Of a DNA stretch of 64,000 nucleotides, positions 1 to 64,000 are shown one piece after another; position 1 is the stretch's first letter, and each line of letters opens with the position of its first letter. Location: the NCBI GenBank assembly GCA_001593865.1, contig LUCB01000003.1, forward strand, positions 30,781 to 94,780, read 5' to 3'. The translations under genes and the position numbers were made by a program. This DNA is from Candidatus Bathyarchaeota archaeon B24. Its GTDB lineage: Archaea > Thermoproteota > CALKCG01 > B24. The notes under the pieces are model-generated. The model was not told the origin of the DNA and did no database searches. It saw only the letters and a program-made list of their open reading frames with translations.

Positions 1-356
1 CGGCTCCGGAGGCTACCCCGAGTATCTGCGACGAAACCAAAGGGTTCCTAAACAATCCCTGAAACGATGTTCCCGAGAGCGCTAAGGCTGCTCCTACAAG
101 AGCCGCTGCTATCGCCCTAGGCAACCTTACCTGGATGATCACGATCTCCACCTGCTTGGGTACGTCGTAATGAAACGGCAGAATCTTCGAGATCAATACG
201 GAGAACACGATCTGAGGCGATATCTGGTACCTACCCACGAGAAGCGACAGCAGAAACGACAATATTGGAGCTAGTATTAAAGCCGTAGCTACTAAGGATT
301 TTCGCCCTCTAACCTCTTCAAGAATGTCTTCAAGTACCTGGTATCTCGACACCATA
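1..356 (-). CDS. FecCD/BtuC-family ABC transporter permease, N-terminal part only (gene runs off the left window edge)
   Basis: Absent from the ORF track because it is truncated. My minus-strand translation from the ATG at 356 gives MVSRYQVLEDILEEVRGRKSLVATALILAPILSFLLSLLVGRYQISPQIV...QVRLPRAIAAALVGAALALSGTSFQGLFRNPLVSSQILGVASGA. This carries the classic RLPR..AA.LVGAALALSG..Q.LFRNPL motif of iron-siderophore/cobalamin permeases. The start overlaps the 3' end of the upstream binding-protein gene by 27 nt, suggesting an operon. Confidence 0.8.
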
Positions 357-1823
357 CTCACCACTCAAGATTCTACTAAGCTCTTCGTCTGAAAGCTCAT
401 AGCCGAGAAACCGATGGTAAAACAGCTTAACCTCCTCTTCGAAGTTGAACGAGAAGGCATCTGGGTTGAGCTTCTCTGCAAGCCACATGGCGCCTAAGAA
501 AGCCTCGGGCTCCGGCGTGATCCAGCTTCTAAGCCCCCTAGGTATCACGTAGACTCTATTATTTTTGACGGCGTTGACTTCAGCCCACCTCGGGTCTGAG
601 AGAATCAACTCCTTAACCTTAGGGTCCCAGGTTATGATGACATCTGGGTTCCATGTCAACACGGTCTCCATCGAAACCGCCGCCATAGGCGGGCCACCTC
701 CGGCCGGTCCGGAGAGGTTTTCGGCGACGTTCACCCCACCGGCTATCCAAACTATGTCGCGTGAGATGTAGGTTATATGCGTTTTCAGTCCATCGCTTAT
801 GGCTATGTAAACCTTAGCTCTCTCGCTCCTCGGGATCTTTGAGGTCACGTTCATCAGAGCCATCATCTTCTCCTCGCAGTATGAGGCAAGCTCCTCAGCC
901 TTATCTTCCCTATCTATCACTTTACCTATCAGCCTGATAGCCTCTGGAAGCTGGTCGCAGTGCAATCGACCCATAGGTACGATCACGACCGGTATCTCAA
1001 GTTCCTCAAACTTTTTGACCACCTCCATGGGTCTATCGGTCGTCAAGACGACGTCGGGGTCAAGGCTTAGAATCAATTCTATGTTTACGCTCCAAGGAGC
1101 ACCGGCCACGGGTATGTTTTTGATCTGTGGAAAAACCTTCGTAAGAAGCTCCGAGGTGGGTGAGACGCTATCCACCCCGACCAACAAGTCTCCCCCATCC
1201 ATCATGAGTATAGAGAGGGTTATCATAGGAACTATGCTGACGACCCTCTTGACAGGCTTAGGCACGATCACTCTTCTACCGAGCCAATCGATGACGCTTT
1301 TAAACTCTAACGCATACTCTCTAAGCTCTTCAGGAACATCTCCGAATCCCATAGCAGGTGTCACGGGTTCATACCCATACTCGCGGAGAACATCCTTCCC
1401 CTCCTCGCTTAAGAGTAACTGCGTGAAAGCTAAAGCCTGTTCGAGATGTTTAGAGTTCCGACTCACCGCTATATAATAAGCGGTTCCACCATCTCCGGTC
1501 GCAAACTCTAGGTACCAGTTCACATAACCGTTCTCAGAGAGCATCTCCATAACGCTGAGGTCTTCTGCTATAACGATATCGACCTCCCCTTCGTCTAAGA
1601 GGGTGTACAGCTCTTCTCTCACATGGTAAGGTTTAAGCTCTAAATCCACACCTCCGTTTTCTCTCTCAAACAAGCGTTCTAACTCCTCAAAAGTAGCTGA
1701 CAATGTATATGGGTAGAGCGCAACCATCCTGACGACCCAGGGCTTCAGATAAACGAAAACCCACGCGGTTAAAACTAGAACCATGAGTACGGCCAAAGAA
1801 ACAACCACTATCCGTCCATTCAA
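330..1823 (-). CDS. Membrane-anchored ABC substrate-binding protein: N-terminal ModA/WtpA-like half-domain fused to a FecB/BtuF-type (class III) binding domain
   Basis: 497-aa ORF with an N-terminal TM anchor (IVVVSLAVLMVLVLTAWVFVYL). Residues ~35-165 (DLELKPYHVREELYTLLDEGEVDIVIAEDLSVMEML...YYIAVSRNSKHLEQALAFTQLLLSEEGKDVLREYGYEP) resemble molybdate/tungstate-type PBPs. Residues ~185-497 (RVVSIVPMITLSILMMDGGDLLVGVD...LDPDVVLT...NPDVIITW...NNRVYVIPRGL) are typical FecB/BtuF. It lies directly upstream of a FecCD permease. Confidence 0.7.
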   Translation of the reverse strand: MNGRIVVVSLAVLMVLVLTAWVFVYLKPWVVRMVALYPYTLSATFEELERLFERENGGVDLELKPYHVREELYTLLDEGEVDIVIAEDLSVMEMLSENGYVNWYLEFATGDGGTAYYIAVSRNSKHLEQALAFTQLLLSEEGKDVLREYGYEPVTPAMGFGDVPEELREYALEFKSVIDWLGRRVIVPKPVKRVVSIVPMITLSILMMDGGDLLVGVDSVSPTSELLTKVFPQIKNIPVAGAPWSVNIELILSLDPDVVLTTDRPMEVVKKFEELEIPVVIVPMGRLHCDQLPEAIRLIGKVIDREDKAEELASYCEEKMMALMNVTSKIPRSERAKVYIAISDGLKTHITYISRDIVWIAGGVNVAENLSGPAGGGPPMAAVSMETVLTWNPDVIITWDPKVKELILSDPRWAEVNAVKNNRVYVIPRGLRSWITPEPEAFLGAMWLAEKLNPDAFSFNFEEEVKLFYHRFLGYELSDEELSRILSGEYGVEIPGT

Positions 1824-1910
1824 TTATTCACACCTATTTGGTATAACTTATAGAAGTTAATATAAATTTTTCTTTTAAAGTTAAAAAATGGAAGAGATAG
1901 TGGGATGGTG

Positions 1911-2660
1911 CTAAGTTAACGTCTTTGCGAAACGCTTGTAGGCTATGTAATAAAACGCTATAATAGAGAATATTAATACTGCGAAATCTGTAGCCAGCAT
2001 GGTAAGATTATTTACGCCGACGATCGACTGGTAGATCATATCTACGGAGTAAGTTAGGGGGATCAGGTAGGCTATGAACTTCAGCGAAGGCATGAATGCG
2101 TATATCTCATCTATCGGCATGAACACGCCTGCGAAGAAGATCATGAAGAACCTGACGAAGTTCATCGGCCACATGACATCGGCTATGTCCTCGGCTGAGG
2201 CAGAGAACGCTAAGCCCAGAGCACACGCAGAGAGCACGGATAAGGCTACCGCTACCACGAGGAGGGCTGCGTTGAGATTCCAGAAGCCGGCGAACGGAAG
2301 TATTATCGAGAGAACTATAAGGGTTATCGGAAAGCTGAACGTGAATCCTGCAAGACTTTTACCGAGTAGAATTGTCTTCAGCGAGACAGGTGCAAGTAGA
2401 AGCCTATCTATAGTCCCGGTTCTTCTCTCGAGCGGAAGTATAACAGCCTCGACGGTTGTCCCTCCGAAGAACGTCGATAAGGCCGTGACCCCCACGACCC
2501 TATAGTCCTCTGTGACGCATGGCCTCCCTGCAAGAAACGCCCCAAACATAGCGAAGGGCAGAACTACACCGTAAAACAGCGTAGCCGGCTTACTATAGTA
2601 AGTCTTGACATCTTTCTTAGCTATTACAAGTGCCTTTTTCAGGGTTAAAACTATGCTCAT
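1911..2660 (-). CDS. ABC-2 type transporter permease (6 TM)
   Basis: The ORF-track entry 1911..2789 is trimmed to the internal ATG at 2660 (MSIVLTLKKALVIAKKDVKTYYSKPATLFYGVVLPF...). That ATG forms an ATGA overlap with the stop of the upstream ATPase gene. The remainder is hydrophobic and multi-pass, with ABC-2 family character. Confidence 0.75.
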   Translation of the reverse strand: MSIVLTLKKALVIAKKDVKTYYSKPATLFYGVVLPFAMFGAFLAGRPCVTEDYRVVGVTALSTFFGGTTVEAVILPLERRTGTIDRLLLAPVSLKTILLGKSLAGFTFSFPITLIVLSIILPFAGFWNLNAALLVVAVALSVLSACALGLAFSASAEDIADVMWPMNFVRFFMIFFAGVFMPIDEIYAFMPSLKFIAYLIPLTYSVDMIYQSIVGVNNLTMLATDFAVLIFSIIAFYYIAYKRFAKTLT

Positions 2661-3670
2661 CTTCTTCTCCTCCTCCCAGAGGGTCTCACAAGCTCCAGCC
2701 TCTCGACATCGACGGCTGTCAGCCCCGTAAGCTTCACAAATACGTCTTCTAGGCTCGGTGTCAGGGTTCTTACCGAAATAATCTTCCAACCCTTTAAGTC
2801 GGCTAGGCCCGTAAGCTTGGATAATGTCGCGGAGGGATCTCTGGTGTATATTCTAAACTTATCCCCGGACCTCACCACGTCGCCTCCGACGACCTTCAGA
2901 TCCTCAAGACTAGGTATGGGTGAGATGGAGACCTCTATGCTTAACTCACCTCCGATGGTCTGCTTAAGCCTCTCAGGCTTATCAAGGGCTACTAGATGCC
3001 CTCGATTAATTATTCCCACCCTCCCGCAGAGATTATCAGCCTCGTCTATGAAGTGGGTTGTCATAAAGATTGTAACACCCTCCTTATTCAACTTCCTCAG
3101 GACGTTCCTGATGATCCTTGTACTCTGAACGTCTAACCCACTCGTAGGCTCGTCGAGAAAGATTATTTCGGGGTTATGGATTAAAGCGGCCGCTATAGCA
3201 AGCCTCCTTCGCATACCCTTAGAAAAGGTCGCAGCCTTATCGTGTCTCCTCTCGTACAGCCCAAAGACTTCTAAGAGCTCTTTAGCCCTCTCGACGGCCG
3301 CATCCCTTGGAACGTCGTAGAGTTCGGCTATGAACAGGAGGTTCTCCCAAGCCGTCATCTCGACATATATGTTAGACACCTCGGGAACGACCCCCATGAG
3401 CCTCTTAACGTCTAAGGGCCTCTCCATTATATTAACCCCCATTATGAGCGCCTCACCCTCAGTAGGTGTAAGGAGCCCAGTAAGCATCCTGACGGTGGTG
3501 GTCTTCCCGGCTCCATTGGGTCCAAGCAAACCGAAGAACTCGCCTTTAAACACTTTCAAGTTCAACCCGTTAACGGCCGTGAATTTACCATACCGCTTAG
3601 TGAGATTCCGCGCCTCGATAGCCACGTTAACGTCAGAGCGCAAATCTCCGTAAGAAGACAGTTCCTGCAT
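2657..3670 (-). CDS. ABC transporter ATP-binding protein, DrrA/CcmA (ABC-2 partner) type with C-terminal accessory domain
   Basis: Walker A is GLLGPNGAGKTT, the signature is FSKGMRRRLAIAAAL, Walker B is IIFLDEPTSGLD and the H-loop is TTHFIDEA. It is translationally coupled to the ABC-2 permease. Confidence 0.9.
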   Translation of the reverse strand: MQELSSYGDLRSDVNVAIEARNLTKRYGKFTAVNGLNLKVFKGEFFGLLGPNGAGKTTTVRMLTGLLTPTEGEALIMGVNIMERPLDVKRLMGVVPEVSNIYVEMTAWENLLFIAELYDVPRDAAVERAKELLEVFGLYERRHDKAATFSKGMRRRLAIAAALIHNPEIIFLDEPTSGLDVQSTRIIRNVLRKLNKEGVTIFMTTHFIDEADNLCGRVGIINRGHLVALDKPERLKQTIGGELSIEVSISPIPSLEDLKVVGGDVVRSGDKFRIYTRDPSATLSKLTGLADLKGWKIISVRTLTPSLEDVFVKLTGLTAVDVERLELVRPSGRRRRR

Positions 3671-3796
3671 CTCTCGAATAACTCTAAGAGCCGACTGTCT
3701 ATAAACCTTTCTACCGGTACCTAGGTCGATAACACTGGACCCGGTGAACGAAAAATTTTTTAACTTTTAAAAGATATACCTTTTGTTAGTGAGAAA

Positions 3797-4720
3797 ATGT
3801 CTAAGCCCTTGCCCATCATATTGGTTGTATTACTTATTATGCTTAGCTTATCCTTATCTGTGTTGGCTGAAGACGGTGACAGGGACTACGAGGTTTTACA
3901 GGTACGCGATGTAACTCCTACCATGCTTAAACCAGTGACGACTAATGTGACGGTTGAGTCTGCTACTGAGTATTTTGGAATGGGCGTTAAGCCAGCGATT
4001 ATATGCGTCTTCAGAGTGTGCAATGTTGCGTTTAAAACCCTTTGGCCTGGGGAGTCTCCGCTTAGGTCGGACATCCTAGTCATAACCACGAACCCGACTA
4101 GGGCAGTAAGAGATACATTTGAGTTTATAACTAGATGCGTTTCAAGACATAAATACATCCTTAAAAAAATCCCAGGTACATCTTCCATAAAACTGACACC
4201 TGAGAACTGGGTTTTCACGATAGTGAACGAACCTACAGGAGAGGCTGTTGAGATAAAGGTTAGAAAAGAAGTATTCCCTGAGAACTTATTCGAACTTAGG
4301 GCTTCTGTTAAAAGCAAGATCAAGGCTGGAGAGACCCCGAGTGAAGAGGAGATGAAGGCATTTAAAAAAGCTACGGCAGAATTCACCAAACGCTTAAAAA
4401 CCTGGAGTGATGAGGAGCTGTTTGAGGTTAGAACCTTCAGCTACACTCCCGAGCCGCTGGACTTGGAGTCTATGATAAGCTACTATCTCCCAGAAGCCCT
4501 TTCTGAATGGAGGAGGCTGAAGGGGGTCGAGGAGGAGTACAATACGCTCAAGACCGATTACGAGCAGCTTCAGACATCTTATCAGCAGCTGTTGTCTGAG
4601 GTGGAAGACTTAAGAACACAGCTTTCTCAAGCCCAAACCGTTCAGTGGATACTCGGCACGTTAACCGCTATATTCGTCATCGCGACAATTTACCTAGGTT
4701 TAGCTAGAAAACGAAGCTAA
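3797..4720 (+). CDS. Secreted, C-terminally anchored protein with a coiled-coil stalk; the globular domain is possibly FmdE/FwdE-like (weak)
   Basis: Signal peptide PIILVVLLIMLSLSLSVLAED. There is a heptad-rich stretch (EEEYNTLKTDYEQLQTSYQQLLSEVEDLRTQLSQAQ) followed by the TM helix ILGTLTAIFVIATIYLGLA-RKRS. A TATA-like element lies ~25 nt upstream. Confidence 0.6.
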   Translation: MSKPLPIILVVLLIMLSLSLSVLAEDGDRDYEVLQVRDVTPTMLKPVTTNVTVESATEYFGMGVKPAIICVFRVCNVAFKTLWPGESPLRSDILVITTNPTRAVRDTFEFITRCVSRHKYILKKIPGTSSIKLTPENWVFTIVNEPTGEAVEIKVRKEVFPENLFELRASVKSKIKAGETPSEEEMKAFKKATAEFTKRLKTWSDEELFEVRTFSYTPEPLDLESMISYYLPEALSEWRRLKGVEEEYNTLKTDYEQLQTSYQQLLSEVEDLRTQLSQAQTVQWILGTLTAIFVIATIYLGLARKRS

Positions 4721-4746
4721 AACAACTCCCTCACTTTTCTTCATTA

Positions 4747-5280
4747 TCACATTTTCTTTTCCCTAAGTAATCCATACATCAAAATCCAGAATGATCCGGC
4801 TAACATTCCGAAGCCTATTTTAGTGAGTAACGCCTTCTCCTCAGTCGGCGTCTTAGCCGGGCTTCTACTCACACCGACCTTCACCACTACATGTTTATCA
4901 AAACATTGACCAATGTTATCTAGAAAAAGCACATAGGTCTTGTTAGCCTCAGTATTCCAATGCGTCAACATATAACTAGTCGTATGCTCGACATTTGCGA
5001 TCGTTTCATAGTTCTCATTCGACAGAAATCTCTCATAGTTATCTTTATCCATAAACATGAGGGTTATACAGTGTTCATAGGTCCTCACTTCGACCACTAT
5101 CTCGACATTTGCATTGAAAGATAATTGTATGCTATAAGTCTCATCCACCTTTATAAATAGCTTATCCTCATAAATCCACTTATCCACCGATACTATAGTA
5201 GATAGTGATTGTGCAGCTAATATAGCATATATGCCGGCAATTAAAATCACTATGCCAAGATATATAAGCCTTCGGTCCAT
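4747..5280 (-). CDS. Bitopic membrane protein (N- and C-terminal TM, ~130-aa beta-rich ectodomain); paralog of 14341..14934
   Basis: N-terminal TM is LIYLGIVILIAGIYAILAA and C-terminal TM is IGFGMLAGSFWILMYGLL-REKK. Blocks IYEDKLFIKVDE / NVEIVVEV / DKDNYERFL / NKTYVLFLDN align with LYEDRFEMKREE / NVTVVTIV / YNETFQEFI / NRTMTYYFILYN of the 197-aa protein. Confidence 0.6.
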   Translation of the reverse strand: MDRRLIYLGIVILIAGIYAILAAQSLSTIVSVDKWIYEDKLFIKVDETYSIQLSFNANVEIVVEVRTYEHCITLMFMDKDNYERFLSNENYETIANVEHTTSYMLTHWNTEANKTYVLFLDNIGQCFDKHVVVKVGVSRSPAKTPTEEKALLTKIGFGMLAGSFWILMYGLLREKKM

Positions 5281-5430
5281 ATCCTTGATCTAAGAAATGA
5301 AGTAGAAATAGACCAAATTTAAATTTTTCTTTTCAAACTTTTCTTCTCTCTAGATTCAGTTGATAGTTTTCCTTGGAAAGTGAAAAGGCTTATATAAGGT
5401 TTCGTTCGATTTTAAATCCCGGTGTAACCA

Positions 5431-8400
5431 GTGAGACCGGTTAAGCTTTCAAGTCATCGGACTCATCCGGCCGTGTCTAAGGCCTTCCTAGTAACTCTTA
5501 TCGCCATGCTACCGCTGGCGTTAGTAGGTTCAATCCTTGTGTCACCAGCATATTCGCAGCTTCAACCTCAAAACCAAGAAGAACTAATGGCCATGTTCAA
5601 GGAAGTCCTAGATAACATTGACCAAAAAGAAATTATGGAGCATGTAGCCTTCTTTTCAAGCTGCGGGTCTAGGGTTACAGGGTATCCCGGCTTCTTCAAG
5701 GCCATGGATTATGTCGTCTCTAAATTTGAAGAATATGGTATTCAGCCCTACGGTGAGGACGGCTACTTCGAATACTTCTACATAACGATTCCCGTCGACT
5801 ATGGAGCTAACATATTGCTTGAGGATGGTGAGGTTCTCCACGGCTATAATCTTTGGCCTAATCTAGTTAACCCGTCGCCTTATAGGAGTCCGCCTGAAGG
5901 CGATTTATTGGTTTATGTCGGTGGAGGAACGTTCGACGACCTTTCTAAGGTAAACGTCACAGACCGATGGGTGTTGATGGATTTCGACAGCAGGTGGTTC
6001 TTCCGTCTGGCTGCGATGTTCGGCGCCAAAGGTGTAATATACATAGGTACTGGGAAAGAATCTAGGATGGAGGCGTTCCAAAAGCTATACAACGTACCGA
6101 TGGCGTTTCCGAAGATCTACCTAAACCCGGAGGACGGTCTTCGTCTGAAGGAGCTATGCGAGAAGCAGGGTGAGGTCAAGATCTGGATAAACTCGTTGAT
6201 GAGGTGGGAGCGCATACGGGTCGCCAACATAGTAGGCTTCATACCAGGCACCGCTAACGCCTCGGAGATAGGGGTCATAACAGCCTATTTAGATTCCTGG
6301 TCTATAGTCCCTGCCCTATCCCCTGGGGCGACCGATGCCCTAGGTATCTCCGCGCTCTTGAACTTCGCGAAGTTTTTGGCTAAGAACCCGCCTAGGCGTT
6401 CGGTCATGCTTGTCGTCCTAGCCGGGCACTGGCAGAGCTTATGGGGTGCTAGGGAATGGGTCGACAGGCACTTCGACATACTTGGGACTTCTGTGAAGTT
6501 CTTCGTAAGCCTAGACCTATCGGCTGGTAGCCAGCAATTAGCCGTATACAACCGTGGCAACGTATACTCATACACCAACCTGCAGACCCTAAACAGCCGA
6601 TACACATCGCTGATAAACCTCCTGTTCAGGACATACTTGCCTGTGCTGAGGGATGACTCTCTCCTCGGAGAACGCTTCGGCGCCTACTTCATAGACGAGA
6701 TACTGCTGACCTATCCTCCTTGGATAAGCGCATGCCCGCCTACGGAGTTCCTAGGGGCAACCTACTTCGACTCTGAGCCTTACGTAGCCGCATGCTACGG
6801 TGGAGGCTTCGCTTTCCATACGACGAACGATGCAAGAATCTATATGAAGGGCCCTGGCGACACTTATGACCGAATCCAGTGGGACAACTACTGGCCTCAA
6901 GTGCAGTTTATATGTACGTCGCTGTACGGTTTATTGAACGAGCCTGTGATAGACCTACCTCAGTCACCTTCGAGGCTGGAGGCTACAGGTGAGTGGGGCT
7001 ACTGCAGCTTGACGATCAAAGTCGTTAGCTACAATATGACGACGGCTTACTGGGACCCCTTCGACGCTGAGAGGCATCCAGAGGCGATAAACGACACGAT
7101 AGTTCATTACCAATCTACCGCGGCACCGGCTATGCAGGCTGTACCTTCATACGCGGCGTTCGGTGCGGCGTTCATCATGGGTGTACTAGATGTCATAGCT
7201 AAGCCTGATGAAAACGGCGTCGTGGTGATTAAGGGTATAAAGCCTTACACGAGCGGGATGGTAGATGCGTTTGTGATAAATAGCACTAACGGTGAGATAG
7301 AGTGGGCCACCGACATAGGCGTGTATTCGCCTTATCAGTCTAAGATCGCCTCTGTGACGACGGTAAATGCATCGTACTTATGTTCAATATTCAGGTGCGC
7401 AAGCATAGTTCTGTTTGCGTTATTCAATCCGTCCGACCTAAGCTCGATGCCGAACGTGGTGCTATACAACAGGCTGGCTCATGGACCATTGATTCAGCAG
7501 AGCTTCTTAGTTTCGATGTACGGTGACGTGATGGCGTTTATCCAACCGGATATACCGGTTGAGATCCTCATCACACGAGGCCGAGCATTCGGCATGGCGG
7601 CGACAGTGGCAACCTCCGGCGCTGCATTAGGCTCGGTAGGTTTCATCGGAGCCTTCCTCGGAGGAGGTGGTGGAGGTAGGTTCCCGATGGGTATTCTAGT
7701 GAACAGCACCGCTGATTTTCCAGAGGGATATGGATATAAAGTAAGCGCAGGAAAAACATTGAGAATACCGTTCACACCCATGCTCTACGCAAGGGACATC
7801 TTCTTGTTAAACGACGGTAGGGTGAAGCTGGCTGCGAAGTACTTTACATTTAACCCAGTCACCATAATGTTCCATGGATTAGCTGAAAAGTATCTAAAAC
7901 TGGCTTTAGAGGCATACAGGCAGAGAGACTATGGGCTGAGCTATGCATCGGCCTACGCAGCTTGGGCTTATGAGCAGGTAGCATACTACTCTATGATGGA
8001 TCTAATATGGCAAGTGATATACACCATAGTGGTGATATCCATCGCTATAATACCGTTCGCATATGCGATGAGCAGGCTCGTCGGGTTCGAAGGTCGTAGG
8101 CTAATAGCTGGTGTGATCATGCTCTTTGGAATCATGCTGATCGTGCTCGACATATTCCATCCAGGTTTCCACTTGGCTAGCAACGCCGGTATGGCGATCT
8201 TGGCATTCGGTACCGCCATAATAATACTGCCGCTACTGGGCTTCGTGATACGTGAAGCCATGATGAGCGCCAAGACTCTGAAGGAAAGAATGATCGGTAT
8301 GCACACCGCCGAGATAAGCCGCTCCGCCATAGCGTTTCAGGCCTTCTCGCTATCGATTCAGAACATGCGTAGACGACGTTTCATGACGGTGCTGACCCTA

Positions 8401-10125
8401 GTCTCCATAGTGATACTGGTCTTCTCGATGGTCACGTTCACCTCGCTTATGGCTGCACCTAGGCCTGTAGAGGACGTACGAACCATATCGGAGGGGGAGA
8501 CACCGCCGCTGTATCAGGGTATACTGATACGTAGGCCTGTGTGGTCGCCTATACCGGAGGAGATGTACTATCAGGTCATCCACCAGTTTAAGGGTACAGG
8601 CATATATTCGGCTAGGGGTTGGCTGTTCCCACCGCCTCCGCAGAGAGGTTTAGGGTTCTTCGCGTTCTCAGATAAGCTGATAACAAAGGTAGGTGCCGTC
8701 TTATTCCTGAGCCCTGAGGAAAAGGAGCTCTCCCACATAGACGAGATACTGCTACCCGGTAGCGACTGGTTTGGACCTGACGACGTTTACACATGTATCA
8801 TAAGTAAAACCATGGCTGATAACCTGACTAAAGAGTTGGGTAGGCCGATAACGATAGGCTCGGTTATACCGTTTCTAGGTATGAATCTTAGGGTTATAGG
8901 GATGTTCGACGGTGACCTTCTATGGTCTGGAAGCGAGGGTTTCGTAGATTTAGATGGTGAACCCATAACGCCGCTTATGCCGTTGATAACGACGGGTGCT
9001 GGTAGGGCTGTGCCGTTCCACTTCACCGGAGACTTGATAATGCTTATGCCTCTTAAGGCCTGCCTTCTACTTAGGGAGCGTGCCTACATAGTGAGCATAG
9101 CGTACAAGCCATATAACACGACTGCTATACGCGAGATCGCCCGTAACTTAGCCCTGAGGATCGCGACTGATGTGTATTACAGCGACGCGCCGGATAGAAT
9201 CGGGATCGTGAGATACCGGCAGTGGTTCACGGTCACAGGGTTTGAGACGTTCATAGCCCCGACGATAATCTGTAGCTTCACGATCTTGAACATGATGCTC
9301 GCTAACGTCCACTACAGAACCAGGGAGATCTCTATCTACATGGCTGTAGGCCTGTCGCCACTCCACGTTTCGATATTGTTCCTCGCAGAATCGCTAGTGT
9401 ACGCCCTGTTAGGGACGGTTCTAGGGTACGTGTACGGCGTGATCGGGTGCTGGATCTTCAACATATTCGGCCTATATCCGCCAGGATTCTACCCCAACTT
9501 CTCGTCGTTCTACGTGTTCATCGTGCTAGGGTCAGCCTCACTAGTAACCATACTCTCGACGGTTTATCCATCGATAAAGGCGTCGAGGCTTGTGACACCT
9601 TCCCTCGAGCGTAAATGGAGGGTTCCTCCGCCTCGTGGAGACGAGTGGGAGATACGGATGCCCTTCGTGTTCTCGGGTAGAGAGATCTACGGGTTCCTAG
9701 CGTTCGTGAACGAGTATTTAGACGCGCATAGGACCGAGGGAGTGGGTGCCTTCGCCACCTTCGGAGATATCGAATGGAAATCTGAGAGGGATCCGCTAGA
9801 GGAGAGGGATACTAAGACGTTGATAGCTAACGTACGTCTTGCGCCGTTCGACGTAGGCATCACCCAGAAGGTGATGGTTATAGCCGAATCGCAGAGGAAA
9901 CGACCGTATTCGCTTACCCTATACCTCCAGAGGACGACTGGGTTGTTAAGCGACTGGGTGAACTCCAACAGACCGTTCATAGACAACATGAGGAAGCAGC
10001 TGTTGATATGGAGAACGTTGAAGCAGACGGATAAGGAGAAGTACATCGACCTAGGGTTAACGTTATTTAGGAAGAAGCTCGGTATTGGTGACGAAGAATT
10101 TAAGAAGTATCTGGATCTAGAATAG
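5431..10125 (+). CDS. Giant (1564 aa) membrane fusion protein. Domain order: anchor, PA/M28-peptidase-like ectodomain with degenerate catalytic motifs, helical stalk, 3-4 TM helices, MacB/FtsX-type permease, ~170-aa cytoplasmic C-terminal domain
   Basis: ITAYLDSW, PGATDALGISALL and LAGHWQSLWGAREW align with M28 motifs AHxDSW, GAxD(D/N)xSG and EExGLxGS, but the metal and catalytic residues are replaced. LSIQNMRRRRFMTVLTLVSIVILVFSM matches MacB TM1. NMMLANVHYRTREISIYMAVGLSPLHVSILFLAESLVYALLGTVLGYVYG is an FtsX domain. The GTG start is uncertain; an alternative GTG lies at 5473. Confidence 0.8.
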   Translation: MRPVKLSSHRTHPAVSKAFLVTLIAMLPLALVGSILVSPAYSQLQPQNQEELMAMFKEVLDNIDQKEIMEHVAFFSSCGSRVTGYPGFFKAMDYVVSKFEEYGIQPYGEDGYFEYFYITIPVDYGANILLEDGEVLHGYNLWPNLVNPSPYRSPPEGDLLVYVGGGTFDDLSKVNVTDRWVLMDFDSRWFFRLAAMFGAKGVIYIGTGKESRMEAFQKLYNVPMAFPKIYLNPEDGLRLKELCEKQGEVKIWINSLMRWERIRVANIVGFIPGTANASEIGVITAYLDSWSIVPALSPGATDALGISALLNFAKFLAKNPPRRSVMLVVLAGHWQSLWGAREWVDRHFDILGTSVKFFVSLDLSAGSQQLAVYNRGNVYSYTNLQTLNSRYTSLINLLFRTYLPVLRDDSLLGERFGAYFIDEILLTYPPWISACPPTEFLGATYFDSEPYVAACYGGGFAFHTTNDARIYMKGPGDTYDRIQWDNYWPQVQFICTSLYGLLNEPVIDLPQSPSRLEATGEWGYCSLTIKVVSYNMTTAYWDPFDAERHPEAINDTIVHYQSTAAPAMQAVPSYAAFGAAFIMGVLDVIAKPDENGVVVIKGIKPYTSGMVDAFVINSTNGEIEWATDIGVYSPYQSKIASVTTVNASYLCSIFRCASIVLFALFNPSDLSSMPNVVLYNRLAHGPLIQQSFLVSMYGDVMAFIQPDIPVEILITRGRAFGMAATVATSGAALGSVGFIGAFLGGGGGGRFPMGILVNSTADFPEGYGYKVSAGKTLRIPFTPMLYARDIFLLNDGRVKLAAKYFTFNPVTIMFHGLAEKYLKLALEAYRQRDYGLSYASAYAAWAYEQVAYYSMMDLIWQVIYTIVVISIAIIPFAYAMSRLVGFEGRRLIAGVIMLFGIMLIVLDIFHPGFHLASNAGMAILAFGTAIIILPLLGFVIREAMMSAKTLKERMIGMHTAEISRSAIAFQAFSLSIQNMRRRRFMTVLTLVSIVILVFSMVTFTSLMAAPRPVEDVRTISEGETPPLYQGILIRRPVWSPIPEEMYYQVIHQFKGTGIYSARGWLFPPPPQRGLGFFAFSDKLITKVGAVLFLSPEEKELSHIDEILLPGSDWFGPDDVYTCIISKTMADNLTKELGRPITIGSVIPFLGMNLRVIGMFDGDLLWSGSEGFVDLDGEPITPLMPLITTGAGRAVPFHFTGDLIMLMPLKACLLLRERAYIVSIAYKPYNTTAIREIARNLALRIATDVYYSDAPDRIGIVRYRQWFTVTGFETFIAPTIICSFTILNMMLANVHYRTREISIYMAVGLSPLHVSILFLAESLVYALLGTVLGYVYGVIGCWIFNIFGLYPPGFYPNFSSFYVFIVLGSASLVTILSTVYPSIKASRLVTPSLERKWRVPPPRGDEWEIRMPFVFSGREIYGFLAFVNEYLDAHRTEGVGAFATFGDIEWKSERDPLEERDTKTLIANVRLAPFDVGITQKVMVIAESQRKRPYSLTLYLQRTTGLLSDWVNSNRPFIDNMRKQLLIWRTLKQTDKEKYIDLGLTLFRKKLGIGDEEFKKYLDLE

Positions 10126-10131
10126 AGGTGA
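10125..10131 (+). promoter_or_regulatory. Shine-Dalgarno-like GAGGTGA, 6 nt upstream of the ATG at 10138 (translational coupling of 5431..10125 and 10138..12099)
   Basis: The sequence tagAGGTGAgtctgtATG complements the conserved archaeal 16S 3' end (..UCACCUCC). Only 12 nt separate the stop and the start, with no TATA or T-tract between them. Confidence 0.5.
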
Positions 10132-10137
10132 GTCTGT

Positions 10138-12099
10138 ATGACCGAGCAGGAGATTCGCCCTGGACTGACTTGGAGGTCAGTGTTAGCTCTGATATTCTCC
10201 CTATTTCTAGTGCAGCCGGTGATGATATACTACTACCTCATAAGCGCTCAATGGTTTCCGCTTCAGGCTTGGATAGTGATCCTGCTATGGTCGGAGATCG
10301 CGCAGTTCCTAGGCTCCCCGTTGACTAAACAAGAACTCTTCATCCTGCTGAGCTTCCAGTGGATGGCCTCCTACTATGCCATGCTATTCAGCATGGGCGG
10401 CCCATACGACTTGGTGAAGAATGCATACATGGCCTACAGCCCTGAAGCACAGGCCCTAGGGATCTCACAGTACGTTCCGTCTTGGTGGGTACCGCCTCAA
10501 AGCGAACTCATAAGATTGACCATGGAACGCACGTTCCTCTACCTCGACCCGGTGTGGCTTATCCCGTTGGGGATAGCGGTTTTAGCATTGATATTTAACA
10601 TGGTCGCCGATATATCCATGGGTTATTTCACCTACTCGCTCTACGTGAAAGTGGAGAAGCTTCAGTTCCCCGCCGCTAGGGCAGCCGCCGAGACCGTCTT
10701 AACGCTGGCTGAGAGAGACCCACTACATATGAGGATACTGATGCTATCTATTCTCTTCGGTGCGCTCTACGACTTATTCGTGAGCTTCCTACCATACCTA
10801 CTCGGACCTTACCTAGCCAGTGGAGGAGCCGCGATCTACACGGTTCTTCTACCGATCGCTCAAACCTTCGACATGACACCTGTGATAGCGCACTTCCTAC
10901 CAGGGTTCGGCTTCGCCTTCACCTTGAACTTGATGACGTCTCCGGCAGGCTACATATCAGGGTTCATACTCCCCATCGACATATGCCTAGCCCAGTTCCT
11001 AGGAGCCTTCAGCTACTACTGTATAGGAACGCATCTGATAACGAGGTTTAACCTCTGGCCGGCTGAAAGTCCATATGATATTTCGTGGCCGCTGGCTATA
11101 CTTGTCCAAAGGTCTCAGCTATACTTCTACACGAGCCTCACCATAGGTATGGCCTTGGCAGCCACGTTCCTTCCGATGCTGATAAGACCTAAATCGTTCA
11201 TCAGGGCCTTCAGTTCGCTGGCTAAAGCGAAAGGTGCAGAGGGAGAGGGTCCTCCGCTATACTTGCTACTCGCGGCTTTCCTAGGGGCGTGCACTGGAGG
11301 CATGCTACTAGTATACTTCCTGACAGGGTTCCCGCTTTGGATTCTAGCAATATTCATGATCGGCGGTTCGTTCTTCGCGTCGTTTATGGGTGCAAGCGCC
11401 GCAGGTGTTACCACTACCGGATTTAACGTGCCTATGCTTCCGCAGCTTATGATATATCTGACCGGTTGGCAGGATAAGCGCATATGGTTTGCTCCGACAA
11501 ACATATACGCCGGAGGCCCAGGCATAGCCCAGGCGTTTATGCAGGCGGACATACTGAAGGCTAGAAAGTCCGAATATATCAAGACCTATATACTGATATT
11601 CTTCGTAGGCGTTCTCGTTACCATACTCTTCGTGTCATATTTATGGACTCTATCGCCTATACCGTCTGGAGCGTATCCTGCTACGATGGTCTACTGGCCG
11701 GTCGACGCCATGAACTGGGCTAGATGGCAGGTCTGGATGTGGTCCGGCTACCTGTTCAGGAAAGACCTTCTGATCGGAGGATTCGCTATAGGCTCGGTGA
11801 TATACCTGATAACGGATCTTATATTCCATAAACCATACTTCCTAGTGGCTTTCATCAGCGGAGCATATGGTAGCTGGTTTGGATATACCATGCAGCTTCC
11901 ATACACGCTGGCCCAGCTGATAGGGTCGATAATCGGTAACGTGGTCGTAGCCAGAGTTCTAAGTAGGAGGACAAAGATACCTTACGGCGTATTCGCCTAC
12001 AGGTTCTTCATGGGTACCACGATCGGATGGGGTCTGATGGAGAGCATAAGAGCGTTACTGGTGCTAGTCAGCCGAGCGATGTGGCTACTGCCATACTAG
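10138..12099 (+). CDS. Polytopic membrane protein (653 aa, ~14-16 TM); distant relative of 12215..14254 and 15101..17095, possibly OPT-superfamily-like
   Basis: Highly hydrophobic throughout. The motif YVKVEKLQFPAARAAAETVL sits at the same relative position as WLDIERVPFPYVIATHELI and WIDVEKVPFTHVMAAHEII in the two downstream paralogs. Confidence 0.75.
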   Translation: MTEQEIRPGLTWRSVLALIFSLFLVQPVMIYYYLISAQWFPLQAWIVILLWSEIAQFLGSPLTKQELFILLSFQWMASYYAMLFSMGGPYDLVKNAYMAYSPEAQALGISQYVPSWWVPPQSELIRLTMERTFLYLDPVWLIPLGIAVLALIFNMVADISMGYFTYSLYVKVEKLQFPAARAAAETVLTLAERDPLHMRILMLSILFGALYDLFVSFLPYLLGPYLASGGAAIYTVLLPIAQTFDMTPVIAHFLPGFGFAFTLNLMTSPAGYISGFILPIDICLAQFLGAFSYYCIGTHLITRFNLWPAESPYDISWPLAILVQRSQLYFYTSLTIGMALAATFLPMLIRPKSFIRAFSSLAKAKGAEGEGPPLYLLLAAFLGACTGGMLLVYFLTGFPLWILAIFMIGGSFFASFMGASAAGVTTTGFNVPMLPQLMIYLTGWQDKRIWFAPTNIYAGGPGIAQAFMQADILKARKSEYIKTYILIFFVGVLVTILFVSYLWTLSPIPSGAYPATMVYWPVDAMNWARWQVWMWSGYLFRKDLLIGGFAIGSVIYLITDLIFHKPYFLVAFISGAYGSWFGYTMQLPYTLAQLIGSIIGNVVVARVLSRRTKIPYGVFAYRFFMGTTIGWGLMESIRALLVLVSRAMWLLPY

Positions 12100-12122
12100 A
12101 GACGTTAGGGAAAACGCTCCGA

Positions 12123-12143
12123 TTTTTTAATCCTCCTTTTCTC
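12123..12143 (+). terminator. Oligo-T tracts (T6, T4) after 10138..12099
   Basis: gaTTTTTTaatcctccTTTTctc lies 24 nt after the stop. Archaeal transcription terminates at T-runs. Confidence 0.4.
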
Positions 12144-12176
12144 GATGAGGGGAGCCTTATAGAGTCGATGGCAAAG

Positions 12177-12184
12177 TTTTTAAA
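12177..12184 (+). promoter_or_regulatory. TATA-box-like TTTTTAAA ~30 nt upstream of the ATG at 12215
   Basis: The sequence is aaagTTTTTAAAcgc, at archaeal TATA spacing (~25-30 nt before a short-leader start). Confidence 0.4.
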
Positions 12185-12214
12185 CGCTCTAAGAGACTAA
12201 CGAGTGGTGTAAAA

Positions 12215-14254
12215 ATGAGCGAGGAGGTTAAGGAGTTTAGGATAAGTCCATCGCTGCTCGTTCCCTTGATAATCCTAACAGCTGTACTATCTTTCATAGG
12301 GACAGTTGAGATCGCTTTAAACGGCTCTGTCGGCGGCGCCTTCATGTGCCGCTACGCGTGGGGTACGGTCTCCAAAACCATGGGCATACCGATAATGTCC
12401 CTACTAGTAATACTACTAGCCTTCCCGTTCAAATATCTGAGAGGTCGATTGTCACCCTCTATGCTCGTCTCCCTCTACATCGTCGGTGCTGCTGTGGCGA
12501 TGTACGGTATCGGACACTACGAGACGTTCGCCTGCTGGCCAGTAGGATTCGCCAGAACGCTCCTGTATACTGAGCCGGAGTTCCTACCGGTCGCGGAGAG
12601 CTGGTGGTGGATGCCACCCCATGACGTGGTAGAGCTTATAGTCGCAGGCGGAGTAGCAACAGACTGGGGTGCATGGTCGGGAGCCATACTTTTCTGGTCG
12701 CTATATCTGCTGGTCTTTTATCTTTTCGGCTCTAGCGTGATGCTGCTCTTCAGACGGAGATGGCTGGACATAGAGAGGGTTCCGTTCCCATACGTCATAG
12801 CAACCCACGAGCTCATAAGAAGGGTCTCAGGAGAACGCGGATTAGAGAAAACTATGAAGTGGTTCATAATCGGTTTCGTCATAGCACTACTGTTTGAGAT
12901 ACAGGTTACATGCACATATGTATGGCCGTGGTGGCCAGACCTGCTAGCGTGGAGAGGCACGGCTGTGGATGAAACAAGCCCACAGGGATGCGTATGTATC
13001 TATCCTAACGACCCCATTGAAAGTACTCTCGTATGGTGGCCAGGCTATACGAAGAACATCCTACCGTTTCTAGTGTACTATCTAGCACCTCTTGATGTAT
13101 TGCTTTCAGCATGGGTGTTCTTCTTGATAGTGGTAATACTTGCTCAGATAGCCTACATGATGGGTTACTACACAGGGGTCTTCGACATGGGTAGCGCCTG
13201 TAGGATCCTAGGATGGGCGGGCTCCGATATATCGCCTCTCTTCGGTCCGCCATACTACTGGATGTGGGTGACTATGATAGGTGGTACATTCGCCGTGACT
13301 GTGATGATGATGTTTCATGCTAGAAGCTACCTCGCCGAGACCATAAGGCTCGCCATGCGCGGAGGCAGGTCTCCAGAGGAGGCAAACGAACCATTCACCT
13401 ACAGACAAATCTACATATTCATCATACTATCTGCGATAATACTACTAGCCTTCTGCTTTTCAGCAGGACTATCCATCGGAACATCTCTAGCAGTGTTGAT
13501 TGTAGGTGCGTTCATAAACACCGTGGCGGCCGCGTATGTTTTAGGCTTAAGCGGCTGTGGCTACATACATGAGAGGGCTTTATGGCCCAGCTGGCCTCTG
13601 AGGTTCATATGGCCCACAGCTCCTCAAAACTACAGCGCAGACTGGATAATGAGCCACGTCTTCATGCATACAGGGCTTAACCACGTGACGCACGGGGTAC
13701 AGACAGGGGCCTACCTTACGATCCAGAACCTTAAGATGGGTGGCTTAGCTAAGATAAACCTCCGAGATGTGTTCATACTGACTACTATAGCCAGCATCAT
13801 AGCGATATTCGTCGGGAACGCTACCAGGGTTTGGATAATAAACCTTCTAGGTGTTGCGCGTGTACCGATATGGGGTAGCTGCTCGGTTACTCAATGGTGT
13901 GACAACGACTTTGAAAGATATGCACAAGCTCCACCTGCTGAGTTCCAGTTTACCGCAGGTGCTGCAGGTTTCTTGATAACGATGATACTGTTCCTTCTGA
14001 GAGCTAGGTTTGTATGGTGGCCTCTACACCCCGTCGGCTTCATCCTGGCTACCGGTGTAGCGCCTAACTGGATGAGGGAGTGGAACGCCATGCTGGGTGC
14101 TTGGATAGCTAAGTTCCTGACCCTACGCGTAGGCGGTAGCAGAGCCTACGAAGAATACGGCGTACCCTTCGTAAGCGGAGGGATAGCAGGATACGCACTG
14201 TCAAACCTGATAGCCTACCTAATAGGCACGGTGAGGTTCTTCATACCGTTCTAA
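12215..14254 (+). CDS. Polytopic membrane protein (679 aa), clear paralog of 15101..17095
   Basis: Long collinear similarity to the paralog. DWGAWSGAILFWSLYLLVFYLFGSSVMLLFRRRWLDIERVPFPYVIATHELIRR aligns with NWGAWTIPILYWSLLHIVFYLFMASIVTIFRRRWIDVEKVPFTHVMAAHEIIRY. The C-termini LTLRVGGSRAYEEYGVPFVSG...VRFFIPF and LTLKVGGTRAYEDYGIPVAVG...VRFFVPF also align. Confidence 0.8.
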   Translation: MSEEVKEFRISPSLLVPLIILTAVLSFIGTVEIALNGSVGGAFMCRYAWGTVSKTMGIPIMSLLVILLAFPFKYLRGRLSPSMLVSLYIVGAAVAMYGIGHYETFACWPVGFARTLLYTEPEFLPVAESWWWMPPHDVVELIVAGGVATDWGAWSGAILFWSLYLLVFYLFGSSVMLLFRRRWLDIERVPFPYVIATHELIRRVSGERGLEKTMKWFIIGFVIALLFEIQVTCTYVWPWWPDLLAWRGTAVDETSPQGCVCIYPNDPIESTLVWWPGYTKNILPFLVYYLAPLDVLLSAWVFFLIVVILAQIAYMMGYYTGVFDMGSACRILGWAGSDISPLFGPPYYWMWVTMIGGTFAVTVMMMFHARSYLAETIRLAMRGGRSPEEANEPFTYRQIYIFIILSAIILLAFCFSAGLSIGTSLAVLIVGAFINTVAAAYVLGLSGCGYIHERALWPSWPLRFIWPTAPQNYSADWIMSHVFMHTGLNHVTHGVQTGAYLTIQNLKMGGLAKINLRDVFILTTIASIIAIFVGNATRVWIINLLGVARVPIWGSCSVTQWCDNDFERYAQAPPAEFQFTAGAAGFLITMILFLLRARFVWWPLHPVGFILATGVAPNWMREWNAMLGAWIAKFLTLRVGGSRAYEEYGVPFVSGGIAGYALSNLIAYLIGTVRFFIPF

Positions 14255-14265
14255 GACATCTCCAA

Positions 14266-14293
14266 TTTTTTCAAGGAATACCCTCTTATTTTT
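14266..14293 (+). terminator. Oligo-T tracts (T6, T5) after 12215..14254
   Basis: ccaaTTTTTTcaagg...cttaTTTTTctg begins 12 nt after the stop codon. Confidence 0.4.
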
Positions 14294-14304
14294 CTGACCG
14301 GAGT

Positions 14305-14316
14305 GTTTAAGTTTAT
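14305..14316 (+). promoter_or_regulatory. TATA-box-like GTTTAAGTTTAT ~25 nt upstream of the ATG at 14341
   Basis: An AT-rich element at canonical archaeal TATA distance from the start, consistent with a leaderless or short-leader mRNA. Confidence 0.35.
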
Positions 14317-14340
14317 CCTCCTCAAGATTTATCATGTCCG

Positions 14341-14934
14341 ATGATCAAGTGGATAGTCTCCCTAGGTCTCTCGTTGCTCGCTCTCGGCTCTCTCCTATTC
14401 ACGGTTTCTCAAACCCTGGGAACTCGCTCCCAGTCGATAACGCCTGAGGTATTATTGTATGAGGATAGGTTTGAGATGAAGCGTGAAGAAGTCAGGGTCT
14501 ACAACTTCACGTTTCCCCAGAACGTGACGGTCGTCACCATCGTAGGGTCCAACATGTGCGTAGGCCTTAGAATATACAACGAGACGTTTCAAGAGTTTAT
14601 CGAAGAGATGGGTGGATTAAGCATGGTGAATTACACCGGCATCGCTGAGCTTCTGGGGAATCTGCCTAAACCAATCTCATGGTCCCACAGCGAGTATTAC
14701 AGACATTTGATACCAAACAATAGAACCATGACCTACTACTTCATACTCTACAACTACCCCGCATGTTATCCTAAAAGCGTCCACTTGGAAATAGGATACA
14801 CCACCGGTAAGATAGAAATGCCCGAGGAAGAACCCATAACGTTTAGAAACCAGCTACTATCGACGGGTTTAGCCTCGATAGCCTTAGGGCTCCTGTTAGC
14901 ACTATACGGGTTCATAAAGGAGCCTAAAATATAA
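14341..14934 (+). CDS. Bitopic membrane protein (197 aa), paralog of 4747..5280
   Basis: N-terminal TM is IVSLGLSLLALGSLLF and C-terminal TM is LLSTGLASIALGLLLALYGFI-KEPK. It has several N-x-S/T sequons (NFT, NVT, NET, NYT, NRT). The similarity blocks are listed under 4747..5280. Confidence 0.6.
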   Translation: MIKWIVSLGLSLLALGSLLFTVSQTLGTRSQSITPEVLLYEDRFEMKREEVRVYNFTFPQNVTVVTIVGSNMCVGLRIYNETFQEFIEEMGGLSMVNYTGIAELLGNLPKPISWSHSEYYRHLIPNNRTMTYYFILYNYPACYPKSVHLEIGYTTGKIEMPEEEPITFRNQLLSTGLASIALGLLLALYGFIKEPKI

Positions 14935-15072
14935 GTTAGATTAACGGGTGGATCTGATACAGTAGAAGCAGTCACCCTTCAAGTAGGAAAAAAGGTAAGA
15001 GGATGAACCATCTCTTACAGTCTGGTCGAAATCTGGTTACGATGAATGATGGAAAAAATTAAAAGCCCATGG

Positions 15073-15082
15073 AATATAAATA
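15073..15082 (+). promoter_or_regulatory. TATA-box-like AATATAAATA ~24 nt upstream of the ATG at 15101 (probably a leaderless mRNA)
   Basis: The sequence is ggAATATAAATAcatcttttgtgatgaaatATG. Confidence 0.4.
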
Positions 15083-15100
15083 CATCTTTTGTGATGAAAT

Positions 15101-17095
15101 ATGTCTGTTGAAAGAGTTGAGAAGGTTTCTTTACCTTTGGTAGTGGTTTTCAGCGTCTTCCTCGCCTTCATAAGCATAGTTTGGATAAGTCTACTTCCAT
15201 CCGGCCTTTGGCATTTCTACAACTTAGGTATAGTGGCATGCCCCCTACAGCTCACATCGGCGCCGTTTATAACGATTTTACTTCTGATCGCCATGAACAA
15301 AGCTGGACTTTTAAAGAAGCTTAAAGTCTCTACGATCGTCTATTTCTATATAGCCGCTGTTTCCGTGGCCTGGTATACGGATTATGCCGCTACTTCTGAA
15401 TGGTACGCTGGGGTATGGCATAATCGGAGATACTACCCAGACCTATCCCTACGGTATGTACCATGGTACTTAGCGCCTCCAACCGAAGAGGTTGAACGGC
15501 TCCTCGTAGGAGGTCCCATAAACTGGGGAGCATGGACTATCCCGATACTGTATTGGTCGCTGCTTCACATAGTCTTCTACTTATTCATGGCATCTATCGT
15601 AACGATATTCAGGAGAAGATGGATCGATGTCGAGAAGGTGCCGTTTACACACGTCATGGCCGCCCATGAAATCATAAGGTACACGTTTGAAGAAAAAGGG
15701 GAGACAAAGGCTAAACTGATTAAACCGTTCAGCATAGGAATACTACTTGGACTTATCGTGCAGATACCTATATACATGACGGTCATGTTTCCATGGTTCC
15801 CGGACATTTACGGTTGGAGAGTAAATACGTGCGGACATGGGGGATACTGGATTCCGCCGGAATCACCTCTTTCGTCGATAGTGGGGTTAAGCATGATCCA
15901 GAAGCATCCGGTATTCATAGCTATAGGGTATCTAGTACCCCTATCAATGCTCCTAAGCACCTGGGTGTTTCACCTAGTCTACATCATAGTGGTGCAGATA
16001 GCGTTCACCCTTGGATACTATACAGGTCTAGACACTATCGGAGGGTGCGGTAGAGCCTGGTGTGGGACCATAACGCCGAACTTCGGTGAACCGTTTAAGT
16101 TTATGTCGTTAAGCTATGTAGGAGGCTCAACAGCCCTAACGCTGATCTATCTTCTGCTTAACTGGAGATATGTGAGAGATACGATATCTGCTGCATTAGG
16201 CAGAGGTCCTCTAAAGCGGTACGAGGATGAAGAGCCGATGTCTTACAGATACGCGTATGCTCTGTTGGTGGTCTCCATAATATTGATACTAATCGTCCTA
16301 TCAGGCTGGGGTATGGGAGTCGCTTCGTCATTGATCTTGATATTTACTGTCTTTATCTTCTGGATCGCTAATACCCGTATCTGGGGTTTAGCAGGTTGCA
16401 CCCTCCAAGGGGCTGAGCACGGTAATGCCTTTTATCGGCTGTTCATGTGGCCTCAGGCCCCGCAGCCTCCGACGATGGAGTTTATGGCGTCTGCGTATCT
16501 TTCAGAGTGGCTCGTAGACGTGCCTAAATCGTTTGGTGGAGCTGCACTATCTTTCGCCGCTGGCTATAAAATGGCAAATCTAACAAATATTAGAAGCCGC
16601 GATGTGTTTAAGGCTGTTTTAATAGCGGGAATACTCGGATATCCCGTTGTCATGGCTACATACGTCTACATGTGTCACACCTTTGGTCTCACGCATCTAC
16701 CGGTTTGGGCTGAGAGTACGTATGACTCGTTAATCGATAGATGCGGGAACCCTGACAACTGGAATGTGAGGCCTGGGGAGGAACCGTGGTGGCCTAACTT
16801 CTTAGCCGGGTTTATAATAGTGGCTTTGTTGAGCTGGCTACATGCAAGGTTCATGTGGTTCCCGCTGGAGCCTATAGGGTTTATACTAGGCACCTCCTAT
16901 ATGTCTAGTCTGTGGGGTATCTGGTTTCCGTTTCTGATATCTTGGGTCTTGAAAACTTTAACCCTGAAAGTCGGGGGGACGAGGGCTTACGAAGACTACG
17001 GGATACCGGTGGCCGTCGGCTTCATAACAGGCTACATGGTAGCTGTGCTGGTCGGAGGGGCTATAGGCATAGTGAGGTTCTTCGTACCGTTCTAA
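15101..17095 (+). CDS. Polytopic membrane protein (664 aa), paralog of 12215..14254
   Basis: See 12215..14254. It has its own TATA-like element and a downstream T-tract. Confidence 0.8.
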   Translation: MSVERVEKVSLPLVVVFSVFLAFISIVWISLLPSGLWHFYNLGIVACPLQLTSAPFITILLLIAMNKAGLLKKLKVSTIVYFYIAAVSVAWYTDYAATSEWYAGVWHNRRYYPDLSLRYVPWYLAPPTEEVERLLVGGPINWGAWTIPILYWSLLHIVFYLFMASIVTIFRRRWIDVEKVPFTHVMAAHEIIRYTFEEKGETKAKLIKPFSIGILLGLIVQIPIYMTVMFPWFPDIYGWRVNTCGHGGYWIPPESPLSSIVGLSMIQKHPVFIAIGYLVPLSMLLSTWVFHLVYIIVVQIAFTLGYYTGLDTIGGCGRAWCGTITPNFGEPFKFMSLSYVGGSTALTLIYLLLNWRYVRDTISAALGRGPLKRYEDEEPMSYRYAYALLVVSIILILIVLSGWGMGVASSLILIFTVFIFWIANTRIWGLAGCTLQGAEHGNAFYRLFMWPQAPQPPTMEFMASAYLSEWLVDVPKSFGGAALSFAAGYKMANLTNIRSRDVFKAVLIAGILGYPVVMATYVYMCHTFGLTHLPVWAESTYDSLIDRCGNPDNWNVRPGEEPWWPNFLAGFIIVALLSWLHARFMWFPLEPIGFILGTSYMSSLWGIWFPFLISWVLKTLTLKVGGTRAYEDYGIPVAVGFITGYMVAVLVGGAIGIVRFFVPF

Positions 17096-17102
17096 CCTCT
17101 CA

Positions 17103-17116
17103 TTTTATTAATTTTT
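17103..17116 (+). terminator. Oligo-T tracts after 15101..17095
   Basis: caTTTTattaaTTTTTatg begins 8 nt after the stop. Confidence 0.4.
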
Positions 17117-17161
17117 ATGTAGATTGCATATGTATCGACGAAGGGTTTGGTGGTTTTAGCG

Positions 17162-17882
17162 ATGAGTTCGAGGGATAGGATGGTCGCTAGTATATGTTGT
17201 GAGGAGCCTGATCGTGTGCCTGTCTATCTCAGGGTATTCGAGAGAAATTATCTGGTGAATAGGGCTCTAGCTTAGAGAAGTCGATTCGAGAGGGTTAAGC
17301 TCTTTTTAAGCCTCGGCCTCGATTACGTTTTAAATCTCCACCCTTCCCTCATGGTAAACCCTGAAGTAGAGGTTAAAGTTGTCAAAGAATCTGAAGCTGG
17401 AGAGGAGTATCCGATACTGGTTAAGGTATATAGCACTCCTAAGGGAGCGTTGAAGCATATCGTGAAGATGACACGGGATTGGCTGCATGGCGAAGATATT
17501 CCGGTATTCGACGACTACATCGTCCCGAGAACTAGGTGAAAGAATATTTGGTAGAGCGTGAAGAAGACTTAGATGCGCTATCTGTTTTATTCATGAGACC
17601 AAATGGTCTGGTTCTCGAAAGCTTTTTAAAAGAGGCAGAGAGGATCGGAGGGTTTGCCGAGGAGAACTGTGTTTTAGTGATGGGTTGGGGCCTATGGATG
17701 GCGACACCGTTATATAGCTTTGCAGGATCGAGAAGGCTGTGCATGAGACTATTGAAAAGCCGGCTCCTGGGGGTGGATTTATTCTAGGGGCTGTAGATGC
17801 CATATTTAAGGATACCCCATCTGAGGGTGTGAAGGCTTTCATAGAGGCTTGGCGTGACATATGCTCCTATCCATATAGATAA
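17162..17882 (+). pseudogene. Decayed uroporphyrinogen-decarboxylase (URO-D/MtaA-like) family gene, broken into at least 4 frame segments and internally shortened
   Basis: Segment 1 from the ATG at 17162 reads MSSRDRMVASICCEEPDRVPVYLRVFERNYLVNRALA*, a typical URO-D family N-terminus (..PDRVPV). ORFs 17351..17539 and 17536..17787 follow in other frames. The last segment (17718..17882) reads IEKAVHETIEKPAPGGGFILGAVDAIFKDTPSEGVKAFIEAWRDI, a URO-D-like C-terminus. The total is ~240 codons against ~340 expected. Confidence 0.5.
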
Positions 17883-17905
17883 AAATGGTTAGGATCTTGG
17901 TAACA

Positions 17906-19177
17906 CTATTCTAGAGATCGTCGCTCTCTTTTCTCTTTTATAGACTGTTTAATAGTTATGGTTATGAATATGTTGGTCGTTAAGACCGCTATCGAGGCGA
18001 GAAACGGGATTCTAGGGTCTATCTGGTAGGCGTATCCAGCTAACGTGGGGGTTAGCCAGTTGGCTAACGCCGAGAAGGTGGTCGACAGGGAGAGTACTTT
18101 GGCCCTAGCCTTTTCATCTACTACGTCTATCCTATTGGTAAGAAACGTTCTGATAGCTGGATATGCGAGGGTGTAGAAGCCGCTGAGTACTCCTGATAGG
18201 GTTGCTAAGCTTAGATATCCCTTAGGAGCCGTCACAAGCACGGTGAGCGATAGGGCGGATAGAAGGTAAGCTATGGTCAGAGATTTAAGGAGCGTCTTTT
18301 CTTCCCGTATCATGGGGGAGAATATCGTGAGTAGGAGTATCGAGGTGACCGAGGACGCCGCGGGTACGAGAGATGCGAGGCTTTCGTCCAAAGCTAATCC
18401 CCTGGAGTCTGTGAGGTACAGCGCGTTATAAGTGCCTGAAATCGTATAATAGAGAGCACCTAGGATATTACATAGGAATATTAGAAGTATGGGCTTCCTT
18501 CTGACGACTATCTGAAGCGCTTTACGGTAGCCTTTAAACCCTGATATTTCGCCCCTCTCCTTCAGCAAAGCCTTACCGATCTCTGTCTCCCTGAGAAAGA
18601 TCTGGCGTAGAATGAACATGGTGGTTAAACTCGTTAGGGCGAGTATACACATGGCTCTGTAGCCTGCTACGATACCGTATGTAGAAACCATGATTCCTGC
18701 CAGCGGTGTCAGTAGGCTTCCGGAGACGTAGATTAAGTTGATGTAGCCGTATATGCTGGCCCTATGCTCTGGACAGGTGTCCTCTACGAGCATACACTCC
18801 CAAACCGGGAATATAACGGTCACAAGACCTTCGAATATTATGGCTAGTAGCATTTGCCAGAATTCTGTAGCCAATATCCATAGGATAAGCGAGGTGATCC
18901 AGCCCATCACGTCGAACAGCATGAAAACTCTCTTTCTCCCAAACCTATCGGCTAGGTATCCTCCCAGTAGGGGGAGAAATGTCTGCAATATCGAGTATAG
19001 GGTTATGGTGAAGCCTATCTCGACCTCGGATACGCCTAGGCTTTTCATGAAGATCGGTCTGTAGAAGAATATCCAGCTCATAGGGATGCTCCAGAGCGGC
19101 TCCGTGGCTATCAAAACCCTGGCGTTTCTACCCCACTCTCTAAACGGCGTCTTTACCGAGGTTTTGGCTTTACGCAT
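17906..19177 (-). CDS. MFS transporter (12 TM)
   Basis: 423 aa. It carries the MFS loop 2-3 signature GGYLADRFGRKRVFM and has a two-times-six TM organisation. Confidence 0.85.
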   Translation of the reverse strand: MRKAKTSVKTPFREWGRNARVLIATEPLWSIPMSWIFFYRPIFMKSLGVSEVEIGFTITLYSILQTFLPLLGGYLADRFGRKRVFMLFDVMGWITSLILWILATEFWQMLLAIIFEGLVTVIFPVWECMLVEDTCPEHRASIYGYINLIYVSGSLLTPLAGIMVSTYGIVAGYRAMCILALTSLTTMFILRQIFLRETEIGKALLKERGEISGFKGYRKALQIVVRRKPILLIFLCNILGALYYTISGTYNALYLTDSRGLALDESLASLVPAASSVTSILLLTIFSPMIREEKTLLKSLTIAYLLSALSLTVLVTAPKGYLSLATLSGVLSGFYTLAYPAIRTFLTNRIDVVDEKARAKVLSLSTTFSALANWLTPTLAGYAYQIDPRIPFLASIAVLTTNIFITITIKQSIKEKRERRSLE

Positions 19178-19248
19178 AGAGCTCCTCCTTTGTCTCTAAA
19201 GCCGGTAGACGATTCTCTACAGGAAGAAAAATAACAGAGGGAGAAGAC

Positions 19249-20391
19249 TTAATAGGGTTTGAATCTGGTCTCGACTTCCATGATCCTATTCGTCCTAGAA
19301 GACATTATCGATTTTATCATGATCTCGCTTACATGAGCTCCCCAATCTATGTTTGGTATCGGCTCCTCGTCCTTAACTATGCATCCTAAGAAGTGCTTGG
19401 TCGAAGCGGCGTAGTAGTTCCACCAGCGTCCCCCGACGCTATCCCAGTCGACCTTAACCCAGCCTCTCCCGGATTTCACGTCTTTATACGCCAAGGCGTA
19501 GGCTCCACCTATGAGTAGACCGCCGTTAGAGCCATAGACCTCTATGTCTGGGAGCATACCGACATCATCTCTAACCCCATCTGGGGTCACGAAGTTCGCC
19601 ACCACTACCCCTAGGCTTCCCGCCTCCATCTCCATCAGGGTTAACGTGTTGTCCTCGGCCTCCACCCTAATCCTCAAAGTTTTAGGAGCCTTCTCAAGTG
19701 CCTCCCAGACGATCCTGTAGGGGGCTTTGGACAGGTAGTCCGTAAACCACTCCGGCGGCACGATATTTATCTCAGGTATCGAGACCTTAGCTAACCCTGC
19801 AACCCTTTTGACAGGCCCGAGTAGAAACGTTAAAGCCGAGATCTCGTACACGCCAAGGTCGAACAGAGGACCCCCTGCCTCCTTAGAGAAAAACGTCTTA
19901 GCCCCCCAGACAGGCGGTCCTCGGCCTAGGCCAGCTCTAAACCAGTATATGTCGCCTATGCTCTTTAAAGCCTCTTTAGCTTTAACGTATACCGGGAACA
20001 TCTGAACCCCAGGCTCTACGAGTACCTTAACACCTGCCCTCTTAACAGCGTCTACGGCTTTTCTAAGGTCTTCCATGTTCGTGGCCAAGGGCTTTTGAAC
20101 AAGTATATGCTTACCTGCCTCGGCGGCTTCTACGACTTGCTTAGCGTGGTCGCCCATACCGGTCAGTATGAAAACCGCCTCGATATCCGATTTCTCGATC
20201 ATCTCCCCAAATCTTCCATAATACTCCTTAGCGCCCCATAGTTTAGCCGACCTCTCAGCTCGCTCCTCTATCGAATCGCATACCGCTACGAGTTCACCAT
20301 ACTCTCTGATAGCTGGGAGATAGGCATTATTAGCCACGATACCGCAGCCCACCACACCACATTTAACTTTCCTAGAGAGCATAATCGACAT
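19249..20391 (-). CDS. Gfo/Idh/MocA family NAD(P)-dependent oxidoreductase
   Basis: N-terminal Rossmann motif KCGVVGCGIVANNAYLPAI and the family motif HILVQKPLA, followed by the C-terminal alpha/beta domain. Confidence 0.85.
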   Translation of the reverse strand: MSIMLSRKVKCGVVGCGIVANNAYLPAIREYGELVAVCDSIEERAERSAKLWGAKEYYGRFGEMIEKSDIEAVFILTGMGDHAKQVVEAAEAGKHILVQKPLATNMEDLRKAVDAVKRAGVKVLVEPGVQMFPVYVKAKEALKSIGDIYWFRAGLGRGPPVWGAKTFFSKEAGGPLFDLGVYEISALTFLLGPVKRVAGLAKVSIPEINIVPPEWFTDYLSKAPYRIVWEALEKAPKTLRIRVEAEDNTLTLMEMEAGSLGVVVANFVTPDGVRDDVGMLPDIEVYGSNGGLLIGGAYALAYKDVKSGRGWVKVDWDSVGGRWWNYYAASTKHFLGCIVKDEEPIPNIDWGAHVSEIMIKSIMSSRTNRIMEVETRFKPY

Positions 20392-20651
20392 CCTCCGCTA
20401 TGAATACGCATATCCGGGTAGGCGTCTTATAAGATTATTCACGGCACTTTTATTCGGTCAGGATCACGGAGGAAGTTCACGCTGTCCGTAGTGACACTAT
20501 TCAAAAGGCTCTGGATAGATATCAAAAGAGTTCCGTTTACGCAAGCCTTGGTGGAGCGCTATGGATTATAAGGTTCCTCATACCTAGACGATATCCCCAT
20601 TTTTCCGGTTGTGAAATACCTTTATAAGCATCTAGAAAGTTCCTCTAAAAT

Positions 20652-21428
20652 TTGGGGTTGTTTTTGAGGCTGAAGACTATAAGCCTTATATCGTTTATCA
20701 CCGTGTTGTTTCTAGTTCATGCTCCTGATTTCTCCTCTGGCTTCTCTCAGCCTGGATGGGTTAAGCCAGGTGCCTATGTCGAGTATGGCTGTAACGTGAC
20801 CGTTTATAAGGGGGCTCCATATGCCCCTAGCTCTGGAACTTTTAGATGGACTGTAGTGAACGTTACCGGCGGTAAGATTTATGTGCTTTATGAGATGAGA
20901 ATCGAAGATCTCTCGCTTGAGAAAACGCTCGTGGTCGATGCAGAGACCAATAGAATACTCTCGATAGACGGGGAGTCTGTGGGAAACATCACAAATTATC
21001 TCTGGCTCAGTTATATTCCGAGGATTGGAGGTTTCATTCAGCTTGAGGATCTAATGGCCGAGGTCGTGGACCTGAGGAAGTTTTCTTCTAGGCTGTTCAC
21101 TAACAGGACGTGTTGGGTTACTAACGCGACCTTCAGCATAGCCAATGTAAACGCGGGAGATTTGAAAAACGCTACTATGGAAGGTTTCATAGAGAGGATG
21201 TACGACTCTGAGACCGGCATACTTGTGTATTCACGCTTCTTAATAGAGTTTAAAGGGTCTGACGGTAAGGTCACTCAGAGCTACTTCTCTAGAATAGTGA
21301 TCTCCTCGACGAACATAGAGGAGCTTAGTGGCCGACGACCAGCTGTCATACCCATGACCGTCGCAGCGGTGTTTATAGTCGCGGTTCTTCTACTGGCTAG
21401 AAGAATCCTCCATATAGGATTAGTTTGA
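20652..21428 (+). CDS. Secreted, C-terminally anchored glycoprotein-like protein (hypothetical)
   Basis: TTG start with uncertain position. Signal-like N-terminus ISLISFITVLFLVHA. Many sequons (NVT x2, NIT, NRT, NAT x2). C-terminal TM is AVIPMTVAAVFIVAVLLLA-RR. Confidence 0.55.
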   Translation: MGLFLRLKTISLISFITVLFLVHAPDFSSGFSQPGWVKPGAYVEYGCNVTVYKGAPYAPSSGTFRWTVVNVTGGKIYVLYEMRIEDLSLEKTLVVDAETNRILSIDGESVGNITNYLWLSYIPRIGGFIQLEDLMAEVVDLRKFSSRLFTNRTCWVTNATFSIANVNAGDLKNATMEGFIERMYDSETGILVYSRFLIEFKGSDGKVTQSYFSRIVISSTNIEELSGRRPAVIPMTVAAVFIVAVLLLARRILHIGLV

Positions 21429-22287
21429 TAATTACGTCCACTAAGACCGGTGTTAAACCCGCTATTAGAGCCTTCTTCTTCGGCATTCGGCAGAGTATGT
21501 GAAGCGCTACGGAGCATATCAGGTAGCTCCAGACCGAGAACGAGTACCCGATGTTGAAGAGAACTTGCGGTATCGTAAGTGTCTCCCACTCAGTTTTGTA
21601 GGTGTTTGTCATCGTGTCTGCTATTTCGATGTTTTTCAGGTTCATCCGTACAAGGGTTATAGAGGATGAGAGCATGACGACAGCTGTATCGACGGCTACG
21701 ACGACCGTTAACGGAGGGACTACGAAGAGTATCATGGCTGCTTCGATAACCTTGCCTATTATGTAAACGCTTATCGAGTATGTAGTCGCCATGAGGATGG
21801 TTGTGAAGCTTCTCTCCGCTCTGAGTAGCCACGTCATTAAATAGTATATCGCTGTGGTTCTGAGGATGAAATAGCCGTTATTTATAAGGGACATGACCGC
21901 CAAACGTATGGCTGTCGCGTAATCCATCAGCGATGGGTTTAGGGGTTCTAAGAGGTCGGGTCTTTTAAGGATGTAGAGGTTTGTCTTGAAGAGCATGAAA
22001 AGTTGTTTGTTGATTATGTCCATCGCTATCAGTATCGCAAGTATCGCTATAGGACCTCCTATATCTGGGTTCTCCGCTATCTCCTTGAACGCTTTGAACG
22101 GGTTGGCTATGACAAGCCCTGTTCTTCTGGAGAACTCTCTAAGCCATAAGGCTACATGTTTGAGGGTTGATTTTAGACCACCTAGGATTATCGTCGCTGC
22201 GGTTTGTAGTGTTTGAATTTTTCCACGTCGTTTCCTCCGTCTTCTGGGTTTTCTTCTCCGCCTTGTTTTAGGCTTGGTCTCTCCCAA
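21397..22287 (-). CDS. Yip1-domain-like multi-pass membrane protein with a polybasic N-terminus
   Basis: The N-terminus is KTRRRRKPRRRRKRRGK. Then NPFKAFKEIAENPDIGGPIAILAILIAMDIINKQLF plus 5 TM resembles the Yip1/DUF1282 organisation. Its 3' end overlaps convergent 20652..21428 by 32 nt. Confidence 0.6.
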   Translation of the reverse strand: MGETKPKTRRRRKPRRRRKRRGKIQTLQTAATIILGGLKSTLKHVALWLREFSRRTGLVIANPFKAFKEIAENPDIGGPIAILAILIAMDIINKQLFMLFKTNLYILKRPDLLEPLNPSLMDYATAIRLAVMSLINNGYFILRTTAIYYLMTWLLRAERSFTTILMATTYSISVYIIGKVIEAAMILFVVPPLTVVVAVDTAVVMLSSSITLVRMNLKNIEIADTMTNTYKTEWETLTIPQVLFNIGYSFSVWSYLICSVALHILCRMPKKKALIAGLTPVLVDVIIKLILYGGFF

Positions 22288-22582
22288 TTTTTCTACATCT
22301 CCGGTTTCGTTCGCTAAGACTTCTAGAAGCTTTTAGAAGCGACATCTAATATATCTTTCCCACACCTCTGCCGAACTCCACTTGAGCGAGGTCGGTGCGG
22401 GGGTTTAACCGTGGAATGGGGAGCGGCTGGGATATTTATTGCCAGTTTATTTTTTAGCGGAGGTTCTTGGTTTTCTTTTTTAGAGCGCTTTAAGAGGAGG
22501 TATGTGAAGTCTTCTGTGTGGGTTTTTAGAAAACTTAAAAAGTAGTTATGTGTTGGTTAGTAGTTAGGGGCTCTGGGGAGGG

Positions 22583-25500
22583 TTGGAGTTGAGGACTGGT
22601 TCTTTTAAAATCTTTTTGGCTGTTTTAGCGGTTATGTTGTTGTTTCCTGTTTCTACTTCGACGGTTGCTCAAGAAGCCTCTAAGGATGTAAAATGTACGT
22701 TAGTTATGTATATTATGAATTTTATGACGAGTTCCCCGGAGCCTAGAATTAATGTGTCGGCTATTTTAACCAACGTAACTTTAAGTGGTGTTACGGATGA
22801 ATTTGGATGTGTGAAATCTTCTTTCAACGCTTCAAAGGATCTCGTTAATAATCTTATGTTGAATGAATTATCGTTGTATGGGAATTTTACTGTGATAAGG
22901 ATTCAGGATTATTTGATGGAAGACTTGCAATATGATTCGTTTTATTCTGAATCTACTGTGACTTACACGGGTTTGGCTATAAGACCAAGGGTTGTGGAAA
23001 GTAGGAGGGAGACTCTTCTGTATTATTATGTGTACGTGTTAAAGAGTAGAGTGGTGAACGTGAGTGACTTGGATGTCTCGACCATGCAGATACTTCCTAG
23101 CGGCGATTTACGTATTAGATGGCGGAGAAAGCTTATCTTGGATGCCAGACCTGCTGTTCCTATAGATAGGGGGGCTAGTCGTTATGAGAGTCTTTATCTG
23201 TTCCCGTTAAACTATACGGTTAATGTAAAAGTAATGGTTTATCGCTATGGTTTCTTAGTTGATGAGTATTCTGTTAAAACGCTTGTAAGTGGTAACAGAA
23301 CCTACGTAAATATTATGGGGCCGATTCTAGATATTAAGATTAACGAAACGTTAAAGCCTTTTGAGGAGGAGATAGCTACGCTTAAGTTCTTGGGTTTATC
23401 TATGATCGATGAGGAGAGGCTTCTCATAAGGATTAATAATCAGAAAGACAGTATTCTGAGGTTGATCGAAAATAGGAGTTATGATCCTGCTTTCGCTCAA
23501 TTAAGGTTCTTAGCTAAGAAGGTTGCTGAGTTAGGAAGTAGGCTATCTAACTTAGGTGCCTCTTTAACATGGTCTTCTATACTGGTTATGGCGTTTATCT
23601 ACGCGTTTTCATCGCTTTTACCTACTCTGATGACTGACGATGCTAAAAGAAAGCTTATCATGAAATTTGCGATATATTTCTCTTTGTTGTTGATTTTCCT
23701 ATATAGCCATAACGAGTTTAAGATCGCAGTATCTATGATATCTTCTAACATCCTTCTAACCGATATTAAATACCTTGATGACTTCACAGTACTGCTTATG
23801 GGTGTGGGCGTGGGGAGTCTAGGGGTTCTTATACCCACTTTGATATCGCTTTATTCTCCCCCGGTGGTGAGCTTAAGCCTAGACTTGAGTATAAGAGATC
23901 TTAAACGACATCTATCAAGATCTCTTCTAACGATTTTCGCGTTCTCCCTCATAATAGCGTCGACGCTGGCTGTTTTTAAGATATCATATAGCCACATGCT
24001 CTCCGAGACGGAGACGATTGCTCGATTCAAGCGCGACATAATATGTCTGCAATCCACGACCAACAATATAATCGTTAAAGACAATTTAATATTCTTGAAG
24101 TCTATGCCTTGGATTAACTCATCCTATTTGTTTAAATCACTGTATGGTGATATTTCATTGGATAGTCTCTCAGGTTTTGCCGCTATCAGGTTGATTTCGC
24201 GAGATTATGGTATGCTTGAGCAGCGGTTCGACATTTTAGGAGTCGACCCGGAGTTTCTAGATGAGTACTTCAACTTCTCTACGACGATTACTAAAGGCGG
24301 GTACCTCTCTGGAAGTGAGAGAGCTATCCTTGTTCCAGCCTCGTTGGAGTATTACTTGAGGCCGTTAGATAGGGTTAGGATGCGCTTTGTGATCGTGAGT
24401 TCTGTAGGTCAGCAGTTAACGGATGTGGCTGAATACGACTTTGGAGAGTTTATTGTTAAAGGGTTCTTCGACCCAGACTCTGTCGATAGGATTACACTTC
24501 CTGATGGGTCGCCGTTGATAGATGTATCGTATAAGACGGTAATAGTACCCGGAGACCTCCTGCCAGATTCGATAGATGCGCGTCATCTGACTATAACAAT
24601 TCCTAGGCTTAGAAACATCGTATCCTTCTCGGGACCAACGTACATAGACATACTTAAAGTCCAATATGCGTTCTTATTGCCAGACCCCAGTAGCGGAGTC
24701 GACGTTTATGAGAAGGCTAGGGAGCTTATGGATCTGACGGGCTTCCGGACGTTTGGTTTCTCAAACGGAGTCTGTAAAACATATGAGGAATTGTATGTTC
24801 TGAACGTCGTGGGCTTCTCATCGATCGTGCCTCCCCTCGTGATAGTTACGCTTATAATCGTGTTGGTCATGAACTCCGTCATCTATGAGCGGCGTAGGGA
24901 GATATGGACCCTAGCTGTATTAGGCGGTAACCCACGTAACATAACAAACATGTTTCTTACAGAGGCGTTGATCACAGGAATCCTGTCGACAACCATAGGC
25001 TATCTATGCTATACCACCGTCTACTTGTTGTCCGGGGTGCTGATACCCATCATACAGAGCTTGAACCCTGAGCTTGTTAAGCTCTTCGTGGAGATGAAGT
25101 CCGCATCAGGCTTCGACCTTTCCTCCATCCTTGTAGTGTTGTTCATAGGTTTGGCAGTCCCCGTGATCGGCAGCTACATACCCTGTATAAAGGCTCACGG
25201 CCTAACCCTCCTCGGTAGACCTCCTAAGAGGAACATAAGTGAAGATGTACGGACGAGAGGGGAGTTAGCTGAATATTCTCTCCCGATCAGAGCTACACCT
25301 TTCGACGGGGAGATGCTTTATAACTATCTGAAAGACAATTTCCTCACGAAGACCTTCCAGGTTAAGAAGCTCTCTGGGAACGCTTATCAAGACGGGACCT
25401 TCGACTTTAAGTTTACGCTACAGTTCAGGAACGTGCTCACCGAGTGTAACTTAAAGGGTATTAGACGGGGAGATACGATATATCCTGTTCTAACATTCCC

Positions 25501-26191
25501 CGCTAAGTTCATCGACGCTATGGACCTACACAAATTCATATACGACCTCGAGAAGATTTCGCTCGGATATCCCTCGTGGAGGGAGAAGAATATACGGCTT
25601 GAGATAACTAGGGTTAAACCTGTTACCCGAGTTAGGACTGTGGACGATGTTCTACGGGATGTCAGAGTAGTTCGTGAACAGCTCCGTGTCGTCGATAGTA
25701 AGCTTAAGACGCTTGAAAAACTTAAAGCTACGACTCCGTCGGAGCTGCTGACTGAGTATGAGAAGAAATACCTAGCCCAAGCGGAGAGGCTTAACCGTAT
25801 CATACGACGTCTTGGTCTGGAACTCGAACCATTCTACGAAGAGCTTAACAAGGAGGCTCAGAAGCTGAACACCGAGATAGAGCGGTTGAACATCGCTTAT
25901 AAGCTTGGAGAGATACCTGAGGAGGAATATAGGTCTTCTGTGGAGCCTCTGAAGAATAGGCTTAGCGAGGTTCAGAAGAAGCTTAGCGATATAAAGTTTG
26001 TGATGACCCAGCTTAAGATGCCGAGAGCGAGGCTTACGAGGATAAGCTTGCCGGCGCGGAGGCTTACGCGGCGGAGGAGGGTCGAGGAAACTCCAGGTCT
26101 CATGTACTGTCCATACTGTGGAAGCACGAACCTGATAAAGACCCCAAGCGGCTCGATAATATGCGGAAGATGTCGTAGAAGACTACGTTAA
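22583..26191 (+). CDS. Giant (1202 aa) membrane fusion protein. Domain order: signal peptide, glycosylated ectodomain, helical stalk, 4 TM helices, MacB/FtsX-type permease, cytoplasmic domain, long coiled coil, C-terminal zinc ribbon
   Basis: Signal peptide is FKIFLAVLAVMLLFPVSTSTVAQE. MacB TM1 is IRDLKRHLSRSLLTIFAFSLIIASTLAVF. The FtsX domain is VLVMNSVIYERRREIWTLAVLGGNPRNITNMFLTEALITGILSTTIGYLCY. Heptad-rich residues ~1010-1150 form the coiled coil. The terminal sequence is YCPYCGSTNLIKTPSGSIICGRCRRRL (CxxC...CxxC). TTG start with uncertain position. Confidence 0.8.
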   Translation: MELRTGSFKIFLAVLAVMLLFPVSTSTVAQEASKDVKCTLVMYIMNFMTSSPEPRINVSAILTNVTLSGVTDEFGCVKSSFNASKDLVNNLMLNELSLYGNFTVIRIQDYLMEDLQYDSFYSESTVTYTGLAIRPRVVESRRETLLYYYVYVLKSRVVNVSDLDVSTMQILPSGDLRIRWRRKLILDARPAVPIDRGASRYESLYLFPLNYTVNVKVMVYRYGFLVDEYSVKTLVSGNRTYVNIMGPILDIKINETLKPFEEEIATLKFLGLSMIDEERLLIRINNQKDSILRLIENRSYDPAFAQLRFLAKKVAELGSRLSNLGASLTWSSILVMAFIYAFSSLLPTLMTDDAKRKLIMKFAIYFSLLLIFLYSHNEFKIAVSMISSNILLTDIKYLDDFTVLLMGVGVGSLGVLIPTLISLYSPPVVSLSLDLSIRDLKRHLSRSLLTIFAFSLIIASTLAVFKISYSHMLSETETIARFKRDIICLQSTTNNIIVKDNLIFLKSMPWINSSYLFKSLYGDISLDSLSGFAAIRLISRDYGMLEQRFDILGVDPEFLDEYFNFSTTITKGGYLSGSERAILVPASLEYYLRPLDRVRMRFVIVSSVGQQLTDVAEYDFGEFIVKGFFDPDSVDRITLPDGSPLIDVSYKTVIVPGDLLPDSIDARHLTITIPRLRNIVSFSGPTYIDILKVQYAFLLPDPSSGVDVYEKARELMDLTGFRTFGFSNGVCKTYEELYVLNVVGFSSIVPPLVIVTLIIVLVMNSVIYERRREIWTLAVLGGNPRNITNMFLTEALITGILSTTIGYLCYTTVYLLSGVLIPIIQSLNPELVKLFVEMKSASGFDLSSILVVLFIGLAVPVIGSYIPCIKAHGLTLLGRPPKRNISEDVRTRGELAEYSLPIRATPFDGEMLYNYLKDNFLTKTFQVKKLSGNAYQDGTFDFKFTLQFRNVLTECNLKGIRRGDTIYPVLTFPAKFIDAMDLHKFIYDLEKISLGYPSWREKNIRLEITRVKPVTRVRTVDDVLRDVRVVREQLRVVDSKLKTLEKLKATTPSELLTEYEKKYLAQAERLNRIIRRLGLELEPFYEELNKEAQKLNTEIERLNIAYKLGEIPEEEYRSSVEPLKNRLSEVQKKLSDIKFVMTQLKMPRARLTRISLPARRLTRRRRVEETPGLMYCPYCGSTNLIKTPSGSIICGRCRRRLR

Positions 26192-26206
26192 AAAGGGAGA
26201 GTGATT

Positions 26207-29200
26207 TCAACTTCTAGGCCCGGTCGTACTGCTCATTAGGGAACGCTTATATCTCTCCCAGTCTTTAAGCGCATCCCTTACTACGCTTACCGTCAGCTCT
26301 ATCGCCCGTTCAGGCATACCTTTGACCTCAGGCTTCGACAAGAGAGTTATGTAGAACCTGTCCGAATCACGTGGTCTCATAGCTCTAAGCTCGTTTATGG
26401 TAGCATACTCCTTATACCTATGTGTAAAGCGTACTCTGACGACCTCAGTACCGTCTACTAGAATCTCTTCTTCGAGCTTGAGGTTTTCGATGCGTTCGAA
26501 AAGACCTGAGACCTCTTTCAACCTATCGGTTATGAACGCCGTGAAGAACGGCTTCTCGCGTCTATGAACCCTGACGGGCATAGATATACTTCTTTCATGG
26601 TAGACCTTGAAGATCTTTTCCTCTCTCTTAACCTTCTCAGCCTCAGGGATCTTGATTTTTCTTATGAGCGATGGTGTAGCCATGACCGCTGCTCTGACCG
26701 CAGGTACAACCGCGGATAATATCGAAACGGATATCGAAACCAGCAGTCCTATAACACCCCAGTACCATTCAAGCTTCTCCCTGACACCTATCTGCCCCGC
26801 AGGTCCCAGCAGGCTCATAAGCCTGTAGGCGCCTAAACCAGCGTAGTAGCCTATACCGCCCCCTATCAGACCCATGACCATCGACTCAGCCAGGAAGACG
26901 CTGGCTATGTGCGCCGGGTTAAGCCCTAACGCCGCTAAGAGAAACATCTCGTTTCTACGCTCGTAGACTAGGTTAATCATCACCATGAACACGTTCAGGA
27001 ATACTAGCGTAGCAGGTACCAGAAGCTCCTTGAACCCCTTAATCTCCCATTTTTCACCCGTGTAGACTTTCGTGACCTCACCGTTGAAGAAGACCCAAGC
27101 GTAGTATTCTCTCAGAGCCATCTTGTTGGCGAAGTTCTTCAACGTATTTTCATCGCTCATAGGAATGAAGACCGCGGATATACCTACCTTTTCCGAGAGC
27201 CCGGTTGTCCCTCCCTCTGAGGATGGGAGCGCTATTATGGTCCAAGCGTTGAAAACTGCGAACTCCGTAGCGTTGACGGGCTGAAGCTTTCCTTCGCTGG
27301 TGAGCTTATAGGGTGCTATGGGCTTACCGTTAAAATCGTTAACTCCTAGGATCGCTGGGTTTACGTAGCCTACTAACGTAAAGTTCCATGTCTGCGTTTC
27401 CACGCCTCCCATTAACCTAGACACTTGAATCTTATCTCCGGGTTTTACCCCGAGTCTCCTAGCTAAGCTTTCGGTTATCGCGATACTCATATTTTCCTCA
27501 AAGAGCTCCTTCGGCAGGTAGTTGGCTATTCCTAAGACCTCGGCTCCCTCAGCGGTCAAGCCGACTACGCCTAAGAGGTCTACGTTACGCCCGCTTAAAG
27601 CTCTTAAACGTACCACGGAGGAGTTTGAGGGAACGTTCTCCACCCTGATCATAAATTTTTCGGCTCCATAGGCCTTTAATGCCTCCAGCTCCCCTGATGC
27701 AAAAAACTGCTGTACGCTTGAGACCTTCGTCGCGTTTAGAGGAGCTTTCTCTAGAAGACACCCGTTCACGTCGATGTTTGTGGACGACGGTCCTTCGACC
27801 ACTATACCCTGAACCCTAGAGAACGATGTAAACGCCGTCAGCACCATTACAAGCATCGCTAGGGATAGGATGCAGAAGCTAGACCTGAGCTTTCTACGTT
27901 TAACGTTACGCTTGCCTATGGAGAATATGACGGTGATTATGCTCTTAAGCGACGCCCTCCCCTCTATCTCCGGTGGCCTATAGATCCGCGGGAAGACGAA
28001 ATATAGCGCAACAGTTAAGGCTATGGACGCTATGATCACGGCGATAAAGAACAGGTTCCCTCGAACGGTTACAGTCTTAAAGCCGAATACCTTTCCGAAG
28101 CCGAATAGGTCGAACACTATCTTACACTGGGGATTCATGATTATCCTAAAGCCTGGGTAGATGTAGTACAATGAAACTATGATCAGCGGGTACACCACCA
28201 ACGTTGTGATCAGCTTCTTCTTAGTGTCCTCGAATAGGAAGCTACCTATAGCTATCGAGAAGACGGCGAAGAACGGTGGATAGAACGTCGCATGAGACTG
28301 GGCTAGAGCCCTCATAATGCCTAGACGGTTTTCAAGAAGCCTCAGGCTATAGTATGCCTCTTCGAGATACTGAAACCTAACCGCTTCGAGCTCGCGCTCG
28401 CTCGGGCTTGGGTTCAACGGCGGTAGTAGGTTTTTAGCCGTCTCGACGTTTTGCACAACTCCACGCTGAAGATCCTCTCTCTCAGCTCCGACGTAGAACC
28501 CCTCCTGCTCGGCCAGAGCTAGCTTCTCCTCGAGGTCTCTGGTTAAAGTCTCGAGTGTGTCGGCGCTCACCTTATACATCTCGCTTCGAATGTCTACGAG
28601 TATCCTCTCCCCCTTACGTAGCTTTATCGGTTTACCTTGGAAGCCTATAAGCATGGAAAGGATGTCTTTTCTCTTAGTACGTTCGTTAAGAAACTGCATC
28701 TTCGCTACTAGATAGATAGATGTATCGGCTGGTACTATGACCACGTTTTTCACGAATAAATCTCTCGAAGATAGATACTGGATATCCGCCCCCACTATCC
28801 CTAGCCTCTTTTTAACGCTGTGGACCGGAGGCTCACCGTATATTACGACGGTCCCGTTAGGGAGTGTAGGGGTTTTAAAGGTCGAGGAGTCCACAGGAGT
28901 GATTATGTACCATGAGGGAGCGGATTTGCTTAGTATATACCACATCTCGGCTTTTCTCTTCGGATAGATCTCTATCACAGCCCCTGGTACAAGGTTGAAG
29001 CTCAGTTCCATCGAGCTTTTAATCCCACCTTTTGAAACGTCTTCAGGATACAACGCCGGTACATAGTCGATCAACCCCGTGGACGAATTCGTATGGAGCA
29101 CATAGATCAGATACTCGCATCTCAGGCCATACAAGTCATACATCGGTAAGGCGATTTCATAAAAGCCCTCGCTATCGGTGTATGTGATAAAGTACCTCTG

Positions 29201-29383
29201 CTCAAAGCTTCCACGCCAGGGTATCGCTATTATCGTGGCGTTGAAGATAGGCTCAGACGTATAGTAGTCGACGACCTTACCATAGATCCTCAAGCTCTCC
29301 TCGTATGACTGAGCCATAGCGCTAAAAGCTATTAAGGACAGCATCGCTAGAGCGATGGGAAGCAGGATCCGCCGTCTCCGCAT
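26207..29383 (-). CDS. Giant (1058 aa) membrane fusion protein. Domain order: signal peptide, carboxypeptidase-regulatory-like beta-sandwich and ectodomain, helical stalk, 3 TM helices, MacB/FtsX-type permease, ~160-aa cytoplasmic C-terminal domain
   Basis: Signal peptide is RRRRILLPIALAMLSLIAFSAMAQS. LRIYGKVVDYYTSEPIFNATIIAI...TDSEGFYEIALP has the CarboxypepD_reg pattern. MacB TM1 is KRNVKRRKLRSSFCILSLAMLVMVLTAFTSF. A MacB periplasmic-domain-like stretch reads ITESLARRLGVKPGDKIQV...FTLVGYV. The FtsX domain is NVFMVMINLVYERRNEMFLLAALGLNPAHIASVFLAESMVMGLIGGGIGYYAG. Confidence 0.8.
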   Translation of the reverse strand: MRRRRILLPIALAMLSLIAFSAMAQSYEESLRIYGKVVDYYTSEPIFNATIIAIPWRGSFEQRYFITYTDSEGFYEIALPMYDLYGLRCEYLIYVLHTNSSTGLIDYVPALYPEDVSKGGIKSSMELSFNLVPGAVIEIYPKRKAEMWYILSKSAPSWYIITPVDSSTFKTPTLPNGTVVIYGEPPVHSVKKRLGIVGADIQYLSSRDLFVKNVVIVPADTSIYLVAKMQFLNERTKRKDILSMLIGFQGKPIKLRKGERILVDIRSEMYKVSADTLETLTRDLEEKLALAEQEGFYVGAEREDLQRGVVQNVETAKNLLPPLNPSPSERELEAVRFQYLEEAYYSLRLLENRLGIMRALAQSHATFYPPFFAVFSIAIGSFLFEDTKKKLITTLVVYPLIIVSLYYIYPGFRIIMNPQCKIVFDLFGFGKVFGFKTVTVRGNLFFIAVIIASIALTVALYFVFPRIYRPPEIEGRASLKSIITVIFSIGKRNVKRRKLRSSFCILSLAMLVMVLTAFTSFSRVQGIVVEGPSSTNIDVNGCLLEKAPLNATKVSSVQQFFASGELEALKAYGAEKFMIRVENVPSNSSVVRLRALSGRNVDLLGVVGLTAEGAEVLGIANYLPKELFEENMSIAITESLARRLGVKPGDKIQVSRLMGGVETQTWNFTLVGYVNPAILGVNDFNGKPIAPYKLTSEGKLQPVNATEFAVFNAWTIIALPSSEGGTTGLSEKVGISAVFIPMSDENTLKNFANKMALREYYAWVFFNGEVTKVYTGEKWEIKGFKELLVPATLVFLNVFMVMINLVYERRNEMFLLAALGLNPAHIASVFLAESMVMGLIGGGIGYYAGLGAYRLMSLLGPAGQIGVREKLEWYWGVIGLLVSISVSILSAVVPAVRAAVMATPSLIRKIKIPEAEKVKREEKIFKVYHERSISMPVRVHRREKPFFTAFITDRLKEVSGLFERIENLKLEEEILVDGTEVVRVRFTHRYKEYATINELRAMRPRDSDRFYITLLSKPEVKGMPERAIELTVSVVRDALKDWERYKRSLMSSTTGPRS

Positions 29384-29582
29384 AAATACACACCGAGGCT
29401 AATAAGAAGCTACAACCTTTTTATATTCTTTATCTTCTCCATGGATATTTTACTTTAAATAACGTAGTCATACCCAACCCAGATTCTACCTGGTGAAAAG
29501 AAACGGGTTTTGTGGTTAACCTAAGGGTCGTTTATCCCCGGGAGGCTGGTTTTGGATTGGAAAGTATTATATCGCTAATCCG

Positions 29583-30947
29583 GTGATAACTATCTTTCCG
29601 ATGAACATCATAAAGCATCTCGAATCTACCAGAAGTGAGTACATCGAGAGCTTCAGAAAATTCTTGAGACAGCCAAGCGTCTCAGCTAAAGGTGTTGGAA
29701 TAAGGGAATGTGCTAGGCTTTTAAAAGATATAATGGACGAATGGGGTATCGATGCCGAGGTCCTACCTACCGACGGTAACCCCGTCGTCTACGCGACCGT
29801 AGAATCAAAAAAATCTGAGAAAACCCTACTTGTTTACAGCCACTACGACGTACAACCTCCGGAGCCGCTTGAGGAGTGGATCAGCCAACCGTTCGAAGCG
29901 AAAACGGTTGAGGGTAAGATAATTGCTAGGGGGGCTGCGGATGCTAAAGGCAATATACTCGCGTTCCTCAAAGCCGTCGAATCCTATCTTAAGACCGAGG
30001 GCGAGCCTCCTGTAAACGTTAAGTTTCTGTTCGAAGGTGAGGAGGAGATCGGAAGCCCCCACCTCCCGTCCTTCGTAGAATCTCATAGGGATATGTTAAG
30101 CGCTGACGGAGTTGTATGCTGGGATGGTGGTCTTCACCCCTCCGGTAGACCATCGATAAGCTTAGGGGTTAAGGGAATGCTGTATGTAGAACTCAGGTGC
30201 CGTGGCGCTAGGACCGACCTCCACTCTTCCCAAGCACCTATAATCGTGAACCCAGCCTGGAGGGTCGTATGGGCTTTGAACACGATAAAACCTCCTGGCG
30301 GTAGAATAGCGGTTAAGGGATGGTACGACGACGTCCGCTCCCCGACGGAGGAGGAGCTTAAACTACTATCCGAGATACCGTTCGAAGAGGAGATCTTGAA
30401 GAAGGAGTTGGGTGTCGAAGAGTTTCTAGACGGTGTAAAGGGCTTGGAGGCTTTGAAGAGGCTCGTCTACGAACCCACGGCAAACATAGCCGGTATAAGC
30501 TCAGGCTACACGGGTGTGGGTAGCAAGACCGTTCTACCCTGCGAAGCCATGGCCAAGATAGACTTCAGACTGGTAGTAGACCAAGACCCGTATAGGCTTC
30601 TAAAACTTCTCAGGAAACACCTAGATGAAAGAGGGTTCAAAGATGTCGAGATAGTCGAACTCGGTACTCTCTTACCGTCTCGGACACCGCCCTCAGCTCC
30701 CATAGCGCAGGCAACTATGAAGGCCTCTGAGAAGGTATATGGTGCGAAACCTGTCGTATACCCGAACTCGGCGGGTTCAGGTCCGGATTTCGTCTTCACA
30801 AAGATACTCGGCCTACATTCTGTATGGACGGGTTGCTCGCCTCCGTTGGCTAAGGCGCATGCACCTAACGAGTTTAACACGGTCGAACACATGGTCAAAG
30901 GTGTCTTATACGCGGCTGAGATCATGGAAAACTTCAGGGGCCTTTGA
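29583..30947 (+). CDS. M20 family metallopeptidase (dipeptidase / ArgE-DapE-CPG2-like)
   Basis: Motifs VYSHYDVQPPEPLEEWISQPFE and ARGAADAKGNILAF, with a typical M20 dimerisation-domain insert. The ATG at 29604 (MNIIKHLES..) with a TATA-like tattatat ~30 nt upstream may be the real start. Confidence 0.85.
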   Translation: MITIFPMNIIKHLESTRSEYIESFRKFLRQPSVSAKGVGIRECARLLKDIMDEWGIDAEVLPTDGNPVVYATVESKKSEKTLLVYSHYDVQPPEPLEEWISQPFEAKTVEGKIIARGAADAKGNILAFLKAVESYLKTEGEPPVNVKFLFEGEEEIGSPHLPSFVESHRDMLSADGVVCWDGGLHPSGRPSISLGVKGMLYVELRCRGARTDLHSSQAPIIVNPAWRVVWALNTIKPPGGRIAVKGWYDDVRSPTEEELKLLSEIPFEEEILKKELGVEEFLDGVKGLEALKRLVYEPTANIAGISSGYTGVGSKTVLPCEAMAKIDFRLVVDQDPYRLLKLLRKHLDERGFKDVEIVELGTLLPSRTPPSAPIAQATMKASEKVYGAKPVVYPNSAGSGPDFVFTKILGLHSVWTGCSPPLAKAHAPNEFNTVEHMVKGVLYAAEIMENFRGL

Positions 30948-30959
30948 GGTTAACCGGGG

Positions 30960-32480
30960 TTGAAGCCTCCTAGGGTAAGGCTTAGGTACGTGGGTCTATT
31001 AAGCCTAGTCGCAAGTATAGCTGCCGTAGGCTGTGGAGCATTGTTTAGCCTCATAGTGAGTAGGAGGCTTCAACCTTGGGAGCTAGGGGAGTGGCGGTAC
31101 ATAAGCTCGATTTTTACCTACTTTCTGATCCCACTTAACGTGTTGAACTTCTGGACCGTGAGATATGTATCTAGGGGCTTCCAAGTCTACTCCACAGTGG
31201 CCCTAACAGGTTTACTTGCGGGCGTGTTTGCCTCCCTATCCTTTCACATGCTCTCACCTTTACTAGTCGACCGGCTGGAGTATATGGTGATAGTCGTAGC
31301 CTCCCTTCAGCTGTTCACGATGTTCATGGCAGGTAGTATAAATTCCCTAGCCCTAGGGTTCAAGCCTCAAGTTGCCCAGTATGGCGCTATGTCCTTCGAG
31401 ATAATTAAGACTGCGGTAGCCTACCTTCTAGTCCTCCTCCTTAGAATGAGACTCGTAGGAGCTTTCATCTCGGTAACGTTTGCGTTTGTCGCGAAGGCTT
31501 TGATAGAGTTTTTAATGATCAGAGATGCTGAGTGGAAGAGTTTCAACCCTGGTTTTCTGAAAGATGTCGTAAGGCTTTCATGGCTGCCACTGTATTCGAC
31601 CTTTGTCTCAAGCCTCGCCTCTTTAGATGTTATTATCGTAACGGCTCTTCTCGGAGAAACCGTGTCCATCGGCTTCTGGACGGCCGCGTTCACGATCGGA
31701 AATCTCCCATCGATCGCCTGGTCGCTGTCGGCGGGTTTATACCCGCGTCTTCTCAGAGAAGTTAGGGTTAAAGACGTAGAGCTCTCTACGAGGCTCGTAT
31801 ATATGCTGTCAACCCCTATAATGCTGGGCGTAATACTGATCGCCGAGCCTCTGCTCAACATCCTTAGACCCGAATACACAGCCGTCTGGCCCGCCGCCTC
31901 CATCCTAGCCGTTAACAGCTACATCTTAGGAATATCGCTTATATCGTCGACAAGTCTCATGGGCTCTGAGGATGTAGAGCTTAAGAATAAGGCGTTTAAA
32001 TCATATCTTAAAAGCGTACTATTCAAGCTGCCGAGCCTCAAGTTGGTGAAGTTTACGGTTTACTTAGCTATGTTGGTAACGTTTTTTTCCGTGTTTAAAC
32101 CCGACACCGTTAGCGCCACGGTAACTCTATGGGCTGCCATAAGGCTCCTAGCGAATCTTCCGTTCAGCCTGTACGTCGCCTATTGGTCTGCTAAGCGTCT
32201 GAAATGGAGTCCACCGTTTAAGCAGATGGGTAAGTACCTCGTCCTATCGCTTTTCATGGTACCGCCGGTGCTTCTCACCAAACCCCATTCCCTGAGCATC
32301 CAAGCGGTTAATGCTTTTCTAGAACTCGCCCCCTCCATACTCCTAGGTGCATCTGTGTACCTAGGTCTTCTCTACGTTTTCGATAGGGAATTCCGTAGCC
32401 TAGTCTGGGGGCTCTTAAGGTTTCTGAGAACTTATTACTTGGTCTATACGCCGCGGGATGACAGAAAACCTTATGATTAA
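30960..32480 (+). CDS. Multi-pass membrane protein, MOP/Wzx-type polysaccharide (oligosaccharide) flippase-like
   Basis: 506 aa with ~12-14 TM. The N-terminal pattern LFSLIVSRRLQPWELGEWRYISSIFTYF resembles polysaccharide biosynthesis protein families. TTG start. Confidence 0.5.
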   Translation: MKPPRVRLRYVGLLSLVASIAAVGCGALFSLIVSRRLQPWELGEWRYISSIFTYFLIPLNVLNFWTVRYVSRGFQVYSTVALTGLLAGVFASLSFHMLSPLLVDRLEYMVIVVASLQLFTMFMAGSINSLALGFKPQVAQYGAMSFEIIKTAVAYLLVLLLRMRLVGAFISVTFAFVAKALIEFLMIRDAEWKSFNPGFLKDVVRLSWLPLYSTFVSSLASLDVIIVTALLGETVSIGFWTAAFTIGNLPSIAWSLSAGLYPRLLREVRVKDVELSTRLVYMLSTPIMLGVILIAEPLLNILRPEYTAVWPAASILAVNSYILGISLISSTSLMGSEDVELKNKAFKSYLKSVLFKLPSLKLVKFTVYLAMLVTFFSVFKPDTVSATVTLWAAIRLLANLPFSLYVAYWSAKRLKWSPPFKQMGKYLVLSLFMVPPVLLTKPHSLSIQAVNAFLELAPSILLGASVYLGLLYVFDREFRSLVWGLLRFLRTYYLVYTPRDDRKPYD

Positions 32481-32502
32481 GACGGTCGGTTAATCTCCAC
32501 CA

Positions 32503-33771
32503 ATGTCGGGCATGAATTTGGTTGAAAAAATCTTATGTAGAGTTTCTGGAAAGGGTAGGGTAGAGCCTGGTGAGTTCATAAGGGCTAAGGTCGATAAGGT
32601 GATGTTTCACGACCTCACGGGGCCTCTGACGGTTAAAGCGTTCAAGGAGATCGGTGTCTCTAAAGTATGGGATCCAGATAGGGTGGTCGTGGTCTTCGAC
32701 CATCTGGTTCCCGCAAATACCGAGAGAGCATCTTTGAACCAAAAGTTCATAAGAGAGTTTGTTAGAGAGCAGGGGATCAAGGCGTTCTACGACATCGGTA
32801 GAGGAGGTATATGTCATCAAGTTATGGTCGAAAAGGGTCATGCTCAACCCGGCGAGCTGATAGTAGGCGCTGACTCGCATACCTGCACCTATGGGGCTGT
32901 AGGAGCGTTCTCGACGGGTATGGGTGCCACCGACGTGGCGGCCATACTAGCTACTGGTGAGACGTGGTTGAGGGTTCCTGAAGTCGTCTGCATGAACGTC
33001 GAAGGTACGTTGGATGAGATGGTTACGCCTAAAGACGTGATCCTCAGCATCATAGGTTCTGTCACCGTCTCAGGCGCCGTCTATAAAGCCGTGGTCTTCA
33101 GGGGTTCGACCGTGGAATCCATGAGCGTCGCCGGGCGTATGACTATGTGCAACATGGCCGTAGAGATGGGGGCTAAAACCGGGATGGTCGAGCCTGACGA
33201 GGTGACCAGACGTTTCTTTGAGTCTAGAGGCTTACCCTACAAGCCCGGCTTTCGGAGCGACCCAGACGCGTCTTTCGAGGAGACGTATGACTTCGACTTT
33301 TCCAACTTAGAGCCTCAGGTGGCTTGTCCAAGCTCGGTAGACAACGTTAAACCCGTATCAGAGGTAGAAGGTGTCCCCGTGGACCAGGCATATATAGGCT
33401 CCTGCACCAACGGCCGGTTAGAAGATTTGAGGGTTGCGGCTAGGATCGTCAAGGGTAGGAGGGTTAAACCCGGGGTGAGGGCTTTAGTGGTTCCCGCCTC
33501 CCAGGAGGTTTATCGGGCTGCTTTAAGGGAGGGCTTAATAGATATATTTATCGAGGCAGGTGTCTTGGTTTGTAACCCGACTTGCGGAGCGTGTATCGGT
33601 GCTCATATGGGTGTCCTAGCCGAGGGAGAGACGTGTATTGCTTCGATAAACAGGAACTTTGTAGGACGTATGGGAAGCACCAAGGCCAAGGTTTATCTAG
33701 CGTCCCCTGCTACGGTTATGGCGTCCGCCGTGGAGGGTCGTATAACGGACCCTAGGAGGCTGGCATCTTGA
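32503..33771 (+). CDS. leuC: 3-isopropylmalate (or homoaconitate) dehydratase large subunit
   Basis: Aconitase-family motifs are present: GICHQVM, VGADSHTCTYGA, YIGSCTNGRLEDLRVAA and CNPTCGACIG (Fe-S cysteines). Confidence 0.9.
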   Translation: MSGMNLVEKILCRVSGKGRVEPGEFIRAKVDKVMFHDLTGPLTVKAFKEIGVSKVWDPDRVVVVFDHLVPANTERASLNQKFIREFVREQGIKAFYDIGRGGICHQVMVEKGHAQPGELIVGADSHTCTYGAVGAFSTGMGATDVAAILATGETWLRVPEVVCMNVEGTLDEMVTPKDVILSIIGSVTVSGAVYKAVVFRGSTVESMSVAGRMTMCNMAVEMGAKTGMVEPDEVTRRFFESRGLPYKPGFRSDPDASFEETYDFDFSNLEPQVACPSSVDNVKPVSEVEGVPVDQAYIGSCTNGRLEDLRVAARIVKGRRVKPGVRALVVPASQEVYRAALREGLIDIFIEAGVLVCNPTCGACIGAHMGVLAEGETCIASINRNFVGRMGSTKAKVYLASPATVMASAVEGRITDPRRLAS

Positions 33772-34259
33772 AGGTTAGAGGTTATGCGATCAAATACGGA
33801 GATAACATAGACACCGATGTTATAATCCCCGGTAGGTATCTCGGTATAACCGACCCGAAGGAGCTAGGGAGACATGCGATGGAGGGACTAGACCCTGAGT
33901 TTCCGTCCAAGATCAAGCGGACCGGCATCTTAGTGGCTGGTGTGAACTTCGGATGCGGCTCGAGCAGAGAGGAGGCGCCACTAGCGTTAAAGTATTCTGG
34001 GGTGAAATGCATAATCGCGAAGTCTTTCGCGAGAATATTCTTCCGAAACGCTATAAACGTAGGTCTACCCATAGTGGTCTGCCCAGAGGCCGTGGAAAAA
34101 GTCGAGGAGGGTGACGAGCTGACGATAGACCTGGCTGAGGGGACGATAGTCAACGAGTCTAAAGGTGAAAAATACAGGGTGGTTCCTCTACCGAAGTTCA
34201 TACTCGACATCCTAAGAGACGGCGGGTTGATATCCCATCTCAGGAGGAAGGGTCTTTGA
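33768..34259 (+). CDS. leuD: 3-isopropylmalate (or homoaconitate) dehydratase small subunit
   Basis: 163-aa archaeal-type swivel-domain protein with DNIDTDVIIPGRYL and GVNFGCGSSREEAPLALK. A TTGA overlap couples it to leuC. Confidence 0.9.
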   Translation: MKVRGYAIKYGDNIDTDVIIPGRYLGITDPKELGRHAMEGLDPEFPSKIKRTGILVAGVNFGCGSSREEAPLALKYSGVKCIIAKSFARIFFRNAINVGLPIVVCPEAVEKVEEGDELTIDLAEGTIVNESKGEKYRVVPLPKFILDILRDGGLISHLRRKGL

Positions 34260-35299
34260 GAGCTTACAGGATAGCTCTCATACCTGGTGACGGGATAGGT
34301 CCAGAGCAGATGGACGCCACCTTAAAGGTGTTAGATGCTGTTCAAGAAAACCTAAGCCTAAAGCTTAACTATGTCTTTCTAGAAGCCGGTGATAGATGTC
34401 TCGAGAAGCACGGAGTAGCCCTACCGGAGGAGACGGTTAAAGCCGTTATGAGCGCTGACGCGGCTTTGAAAGGACCTGTGGGCGAGACGGCAGCCGATGT
34501 CATCGTAAGGCTTAGACAGCTCTTAGACCTCTACGCGAACGTCAGACCGTTCAAATCGTATCCCGGAGTTCCATGTCTTAAACCCGGTATAGACTTCGTC
34601 GTTGTCAGAGAAAACACCGAAGGCCTCTACAAGGGCTTCGAATTCAGACCCTCCGACGACGTGGCGGTTAGCCTGAGGGTTATCACCCGACGTGGCTCTG
34701 AGCGTATAGCCAGATACGCGTTCGAAGAGGCCTTACGTAGGGGTTCGAAGCTCAAGGTCACGGCTGTTCATAAGGCGAACGTTCTGAAAGCCACCTGCGG
34801 CTTATTTGCAGAAGTCTGTAGAAGCGTTGCCAAGGATTATCCCCAGGTTTCTTATGAAGAGATGTACGTGGACGCGGCTGCCATGCGGCTCATAAGAGAG
34901 CCTGAGAGCTTCGACGTCTTAGTCACGACCAACATGTTCGGAGATATACTCAGCGACGAGGCTGCTGAGCTCGTAGGAGGACTCGGCTTAGCGCCTGGAG
35001 CTAACATAGGTGACCGGCATGCGCTCTTCGAACCCGTTCATGGAGCGGCCTGGGATATAGCCGGTAAGAACGTCGCAAACCCGAGTAGCCTGATATTGGC
35101 TTCGAAGATGATGCTTGAATGGCTCGGCTCTAGGCGTGACGATAATGTATGCTTAGAAGCGGCTATCACCATCGAAAAGGCCTTGGTCGAGGCTTTTAGG
35201 AAAGGGTATACGACAAGGGACCTTGGTGGAAACCTATCCACGAGTATGATGGGTTCTAAAGTTGCCTCGCTCGTCAGAGAGTTCGCTACCTCACGATGA
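34256..35299 (+). CDS. leuB: 3-isopropylmalate dehydrogenase family (beta-decarboxylating dehydrogenase)
   Basis: Motifs IALIPGDGIGPE, VVVRENTEGLY and NMFGDILSDEAAELVGGLGLAPGANIG. A TTGA overlap couples it to leuD. Confidence 0.9.
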   Translation: MRAYRIALIPGDGIGPEQMDATLKVLDAVQENLSLKLNYVFLEAGDRCLEKHGVALPEETVKAVMSADAALKGPVGETAADVIVRLRQLLDLYANVRPFKSYPGVPCLKPGIDFVVVRENTEGLYKGFEFRPSDDVAVSLRVITRRGSERIARYAFEEALRRGSKLKVTAVHKANVLKATCGLFAEVCRSVAKDYPQVSYEEMYVDAAAMRLIREPESFDVLVTTNMFGDILSDEAAELVGGLGLAPGANIGDRHALFEPVHGAAWDIAGKNVANPSSLILASKMMLEWLGSRRDDNVCLEAAITIEKALVEAFRKGYTTRDLGGNLSTSMMGSKVASLVREFATSR

Positions 35300-35359
35300 A
35301 GCCTGTATCTTTCACGGCTGCATAAGACTTTTAACCCGTATTTTCTCCACTATTTAGTT

Positions 35360-36865
35360 GTGTCCAGCCGTTATATTCGGATATTCGACACCACGCTAAG
35401 GGATGGGGAGCAGACCCCTGGCGTATCGTTAACTCCTGAGGATAAGCTAGTCGTCGCCCGGCAACTCGACAGGTTGGGTGTGGACGTGATCGAAGCGGGC
35501 TTCCCGATCACGTCCAAAGGCGAGACCGAGGCCGTTAAGCTTATAGTGAAAGAGGGTCTAAACGCCGAAGTATGCGGCTTAGCTAGGGCTTTAAAGCAGG
35601 ACATAGACGCGGTCATAAACTGCGGCTTAAACAGTGTACACCTCTTTATAGCGACATCAGACATCCACCTTAAGTACAAGCTTAAGATGAGCCGAGATGA
35701 TGCTTTGGCTAAGGCTTTGGAGGCGTTAGACTACGCTAAGGACCATGGTTTAACCGTCGAGTTCTCAGCCGAAGACGCGACCAGGACAGACGTAGAGTTT
35801 CTCAAAAAATTCTATAAGACCCTGTGCGATGCTGGAGCTGATAGGATAAACGTCCCAGATACGGTCGGCGTGATGACGCCTAGACGCATGTACGAGCTGA
35901 TATCAGAGCTCAAGACCGTAGTCTCGAAGCCTATAAGCGTCCACTGTCATGACGACTTCGGTATGGCTGTCGCCAACAGCCTCGCGGCTGTCGAAGCTGG
36001 GGCGGAGCAGGTTCACGTGACCGTTAACGGTCTCGGGGAGAGGGCTGGTAACGCGGCTCTGGAGGAGGTGGTCGTCTCCCTTAAACTCCTATACGGCTTC
36101 GAGGTGGGTGTAAATCCTAAACTGATATACGGCACCTCTAGGCTCGTATCTAGGATGACCGGTATACCGATACAGCCGAATAAGGCAGTCGTCGGAGACA
36201 ACGCCTTCGCCCACGAGTCCGGTATACACACGCACGGAGTCACGAGGCATCCGCTAACCTACGAGCCGATACCGCCCGAGTTTGTCGGACGTAGGAGACG
36301 GATTCTAGCCGGCAAACACGCCGGGACTCATGGTCTTAAGGTGCTTCTAGAAGAACTCGGGCTAAGGTTAACCGAGAGCCAGGTCAAGGAGATTCTAGCT
36401 AGGGTTAAAGAGCTCGGTGATAAGGGTAAGCAGGTTACCGAGGAAGACCTGACGGCTATAGCTCGAGCCGTAGCGGGTGAAGTCGTTAAAGAGGAAAGGG
36501 TTCTGAAGCTCGACGAGCTGGCTGTGATGACAGGTAATAAAATCATACCGACGGCCTCGGTTAAGGTGGTGATAGATGGTAAGGAGTATGTGGCCTCTAA
36601 GACAGGTGTCGGACCTGTGGACGCTGCTATAAAGGCGTTAGAAGAGGTGTTAAACCCGGTGATCAAGGTCTATCTAAGGGAGTATCGTCTCGAGGCTATA
36701 ACAGGCGGTTCGGACGCCTTAGCCGAAGTTATAATCAAGGTCGAGGATGAGGAGGGGAACATCGTGTCGGCTAGAGCGGCTAGGGAAGATATAGTTATGG
36801 CGAGTGTGGAGGCTATGGTGAATAGTATAAACAAGCTCCTGCTTAGAAGACGTAAGACCGGATGA
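35360..36865 (+). CDS. leuA: 2-isopropylmalate synthase / (R)-citramalate synthase with C-terminal LeuA-dimer regulatory domain
   Basis: Motifs IFDTTLRDGEQTPGV and HCHDDFGMAVANSLAAVEAGA..VHVTVNGLGERAGNAALEE, plus a ~120-aa C-terminal domain. LeuA and CimA cannot be told apart by eye. Confidence 0.85.
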   Translation: MSSRYIRIFDTTLRDGEQTPGVSLTPEDKLVVARQLDRLGVDVIEAGFPITSKGETEAVKLIVKEGLNAEVCGLARALKQDIDAVINCGLNSVHLFIATSDIHLKYKLKMSRDDALAKALEALDYAKDHGLTVEFSAEDATRTDVEFLKKFYKTLCDAGADRINVPDTVGVMTPRRMYELISELKTVVSKPISVHCHDDFGMAVANSLAAVEAGAEQVHVTVNGLGERAGNAALEEVVVSLKLLYGFEVGVNPKLIYGTSRLVSRMTGIPIQPNKAVVGDNAFAHESGIHTHGVTRHPLTYEPIPPEFVGRRRRILAGKHAGTHGLKVLLEELGLRLTESQVKEILARVKELGDKGKQVTEEDLTAIARAVAGEVVKEERVLKLDELAVMTGNKIIPTASVKVVIDGKEYVASKTGVGPVDAAIKALEEVLNPVIKVYLREYRLEAITGGSDALAEVIIKVEDEEGNIVSARAAREDIVMASVEAMVNSINKLLLRRRKTG

Positions 36866-37530
36866 CCATGCTAGAGGGTTTCCTATTGGACCTAGCATCG
36901 TTCATAATATATGTGATCGTCGTAACGGTCTCAGGAGTCTTAAGCCCGGGCCCCTTGACGATAGCTACTTTGATCCACGGCGCTAAAGGCGGTTTGAAGG
37001 CCGGGTTAAACTGTGCCTTAGGGCATATGCTTGTCGAGCTTCCGCTTGCCGTTCTCATAGGCTTGGGTCTACTGAACCTAATGGGCTCTGGTGTGAAGCA
37101 GATTCTAGAAATCGTGGGCGGCCTAGCCCTAATAGGCTTCGGAATGCTACAACTCAGGGGGAGCTTGAGGTCTGTCAACAGTTCTCAAGATGTTTCTGCA
37201 GAAGGCTCTATGCTTCCGATGAGCGGAAGCGCTCTTCTAACGGGGGTAACCCTCACGGGGTTGAACCCTTACTTCATCTTATGGTGGCTCAGCATAGGGT
37301 CTGCCCTGATATATGAGGCGTTGAACCTAGGCTTGGTCGAAGGGTTAGCCATCATGTATCTAGCCCACGTATGGATGGATTACGCGTGGTTGGGTCTGAT
37401 AGCCCACCTATCCGGATGCGGTAGGAGAGTATTAGGACGTAAGATATACCGGTACATACTGATAGGCTTCAGCATAGCCCTAGTGGTATTCGGAGTCTTA
37501 TGGATCGCCTCAGCCATAGGTGTCTCATAG
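36862..37530 (+). CDS. LysE/RhtB-family amino-acid exporter
   Basis: 222 aa with 6 TM. It has the N-terminal pattern SGVLSPGPLTIATLIHGAKGGLKAGLNCALGHMLVELPL. An ATGA overlap couples it to the leuA stop. Confidence 0.75.
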   Translation: MTMLEGFLLDLASFIIYVIVVTVSGVLSPGPLTIATLIHGAKGGLKAGLNCALGHMLVELPLAVLIGLGLLNLMGSGVKQILEIVGGLALIGFGMLQLRGSLRSVNSSQDVSAEGSMLPMSGSALLTGVTLTGLNPYFILWWLSIGSALIYEALNLGLVEGLAIMYLAHVWMDYAWLGLIAHLSGCGRRVLGRKIYRYILIGFSIALVVFGVLWIASAIGVS

Positions 37531-37827
37531 CCTCTTTCTACCATGCCTATATGGTCTAGTCCTGTTTATCTCCATCTTCCTCTTAACGGCCTCCGATATC
37601 CTAAGGTCTAGGTCTCCGCATAGATGGAAAACCCTGATCAAGGTGTCGGCTATCTCCTCCCGGAACCCTTTCCTGTCGTCGTCTCTCCAAGCCTCCATAG
37701 CTTCAGCAAGTTCCGTCACGACCAGCATAAGGTAGACCGGTGCATTATCCCAGGTCACATGAAACCCTTTAGAGTTAGCTATTTCCTTAGCCTCTTTGAC
37801 GAAATCTTCAAGCGTAGAAGTCTTCAA
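37525..37827 (-). CDS. MazG-like nucleotide pyrophosphohydrolase (small all-alpha NTP-PPase)
   Basis: The sequence LMLVVTELAEAMEAWRDDD...EEIADTLIRVFHLCGDLDLRISEAVKRKMEINRTRPYRHG carries the E-x-x-E ... E-x-x-D metal motifs typical of the family. Confidence 0.75.
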   Translation of the reverse strand: MKTSTLEDFVKEAKEIANSKGFHVTWDNAPVYLMLVVTELAEAMEAWRDDDRKGFREEIADTLIRVFHLCGDLDLRISEAVKRKMEINRTRPYRHGRKRL

Positions 37828-38010
37828 TCCTTTAACACCGTCTTCAACCGGTAGGTATCGGCGAACTTAAACATTGTTTCACCAAAAAGTTAAGCTGAAG
37901 TCGATCACCTAGCTTAGAATTATCACCCTGTTATCAACGAAATCCTCGGCGAGTATAGACGCGAAAGACATATCCCTCCATGGGATGCTATAATTCTATC
38001 GGAGGTCGCT

Positions 38011-39096
38011 TTGAAAGAAGATGTTCTTAGAAGACTAAAGTTCCGGTTAGACCTCGTAGCGTTGCTCGATGACAAACCTGTTTTGGATAGGCGGTCTGCT
38101 ATGCTCTTGAAACTCATAGACGAACGTGGTTCCATTCTATCGGCTTGTAGAAGCCTCGGAATACCCTACTCTAACGCGTGGTCTATGATGGTCAAGACCG
38201 AGAGGTCTCTTGGTATGCGCATAATCGAGCCTGCTAAAGGCGGTAGAGGCGGAGGCGGAACCAGGCTTACGGAGGCCGGTAGGAGGCTTTTAGAGACCTA
38301 CATGGCTCATCTTAAGGTGGTGTCTGAATCTGTAGAGGTCGAGACTACCAAATCCATACCACCTGACTTGTTGATCGCCGGTAGCCATGACCCTTTACTG
38401 GAGGATTCTATAGAAGATTTCAAGACGTTTAGCGGTTTAAGGGATGTCGAGGTTTCATGGATAGGCTCCGCAGGCGGCTTAGCTAGCGTGATGCTCGGTG
38501 AGGCGGATGTAGCTGGAGTACACCTGAAAGACCCTGAGACGGGTGTATACAACACCCCCTTCTTGGCGAAGTATTGGCTGGACGATAAAGCCGTGGTCAT
38601 CAAGGGGTTCAAGAGGCTTATGGTCTTCGCCTATAGACACACCACTCGGTTTAGGGGGGTAGACGACATACTCGCCGGTAAGGTTAGATTGGTGAACCGG
38701 GTTCTAGGCTCTGGGACTAGGCTTCTGCTCGACCAGCTTCTGAAGGCCAGGGCCTTGAGACTAGGCATAGAGCCTCGAGAGATCCCGAGTAGGGTATTGG
38801 GTTACGATTTCGAGGTTAAAACTCATCACGAAGTGGCCAAAGGCATACTTGAGGATAAGGGGGATGTGGGTTTAACCCTGAAATACATCGCTGAGAAATA
38901 TGGTTTAGCCTATACACCTGTTTGCTGGGAGAACTATGATTTCGTCGTGAGGGTCTCTAGGCTCGATAGAAAACCTGTAAAGGCTTTCATAGGTTTTCTT
39001 GAAAGCTCGTTTTTCCAAAAGCGGTTGAAGCGTTTCGATGGCTATGACCTTAGCTCCTCGATCGGTGAAATAATATACGCTCCTCCAGCCCCGTAA
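38011..39096 (+). CDS. ModE-type HTH transcriptional regulator fused to a PBP-like (type II binding-protein fold) sensor domain
   Basis: The N-terminus LLKLIDERGSILSACRSLGIPYSNAWSMMVKTERSLGMRIIEPAKGGRGGGGTRLTEAGRRLLETY matches the ModE N-terminal domain, including the GG..GGG.LT motif. A C-terminal ~250 aa alpha/beta domain follows. TTG start. Confidence 0.7.
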   Translation: MKEDVLRRLKFRLDLVALLDDKPVLDRRSAMLLKLIDERGSILSACRSLGIPYSNAWSMMVKTERSLGMRIIEPAKGGRGGGGTRLTEAGRRLLETYMAHLKVVSESVEVETTKSIPPDLLIAGSHDPLLEDSIEDFKTFSGLRDVEVSWIGSAGGLASVMLGEADVAGVHLKDPETGVYNTPFLAKYWLDDKAVVIKGFKRLMVFAYRHTTRFRGVDDILAGKVRLVNRVLGSGTRLLLDQLLKARALRLGIEPREIPSRVLGYDFEVKTHHEVAKGILEDKGDVGLTLKYIAEKYGLAYTPVCWENYDFVVRVSRLDRKPVKAFIGFLESSFFQKRLKRFDGYDLSSSIGEIIYAPPAP

Positions 39097-39140
39097 ACTT
39101 CAAAAATCCTAGCATCTTATGCTTAGGTTTAGGTGTCTCT

Positions 39141-40472
39141 TTGGAGGTGCTCCTCGAAAACTGCGACTGGGTTTTAACCCAAGACGAGAATAGACGGGTT
39201 TTAAGGAAAACTTCTGTGCTTGTTAAGGATGGTTTGATCGAGGCGATAGGCCGCGGTTTAAAAGGCGGGGACTTGGTGGTGAGCGGTGAGGGTAAGGTTC
39301 TTATGCCCGGTCTCATAAACACGCATACTCACCTATCGATGACTCTGCTCAGGGGATATGCGGAAGACCTGCCGTTAGATGAGTGGCTTAGGGAAAGGAT
39401 CTGGCCGGTCGAACGTAAGTTGACAGGTCGACTATGCTACATAGGTGCTCTCCTAGGGTGTCTCGAGATGATAAGGACCGGAACGACCTGTGTGGTCGAC
39501 ATGTACTATCACGCAGGCGAGGTCGCTAGAGCAGTTCATGAATCTTGTCTAAGGGGTTTCATAGGTCAAGGGATGATCGACGTAGCCGGTTCAGACGAGG
39601 TTAGGATATCGAACGAGCCGCTTCGAAAGGACTTCTTAAACGCTACTTACAAGGCGGTCGAGTCGATAAGGGGCCTCAGAGATCCCAAGGTTAAGCCGAT
39701 AATCGCCCCTCATGCACCCTACACATGCTCCGATGAGCTTCTAGCTGAGGCTATACTTCTAGCCGAGAGGCTTGATACGCTTGTTCACATTCACCTAGCC
39801 GAGACGAGGAGGGAGCAGGCTCTTTTCCAGAAGACCTACGGATGCACGGTGGTCGAGTATTTGGATAAACTCGGCTTTTTAACCCCGAGGGTTCTTGCGG
39901 CGCACTGTGTTTGGTTGACTAAGCACGACGTGAGGGTCTTGGCTGAGAGGGGTGTTAGCGTCTCTCATTGTCCGGTCTCGAACATGAAACTCGGCGTGGG
40001 TGGGGTAGCACCCATACCGGAGATGCTTGAGTTCGGGGTTGCTGTCTCGCTCGGTACAGATGGGGCTGCGAGCAATAACACGCTGGACATGTTCGAGACC
40101 ATGAAGTTCGCCGCCCTCCTTCAAAAGCATAGCCGCTGGGATCCCGCTGTCTTTAAGGCTCAGCAGATATTAGATATGGCTACCGTTTCGGCTGCCGAGG
40201 CCCTTGGGCTACAAGGTAGGGTCGGTTGCGTCAAAGAAGGCTTGGAGGCTGATCTGATACTCGTCGACTTGAAAACTCCAAGCCTTCAGCCGATACATGG
40301 GCCTGAAAGCCTAGTGGCGAACCTCATATACTCGGCTAAGGGTTTAAACGTGGATACGGTGCTCGTCCAAGGCAAGCCCCTGATGGTCGAGAAAACCGTC
40401 GAAACCCTAGACCCAGAAGCCGTCTACAGTCTAGCTGAGGAGGGTCTAGAAGAGCTCGGGATCAAAGCTTAA
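39141..40472 (+). CDS. mtaD: Amidohydrolase, 5'-methylthioadenosine/S-adenosylhomocysteine deaminase family
   Basis: Motifs PGLINTHTHLSMTLLRGYAEDLPLDEWL, HIHLAET, and HC..L and GTDGAASNN, matching the MtaD/DadD/TrzA-type metal-ligand pattern. TTG start. Confidence 0.8.
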   Translation: MEVLLENCDWVLTQDENRRVLRKTSVLVKDGLIEAIGRGLKGGDLVVSGEGKVLMPGLINTHTHLSMTLLRGYAEDLPLDEWLRERIWPVERKLTGRLCYIGALLGCLEMIRTGTTCVVDMYYHAGEVARAVHESCLRGFIGQGMIDVAGSDEVRISNEPLRKDFLNATYKAVESIRGLRDPKVKPIIAPHAPYTCSDELLAEAILLAERLDTLVHIHLAETRREQALFQKTYGCTVVEYLDKLGFLTPRVLAAHCVWLTKHDVRVLAERGVSVSHCPVSNMKLGVGGVAPIPEMLEFGVAVSLGTDGAASNNTLDMFETMKFAALLQKHSRWDPAVFKAQQILDMATVSAAEALGLQGRVGCVKEGLEADLILVDLKTPSLQPIHGPESLVANLIYSAKGLNVDTVLVQGKPLMVEKTVETLDPEAVYSLAEEGLEELGIKA

Positions 40473-40501
40473 AACGTAGAACCTCTTTAACCTTAGAGGT
40501 T

Positions 40502-41206
40502 ATGTCCAAGCCTATAGCGACGGTCTCGTTCGACTTCGGTGGGACTTTAGCCTATGAGGTTAAGGAGGATTATGAGGTTTACCATGAAATCCTAGAGGAG
40601 ATGGGCTATCGCTTTCGGTTGATGGAGGTGGAGTCGGCTTATCGTGAGGCCGTGGAATGGTGGCGTATGGTTAAACGCAGGGAGAACCTTGTATGGAACG
40701 AGGATTCTCAAAGAAAGCTCATTTCTCGGATTCTCCTCAACCTCAGGGTTGAAGAGTCGAGAGAATTGGTAGACCGTATCCTCGAGGTTAGACGCGATAA
40801 GAGGCTTATGAAACCCTACAGCGACGCCGAGCCGGCTGTCAGAAGGCTTAAGGAGATGGGTTTTAAACTGATAGTGATCTCCAACGTCTCATCCGAGAGG
40901 AACCTCTCGGCCTATTTAACCCAGGTCGGTCTTAGAGGATACTTCAGCCTACTGTTCGCCTCAGGTTCCCTAGGGGTCGAGAAACCTGATTCCGAGATCT
41001 TCCTGTACGCCTCTAGGGTCTCCGGTACGCCACCGGACATGATGGTTCATATAGGCGACGACTATGAGGCAGACTACCTCGGAGCTGAGAAAGCCGGGTT
41101 GAAGGCCATATTGATAGACAGGGCAAACCGATACGCTGGCCAGCGATGTACCCGTGTGAAAAGTCTACTGCAAGTCCCCGAGCTCTTAGAGGAGTTTATG
41201 AAATGA
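40502..41206 (+). CDS. HAD-superfamily hydrolase
   Basis: Motif I is VSFDFGGTL, motif II is VISNVS and motifs III/IV are K...HIGDDYEADYLGAEKAG. Confidence 0.8.
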   Translation: MSKPIATVSFDFGGTLAYEVKEDYEVYHEILEEMGYRFRLMEVESAYREAVEWWRMVKRRENLVWNEDSQRKLISRILLNLRVEESRELVDRILEVRRDKRLMKPYSDAEPAVRRLKEMGFKLIVISNVSSERNLSAYLTQVGLRGYFSLLFASGSLGVEKPDSEIFLYASRVSGTPPDMMVHIGDDYEADYLGAEKAGLKAILIDRANRYAGQRCTRVKSLLQVPELLEEFMK

Positions 41207-41212
41207 TGGTCT

Positions 41213-41896
41213 TCATTTCGTCGCTAGATAAGCCTCCTCTATCTCGAGATATCCTGAATCCCCCATCCAAACCGGTCTGGCTTTTTCCACAACGAGCCGC
41301 TTCTTGAAGATCGGCGCGTCCAATACGAGTGTCTCATACTCACCCCCTTCTCCGGCTGGGTTAAACCTATACCTGGACGCCAGGGAGTTGAGTTCCTCTA
41401 TGGCTTCGTCGTTTAACACCCTACCCAACCATTTTTTCGTCAACCCCTCAGCCGCGACGCCGACTATCATAACCGAGAAGCCTAGGCTCATCACTTCGGC
41501 TAAGAGAAGCTCGCCTCTCTTCCCCCAAAGCGGTGTGAACGTTCTAAGCTTAAGCTCCTCGCATACGAGGTCGACTAGCGTTCTCTGATAATCGCTCGCC
41601 AGAACACCTGAGACGACTACGTCTACGTCGAACCTCTCTACGGCTTTCTTCAGCATACTACGTAGGTCTCTTAAGCCCCTAGTTGCAGAGTCGCCTGTCC
41701 TCCTGATGAGGATAGGGATCCCCATGGCCTCGGCTTGTAGGACCGCAAACCGGACCGCCGGATAGTGAAACAGCCAGGATTCTAGGCTTTTAGGTATGAG
41801 GGTTATCAAGCAGGATACATCATATCCTTGGTGCATAGCGGTCCATAAGGCGAATAGACTATCCTTACCTCCTGAGAACAAAGCCACGGCCTTCAA
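41213..41896 (-). CDS. dph6: Diphthine-ammonia ligase (Dph6, MJ0570-type ATP pyrophosphatase domain)
   Basis: It has the N-terminal PP-loop ALFSGGKDSLFAL, a length of ~227 aa, and a conserved C-terminal GEGGEYETLVLD. Confidence 0.75.
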   Translation of the reverse strand: MKAVALFSGGKDSLFALWTAMHQGYDVSCLITLIPKSLESWLFHYPAVRFAVLQAEAMGIPILIRRTGDSATRGLRDLRSMLKKAVERFDVDVVVSGVLASDYQRTLVDLVCEELKLRTFTPLWGKRGELLLAEVMSLGFSVMIVGVAAEGLTKKWLGRVLNDEAIEELNSLASRYRFNPAGEGGEYETLVLDAPIFKKRLVVEKARPVWMGDSGYLEIEEAYLATK

Positions 41897-41930
41897 CGAT
41901 GGAGAGGTATAGGGTTATCTCCTAATTAAG

Positions 41931-42434
41931 CTAAGCCTCCTTAAGTTTAGCCCCACAGTATGGGCAGTATACGGCCTCGGGAGGTACTTTAGCTCCACAG
42001 TATGGACAGACACCTGGAGTAACACGGGGCTTGACAGGGGCTAGGGTTTTCCTCAGATAGGCGCCTACGAAGCCCCCTCCGAAACCTATGCTAAGCTCTA
42101 TCGCTAAGCTCACGAGCATCGCGACTATGAGGAAGGGTATATTCGATAACTCTGTACCTGGCAACGGTTCCTCAGGTAGAAGTATAACCCCCATCTGGTA
42201 TAGGAGCATGGCTATGGATGGACGTACCAGTAAAGCGTCTACGAGGGCTATCGTTATTCCTGCTTTACCACCGCCTTTTATCGGTTCTATGAAGAAGCTC
42301 CCTGCTACTAGGCCTCCTAGAAAAGACGATAGAAGAACGGCCGCACTCATTCCGGTGGTTAAGAGGACGACAAAGTCTATTACAGCAGCTGTTACAAACC
42401 CTGCTACTAAAGCCAACCCAAGCTTCTGAGCCAT
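41931..42434 (-). CDS. Multi-pass membrane protein with a C-terminal double CPYCGAK zinc ribbon (hypothetical)
   Basis: 4-5 TM helices, then CPYCGAKVPPEAVYCPYCGAKL. Confidence 0.55.
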   Translation of the reverse strand: MAQKLGLALVAGFVTAAVIDFVVLLTTGMSAAVLLSSFLGGLVAGSFFIEPIKGGGKAGITIALVDALLVRPSIAMLLYQMGVILLPEEPLPGTELSNIPFLIVAMLVSLAIELSIGFGGGFVGAYLRKTLAPVKPRVTPGVCPYCGAKVPPEAVYCPYCGAKLKEA

Positions 42435-42531
42435 ACCTTTAGATCAGGATGCCGCGTTCGATTTAAGGGTTTAGCCTCTCCGCTAACTTTAAACGTTTTA
42501 AACGGTTTATCACACGGATGGTGGAGTCGTA

Positions 42532-43920
42532 TTGAGGATCAGAAACTTCGAAGAACTCGTAGCTAACGGTTTGACGGACGAGGATAAAGAGGCCAGAAGA
42601 ATATGTCTTGAGGTTCTCGATAAAGTCATCGAAGAGCTTGACCCAAGGAAGATGGTATTCTCCAAAGTCAGAAGAACCGGCTCTAAACTGCATATCGACA
42701 GGTTAACCCTAGACCTAGACGAGTTTGAACACGTATACCTCGTTGGCTTCGGGAAGGCAAGCCACCTTATGGCTGAGGCTATGGAGCAGCTCATAGGCGA
42801 TAAACTGACCAGAGGATTCATAAACATACTCAAGGATGTAAGCTTCGAATCCTTAACCGGCCGGGTCGAATCTAAGAAGGTAAGTCACCCTATACCAGAC
42901 GAGGAGGGTCTCTTAGGTGCGAAGCAGATCCTGAAGCTAGTGTCTGATGCCTCTGAGAAAGACCTTGTCATTTGTCTGATCTCTGGAGGCGGCTCGGCTA
43001 TGACACCTCTACCGGCCGAGGATATAACGCTTAAGGACAAACAAAGGACCACGCAGGCTCTTCTAAAATGTGGTGCGAGAATCGACGAAGTCAACGCCGT
43101 TAGAAAGCATATTTCAGCCTTTAAGGGTGGTCAGCTCGCTAGAGCCGCCTATCCGGCTACGGTATTGAGCTTGATAGTTTCAGATGTCGTAGGTGATCCG
43201 TTGGAGGTCATAGCGTCCGGGCCTACTTCGCCTGATCCTTCGACTTTCAAAGACGCCTACGAAATACTCAGGAGATACGGTATATGGGAATCTGTCCCAG
43301 AGTCTGTCAGAAGACGTATAGAAGCCGGTTTAAGAGGCGAAGTCGAGGAGACTCCTAAGCCAGGAGATAAGGTATTCGAAAAAGTCCATAATCTGATCGT
43401 CGGGAACAATAGGCTTGCATGTCGTATAGCGGCTGAACGCGCCCAGAAGCTTGGATTAAATACCTTAATACTATCGTCTGTGGTCGAGGGCGAGGCTAGG
43501 CACGTCGGCACGGTCTATGGCAGCATACTGGTCGAAGAAGTCTTAGCCGACAGCCCTGTAGAGAAGCCGGCCGCGATAATAGCCGGTGGCGAGACGACCG
43601 TAACCGTCAGAGGCTCTGGGCTAGGCGGTAGAAACCAGGAACTTGTCCTATCAGCCTCTAGGAAGATCAAGGGTCTTAGGGGAGTTACGATCGCTTCTCT
43701 AGGGACCGACGGGATCGATGGTCCGACAGACGCCGCCGGGGCGATAGCCGACGGTAAAACAGTCCTCAGGGCGGAGGAGAAGGGTTTAGACCCTGAGAAA
43801 TACCTCGGCGATAACGATTCCTACAGGTTCTTCAAGAGCCTTGGAGACCTGATCTTTACCGGCCCGACGGGGACGAACGTAACGGATATAGCTGTGATCG
43901 TGGCTCTTAAAACCGACTGA
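42532..43920 (+). CDS. Glycerate 2-kinase (MOFRL / DUF4147 family)
   Basis: LISGGGSAMTPLP...LLKCGARIDEVNAVRKHISAFKGGQLA and C-terminal GTDGIDGPTDAAGA...TGPTGTNVTD are the family hallmarks. TTG start. Confidence 0.8.
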   Translation: MRIRNFEELVANGLTDEDKEARRICLEVLDKVIEELDPRKMVFSKVRRTGSKLHIDRLTLDLDEFEHVYLVGFGKASHLMAEAMEQLIGDKLTRGFINILKDVSFESLTGRVESKKVSHPIPDEEGLLGAKQILKLVSDASEKDLVICLISGGGSAMTPLPAEDITLKDKQRTTQALLKCGARIDEVNAVRKHISAFKGGQLARAAYPATVLSLIVSDVVGDPLEVIASGPTSPDPSTFKDAYEILRRYGIWESVPESVRRRIEAGLRGEVEETPKPGDKVFEKVHNLIVGNNRLACRIAAERAQKLGLNTLILSSVVEGEARHVGTVYGSILVEEVLADSPVEKPAAIIAGGETTVTVRGSGLGGRNQELVLSASRKIKGLRGVTIASLGTDGIDGPTDAAGAIADGKTVLRAEEKGLDPEKYLGDNDSYRFFKSLGDLIFTGPTGTNVTDIAVIVALKTD

Positions 43921-43932
43921 ACCGAGAGGGAG

Positions 43933-44907
43933 GTGTTCAACATCTACATAAGTTGCGTAGGAAGTTTTCCGCTTAGCTTCTCGAGGAAGTCTGTCGAGAG
44001 GATTTTAATAGACCTCTACGAGGTGGGGTTAAACTACCCCTGCTATCCTCAGCTTAGGGATTTCATAACCATGTTCCTAGACCCGCTTGCAGCTCAAGGG
44101 CTTCTTGAGAAGAGCGGTTTAAACTATCTCCTCTCCGCTGAGAATTCTAGGAAGCTGAGAAGGTCGGAGATCCCCGTACCCTTGGAAGCGCAGTGGTTTA
44201 TCGAATCCAGGAAGAGGCTGGGTTTCAAGTTTAGAGGTTTGAGGGCTCCTGTCACAGGACCTTTCACGTTAGCCTCTAGGATCTACCCGGTTGGGTCTTC
44301 AGGCTTCCTGGGCAAGACTATGATGAAGGACCTGACCTTCTTAAAAAGTTTAGCCTCGGTTTTATCGCGTTTAATACGGAGGCTTGAGGACCTGGGATAT
44401 ACGCTTATAGTGGTCGACGAGCCGATTTTATCCGTCATCTACGGCGCTAAAGGCTCGATCCTCGGACACAGCGACGAGGATATCTTAAAGGTCTTAAGCA
44501 TGCTTAAGCCTAGGAGGGCTATGTTCGGCGTCCACGTATGCGGTAGGTTATCTCCGGCGCTTTTCAGGCTACTACTGAGGTCCGAGTTTTCTTTACTCGA
44601 CCATGAGTTTAAGACATCACCCGGGAACTTCAGGTCGATAACGGCCGAGGGGCTTAGAGACCACGGGAAACTACTTTCAGTAGGATGCGTATCCTCGAAG
44701 AACACTATGGTCGAGAGCGTCGAGGAGGTTTCGTCGATATTGGCTAAAGCCTTAAGCGTCTACGGCGATAGGGTCTACATGGTTAAACCCGACTGCGGCT
44801 TCGGGGGTTTCGCCGGTTTCTTACCTGAAGAGGAGGCTTATAAGATTAGTCTTAGGAAGCTTAAAGTCATAGTGGAGGCTGTGAAAAAGCTTAATTCTAG
44901 CATCTAG
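43933..44907 (+). CDS. Cobalamin-independent methionine synthase catalytic-domain family protein (single-domain, core-MetE-like)
   Basis: 324 aa. It has the Zn-ligand-like pattern VHVCG ... KPDCGFGG and a URO-D/CIMS-type TIM barrel length. GTG start. Confidence 0.55.
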   Translation: MFNIYISCVGSFPLSFSRKSVERILIDLYEVGLNYPCYPQLRDFITMFLDPLAAQGLLEKSGLNYLLSAENSRKLRRSEIPVPLEAQWFIESRKRLGFKFRGLRAPVTGPFTLASRIYPVGSSGFLGKTMMKDLTFLKSLASVLSRLIRRLEDLGYTLIVVDEPILSVIYGAKGSILGHSDEDILKVLSMLKPRRAMFGVHVCGRLSPALFRLLLRSEFSLLDHEFKTSPGNFRSITAEGLRDHGKLLSVGCVSSKNTMVESVEEVSSILAKALSVYGDRVYMVKPDCGFGGFAGFLPEEEAYKISLRKLKVIVEAVKKLNSSI

Positions 44908-44928
44908 CTAGGTTCAGGGGGTGTTTAG

Positions 44929-45408
44929 ATGGCTAAAGTCTTGGTAACCTACTATTCCCGTGGGGGCAATACCCGTAGGCTTGCTGAGATGTTCGCGGAG
45001 ACGCTTAGAGCTGAGGGTTTAGAGGTGGTTTTGAAGCCTGTCTCAGAGGTGAAGGTTGAAGAGCTTATGGATTACGATGGGATAGCCATAGGCTCGCCGA
45101 CCTACTATGGCCAGATGGCCGCGGAGGTTAAGAAGCTCATAGACGACTCCGTAGCTTTACATGGTAAGCTTGACGGTAAGGTTGGTTTTGCGTTCACGAC
45201 CGCCGGGGGACATGGAACAGGAGGTGAAACCACCTTGCTTTCGATCCTGGAGTCGCTGTTGATACATGGTATGGTCGTTCAGGGAGACCCCGGAGACCTG
45301 CACTACGGTTTGATCGTCAGAGGCAAACCTGGGTCGGAAGACTTGGATAGGATCAGACGTAAGGCTAAGAGGATGGCTCAGCTTATCAGACGGCTTCAGA
45401 CCTCCTAA
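44929..45408 (+). CDS. Flavodoxin-fold protein (WrbA/flavodoxin-like)
   Basis: FMN-binding N-terminus KVLVTYYSRGGNTRRLAE, and GSPTYYGQMAAEVKKLID. Confidence 0.75.
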   Translation: MAKVLVTYYSRGGNTRRLAEMFAETLRAEGLEVVLKPVSEVKVEELMDYDGIAIGSPTYYGQMAAEVKKLIDDSVALHGKLDGKVGFAFTTAGGHGTGGETTLLSILESLLIHGMVVQGDPGDLHYGLIVRGKPGSEDLDRIRRKAKRMAQLIRRLQTS

Positions 45409-45440
45409 CCGTGTTTAAACGACCGCTGATAGAGAGAAAT

Positions 45441-45448
45441 CTTTATTA
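45441..45448 (+). promoter_or_regulatory. TATA-box-like CTTTATTA upstream of rpoH, immediately followed by a 7-bp perfect palindrome (45452..45473)
   Basis: The sequence is aaatCTTTATTAgagGCTACTCgctatcttGAGTAGCgcg. The ATG lies at 45497. Confidence 0.35.
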
Positions 45449-45496
45449 GAGGCTACTCGCTATCTTGAGTAGCGCGTTTCTAAGCGGGTCTAGATT

Positions 45497-45751
45497 ATGG
45501 GCTCCTCTCAGAAGATCAGGTTTGATATATTTAAGCACGAGCTTGTCCCTAAACACAGCATCTTGTCGAAGGATGAGGTAGAAGATCTCCTAAGGAGATA
45601 CCATGTCAAGAAGTATCAGCTCGCTAAGATCATGGCCCGCGACCCGGCTGCGGTGGCCATAGGCGCTAAGCCCGGTGATGTCCTCCGGATCGTTAGGAGG
45701 AGCCCGACAGCCGGTTTAGCTGTATTTTACAGGTTTGTAGTGGAGGGTTGA
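45497..45751 (+). CDS. rpoH: DNA-directed RNA polymerase subunit H (Rpo5)
   Basis: HELVPKHSILSKDEVEDLLRRYHVKKYQLAKIMARDPAAVAIGAKPGDVLRIVRRSPTAG is the canonical RpoH/Rpb5 C-terminal domain. Confidence 0.9.
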   Translation: MGSSQKIRFDIFKHELVPKHSILSKDEVEDLLRRYHVKKYQLAKIMARDPAAVAIGAKPGDVLRIVRRSPTAGLAVFYRFVVEG

Positions 45752-48700
45752 AATTGTACACGCAAGATGATATGTGGATTTTGATGAAAGCCTTCTTCGA
45801 GGAGAAGGGCCTAGTCAGGCAGCATCTAGACTCGTATAACGAGTTCGTCGAGAAGGGGTTACAGCGTGTCATAGATGAGATCGGTGGCGTAGAGGTTCCT
45901 GTCGAAAGCGGGAACCTCTACATAGAGTTCGGTGAGGTTACGATAGGTACTCCTAGGGTCACAGAGGTCGACGGCTCCTTCCACGAGGTCACTCCGCTCG
46001 AGTGCAGGCTTAGAAACCTGACCTATTCTGCACCGCTGTTTCTAGAGATGACGCCTATATTGAACGGTAAAAAGATGACGACCAAGAGTGTCTACATCGG
46101 AAACCTACCGGTCATGCTGAAGTCTAAGATCTGTCCTCTAAGCGATATGAGCAGGGAGGAGCTTCTGGCTATCGGTGAGGACCCTGACGACCCCGGCGGA
46201 TACTTTATAATAAACGGCTCGGAGAGGGTGATAGTTGGCTTAGAGGACCTTGCTCCAAACAGGGTTATCATAGACATCGATAGAAGCGGCTCTAGGCCCG
46301 TCTACAGGGCTAAGGTATTCTCCACGACCGTAGGCTTCAGGACCAGGGTCGAGGTGAAGCTTAAGCCTGACGGAGCGATATACGTTTCGATACCTGGCGT
46401 ATCCGTCGAGCTTCCGTTTGTAGTGGTCATGAAAGCCCTAGGGGTTGAGAAGGACAGCGAGATAGCCGAGATGGTGTCTCTCGACCCGGTTATTATGGGG
46501 CAGCTTGAGCCGTCCTTCGACAAGGCTCCTAGGATAGACAGCGTCGAAAAGGCTATAACCTATATCGGCAACAGGGTCGCCTACGGTCAGGATGAAGCCC
46601 GTAGGAGGCTCAGGGCTTGCATGATCTTGGATAATAACCTTCTCCTACACTTGGGTAGAAGCCCAGATGTCAGGCTTAAGAAGGCTAGATACCTAGCCGA
46701 GATAGCGTGTAGGCTTATTCAGCTTAAGCTCGGCTTAAGAGCCGAAGATGATAAAGACCATTATGCTAACAAACGTATCAGGCTCGCAGGTCCGCTTCTA
46801 GCAGACCTGTTCAGGTCCATATTCCGGGATATGATCAAAGATATGGCCTACCAGCTTGAACGCTTATCGGTTAAGAAGCTTATAGAGGAGTCTGTTAAGC
46901 TCGCTATAAGGCCTGGGATTCTTACTGAGAGGATGCAGCATGCCATAGCCACCGGGAACTGGGGTAGAGGCAGGGTGGGTATAAGTCAGCTTCTGGATAG
47001 GACAAACCTCTTATCTACGCTCAGCCACCTGAGGAGGCTTCAGTCTCCGCTGAGCAGAAGCCAACCTAACTTCGAGGCTAGAGACCTGCATTCGACGCAT
47101 TTCGGCAGACTCTGCCCTGTCGAGACGCCTGAGGGCTCCAACTGCGGCTTGGTGAAGAACCTCGCTTTGATGGCTACTATATCCGTCTCAGCGGATACAG
47201 AGCCTGTTAAAAAGGTATTGATCAGCCTTGGATGTGTCCCGGTCGAGAAGGCCGATAAAGAGACATGCATTAAGGGTATTAAGGTGTATATAAACGGGAC
47301 TGTGAGCTTTTACACCCTAGACCCTGAAGGTCTCGTTAGGAAGTTTAGAAGACTTAGGAGGAAGGGACGTATAAGCCCTGAGGTCAACATAGCATACCTC
47401 GAGGCTAAGAGAGAGGTTCAGGTAAACTGTGACGCGGGTAGATGTAGGAGACCGCTCATAGTCGTCGAGAACGGTAAACCTCTGCTCAAGCCGGAGCATA
47501 TAGATGCTTTGAAGAAGGGGTTGATGAGCTGGGAGGACTTGGTTAAACTCGGCGTCATAGAATATCTGGACGCCGAGGAGGAGGAGAACGCCTACATAGC
47601 CTTGACGCCTAAGGATATAGGGCCTGAGACCACTCACCTCGAGATCTGCCCGCTCACCATACTCGGTATATGCGGCTCTATAATACCGTTCGCCGAGCAT
47701 AACCACTCACCTAGAAACAGCTATGAAGCCGCTATGGCTAAGCAGGCCATAGGGGTATATGCCACCAACTACTTCCTGCGGATGGACTCTAGGGCCCACT
47801 TCTTACACTACCCGCAGAGACCGCTTGTCGAGACCAAGCCCATGGAGATAATGGGCTTCCATAAGAGACCCGCCGGTCAGAACATGGTGGTCGCCGTGTT
47901 GACGATGGGAGGCTATAACATGGAGGATGCGATAATATTCAACAAATACTCTATCGATAGGGGTTTAGCTAGGTCGTCGTTCTTCAGGCTTTATGAGGCT
48001 GAGTGCTACCAGTATCTGGGTGGTCAGCGCGACTCGATCGAGATACCTTCTAGCGGTATGAGAGGGTATAGGGGTGATGAATACTATAGGGTTCTGGAGG
48101 AGGACGGGATAGCCAGCGTCGAAAGCGAGGTCAGAGGAGGAGATGTCATAATCGGTAGAACAAGCCCACCGAGGTTTATAGAAGAGTATAGAGAACTAGA
48201 GGCTAGAGGCCCCTCGAGGAGGGATACATCTGTATCTCTGAGACCCTCTGAGAAGGGCGTCGTGGACGCGGTCATAGTGACCGAGACAGCTCAGGGAAGT
48301 AAGGTTGTGAAGGTCAGGGTTAGGGATAACAGGATACCGGAGATAGGCGATAAGTTCGCGTCTAGACACGGGCAGAAGGGAGTCATAGGTATGATATACC
48401 CCGGCGAAGATATGCCGTTCACAGAGGACGGGATAGTCCCGGATGTCATAATAAACCCCCATGCGTTCCCGTCTAGGATGACGGTCGGCCAGCTTCTGGA
48501 GTCTATATTCGGTAAGGCGGCGGCTCTCATGGGTAGACCCATCGACGGTTCAGCCTTCCAGGAGGAGAGGCTTGAGGACGTAGGCGCTATATTGAGACGT
48601 TACGGCTTCAAACCGAGCGGTAGGGAGATAATGTATAACGGTTTAACCGGTGAGAGGTTGGAGGCTGAGGTATACATAGGCATAGTCTACTATCAGCGGC

Positions 48701-49083
48701 TGCATCACATGGTGGCCGATAAGATACATGCTAGGGCTAGAGGACAAGTTCAGATGCTCACGAGACAACCTACGGAGGGTAGAGCTAGAGGCGGAGGATT
48801 AAGGTTCGGCGAGATGGAGAGAGACTGTCTCATAGGCTACGGCGCGGCTATGTTGCTTAAGGATAGGATGCTTGAGGAGTCTGACAAGTTTGTAGCCTAT
48901 GTATGTGCAAACTGCGGCTTCCTAGCCTACTACGACTCGAGAAGCGGTAGATACGTGTGTAGGCTATGCGGAGATAACGCCCGTGTATACCCGGTCGTAA
49001 TGCCATATGCGTTTAAGCTACTTCTCCAGGAGCTGATGAGTATGTGCGTGGCTCCCAGGCTTATACTGGAGGAGGGCATGTAA
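45748..49083 (+). CDS. rpoB: DNA-directed RNA polymerase subunit B, unsplit (Rpo2)
   Basis: 1111 aa. Motifs include GRLCPVETPEGSNCGLVKNLA, FASRHGQKGV, GGLRFGEMERDCLIGYGAA and the C-terminal Zn ribbon CANCG...CRLCG. The TTG start overlaps the rpoH stop. Confidence 0.95.
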   Translation: MKLYTQDDMWILMKAFFEEKGLVRQHLDSYNEFVEKGLQRVIDEIGGVEVPVESGNLYIEFGEVTIGTPRVTEVDGSFHEVTPLECRLRNLTYSAPLFLEMTPILNGKKMTTKSVYIGNLPVMLKSKICPLSDMSREELLAIGEDPDDPGGYFIINGSERVIVGLEDLAPNRVIIDIDRSGSRPVYRAKVFSTTVGFRTRVEVKLKPDGAIYVSIPGVSVELPFVVVMKALGVEKDSEIAEMVSLDPVIMGQLEPSFDKAPRIDSVEKAITYIGNRVAYGQDEARRRLRACMILDNNLLLHLGRSPDVRLKKARYLAEIACRLIQLKLGLRAEDDKDHYANKRIRLAGPLLADLFRSIFRDMIKDMAYQLERLSVKKLIEESVKLAIRPGILTERMQHAIATGNWGRGRVGISQLLDRTNLLSTLSHLRRLQSPLSRSQPNFEARDLHSTHFGRLCPVETPEGSNCGLVKNLALMATISVSADTEPVKKVLISLGCVPVEKADKETCIKGIKVYINGTVSFYTLDPEGLVRKFRRLRRKGRISPEVNIAYLEAKREVQVNCDAGRCRRPLIVVENGKPLLKPEHIDALKKGLMSWEDLVKLGVIEYLDAEEEENAYIALTPKDIGPETTHLEICPLTILGICGSIIPFAEHNHSPRNSYEAAMAKQAIGVYATNYFLRMDSRAHFLHYPQRPLVETKPMEIMGFHKRPAGQNMVVAVLTMGGYNMEDAIIFNKYSIDRGLARSSFFRLYEAECYQYLGGQRDSIEIPSSGMRGYRGDEYYRVLEEDGIASVESEVRGGDVIIGRTSPPRFIEEYRELEARGPSRRDTSVSLRPSEKGVVDAVIVTETAQGSKVVKVRVRDNRIPEIGDKFASRHGQKGVIGMIYPGEDMPFTEDGIVPDVIINPHAFPSRMTVGQLLESIFGKAAALMGRPIDGSAFQEERLEDVGAILRRYGFKPSGREIMYNGLTGERLEAEVYIGIVYYQRLHHMVADKIHARARGQVQMLTRQPTEGRARGGGLRFGEMERDCLIGYGAAMLLKDRMLEESDKFVAYVCANCGFLAYYDSRSGRYVCRLCGDNARVYPVVMPYAFKLLLQELMSMCVAPRLILEEGM

Positions 49084-49084
49084 A

Positions 49085-52000
49085 ATGATGCTTGAGACGT
49101 ATAAACGTATAGCCGGTATAAAATTCGGCCTGCTCTCGCCGCATGAGATCAGGAAGATGTCTGTAGTTGAGATAAGGACGCCCGACACGTACGACGAAGA
49201 CGGTGTCCCGATACCATCTGGTCTCATGGACGGTAGGCTCGGGACGCTCGAACCGAGGCAGAGGTGCGCCACATGCGGTAACACGGCCGCCATGTGCCCC
49301 GGCCACTTCGGCCATATAGAGCTTGCCGTACCCATAGTTCACGTGGGGTTTGTGAAATACATATACGAGCTTTTAACGATAACGTGCAGAGAATGCGGAA
49401 GGCTTCTGATCCCATCCGATAAGATCGAGAAGCTCAAAGAGAAGATGGAGGAGCTTAAGAAATCCCTCGGAGAGGTTCCCAAGAGGTTTTTCGACAGCGT
49501 CAAATCTGAGGCGAAGAAGAGGTCTGAATGCCCCTACTGCGGTAGCCCTCAATATCGTATAGAGCTTATGAAGCCGACGACGTTTTACGAGCATCAGAGA
49601 GAGGGGGGCGTCATAAGGCTCGACGCAGGCACCATACGAAGCAGGCTTGAGAGAATACCTGATGACGACCTCAGGCTTTTAGGATATGACCCATCATCGG
49701 CTAGACCTGAGTGGGCTATACTGCAGGTTCTACCTGTCCCACCTGTTTACGTCAGACCCTCTATAACTCTTGAAACAGGCATAAGGTCTGAGGACGACCT
49801 AACCCACAAGCTCGTAGATATAATCCGGATAAACGAGAGGCTTAAAGAGGCCATAGCCAGCGGTGCGCCGACTCTTATAAGGGAGGAGCTCTCGGACCTC
49901 CTTCAATACCATGTGACGACCTACATCGATAACGAGGCCCCCGGTATACCCCCGTCTAGACACAGGTCTGGTAGAGCCCTCAAGACCCTCAGCCAGAGGC
50001 TTAAGGGTAAGGAGGGGAGGTTTAGGCTAAACCTGACCGGGAAGAGGGTCGACTTTTCGGCTAGGACCGTGATATCCCCTGACCCGAACCTAGACATCAA
50101 TGAGGTAGGTGTCCCCATAGATATCGCTAAGAGGCTCACGGTTTCCGAGAAGGTTACAGTGTGGAACCTGGAGGAGATGAAGAAGCTTGTCATAAACGGA
50201 CCGGACGTGTATCCGGGAGCCCTGTATGTAACCAGGCCGGACGGTAGAAAGATCAGACTAGACTTCGTAGCCGATAGGAAGAAGCTTGCCGAAAGCCTCG
50301 AGCCAGGCTATATAGTGGAGCGGCATATACGAGACGGCGACATCGCGTTATTCAACCGTCAACCCTCGCTACATAGAATCTCCATAATGGCCCATAGGAT
50401 AAAGGTTCTACCGTACAAGACGTTCAGGCTTCACCTAGCCGTGTGCATACCCTACAACGCGGACTTCGACGGAGATGAGATGAACCTCCACATCCCCCAG
50501 AGCGAAGAGGCTAGGTCTGAAGCCCGGCTACTCATGCAGGTTCAGGACCAGATAATATCTCCTAGATATGGTGCCCCGATAATAGGCTCGACGAGGGACT
50601 TCCTGACGGCTGCCTACCTTCTCACGAGGAAGGACACGTATCTGGATAAGAGGGAGTTTTTCACCCTCCTCGCCGCCATAGATTATGACGGCGAGATACC
50701 TCCGCCTGCTATAAAAGAGCCTGAACCCCTGTGGACCGGTAAACAGGTGTTCAGCCTATTGTTGCCTGAAGATTTTAACTACTTCGGTAGAGCTACGGTC
50801 TGTAAGCATAAGCATACATCTCCGGATGAGGAGTGTCCGCTCGAAGGTGTGGTTGTGGTCAGAAACGGGCAGCTCGTCAAGGGGGTTATAGATAAAAACT
50901 CCATAGGCGCCGAAAGGGCTGAGACGCTCTACCACCGAATAGTCAGAGACTACGGTACGGGTTTCGCAGCCACCTTCCTCAACAAACTCTGCCGGTTACT
51001 CAACACTTTCATAACGATGAGGGGGTTCAGCTTCTCCCTAGACGAGCTTAACCTCCCGGAGAAAGCTAAGGAATCCATAGCCCAAATCCTGAGAGAAGCC
51101 GAGGAGAGGGTTCAGAAGCTTATAGAGGAGTATAACCGCGGTACTCTGAGGAGGATTCCGGGTAGAACCTTGGAGGAGTCGCTGGAGCTTCTGATAATGA
51201 ACGAGCTGTCTAAGGCTAGAGAGCGTTGCGACGAGGTTGCCTCTACGTCGCTAACGATGAGTAACCAGGGGATAATAATGGTTAGATGCGGCGCCAGAGG
51301 CTCCGAGCTTAACATAGGCCACATGACGGCTTGCCTCGGTCAGCAGTCGGTAAGAGGTAGACGTGTCGTATGCGGCTATCTAGATAGAGCTCTGCCACAT
51401 TTCAAATGGGGCGACCAGAGCCCGAAGGCGAGGGGCTTCATCGAGTCATCCTTCTACAAGGGTCTGTCTCCCATAGAGTTCTTCTTCCACTCCATGGCGG
51501 GTAGAGAGGGTCTGGTCGATACGGCGGTTAGAACCCAGCAGAGCGGTTACATGCAGAGAAGGCTTATACACGCGCTCGAGTATCTAAGGGTCGAGTACGA
51601 CGGGACTGTCAGGACGACAGACGGCGAGGTCGTTCAGCTTAGATACGGCGAAGACGGAGTGGACCCATCGAAGAGTGACCACGGTAAAGCCGTGAACCTC
51701 CAGCGTCTGTTGGAGAGGATGAGTCTTAAGGGCTGCGAAACACCTCCCACGCCTGAGGAGTTGGACGAGCTTCTGGAGAAATACCGTCTCAGACTCACAC
51801 CCTACTATATCTCCGAGCTTAGACGTTTGATAATCGATAAACGTCTGAGTCTGGAAGATGCTAGAAAGCTTATAGAGGCGACAGTTGTCGAGTTTGAAAA
51901 CTCCCAGGTCGACCCCGGTGAAGCCGTCGGCGTCGTAACCGCTCAGTCCATAGGTGAACCCGGTACCCAGATGACCCTTAGAGTGTTCCACTTCGCGGGT

Positions 52001-52912
52001 GTAAGAGAGCGGGATGTGACGCTAGGCCTTCCGAGGCTCATAGAGATCGTAGATGCGCGGAAGAAACCGTCCACACCTATAATGACGGTTAAGCTCGACG
52101 AGGAGCATAGGTTCGACAGGGATAAGGCCTTGGCCGTAGCCCAGTCGCTTGTCCACACGGCCATCAGGGATATCGCGGCTAAGGGCGAGTACGAGATAGA
52201 CCTCGACAACGGTGTCGTGAGGGTTAAGATCGATAGGGTCGCTATGAAGAACAGGGGTGTAACAGATGAAGACCTGGAAAGACTCACGCTACCTAACACC
52301 ACTATAGAGTTTACGGGAGATGAGATAGTGGTTAAACCTAAGTCTGCTATGGACCTCCCAGGTCTCAAGAAGCTCGTAGATAAGACGATGAAGCTTCACG
52401 TCAAGGGTGTACCTGGCATCAAGAGGGTTCAGGTGGTCGAGGAGGGTGGAGAGTGGATAATCCAAGTCGACGGTTCAAACTTCAGCAAGGTTATTCAAGT
52501 CCCTGGCGTCGACCCCACTAGGACTATGACAAACAACCTGTATGAGATATATGAGACCCTAGGGATAGAGGCTGCTAGAAACGCTATTATAAAGGAGGCT
52601 AAGGAGGTTTTTGAGGGTATAGGTGGTGGTCTAGACCTCGATATAAGACATCTCATGCTGGTGGCTGATATAATGACGCTCACGGGTAGGATCCGTCAAG
52701 TCGGTAGGCACGGGGTGACCGGTGAAAAGTCCAGCCCCCTTGCTAGGGCTGCCTTCGAGATAACGGTTTCTAACATAGTCGACGCCGCGGTCAAGGGCAT
52801 CATGGATGAGCTGAAGGGTGTCACGGAGAACATAATAGCCGGTCAGGATATGAAGGTGGGTACGGGTATGGTTGATATTTATATGACCCCCAGCTCGTCG
52901 AGGGAGAGGTGA
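49085..52912 (+). CDS. rpoA: DNA-directed RNA polymerase subunit A as a single unsplit ORF (A' and A'' fused; Rpo1)
   Basis: 1275 aa. The A'-type part carries the Zn motifs CATCGN...CPGHFGH and the catalytic YNADFDGDEMNLH. The A''-type part follows with VDPGEAVGVVTAQSIGEPGTQMTLRVFHFAGV and no intervening stop. The junction is at roughly 51.70-51.76 kb. Confidence 0.95.
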   Translation: MMLETYKRIAGIKFGLLSPHEIRKMSVVEIRTPDTYDEDGVPIPSGLMDGRLGTLEPRQRCATCGNTAAMCPGHFGHIELAVPIVHVGFVKYIYELLTITCRECGRLLIPSDKIEKLKEKMEELKKSLGEVPKRFFDSVKSEAKKRSECPYCGSPQYRIELMKPTTFYEHQREGGVIRLDAGTIRSRLERIPDDDLRLLGYDPSSARPEWAILQVLPVPPVYVRPSITLETGIRSEDDLTHKLVDIIRINERLKEAIASGAPTLIREELSDLLQYHVTTYIDNEAPGIPPSRHRSGRALKTLSQRLKGKEGRFRLNLTGKRVDFSARTVISPDPNLDINEVGVPIDIAKRLTVSEKVTVWNLEEMKKLVINGPDVYPGALYVTRPDGRKIRLDFVADRKKLAESLEPGYIVERHIRDGDIALFNRQPSLHRISIMAHRIKVLPYKTFRLHLAVCIPYNADFDGDEMNLHIPQSEEARSEARLLMQVQDQIISPRYGAPIIGSTRDFLTAAYLLTRKDTYLDKREFFTLLAAIDYDGEIPPPAIKEPEPLWTGKQVFSLLLPEDFNYFGRATVCKHKHTSPDEECPLEGVVVVRNGQLVKGVIDKNSIGAERAETLYHRIVRDYGTGFAATFLNKLCRLLNTFITMRGFSFSLDELNLPEKAKESIAQILREAEERVQKLIEEYNRGTLRRIPGRTLEESLELLIMNELSKARERCDEVASTSLTMSNQGIIMVRCGARGSELNIGHMTACLGQQSVRGRRVVCGYLDRALPHFKWGDQSPKARGFIESSFYKGLSPIEFFFHSMAGREGLVDTAVRTQQSGYMQRRLIHALEYLRVEYDGTVRTTDGEVVQLRYGEDGVDPSKSDHGKAVNLQRLLERMSLKGCETPPTPEELDELLEKYRLRLTPYYISELRRLIIDKRLSLEDARKLIEATVVEFENSQVDPGEAVGVVTAQSIGEPGTQMTLRVFHFAGVRERDVTLGLPRLIEIVDARKKPSTPIMTVKLDEEHRFDRDKALAVAQSLVHTAIRDIAAKGEYEIDLDNGVVRVKIDRVAMKNRGVTDEDLERLTLPNTTIEFTGDEIVVKPKSAMDLPGLKKLVDKTMKLHVKGVPGIKRVQVVEEGGEWIIQVDGSNFSKVIQVPGVDPTRTMTNNLYEIYETLGIEAARNAIIKEAKEVFEGIGGGLDLDIRHLMLVADIMTLTGRIRQVGRHGVTGEKSSPLARAAFEITVSNIVDAAVKGIMDELKGVTENIIAGQDMKVGTGMVDIYMTPSSSRER

Positions 52913-52919
52913 GTACCGT

Positions 52920-53234
52920 ATGGTGAACCCAGACAAAGCCATCTATAGCGCGGTTAGAACAGGTAAGGTTGTGTTCGGCTCTAGGAGGTCTTTAAACCTC
53001 CTTAAAACCGGTAAGGCTAGGATGATAATCGTAGCGTCTAATGCCCCAAAAGATTTAAGAATGCTTGTCGATTACTACAGTAAAGGAGCTTCGATACCGG
53101 TCTACGTGTACAACGGTACTAGCATCGAACTGGGCCGCGTCTGTGGTAAGCCGTTCCCGGTTATGATGTTAGCTGTGAGGGATCCGGGTGAGTCGAATAT
53201 AATGGAGTTGGTGGCTGAGAGCTATGAAGAGTGA
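52920..53234 (+). CDS. rpl30e: Ribosomal protein eL30 (L30e)
   Basis: VRTGKVVFGSRRSLNLLKTGKARMIIVASNAP...IELGRVCGKPFPVMMLAVRDPGESNI has the L30e/L7Ae-fold pattern and sits in the conserved position after rpoA. Confidence 0.85.
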   Translation: MVNPDKAIYSAVRTGKVVFGSRRSLNLLKTGKARMIIVASNAPKDLRMLVDYYSKGASIPVYVYNGTSIELGRVCGKPFPVMMLAVRDPGESNIMELVAESYEE

Positions 53235-53664
53235 GGGTGTAAGACTTACGGCTGAAGAGATGGGTCTCATAAATATAGTCGAAAACTTGACCGGAGCAAG
53301 GTGTCGAGACTGCCTGATAGACCCTGAGACCGGTAGGGTAACCTTCATAGTAGAGGAGGGCGACCTACGGCTGGCTCTGGGTAAGAGGGGGTCTAAGGTC
53401 AGACTTCTGAGGAAGCTTCTAAAACGCGAGGTAGATTTTCTAGAATATGCTCCAAGCCCTGAGAAGTTCATAGTTAAATCGCTAGCGCCGGCTAAGGTGA
53501 AAGAGGTTAGGATAACTGAGAGACCGAACGGTGATAAGTTAGCGGTCGTAACCGTCGAGCCCAGAGACAAGGGTATTGCGATAGGTAAAAACGGCAGGGT
53601 CATCGAGAGAGCTAGGAAGCTTGCGAGGAAATACTTCCAGATCAGCCATATAATAGTTGTCTGA
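53224..53664 (+). CDS. nusA: Archaeal NusA-like protein (two KH domains)
   Basis: 146 aa with KH GxxG motifs LGKRGSKV and IGKNGRVI. It occupies the conserved position between rpl30e and rps12. Confidence 0.85.
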   Translation: MKSEGVRLTAEEMGLINIVENLTGARCRDCLIDPETGRVTFIVEEGDLRLALGKRGSKVRLLRKLLKREVDFLEYAPSPEKFIVKSLAPAKVKEVRITERPNGDKLAVVTVEPRDKGIAIGKNGRVIERARKLARKYFQISHIIVV

Positions 53665-53750
53665 AAGCTCTAGGGATAGGCTAAGACCCACCGGCGTGCT
53701 CAGTCTTAGCTTCTAGTGTAAATGTAGGTTCCTGTAACCGACTGTTTAAA

Positions 53751-53760
53751 CTTTAAATAT
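53751..53760 (+). promoter_or_regulatory. TATA-box-like CTTTAAATAT ~28 nt upstream of the rps12 ATG
   Basis: The sequence is gtttaaaCTTTAAATATgggttaaagggcttatggtatccagctATG. Confidence 0.4.
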
Positions 53761-53787
53761 GGGTTAAAGGGCTTATGGTATCCAGCT

Positions 53788-54213
53788 ATGCCTGGAGAAT
53801 TCGCGGCTAGAGTTCTTAGGAAGAAGAGGAAGAAGTTTAGGTGGAGTTATCGATACTACAAGCGTAGGATGTTAGGTCTAGATATCAAGGCAGACCCCTT
53901 AGAGGGCGCTCCCATGGCTAGGGGTATAGTACTTGAAAAGGTCGGTGTAGAGTCTAAGCAGCCGAACTCGGCGATCCGTAAATGCGTTAGGGTTCAACTT
54001 ATAAAGAACGGCCGTGTCGTGACGGCCTTCCTGCCCGGAGACGGTGCGTTGAACTTCGTAGACGAGCATGACGAGGTTATAATCGAAGGCATCGGAGGTA
54101 CGAGGGGTAGGTCTATGGGCGACATACCCGGTGTGAGGTTTAAGGTCATAGCCGTTAACGGCGTACCTCTGAATAGGCTTATAATCGGTAAGGCTCAGAA
54201 GCCGATCAGGTAG
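53788..54213 (+). CDS. rps12: Ribosomal protein uS12
   Basis: [34 protein letters not shown] is the canonical archaeal/eukaryotic S12/S23 signature. Confidence 0.95.
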
Positions 54214-54233
54214 CTTCTGGGTGGTGAGCATAG

Positions 54234-54809
54234 TTGTCTGAGAAGGATGAGATTAAGCTTTTCGGGAGATGGTCTTACGAGGGGGTTGAGGTTAAAGACC
54301 CCAGTCTCAAGTCTTACATATGTCTCAGACCTGTTTTCTACGCCAGAACCGGTGGGCGGCATGAGCATAGACCTTTCGCTAAGGCTAACGTTCCGATAGT
54401 GGAGAGGCTTGCAAACCAGCTCATGCGTCCGGGTAGAAACGCGGGGTTGAAGGTTAAAGCCTTAAACATCATAAGAAACGCCTTCGAGATAATCCATCTT
54501 AAGACGGGTGAGAACCCTCTTCAGGTTTTGGTTAGGGCTGTGGAGAACGCCGCTCCCTGTGAGGATGTTACGAGGGTGGCCTACGGCGGTATAGTGTATC
54601 ACAGGGCGGTCGACGTTTCACCCTCTAGAAGGCTGGACTTAGCTCTTAGATACCTCGTAGAAGGCGCTAGGCTTAAGGCCTTCAGTAATCCTAGGACCAT
54701 AGACGAGTGTCTGGCGGATGAGATAATCAAGGCTGCTGAGGGCTCCCAGGACTCCTACGCGATCCAGCGTAGAGACGAGCTTGAACGCATAGCGTTGGCC
54801 TCTAGGTAA
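54234..54809 (+). CDS. rps7: Ribosomal protein uS7
   Basis: [23 protein letters not shown]...[14 protein letters not shown]...[15 protein letters not shown] has the S7/S5e family pattern. TTG start. Confidence 0.95.
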
Positions 54810-54904
54810 ACTCTCTCCAGCTCTTCTCTGTTTTCGATAGTAGATGTCTCGAGTCGGCTTTAGAGAGTGTTCTAACCCGTCTTACCGGCTCTTTTTAAAG
54901 CAAA

Positions 54905-54915
54905 CTTTTTATAAC
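54905..54915 (+). promoter_or_regulatory. TATA-box-like CTTTTTATAAC ~40 nt upstream of the tuf ATG, with a G-rich SD-like GGGGGAT at 54941..54947
   Basis: The sequence is aaaCTTTTTATAACtggttcatgagttacttcccgaataGGGGGATttgacgttATG. Confidence 0.35.
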
Positions 54916-54955
54916 TGGTTCATGAGTTACTTCCCGAATAGGGGGATTTGACGTT

Positions 54956-56254
54956 ATGAGCCAGAAACCTCACTTAAACCTGGTGATATGCGGGCACGTG
55001 GACCATGGTAAGAGCACTTTGATGGGCCATCTACTATACCTAGTAGGTGCTATAGACGAAAGAACTGTTAGGGAGTATGAGGAGCAGGCTAAGGCTTTGG
55101 GTAAGGAGTCGTTTAAGTATGCGTGGGTTATGGACAGGCTTAAGGAGGAGAGGGAAAGGGGTCTAACAATCGACTTGGCCTTCGTCAAGTTCGAGACCAG
55201 CAAGTACTTCTTCACGATCATAGACGCTCCTGGTCATAGGGACTTCATCAAAAACATGATCACCGGTGCCAGCCAGGCTGACGCCGCGCTTCTGGTGGTT
55301 TCTGCCAAGAGGGGTGAGTACGAGGTCTCGATACAGCCTGGTGGGCAGGCTAGAGAGCACGCGTTCCTACTTATGACGTTAGGCGTCAGGCAGATGGTAG
55401 TAGCCATCAACAAGATGGATGACCCGACCGTCGACTGGAGCCAGAAGAGGTTTGAGGAGTGTAAAGAAGGCGTGACAAGGCTTTTGAGGACGATAGGCTA
55501 CAACGTTTCTAAGATACCTATAGTGCCTGTCTCTGCCTGGACCGGAGACAACATAGTTAAGCCTAGCGAGAAGATGCCGTGGTATAAGGGCCCCACGTTG
55601 TTACAGGCTCTTGATACGTTCGAGGTTCCACCGAAGCCCGTGGACAAGCCTCTTAGGATACCCATCCAGGATGTCTACACGATAACAGGCGTCGGCACCG
55701 TTCCAGTCGGTAGGGTCGAAACCGGGGTGCTTAGGGAAGGCCAGACTGTAGTGTTCATGCCGTCTGGGGTTAAGGGCGAGGTCAGGTCTATAGAGACCCA
55801 CCATGTCAGGATCAAGGAGGCCTATCCAGGAGACAACATCGGTTTCAACGTCAGAGGTGTGTCGAAGACCGATATACGTAGGGGTGACGTAGCAGGTTCG
55901 CCTGACAACCCACCTACGGTGGCTAAGGAGTTCATAGCTAGGATAATCGTGGTATACCACCCAACCGCCATAGCAGTGGGCTATACGCCTGTGATGCATG
56001 CCCACACGGCTCACGTGCCATGTAAGTTCGTCGAGATTCTGAGGAAGGTGAACCCGAGGACCGGTGAGACGATCGAGGAGCATCCGTCTTTCCTGAGGAC
56101 CGGTGACTGCGCGATAGTGAAGCTGAGACCTCTGAAACCGGTCGTGTTGGAGCAGTATTCCGAGATACCTCAGCTCGGTAGGTTCGCCATCAGAGACATG
56201 GGAACCACGATCGCCGCGGGTATAGTCGAGGAAATAACAGAGAAAGGTCCATAA
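54956..56254 (+). CDS. tuf: Translation elongation factor 1-alpha (aEF-1A)
   Basis: G1 is [10 protein letters not shown]3 is DAPGHRDF and G4 is NKMD. The 432-aa length and collinear aEF1A domains II/III fit the family. Confidence 0.97.
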
Positions 56255-56322
56255 ACGAGTCTAGCAATATTTATACGGCTCCTCCAGATTTATTTTATCA
56301 AACCCTTAGGTGTATTTAATAC

Positions 56323-56329
56323 GGAGGTG
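56323..56329 (+). promoter_or_regulatory. Strong Shine-Dalgarno GGAGGTG, 5 nt upstream of the TTG start at 56335
   Basis: The sequence is acGGAGGTGtagggTTG. A TATA-like gtatttaata lies ~15 nt further upstream. Confidence 0.45.
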
Positions 56330-56334
56330 TAGGG

Positions 56335-56721
56335 TTGAGGTTAAGGTTTCCTAAGACCCTTGTGGCTGTAGTTCTTGTGCTATCTTCGATCTACATGGTC
56401 TGCGGGGGCATATATGTACTCGTAGAGAGTAGGGAGAACGATTACGTAAACCAGCTGTGGGTTCAACATAGACAAACCGGAAGGCTTACCCCCATATTCC
56501 CAAGCCTCAGGTCTCAGATAATCGGCGAGGGTTACGTGGTAGGTACCATACTCTCGCTAGGCGTTGTCGGGTTACTGCTACCCTACGTCGGTTTGAGGTT
56601 TAGGATAAGCTCTGACGCTATGAAGACCATATTGGCGGCTTCTATCCTGCTACTTTTGATCTCTATATACCTGACGTTCAGCATATACTTCTCGAAGCTT
56701 AATGGAGATGCCTGGCCTTAA
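56335..56721 (+). CDS. Small three-TM membrane protein (128 aa); pattern resembles eukaryotic OSTC/DC2 (speculative)
   Basis: The strong SD supports a real gene. TM1 ends in CGGIYVLVE. A ~37-residue loop follows with HRQTGRLTPIF, then IIGEGYVVGTILSLGVVGLLL (TM2) and ILAASILLLLISIYLTFSIYFSKL (TM3). Confidence 0.55.
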   Translation: MRLRFPKTLVAVVLVLSSIYMVCGGIYVLVESRENDYVNQLWVQHRQTGRLTPIFPSLRSQIIGEGYVVGTILSLGVVGLLLPYVGLRFRISSDAMKTILAASILLLLISIYLTFSIYFSKLNGDAWP

Positions 56722-57353
56722 ACCTCCTCCAACCCTTTACCCGTTATCTTAACCATAAAAGCTCCCTTCTTCCCCGTTACGCTGTTTTTCTCGACCGTGA
56801 TACGTCTGACGTCGGGTTTAACGGTGAGCTCCATCCTCATCACTATGGAGGACCAGAACCTCAAGACCCTTCCTGCTACCGGTTCCAATCCTCTTTTATC
56901 GAAGACTCTGACCTGGCTTATGGTTAAAACCGAAAGATCGAGGTTTTTAGCCGTCTTGCTCAGGTAAGCCATCTGCCTGTTAAGCTCCCTGTTTAGACCG
57001 AAGGAGTCTCTCGTCTCTGAGAGCTCAGCCCTATAAAGCCTTGTGACCGAGTCCAATACTACCAACACCACCCCCCGGCTTACATACCTCTCGAGGCTCT
57101 CGACTATGTAAGTCTGTTCGCTGAACGAGCTTGGTCTAAGTATGAGCATCCTCCGAAGAGCCTCCTCGCCTAAGGTATCGGCCATCTGTAGAAGCCTATG
57201 GGGGCTAAGCCTCTCGTCAGAGTCTATGTATATGATTTTGAACCCCTCGACCATGGCTTTAAGTGCCGTCTGTAAGGCCAGCGTGGTCTTACCTGAGCCG
57301 GCTTCGCCGTATATAAGAGTAAGACATCCTCTAGGTAATCCTCCACCGAGCAT
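56718..57353 (-). CDS. radB: RadB-type RecA-family ATPase
   Basis: LGGGLPRGCLTLIYGEAGSGKTTLALQ provides the Walker A, and VVLVVLDSV the Walker B. The ~210-aa size is typical of RadB. RadB-like sequence (LSTGCPTLDK) continues upstream of the first canonical start, so the true start is uncertain. Confidence 0.8.
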   Translation of the reverse strand: MLGGGLPRGCLTLIYGEAGSGKTTLALQTALKAMVEGFKIIYIDSDERLSPHRLLQMADTLGEEALRRMLILRPSSFSEQTYIVESLERYVSRGVVLVVLDSVTRLYRAELSETRDSFGLNRELNRQMAYLSKTAKNLDLSVLTISQVRVFDKRGLEPVAGRVLRFWSSIVMRMELTVKPDVRRITVEKNSVTGKKGAFMVKITGKGLEEV

Positions 57354-57490
57354 CTTATCGAGCGTCGGGCATCCCGTAGATAGGTTCAGAGCTCGACTCC
57401 TCCATAGATTAAAGCTATGGTTCTAGGATTTAGAATTTACACCCTGGGGATGGTTAAAAATTATATTCTCGACCCCCTACTACTCTTACA

Positions 57491-58819
57491 GTGGCAACTA
57501 TGGAAAAAGGTGGACCCAGCTTCTTCGAGGTCAAAGCCGGAGAATGTCTGTTGATCGGTGGACCGGCTCATCTGAGAGTTTCAGAAGGTAGAGTCGAAGC
57601 CCTGGGGGTCGAGCTGACTAAAGGCGGTAGAGCAGTCGTGAGGGTTTTCAAGGCTCTCCCGGTTAAAGCCCTTGAGAATAGTCTTCTAGAGATCAAATAT
57701 GGTGTGAACGGGTTTGTCGAGAAGATGGATGAGCCTTATCCGTCAAGCTGGCTGAACGTTATCGAAGAGGCTTTGAAGCTCAAGGGAACAGTTATAGTCA
57801 TGGGTGGTGTAGATGTCGGGAAATCTACGCTCTGCACGTTGATTACGAACATAGCCCTTCTGAAGGGTTTTAAGGTCGCCGTGATAGAGGGTGATGTCGG
57901 TCAAGCCGAGATAGGTCCCCCGACCACCGTAAGTCTAGCCATACCTAAACGTCCGTCGCCTGACTTGTTCAGACAGAACCCGGTGGCTTCAGAGTTCATC
58001 GGCTCCACAAGTCCCATGGGCTTTGAAGACGAGGTGGTGGAGGCTCTAGCTAAGCTTAAGACAAAGGCGGAGGCCTACGGGGTCGATATGGTCGTCGTCA
58101 ATACCGACGGATGGGTCGAAGACGGTAAAGCCGTCGAGTATAAGGTCGGGCTAGCTGACGTGTTAAAGCCGTCGCTTATAGCCCTCTTATGTAGGGAAGA
58201 TGAGCTTGAGGACCTTCGGAGACGGCTCATGGAGAAGTTTAACGTTCTTATCGTTCAACCGCTTCCAAGTGCTAGGAGGAGGGATAGGGGGGCTAGGAAG
58301 GAGCTGAGAGAGCTGAGCTATCAGAAGAACCTGAGGGGTTCGGGTCTTAGGTCTATACCTGTGAGCTGGGTTAAGATCCATAACCACGACCTGGGGACAG
58401 GGGTCGTCTTAAGTGAGGAGAGGTTTAGGATGCTTAACGAGAAGCTTAACGGTGGACTGGTGTATGGAGAGGAGACGCCGAACGGCTTACTGCTCGTCTT
58501 AAACGGTAGGTTGGTTTCCGAGGAGGATGTTCGAAAGGTCTTCGAGAACTATAGTCGACCGGTGAACGTGATCTGGAAAGGCTCTGAAAAAGGGCTTATA
58601 GTCGGTCTATACGATAGACGTGGAGAGTTCATGGGGATCGGTGTGATAGGGGAGGTCGACTACGGTAGAAGGGTTTTAAAGATCCACACGCCCTGTCAGA
58701 AACCCATAGGTATTATTAAGCTAGGATATGTGAAGCTTGTAGGCTCTTGGAAGGAAGTCGAAAAGTTCCGTCGATGCCCCCTCGAACCCAAGAGGATAAA
58801 CCCATCTGAGAGGGGCTAA
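57491..58819 (+). CDS. Clp1/Grc3-family polynucleotide 5'-kinase-like P-loop protein
   Basis: An N-terminal beta domain, then Walker A VMGGVDVGKSTLCTLITN and Walker B-like VVVNTDGW. The ~440-aa length matches archaeal Clp1 homologs. Confidence 0.7.
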   Translation: MATMEKGGPSFFEVKAGECLLIGGPAHLRVSEGRVEALGVELTKGGRAVVRVFKALPVKALENSLLEIKYGVNGFVEKMDEPYPSSWLNVIEEALKLKGTVIVMGGVDVGKSTLCTLITNIALLKGFKVAVIEGDVGQAEIGPPTTVSLAIPKRPSPDLFRQNPVASEFIGSTSPMGFEDEVVEALAKLKTKAEAYGVDMVVVNTDGWVEDGKAVEYKVGLADVLKPSLIALLCREDELEDLRRRLMEKFNVLIVQPLPSARRRDRGARKELRELSYQKNLRGSGLRSIPVSWVKIHNHDLGTGVVLSEERFRMLNEKLNGGLVYGEETPNGLLLVLNGRLVSEEDVRKVFENYSRPVNVIWKGSEKGLIVGLYDRRGEFMGIGVIGEVDYGRRVLKIHTPCQKPIGIIKLGYVKLVGSWKEVEKFRRCPLEPKRINPSERG

Positions 58820-59505
58820 AGACCATGAAATAGCCTCTTGGCCAGAAACTTGGGTAGGCCTGCTTTTAAGATATCTTTGGCAACCTTCTCGATGTCGTAG
58901 GGTACCCTCCTCATATCGACCTCAAACCGACCATCTTGAACGGTTAAAACCGCGTAACTAGCCCTAGGGTCTCCATCTCTGCTCTGACCTACGGAGCCTG
59001 GGTTCATCACCACACCTTCTTTAAACCTCCTTATGAAGGGGACGTGGGTATGCCCTAGGACTATGAGACGGGCACCTGTCTCCCTTAACCACCTTCTCAT
59101 CTCGTCTTGAGGGTATTCTGGGAATATGTACTCGTCTACGAGGTCTCTAGGTGAGCCGTGGCATACGAAGACCTTAACACCGCTTAGGTTTAGATCCAAC
59201 CTCTCAGGTAAGCTTAGTAGGAACCGTTTCTCCCGGTCGTTTAAAACTCTGCTCGTCCATCTGAGGCTCATCGCCGCATAGGGGTTATATCCGTATGGGG
59301 TTCCGAGAGCTACGTCCCTGTCGTGGTTACCCATAACCGATAGGATGTTTAGCTTCTTGACGGCTTCTATGGCTTCTCTAGGGTAGGGATTATAATCCAC
59401 GATGTCCCCTGCGTGAATTATCATATCGCACTCTCCTGCATCCTTTAAGACGGCCTCTAAAGCCGGAATATTAGCGTGTATATCTGAGATTACGAGAACC
59501 CTCAT
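58816..59505 (-). CDS. Calcineurin-like metallophosphoesterase (YfcE/MJ0936-type)
   Basis: All the phosphoesterase motifs are present: ISDIH, GDIVD, GNHD, GHTH and a C-terminal GS.G. Confidence 0.85.
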   Translation of the reverse strand: MRVLVISDIHANIPALEAVLKDAGECDMIIHAGDIVDYNPYPREAIEAVKKLNILSVMGNHDRDVALGTPYGYNPYAAMSLRWTSRVLNDREKRFLLSLPERLDLNLSGVKVFVCHGSPRDLVDEYIFPEYPQDEMRRWLRETGARLIVLGHTHVPFIRRFKEGVVMNPGSVGQSRDGDPRASYAVLTVQDGRFEVDMRRVPYDIEKVAKDILKAGLPKFLAKRLFHGL

Positions 59506-60059
59506 CCCCCACCACCCTTCAGCAACTTCACAAGCTCTCCGACGATCTCTACCGGCAACCTATCCCTGTTCATAATGGACACCCTGACGACTTTCAGGGT
59601 TCTAAGGCTTTTAACACGGTCTATCAGAGCGTCTCTAGCTCTATAGTGTACAACCGCGACGAGGGGCTTCGGCCCCCCGACTATCTCTAAGACCATGTCT
59701 CGGAAGAGCCTGCTCTTAAGCTCCATAGGCCCTATCTCGTCCAACGCTATGAGGTGTATACCGGGGTCCTTCAAGGCACGTTTTAAAGCCTCGACGCCTA
59801 TGCTTTCGAGGTCTCTGAGGTTAACCCCGTATCTCCCCACCCTGACCGAGGTTTTAAAGTCTCTATGAGCCAACCAGCCCTGTCTTCCGGTCGCTAGGTC
59901 CTCGACCTTAAACCCGACTCTCACCCTTCCGACCCTGACTTCCCTGCAAACCATCCCCCCGACCCTAAACCCCTCGGCTTTGACGGCTTGGATTACCTTA
60001 AGCAGAACGGTCGTCTTACCGACGCCAGGCGGCCCGGTTATAAGGTATCCGCTAGCCAT
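59502..60059 (-). CDS. THEP1/MJ1559-like nucleoside-triphosphatase
   Basis: 185 aa with P-loop ITGPPGVGKTT and Walker B LIALDEIGPME. A 4-nt overlap couples it to the downstream phosphoesterase. Confidence 0.8.
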   Translation of the reverse strand: MASGYLITGPPGVGKTTVLLKVIQAVKAEGFRVGGMVCREVRVGRVRVGFKVEDLATGRQGWLAHRDFKTSVRVGRYGVNLRDLESIGVEALKRALKDPGIHLIALDEIGPMELKSRLFRDMVLEIVGGPKPLVAVVHYRARDALIDRVKSLRTLKVVRVSIMNRDRLPVEIVGELVKLLKGGGG

Positions 60060-60115
60060 CTAAACCTAAAAACAAGCTAAGATGCTCTTAAGGTTAGCCT
60101 AACGTTTTTCGACGT

Positions 60116-60859
60116 CTAGCCCTTGGATAGCTCCTCTCTCAGCGATATCATCAAGTCGGGTTTGTTCGTCGTTATAGCGTCCACACCTCTCTCGGCCATG
60201 AGCCTCGCGGTCTTCAAGTCGTCTATGGTCCAAACGTTCACTTTAAGCTTGAGCCTATGAGCGAAGCCGATGGCCTTAGCGGTGGCGAGCCTGTAGTAGG
60301 GTGCTACGGCTATGCATCGCATACGTTTAGCCGCGACCAAGTGGTCTCCAGGCCTCGCGTATATCAGGCCTCTGAAGGCGTCTACACGTGCCTGGGCTAT
60401 ACTCTCTAAGGCCTCCCTATGGAAGGATATGAACATCACTTGGTTTACCATGTCCTTCTCCTCGACCATTTTCAGAGAGGGTCTGGAAGCCTCTACCTCC
60501 TTAAGCTCAAGCAGTAAACCCGCTTTTCCCTTCACGAGGTCTAACACCTCTGATAAGAGGGGTATCTTCTCACCTAACCCGGCGTCTAGCCGTCTAAGCT
60601 GGTCGACCGTGTAGTCGGAAACCCTACCGCTTCCGTCGGTCGTCCTATCCAACGTCTCGTCGTGCATGATGACGGGCACCCCGTCTTTGGACAATCTAAC
60701 GTCGACCTCGACCATGTCGGCCCCCATCTCGATAGCCCTCTTCAAGGCTCTGAGCGTGTTCTCAGGCTCGTACCCGCTCGCGCCTCTATGGGCTATCACG
60801 GCGAAGGGCCGTATGGATAGAAGTTCCGATATATCGGTCAACCCTCCTGACGCCCCCAC
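60116..60859 (-). CDS. Glycerophosphodiester phosphodiesterase (GDPD family)
   Basis: IAHRGASGYEPENTLRALKRAIEMGADMVEVDVRLSKDGVPVIMHDETLDRTT is the canonical GDPD signature. GTG start. Confidence 0.9.
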   Translation of the reverse strand: MGASGGLTDISELLSIRPFAVIAHRGASGYEPENTLRALKRAIEMGADMVEVDVRLSKDGVPVIMHDETLDRTTDGSGRVSDYTVDQLRRLDAGLGEKIPLLSEVLDLVKGKAGLLLELKEVEASRPSLKMVEEKDMVNQVMFISFHREALESIAQARVDAFRGLIYARPGDHLVAAKRMRCIAVAPYYRLATAKAIGFAHRLKLKVNVWTIDDLKTARLMAERGVDAITTNKPDLMISLREELSKG

Positions 60860-61001
60860 CTAGATCCCAGCCTCAAGATGAATTTAACACCTACTCTTAC
60901 TCATCTTCTTGGAAACTGTTTGCTCATTAGGAATTCACGATGCAAACTCTCTTGTAGGATATCTTTAACAAACCCTCCACGCCATATAACGGCTAGGGGT
61001 T

Positions 61002-62675
61002 ATGGGGGAGAGCTTCGAAAATCTATGTCGGCTCTACGAAGCTTTGGAGAGGCTTAACTCTAGGAACGAGATTATAGACCTGATGTCCGGCTACTTCAAA
61101 CAGCTGACCTGTGAGGAGCTAGAGGCCGTGGTTAGGTTGTCTACGACGGGTTTCGAGGAGGCCTTGAACGTAAGCTGGGCTACGGTGGTCGAGGCTTTAA
61201 AGGGTGCCTACGATTTCGACTTAGAGGAGTTTCGTAAGGCTTTCGACGAGACGGGGGATGTGGGAAGCGCTGTGAAAGCGGTCTTGGAGCGTAGACAGGG
61301 TCCCCGTCAGACCCTGCTGGCGTTCAAGCCTTTGACGGTCACAGAGCTTTACTCGTCGCTGAGGGAGATATCCCGTGTTAAAGGTCCAGGCTCCAGGACT
61401 AAGAGGCTTAGGATGCTCAAAGGGGTCTTCGGCAAGACCTCTCCACCGGAGGTCAAATACTTAGTAAGGATACTGCTCGGAGACCTCAGGATAGGTGTTA
61501 AGGAGGGGCTGGTAGCTAGGGCGTTGGCTAAGGCTTTCCAAGTCCCTTACGACGTTTTCGAGAAGGCTTTCATGCTGAGCGGAGACCTAGCCGAGACCGC
61601 TTTGACGGCTAAGGTCAAGGGTGTCGAGGGGCTTTTAGGGACTAGCTATAGGCCCTTCAACCCGATAAAGCCTATGCTCGCCGGTATGGCTTACAGCGTC
61701 AGGGAGGTTTTGGACGAGTTTAAAGGTGAGGCGGCTTTCGAGTATAAGCTCGATGGAGCGAGGGTTCAGATCCATTTCTTCGACGGGAGGGTTAGGGTCT
61801 TCTCTAGGAGGCTTAAGGACGTGACCGTCAGCCTACCTGAGGTGGTGGCAGTCGTCAAGAAGACGCCTAGCTTGGAGAACTGTGTGCTAGAGGGGGAGGT
61901 CGTGGCTGTAGACTCTAGCGGTAGACCTCTACCGTTCCAGGAGCTTATGCACAGGTTTAAACGGGTCAAGGGTGTCGAGGAGGAGGCTAGGAGGCTTCCG
62001 GTCAGGCTCTACCTGTTCGACATACTGGTGGCCGACGGGGTTTTGACAATAGATATGCCGTATCTGAAGCGGAGGAGGCTTCTCGTCGAGAAGGCTGGGT
62101 CTATACCCGTAGTGGACTGTCTGATAACTCAGGACATCGAGGAGGCTGAGAGGTTCTATAAATCGTCTTTGGAGATGGGTCATGAAGGGCTTGTGGCGAA
62201 AAGGCTCGGTAGCACTTATCACCCGGGTGTTCGGGGTAGGGATTGGCTTAAGGTTAAGGCGACGTTGGATAACCTGGACCTGGTCATAGTGGGCGGGGAA
62301 TACGGCTATGGACGTAGATACAGGTGGATAAGCGACTATTACCTCGCGGCTTTAGACCCGTCTACAGGCGGGTTCGCGGTCGTGGGTAAGACTTTCAAGG
62401 GCTTGACGGACACGGAGTTTGAGGGACTCACCCGGATACTTAAGAAGGATATCGTCAGACGTGAGGGCCGTAGGGTCTGGGTCAACCCTAGAGTTGTGGT
62501 CGAGGTCGCATACAACGAGGTTCAAAAAAGCCCGAAGTATCCCTCAGGCTTCGCCCTGAGGTTTGCGCGGATAGTCAGGATCAGGTGGGATAAACGGGTC
62601 GAAGAAGCCGATACGATAGATAGGGTCAGGGAGATATACCGTAAGCAGTTCGAGAGGAAGAGCATGCCCCCTTAG
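61002..62675 (+). CDS. lig: ATP-dependent DNA ligase
   Basis: Adenylation motif I is EYKLDGARVQIH. Motifs LEGEVVA, LYLFDIL, EGLVAK and DWLKVK are present, followed by the OB-fold domain. Confidence 0.95.
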   Translation: MGESFENLCRLYEALERLNSRNEIIDLMSGYFKQLTCEELEAVVRLSTTGFEEALNVSWATVVEALKGAYDFDLEEFRKAFDETGDVGSAVKAVLERRQGPRQTLLAFKPLTVTELYSSLREISRVKGPGSRTKRLRMLKGVFGKTSPPEVKYLVRILLGDLRIGVKEGLVARALAKAFQVPYDVFEKAFMLSGDLAETALTAKVKGVEGLLGTSYRPFNPIKPMLAGMAYSVREVLDEFKGEAAFEYKLDGARVQIHFFDGRVRVFSRRLKDVTVSLPEVVAVVKKTPSLENCVLEGEVVAVDSSGRPLPFQELMHRFKRVKGVEEEARRLPVRLYLFDILVADGVLTIDMPYLKRRRLLVEKAGSIPVVDCLITQDIEEAERFYKSSLEMGHEGLVAKRLGSTYHPGVRGRDWLKVKATLDNLDLVIVGGEYGYGRRYRWISDYYLAALDPSTGGFAVVGKTFKGLTDTEFEGLTRILKKDIVRREGRRVWVNPRVVVEVAYNEVQKSPKYPSGFALRFARIVRIRWDKRVEEADTIDRVREIYRKQFERKSMPP

Positions 62676-62680
62676 ATGTA

Positions 62681-62699
62681 GGCTTCGAGAGGGGAAGCC
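62681..62699 (+). terminator. Hairpin GGCTTC-7 nt-GAAGCC followed by TTATT, 6 nt after the lig stop
   Basis: A perfect 6-bp stem seen directly in the sequence. A terminator role is only a guess. Confidence 0.3.
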
Positions 62700-62729
62700 T
62701 TATTAGAGGTGGATGGTCAGATAGTCCTC

Positions 62730-62793
62730 GGATGATGAGAGCTGGTATTTCAGAGGCCTGAGGGCTTATGATGGAAAGACACCAGGTCTGACT
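62730..62793 (+). ncRNA. Candidate C/D-box sRNA (2'-O-methylation guide)
   Basis: The elements occur in canonical order within an intergenic region. C box ATGATGA is at 62732-62738. The 12-nt spacer is GAGCTGGTATTT. A degenerate D' CAGA is at 62751-62754, with a perfect CTGA also at 62758-62761. C' ATGATGG is at 62768-62774, followed by a 13-nt spacer. D box CTGA is at 62788-62791. Total length is ~60 nt, which is typical for archaea. Confidence 0.35.
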
Positions 62794-62825
62794 TTCGATG
62801 TGTATAGTCTACCGGTGGAATAAAG

Positions 62826-62833
62826 CTTTAAAT
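62826..62833 (+). promoter_or_regulatory. TATA-box-like CTTTAAAT ~27 nt upstream of the GTG at 62860
   Basis: The sequence is ggaataaagCTTTAAATcgtaagcccggtgtcattcttctacaGTG. Confidence 0.4.
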
Positions 62834-62859
62834 CGTAAGCCCGGTGTCATTCTTCTACA

Positions 62860-64000
62860 GTGTCGATTTTGACCGGGAAACCTTATGCCGCTATTATAGG
62901 TGCGGGGAGAACGAGGTTCGGGGAGCTCTGGTATGAGAACCCTGAGAGCATGGTCGTTAAGGCCGGTTTAGAGGCCCTAGAGTCGGTAGAGAAGGGGCTG
63001 CATAGAGCCGATATCCAAGCATGCTACCTCGGTAGCTTCATGTATCAAGTTACCAACAAGCTGGGTCTGGTTCCAGGCTACATATCTAGGGAGCTTGGCC
63101 TCAATATACCTATGAGTCAAACCGAAGCCGCATGCGCCTCCAGCAGTTCGGCGTTGCATAACGCGTGTCTAGCCATACGGTCTGGGATGTACGATGTGGT
63201 CCTCGTAGGTGGTTTCGAGAAGATGACGGACCGCTACGGTAAGATAGTGGACGACCTGATGTTCGCAGCAGACCCCAGGGAGTTCGACGCCGGGTTCACG
63301 TTCTCAGGGCTCTACGCGGCGATGATGGCCAGGTACATGTACGACTTCGGTAAGGGAGACGATAGGTGTAGGATAGCCTTAGCCCAGATAGCGGTTAAAA
63401 ACCACCAGCACGCGGTTAACAATCCCTACGCCCAGTTTAGAAGCAGGATAACAGTTGAAGATGTCTTCAAGTCCCCCTTGATAGCGGATCCGGTTAGACT
63501 TCTGCACTGTAGCCCTATATCAGACGGGGCCGTCGCCGTCGTGCTCTGTAGGCCTGAGATCGCTAGGAGGTACACAGACGACCCGGTCTACATAGTGGCG
63601 AGTCAGCAGGCTACGGACCATGTTTCACTTTACAGTAGAACTTCAACGGTCGAGATCAAAGCCACTAGGCTCGCCGTCGGTAAGGCCCTTAGGGAGGCCG
63701 GTATAGGGCTTAAGGATATCCGGCTGGCCGAGGTTCACGACTGCTTCACGATAGAGGAGTGTCTTTTCATGGAGGACTCAGGCTTCTACCGTAAAGGTGA
63801 AGGTTGGAGGGGGATATATGAGAGCATAGAGTCCTTCCAAGGTGGTAAGCACATACCATACGTCGGGGATGGTTGGGAGGTTTTCGTGAACGTCGGGGGA
63901 GGGCTTAAAGCCGACGGGCATCCCGTAGGGGCTACGGGGCTGAGGCAGGTATACGAGTGTTTCAAGCAAATGAGGGGTGAAGCCGGTGCGAACCAGGTCG
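62860..64000 (+). CDS. Thiolase-like acetyl-CoA C-acetyltransferase (archaeal type), 3' end beyond the window
   Basis: Absent from the ORF track because no stop falls inside the window. My translation from the GTG at 62860 reads VSILTGKPYAAIIGAGRTRFGELWYENPESMVVKAGLEALE...MSQTEAACASSSSALHNACLAIRSGMYDVVLVGGFEKMTD (active-site Cys in EAACAS) ... AEVHDCFTIEE ... VNVGGGLKADGHPVGATG. Confidence 0.85.
   Translation, partial: MSILTGKPYAAIIGAGRTRFGELWYENPESMVVKAGLEALESVEKGLHRADIQACYLGSFMYQVTNKLGLVPGYISRELGLNIPMSQTEAACASSSSALHNACLAIRSGMYDVVLVGGFEKMTDRYGKIVDDLMFAADPREFDAGFTFSGLYAAMMARYMYDFGKGDDRCRIALAQIAVKNHQHAVNNPYAQFRSRITVEDVFKSPLIADPVRLLHCSPISDGAVAVVLCRPEIARRYTDDPVYIVASQQATDHVSLYSRTSTVEIKATRLAVGKALREAGIGLKDIRLAEVHDCFTIEECLFMEDSGFYRKGEGWRGIYESIESFQGGKHIPYVGDGWEVFVNVGGGLKADGHPVGATGLRQVYECFKQMRGEAGANQV

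Follow-up and report, generated by a model that had tools for sequence, protein, structure and literature searches.

A CdvA-type three-helix domain on the C-terminal tail of a giant FtsX-type membrane protein from Candidatus Bathyarchaeota archaeon B24

FtsX/MacB modules form the type VII ABC 'mechanotransmission' family and are understood as ATPase-driven mechanotransmitters. CdvA is, to our knowledge, the sole archaeal ESCRT-type division component without a eukaryotic counterpart. The coiled-coil domain of CdvA builds a protofilament through head-to-tail contacts, and the CdvA structure paper leaves open how the filaments are held at the membrane (PMC12818579). Fusions that contain CdvA-like domains have also been described: the accessible part of PMC11188069 reports a Zn ribbon with a coiled coil and a CdvA-like domain in Thermoproteales (arCOG03733), FHA with a CdvA-like domain in haloarchaea, and additional CdvA-like proteins in Bathyarchaea. 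In the literature searched, we found no paper describing an FtsX giant fused to a CdvA-like domain, the arrangement analysed here.

Architecture of the FtsX giant

The window, which is the whole 64,000-nt stretch of B24 DNA analysed (contig LUCB01000003.1), contains the gene of the FtsX giant at 22583..26191 on the forward (+) strand, where all of its parts given below also lie. The gene encodes 1202 aa (TTG start, TAA stop), and full-length orthologues with 67-91% identity were found in 6 related genomes. A hydropathy scan placed a signal peptide or membrane anchor at the N-terminus (aa 5-30, 22595..22672) and three additional transmembrane segments at aa 328-431 (23564..23875), on either side of a first extracytoplasmic domain without a Pfam family (aa 31-327, 22673..23563). 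The FtsX/MacB-type module follows at 23912..25195. Pfam FtsX (PF02687) matched aa 752-871 with 39.1 bits (cut-off 25.5) and was also recovered by the genome search, and hydropathy predicted a four-TM core consisting of TM1 (aa 444-469), a hydrophilic stretch of 270 aa and TM2-4 within aa 742-871. The second extracytoplasmic domain (aa 470-741) lies between TM1 and TM2; no Pfam family, MacB_PCD included, matched aa 470-740 at E <= 1. Behind the module, the AF2 model and alignments revealed a cytoplasmic alpha/beta globular domain common to the other FtsX giants (aa 885-1003, 25235..25591), which gave weak helix-grip, BamC-like and KA1-like Foldseek matches when the whole 331-aa tail was modelled (best E 5.6e-3).

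No ABC ATPase was fused to the giant (no ABC_tran domain) or adjacent to it, either here or at three distant loci, and the nearest one within the window was located at 2657-3670 on the other strand. A conserved FtsX family without an identified cognate ATPase, and with a helical scaffold instead, raises the question of what drives or regulates the module.

The initial annotation had claimed that this protein continues past the conserved tail of its relatives, and the comparison bears this out: 331 residues follow the FtsX domain here, whereas the two other giants have about 159 and 178, so the giant extends beyond the shared tail by ~190 residues. Helices, a disordered linker rich in Arg and a CxxC-x14-CxxC ribbon make up this extension, which we infer from the FtsX topology to be cytoplasmic. 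As also noted earlier, only 15 nt (26192..26206) separate the giant's stop codon from that of the convergent third giant (26207-29383, - strand).

The helical domain and its relation to CdvA

The helical domain at aa 1020-1145 (25640..26017) is supported by PF18822, hhalign, a PDB search, predicted folds and heptads. It contains helices at residues 1020-1047, 1053-1107 and 1113-1145 (28, 55 and 33 residues). A 3.5-residue periodicity was significant in each predicted helix (no more than 0.2% of 2000 shuffles reached the observed power), with 75-100% of the a/d positions hydrophobic across the three. The heptad register over all 126 residues was not continuous (p = 0.17), which argues for three helices and not for one ~140-residue coil. 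The heptad-rich coiled coil of ~140 residues described at first therefore stands as a helical region whose heptads are supported helix by helix, but its form is a compact three-helix CdvA-type domain without a continuous register. Conserved motifs were LELEP, which lies in helix 2 (the longest), and LGEIPEEEY, where helix 2 turns into helix 3, and the crude pN/pS of the coiled coil was 0.04-0.13.

The coiled coil of the tail is homologous to the CdvA coiled-coil domain (PF18822), a compact three-helix bundle. PF18822 scored 30.9-33.4 bits on the tails of six orthologues (cut-off 30) and 24.7-28.9 bits, slightly below the cut-off, on the B24 giant's own tail. It matched 14 of the 33 tail-family members, more than any other Pfam family did, and at E <= 0.001 Sulfolobus was its sole match among 14 control genomes. 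Alignment of the tail with the CdvA alignment by hhalign gave a probability of 97.8% (E 9.5e-13, score 95, 123 columns), compared with scores of 22-39 for reversed and block-shuffled controls. When the tail profile was searched against 177,635 PDB sequences, the best match was CdvA (9s9g). The AF2 model of the coiled-coil part reached a pLDDT of 84-97 within the helices. Modelled alone, this part retrieved CdvA in nine of the ten top Foldseek matches, and VIA-align ranked CdvA first among 48,161 chains (Z 13.2 over 128 residues; runner-up Z 10.1 over 69 residues).

Two side observations were made. CdvA was absent from the Foldseek matches of the whole 331-aa tail and appeared only with the coiled-coil part alone. 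One NCBI record carries the automatic name 'CdvA-like protein'.

The giant is not a CdvA orthologue. Pfam gave no PRC barrel match in it, the region preceding the coiled coil being the alpha/beta globular domain, whereas PRC was detected in the genuine CdvA of B24. The E3B peptide, a P-h-x-V-x-h-E type end that binds CdvB, could be seen at the C-terminal end in most of the genuine CdvAs in the alignment; neither the giant's tail nor its small partner (described below) has it. The genuine cdvA of B24 is on contig C36, flanked by two helical ORFs of ~200-280 aa that we read as candidate CdvB/ESCRT-III-like genes; no cdv or ESCRT gene was present near the giant in any examined locus.

These differences bear on the idea that the CdvA-like domain co-assembles with, caps or nucleates CdvA filaments. 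In that case the ring of CdvA would be fastened to the membrane, or the FtsX ectodomain machine would be brought to the site of division in the way that the bacterial divisome recruits FtsEX, or both. Homology to the filament-forming domain of CdvA speaks for it, as does the presence of a genuine cdvA in every fusion-bearing genome sampled. CdvA filaments bind no membrane in vitro and an unidentified tether has been postulated (bioRxiv 10.1101/2025.09.15.676241 = PMC12818579); in the same structures the PRC domain of CdvA contacts the coiled-coil domains of other subunits, so that a PRC-less CdvA-like domain could be a docking site. We nevertheless consider the idea unlikely, given the missing E3B-type motif, PRC barrel and cdv/ESCRT neighbours. 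By manual mapping of the six longitudinal-contact residues of S. islandicus CdvA, hydrophobic residues were kept at 2 positions in the giant and at 5 in B24 CdvA, and the operon of the giant brings its own CdvA-like partner. The tail family is moreover rare: a search of 1.84 billion representatives yielded about 24 clusters, and many lineages with CdvA gave no member of it, so it cannot be a general tether. Complex prediction for B24 CdvA (aa 1-212) with the tail coiled coil scored 0.00 in both runs with controls that were not folded, and so speaks neither for nor against the idea. A link between the giant and the division ring is possible and at present unsupported.

MacB/FtsX permeases function as dimers, and the three-helix domains of two protomers might instead pack against each other, standing in for the ATPase-dimer clamp and stabilising or gating the FtsX dimer with no external partner. 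The absence of a fused or adjacent ATPase would fit such an arrangement, as would the solitary position of the gene in B24's genus, away from its operon partners, and the CdvA domain is intrinsically self-associating (PMC12818579). We judge it improbable, because two giants in the window possess the FtsX module and globular domain without the extension, which is hence not needed for the core fold, and because the giant strictly co-occurs by lineage with two hairpin-bearing proteins and is linked to them in operons, which points to a hetero-assembly.

The basic linker and the terminal zinc ribbon

A basic linker, predicted to be disordered, connects the helical domain to the C-terminus (aa 1146-1172, 26018..26098). 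It contains RRLTRRRR at residues 1159-1166 and is supported by a pLDDT below 50, by its composition (9 K/R vs 2 D/E) and by a pN/pS of 0.18-0.24. The last 30 residues (aa 1173-1202, 26099..26188) form a predicted C4 zinc ribbon, with CPYC at 1176-1179 and CGRC at 1194-1197 (nt 26108-26173), 14 residues between the pairs, and RRRLR thereafter. Its crude pN/pS of 0.00-0.08 indicates strong purifying selection. The four Cys were retained in all orthologues of the B24 giant's family and in two more distant clusters. The terminal CxxC-x14-CxxC ribbon of the initial annotation was thus upheld, every close orthologue keeping all four Cys. The comparison of homologues that retain or lack the ribbon, which had been suggested as a check, showed that 3 of about 24 family clusters retain it and about 21 lack it; loss of the Cys pairs from all homologues was not seen. 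The ribbon is therefore a lineage-specific, accessory add-on; since the majority of the family lacks it, the mechanism cannot centre on it.

The ribbon resembles the TFIIB-type zinc ribbon. Pfam Zn_Ribbon_TF (PF08271) scored 18.1-23.9 bits (cut-off 29), and the ribbon model superposed on the TFIIB ribbon 1pft with an rmsd of 0.9 over 29 aa. Both share four Cys (predicted to bind Zn in the giant), two knuckles and the ribbon fold, but the giant's ribbon ends the protein and has no B-reader, B-linker or cyclin folds. Exhaustive search found one shorter protein with the linker and ribbon (P0030), for which an Atlas look-up gave low-score leads only, and a word-indexed search found none. A 36-aa 'free' ribbon ORF on contig C21 was rejected as an independent small protein: a relative has an intact ~300-aa protein whose C-terminus corresponds to this ORF, which here lies out of frame.

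In the nucleic-acid variant of the initial annotation, the Arg-rich linker and ribbon could bind DNA or RNA, making the giant a nucleoid or transcript anchor, or a membrane-tethered regulator that would report an extracellular event. We regard this as very unlikely, even though linker and ribbon together hold 15 K/R vs 2 D/E in 57 residues, the ribbon is under strong selection and its fold resembles the N-terminal ribbon of TFIIB (below the Pfam cut-off). TFIIB-type ribbons bind protein (RNA polymerase) and not DNA, and a basic patch adjacent to the membrane could equally bind acidic lipids. As far as the accessible text of each source goes, CdvA-like coiled coils with C-terminal Cren7-type zinc ribbons are predicted DNA anchors (PMC5906684) and Zn ribbon plus CdvA-like proteins occur in Thermoproteales (PMC11188069). 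In the giant, however, Cren7 was not matched among Pfam hits in aa 1150-1202 even at E <= 1, no HTH or other DNA-binding domain lies near the ribbon, which is only 30 residues long, and the ribbon is an accessory in its family.

Operon partners and comparison with known systems

Sister genera and two other families have a unit of three genes with overlapping starts and stops, in which a small helical protein comes first, a secreted Ig-like protein of ~890-1160 aa second and the giant last. The small partner is a soluble CdvA-like protein of ~255 aa. It matched the giant's tail by hhalign with 93% probability (E 3e-7, 121 columns, covering the entire three-helix domain, from a three-sequence alignment), and its strong matches were confined to the three families that possess a giant with the CdvA-like tail. 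The surface protein is very large and single-pass, with Ig-like and CarboxypepD_reg domains, and its end has, in 5 of 5 loci, a TM followed by a basic stop-transfer and a GE(I/V)xxxxY-type hairpin. The similarity of these short hairpins to CdvA was weak and below the PF18822 threshold in two loci and undetected in three. Helical hairpins of this kind (SHOCT-like, GvpG-like) are widespread and occur on several unrelated proteins of these genomes, so sharing the motif is by itself no proof of a specific interaction. In B24 both partners are encoded on contig C16. The giant no longer adjoins its presumed partners in B24's own genus, so co-transcription does not enforce coupling here. Synteny with a Yip1/YknW-like gene and the third giant was limited to the genus and was not counted as functional evidence. 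The 258-aa ORF at 20652-21428 was considered as the first gene of the operon and rejected, as it is unrelated and has a signal peptide and a C-terminal TM.

We hold with modest confidence that the giant's tail is an under-membrane assembly platform for an envelope-spanning complex, docking two partners through helical modules. The cytoplasmic end consists of the small globular domain, the CdvA-type domain, the flexible basic linker and the C4 ribbon. The platform itself, just beneath the membrane, is most likely the CdvA-like domain, which would dock the soluble ~255-aa CdvA-like protein and the short cytoplasmic hairpin that ends the Ig-like surface protein. The three proteins would thereby form one complex, in which a helical scaffold, taking the place of an ABC ATPase, would hold the FtsX module and the surface protein and might also cluster them. 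The ribbon and Arg-rich linker would be a second binding site, acquired later and lineage-specific, for a ligand that could be protein, acidic lipid or nucleic acid. The data show what the domains are, how they are conserved and selected, how the operon is built and which genes co-occur; that the three proteins with hairpins bind one another, and that they scaffold or cluster anything, we infer. Of the earlier interpretation, the extension, the helical heptads, the ribbon and the coupling to a partner were kept, and the single long coil was not. The evidence is compatible with a coupling between membrane module and cytoplasmic partner; two candidates for the latter, the soluble CdvA-like protein and the hairpin of the surface protein, are encoded with the giant in sister lineages.

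It is a bolder and improbable proposal that the CdvA-like domain polymerises, alone, with the soluble paralogue or with CdvA, into a membrane-anchored filament system. If so, the filament would serve as the membrane tether still missing from Cdv-type division in these archaea, or the ATPase-free FtsX 'mechanotransmission' module would be driven or positioned by it; in the second case, cytoskeletal assembly and not ATP hydrolysis would move or cluster the surface machine. The three-gene unit is a small, well-defined envelope system of uncultured Thermoproteota that could be reconstituted from recombinant parts. The filament-forming domain of CdvA, placed covalently on a polytopic membrane protein, is also a natural construct in which binding and under-membrane organisation can be tested.

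Compared with FtsX, MacB and LolCE (PF02687; FtsEX, MacAB-TolC, LolCDE), the giant shares an FtsX domain above the Pfam cut-off and a predicted core of four TMs, both ends of which face the cytoplasm and in which a large extracytoplasmic domain separates TM1 from TM2. It differs from them in having no fused or neighbouring ABC ATPase, in its added N-terminal ectodomain and three TMs, in an outer domain that gave no MacB_PCD match in Pfam, and in a 331-aa cytoplasmic tail that resembles no ATPase. SHOCT and SHOCT-like units (PF09851; PMC11237479) have a helix-turn-helix with a similar G-E-I-S/T-x-E-E-Y/F-type turn; they end membrane-associated proteins and are proposed to assemble complexes beneath the membrane (PMC11237479). 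A 74-aa paralogue in the B24 genome scored 24.2 bits against SHOCT (cut-off 27), whereas the giant gave no SHOCT match and its unit is the full three-helix CdvA-type domain. The published CdvA-like fusions (PMC11188069, PMC5906684), as represented in the accessible parts of these papers, likewise join a PRC-less CdvA-like domain to other modules, zinc ribbons included, outside the cdv locus; the partners named there are Zn ribbons, FHA and Cren7, and those parts describe no transporter-type membrane module. With CdvA itself (S. islandicus 9s9g/9s9h/9s9i, PMC12818579), the giant shares the three-helix domain over its full length, both GE(I/L)xxExY-type turns, and a match by sequence profile as well as by predicted fold, but it carries this domain without PRC barrel, E3B peptide or cdv locus, fused to the C-terminal end of an FtsX-type membrane protein that is polytopic.

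Layout of the giant and fold of its tail

The gene at 22583-26191 (+) is an intact ORF with a TTG start encoding 1202 residues, and Pfam placed an FtsX permease domain at residues 752-871 (39.1 bits, cut-off 25.5). In a hydropathy scan, a signal peptide or anchor at aa 5-30 preceded a first outer domain (aa 31-327) and three additional transmembrane helices (aa 328-431); FtsX TM1 followed at aa 444-469, and then came another outer domain (aa 470-741) and TM2-4 (aa 742-871). This layout, together with the known topology of the FtsX family, suggests that the final 331 residues are cytoplasmic. The initial annotation was right that the protein continues past its two relatives, since the FtsX domain is followed by only about 178 residues in the giant at 5431-10125 and by about 159 in the one at 26207-29383. 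The motifs map to residues 1159-1166 (RRLTRRRR), 1176-1179 (CPYC) and 1194-1197 (CGRC), the two Cys pairs being separated by 14 residues, and the 15-nt gap between the stop codons of this gene and the convergent third giant was confirmed. No ABC ATPase was fused or adjacent to the giant, the nearest in the window lying at 2657-3670 on the other strand, and none adjoined the giant in three distant loci.

Two AF2 models (pLDDT 80.8 and 82.8) agreed on helices at 1020-1047, 1053-1107 and 1113-1145, after which come a basic linker modelled at low confidence and a small ribbon predicted with confidence. A heptad-rich coiled coil of about 140 residues had been proposed here. The heptads held, with significant 3.5-residue periodicity in each helix (observed value reached by ≤0.2% of shuffles) and 75-100% hydrophobic a/d positions across the three helices; the single long coil did not, as the register was not continuous through the whole region (p = 0.17). 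The helical region forms a bundle of three helices rather than one coil of 140 residues.

Homology of the helical domain with CdvA

The CdvA coiled-coil model PF18822 scored 24.7-28.9 bits on the window's tail, below its cut-off of 30, and 30.9-33.4 bits on the six orthologous tails. It was the commonest Pfam match in the tail family (14 of 33 members), and at E ≤ 0.001 Sulfolobus was the sole match among 14 control genomes. We aligned a profile of 30 tails with a profile of 20 genuine CdvAs using hhalign. The alignment spanned 123 columns almost without gaps, at a probability of 97.8% (E 9.5e-13, score 95), and paired both conserved turns, while reversed and 7-column block-shuffled controls scored 22-39. 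Among 177,635 PDB sequences, the tail profile's top match was S. islandicus CdvA (9s9g), and CdvA chains made up nine of the ten top Foldseek matches of the coiled-coil model. In an exhaustive VIA-align search over 48,161 chains, 9s9g_A came out on top, with 128 residues aligned (model 8-135 to CdvA 68-197) at Z 13.2; the runner-up, at Z 10.1, covered one 69-residue hairpin only. These results establish the homology of the tail's helical domain with CdvA.

After CdvA, the PDB fold searches matched the tail's second hairpin to the cytoplasmic domain of archaeal OST1/ribophorin I (8whn), to "steadiness box" hairpins of the ESCRT-I core (2p22, 2caz, 2f66, 6vme) and to ESCRT-III hairpins. The ESCRT-type matches echo the published CdvA-ESCRT-I similarity, but helical hairpins are generic. 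A stand-alone 74-aa helical hairpin protein resembling this second hairpin is encoded on contig C22 of the window's genome (L018:3025-3249, +); it matched Pfam SHOCT at 24.2 bits, slightly below the cut-off, and relatives have similar proteins of 71-87 aa.

Distribution of the tail and its C-terminal ribbon

Six related genomes have full-length orthologues (67-91% identity) with all four Cys. In another family belonging to the same order, as well as in a third family, relatives retain the globular and CdvA-like domains but stop short of the ribbon. When 1.84 billion representatives were searched exhaustively, the 331-aa tail matched just 30 clusters, of which about 24 were FtsX giants with globular and CdvA-like parts; beyond the window's own cluster, the ribbon occurred in only two, one of them diverged. 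Database records place the family members under Ca. Bathyarchaeia, Thermoprotei, Thermoproteales or TACK MAGs, with names that include "hypothetical", "FtsX-like permease" and, in one automatic annotation, "CdvA-like protein". Crude pN/pS values against the six orthologues were 0.00-0.08 for the ribbon, 0.04-0.13 for the coiled coil, 0.03-0.10 for the globular domain and 0.18-0.24 for the linker.

The ribbon gave only sub-threshold Pfam matches to TFIIB-type ribbons, and its model superposed on the TFIIB ribbon 1pft with an rmsd of 0.9 over 29 residues. Linker and ribbon are very basic (15 K/R against 2 D/E in 57 residues); from this charge and from analogy only, nucleic-acid binding by the ribbon is possible. 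In the window's genus, an unrelated helical protein of about 300 aa terminates in a closely similar ribbon (about 60% identity). Its gene is frameshift-split on contig C21 of the window's genome into a 245-aa helical ORF (L017:3302-4039, -) and, out of frame after it, a 36-aa ORF with the ribbon (L017:3150-3260, -); in a close relative the two parts form one 302-aa protein (P0030). Sister-genus homologues of this helical protein lack the ribbon, so the ribbon on the protein of the window's genus looks like a secondary copy. The C21 gene adjoins an AglB/STT3-like oligosaccharyltransferase. A 657-aa FtsX protein from a distant family (G020, L065:1807-3780, +) shares the globular domain and finishes with a single short helix followed by a C4 ribbon, whose spacing differs from the giant's. 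C-terminal ribbons therefore recur as an accessory in this FtsX family. The gene after that of the 657-aa protein encodes an 833-aa polytopic membrane protein, similar in size and position to the window's OPT-like (DUF6785) genes.

Operon partners and comparison with CdvA systems

The sister genus, a second family and two distant MAG lineages share a compact three-gene arrangement in which starts and stops overlap and the giant comes last. The first gene encodes a protein of 229-265 aa with no Pfam family. The second codes for a secreted protein, about 890-1160 aa long, that combines CarboxypepD_reg, Ig-like and macroglobulin-like domains. The C-terminal half of the small protein aligned with the whole three-helix domain of the giant's tail (hhalign 93%, E 3e-7, 121 columns) and more weakly with CdvA itself (79%, 70 columns). 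Its strong matches were confined to the three families possessing a giant with a CdvA-like tail, where the few gaps fell in incomplete genomes or at contig ends. In all five loci, the C-terminus of the surface protein consists of a TM helix followed by a basic stop-transfer and then by a predicted cytoplasmic hairpin of about 50 residues with the same turn motif; two of the five hairpins matched PF18822 weakly.

Both presumed partners are present on contig C16 of the window's genome: a soluble CdvA-like helical protein of 255 aa (L015:1075-1842, +) and a large Ig-like/CarboxypepD_reg surface protein ending in a TM helix and cytoplasmic hairpin (L070:3044-7620, +). The latter reads as two ORFs, 339 and 1220 aa long, that overlap, hence a frameshift or assembly error. 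As both partners are on C16, the giant has moved away from the operon in the window's genus. Window positions 22001-24000, covering the giant's 5' half and upstream sequence, show an AT-rich composition (GC 0.405, compared with a window value of about 0.50) and strong strand skew, which, with the operon context lost in the genus, may mark a rearrangement.

Synteny of the giant with the convergent third giant and a divergent Yip1-domain, YknW-family membrane protein gene (21397-22287, -) was found in the window's genus only. In Bacillus, YknW is a component of YknWXYZ, a system with an FtsX-type permease among its members. The 258-aa ORF at 20652-21428 (+), conserved in the sister species and without a Pfam family, was considered as the operon's small helical protein and rejected as unrelated, having a signal peptide and a C-terminal TM. 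In the sister genus, the giant is followed by oppositely oriented genes for Gins51 and the DNA primase small subunit (L053:7004-8898, -); these replication genes have no obvious link to it.

The best-supported reading is that the giant's CdvA-type domain is an assembly platform. This domain would co-assemble beneath the membrane with its soluble CdvA-like paralogue and with the cytoplasmic hairpin of the surface protein, which would tie an FtsX module without an ATPase to a giant surface protein. SHOCT-like bihelical modules have been proposed to assemble complexes beneath the membrane (PMC11237479).

The window's genome also has a genuine cdvA, on contig C36 between two helical ORFs read as putative ESCRT-III-like. 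Unlike CdvA, the giant has no PRC barrel, no E3B-type C-terminal motif, which is plain in genuine CdvAs, and no cdv gene neighbourhood in the loci examined; it is therefore not a CdvA orthologue. A connection with the genuine division ring is appealing but weak: the same three differences count against it, as do the rarity of the family and, by manual mapping, hydrophobic residues at two of six S. islandicus longitudinal-contact positions in the giant compared with five of six in the genome's own CdvA. Our literature search found no paper linking CdvA with an FtsX fusion. The CdvA protofilament is built by head-to-tail hydrophobic contacts between coiled-coil domains, and CdvA filaments do not bind membrane in vitro; the authors postulate an as yet unidentified tether (bioRxiv 10.1101/2025.09.15.676241 = PMC12818579). 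Makarova et al. (PMC11188069) describe extra CdvA-like proteins in Bathyarchaea, proteins in Thermoproteales that combine a Zn ribbon with a CdvA-like part, and FHA fusions, and Kaur et al. (PMC5906684) describe a CdvA-like domain with a Cren7-type ribbon, for which DNA anchoring was predicted.
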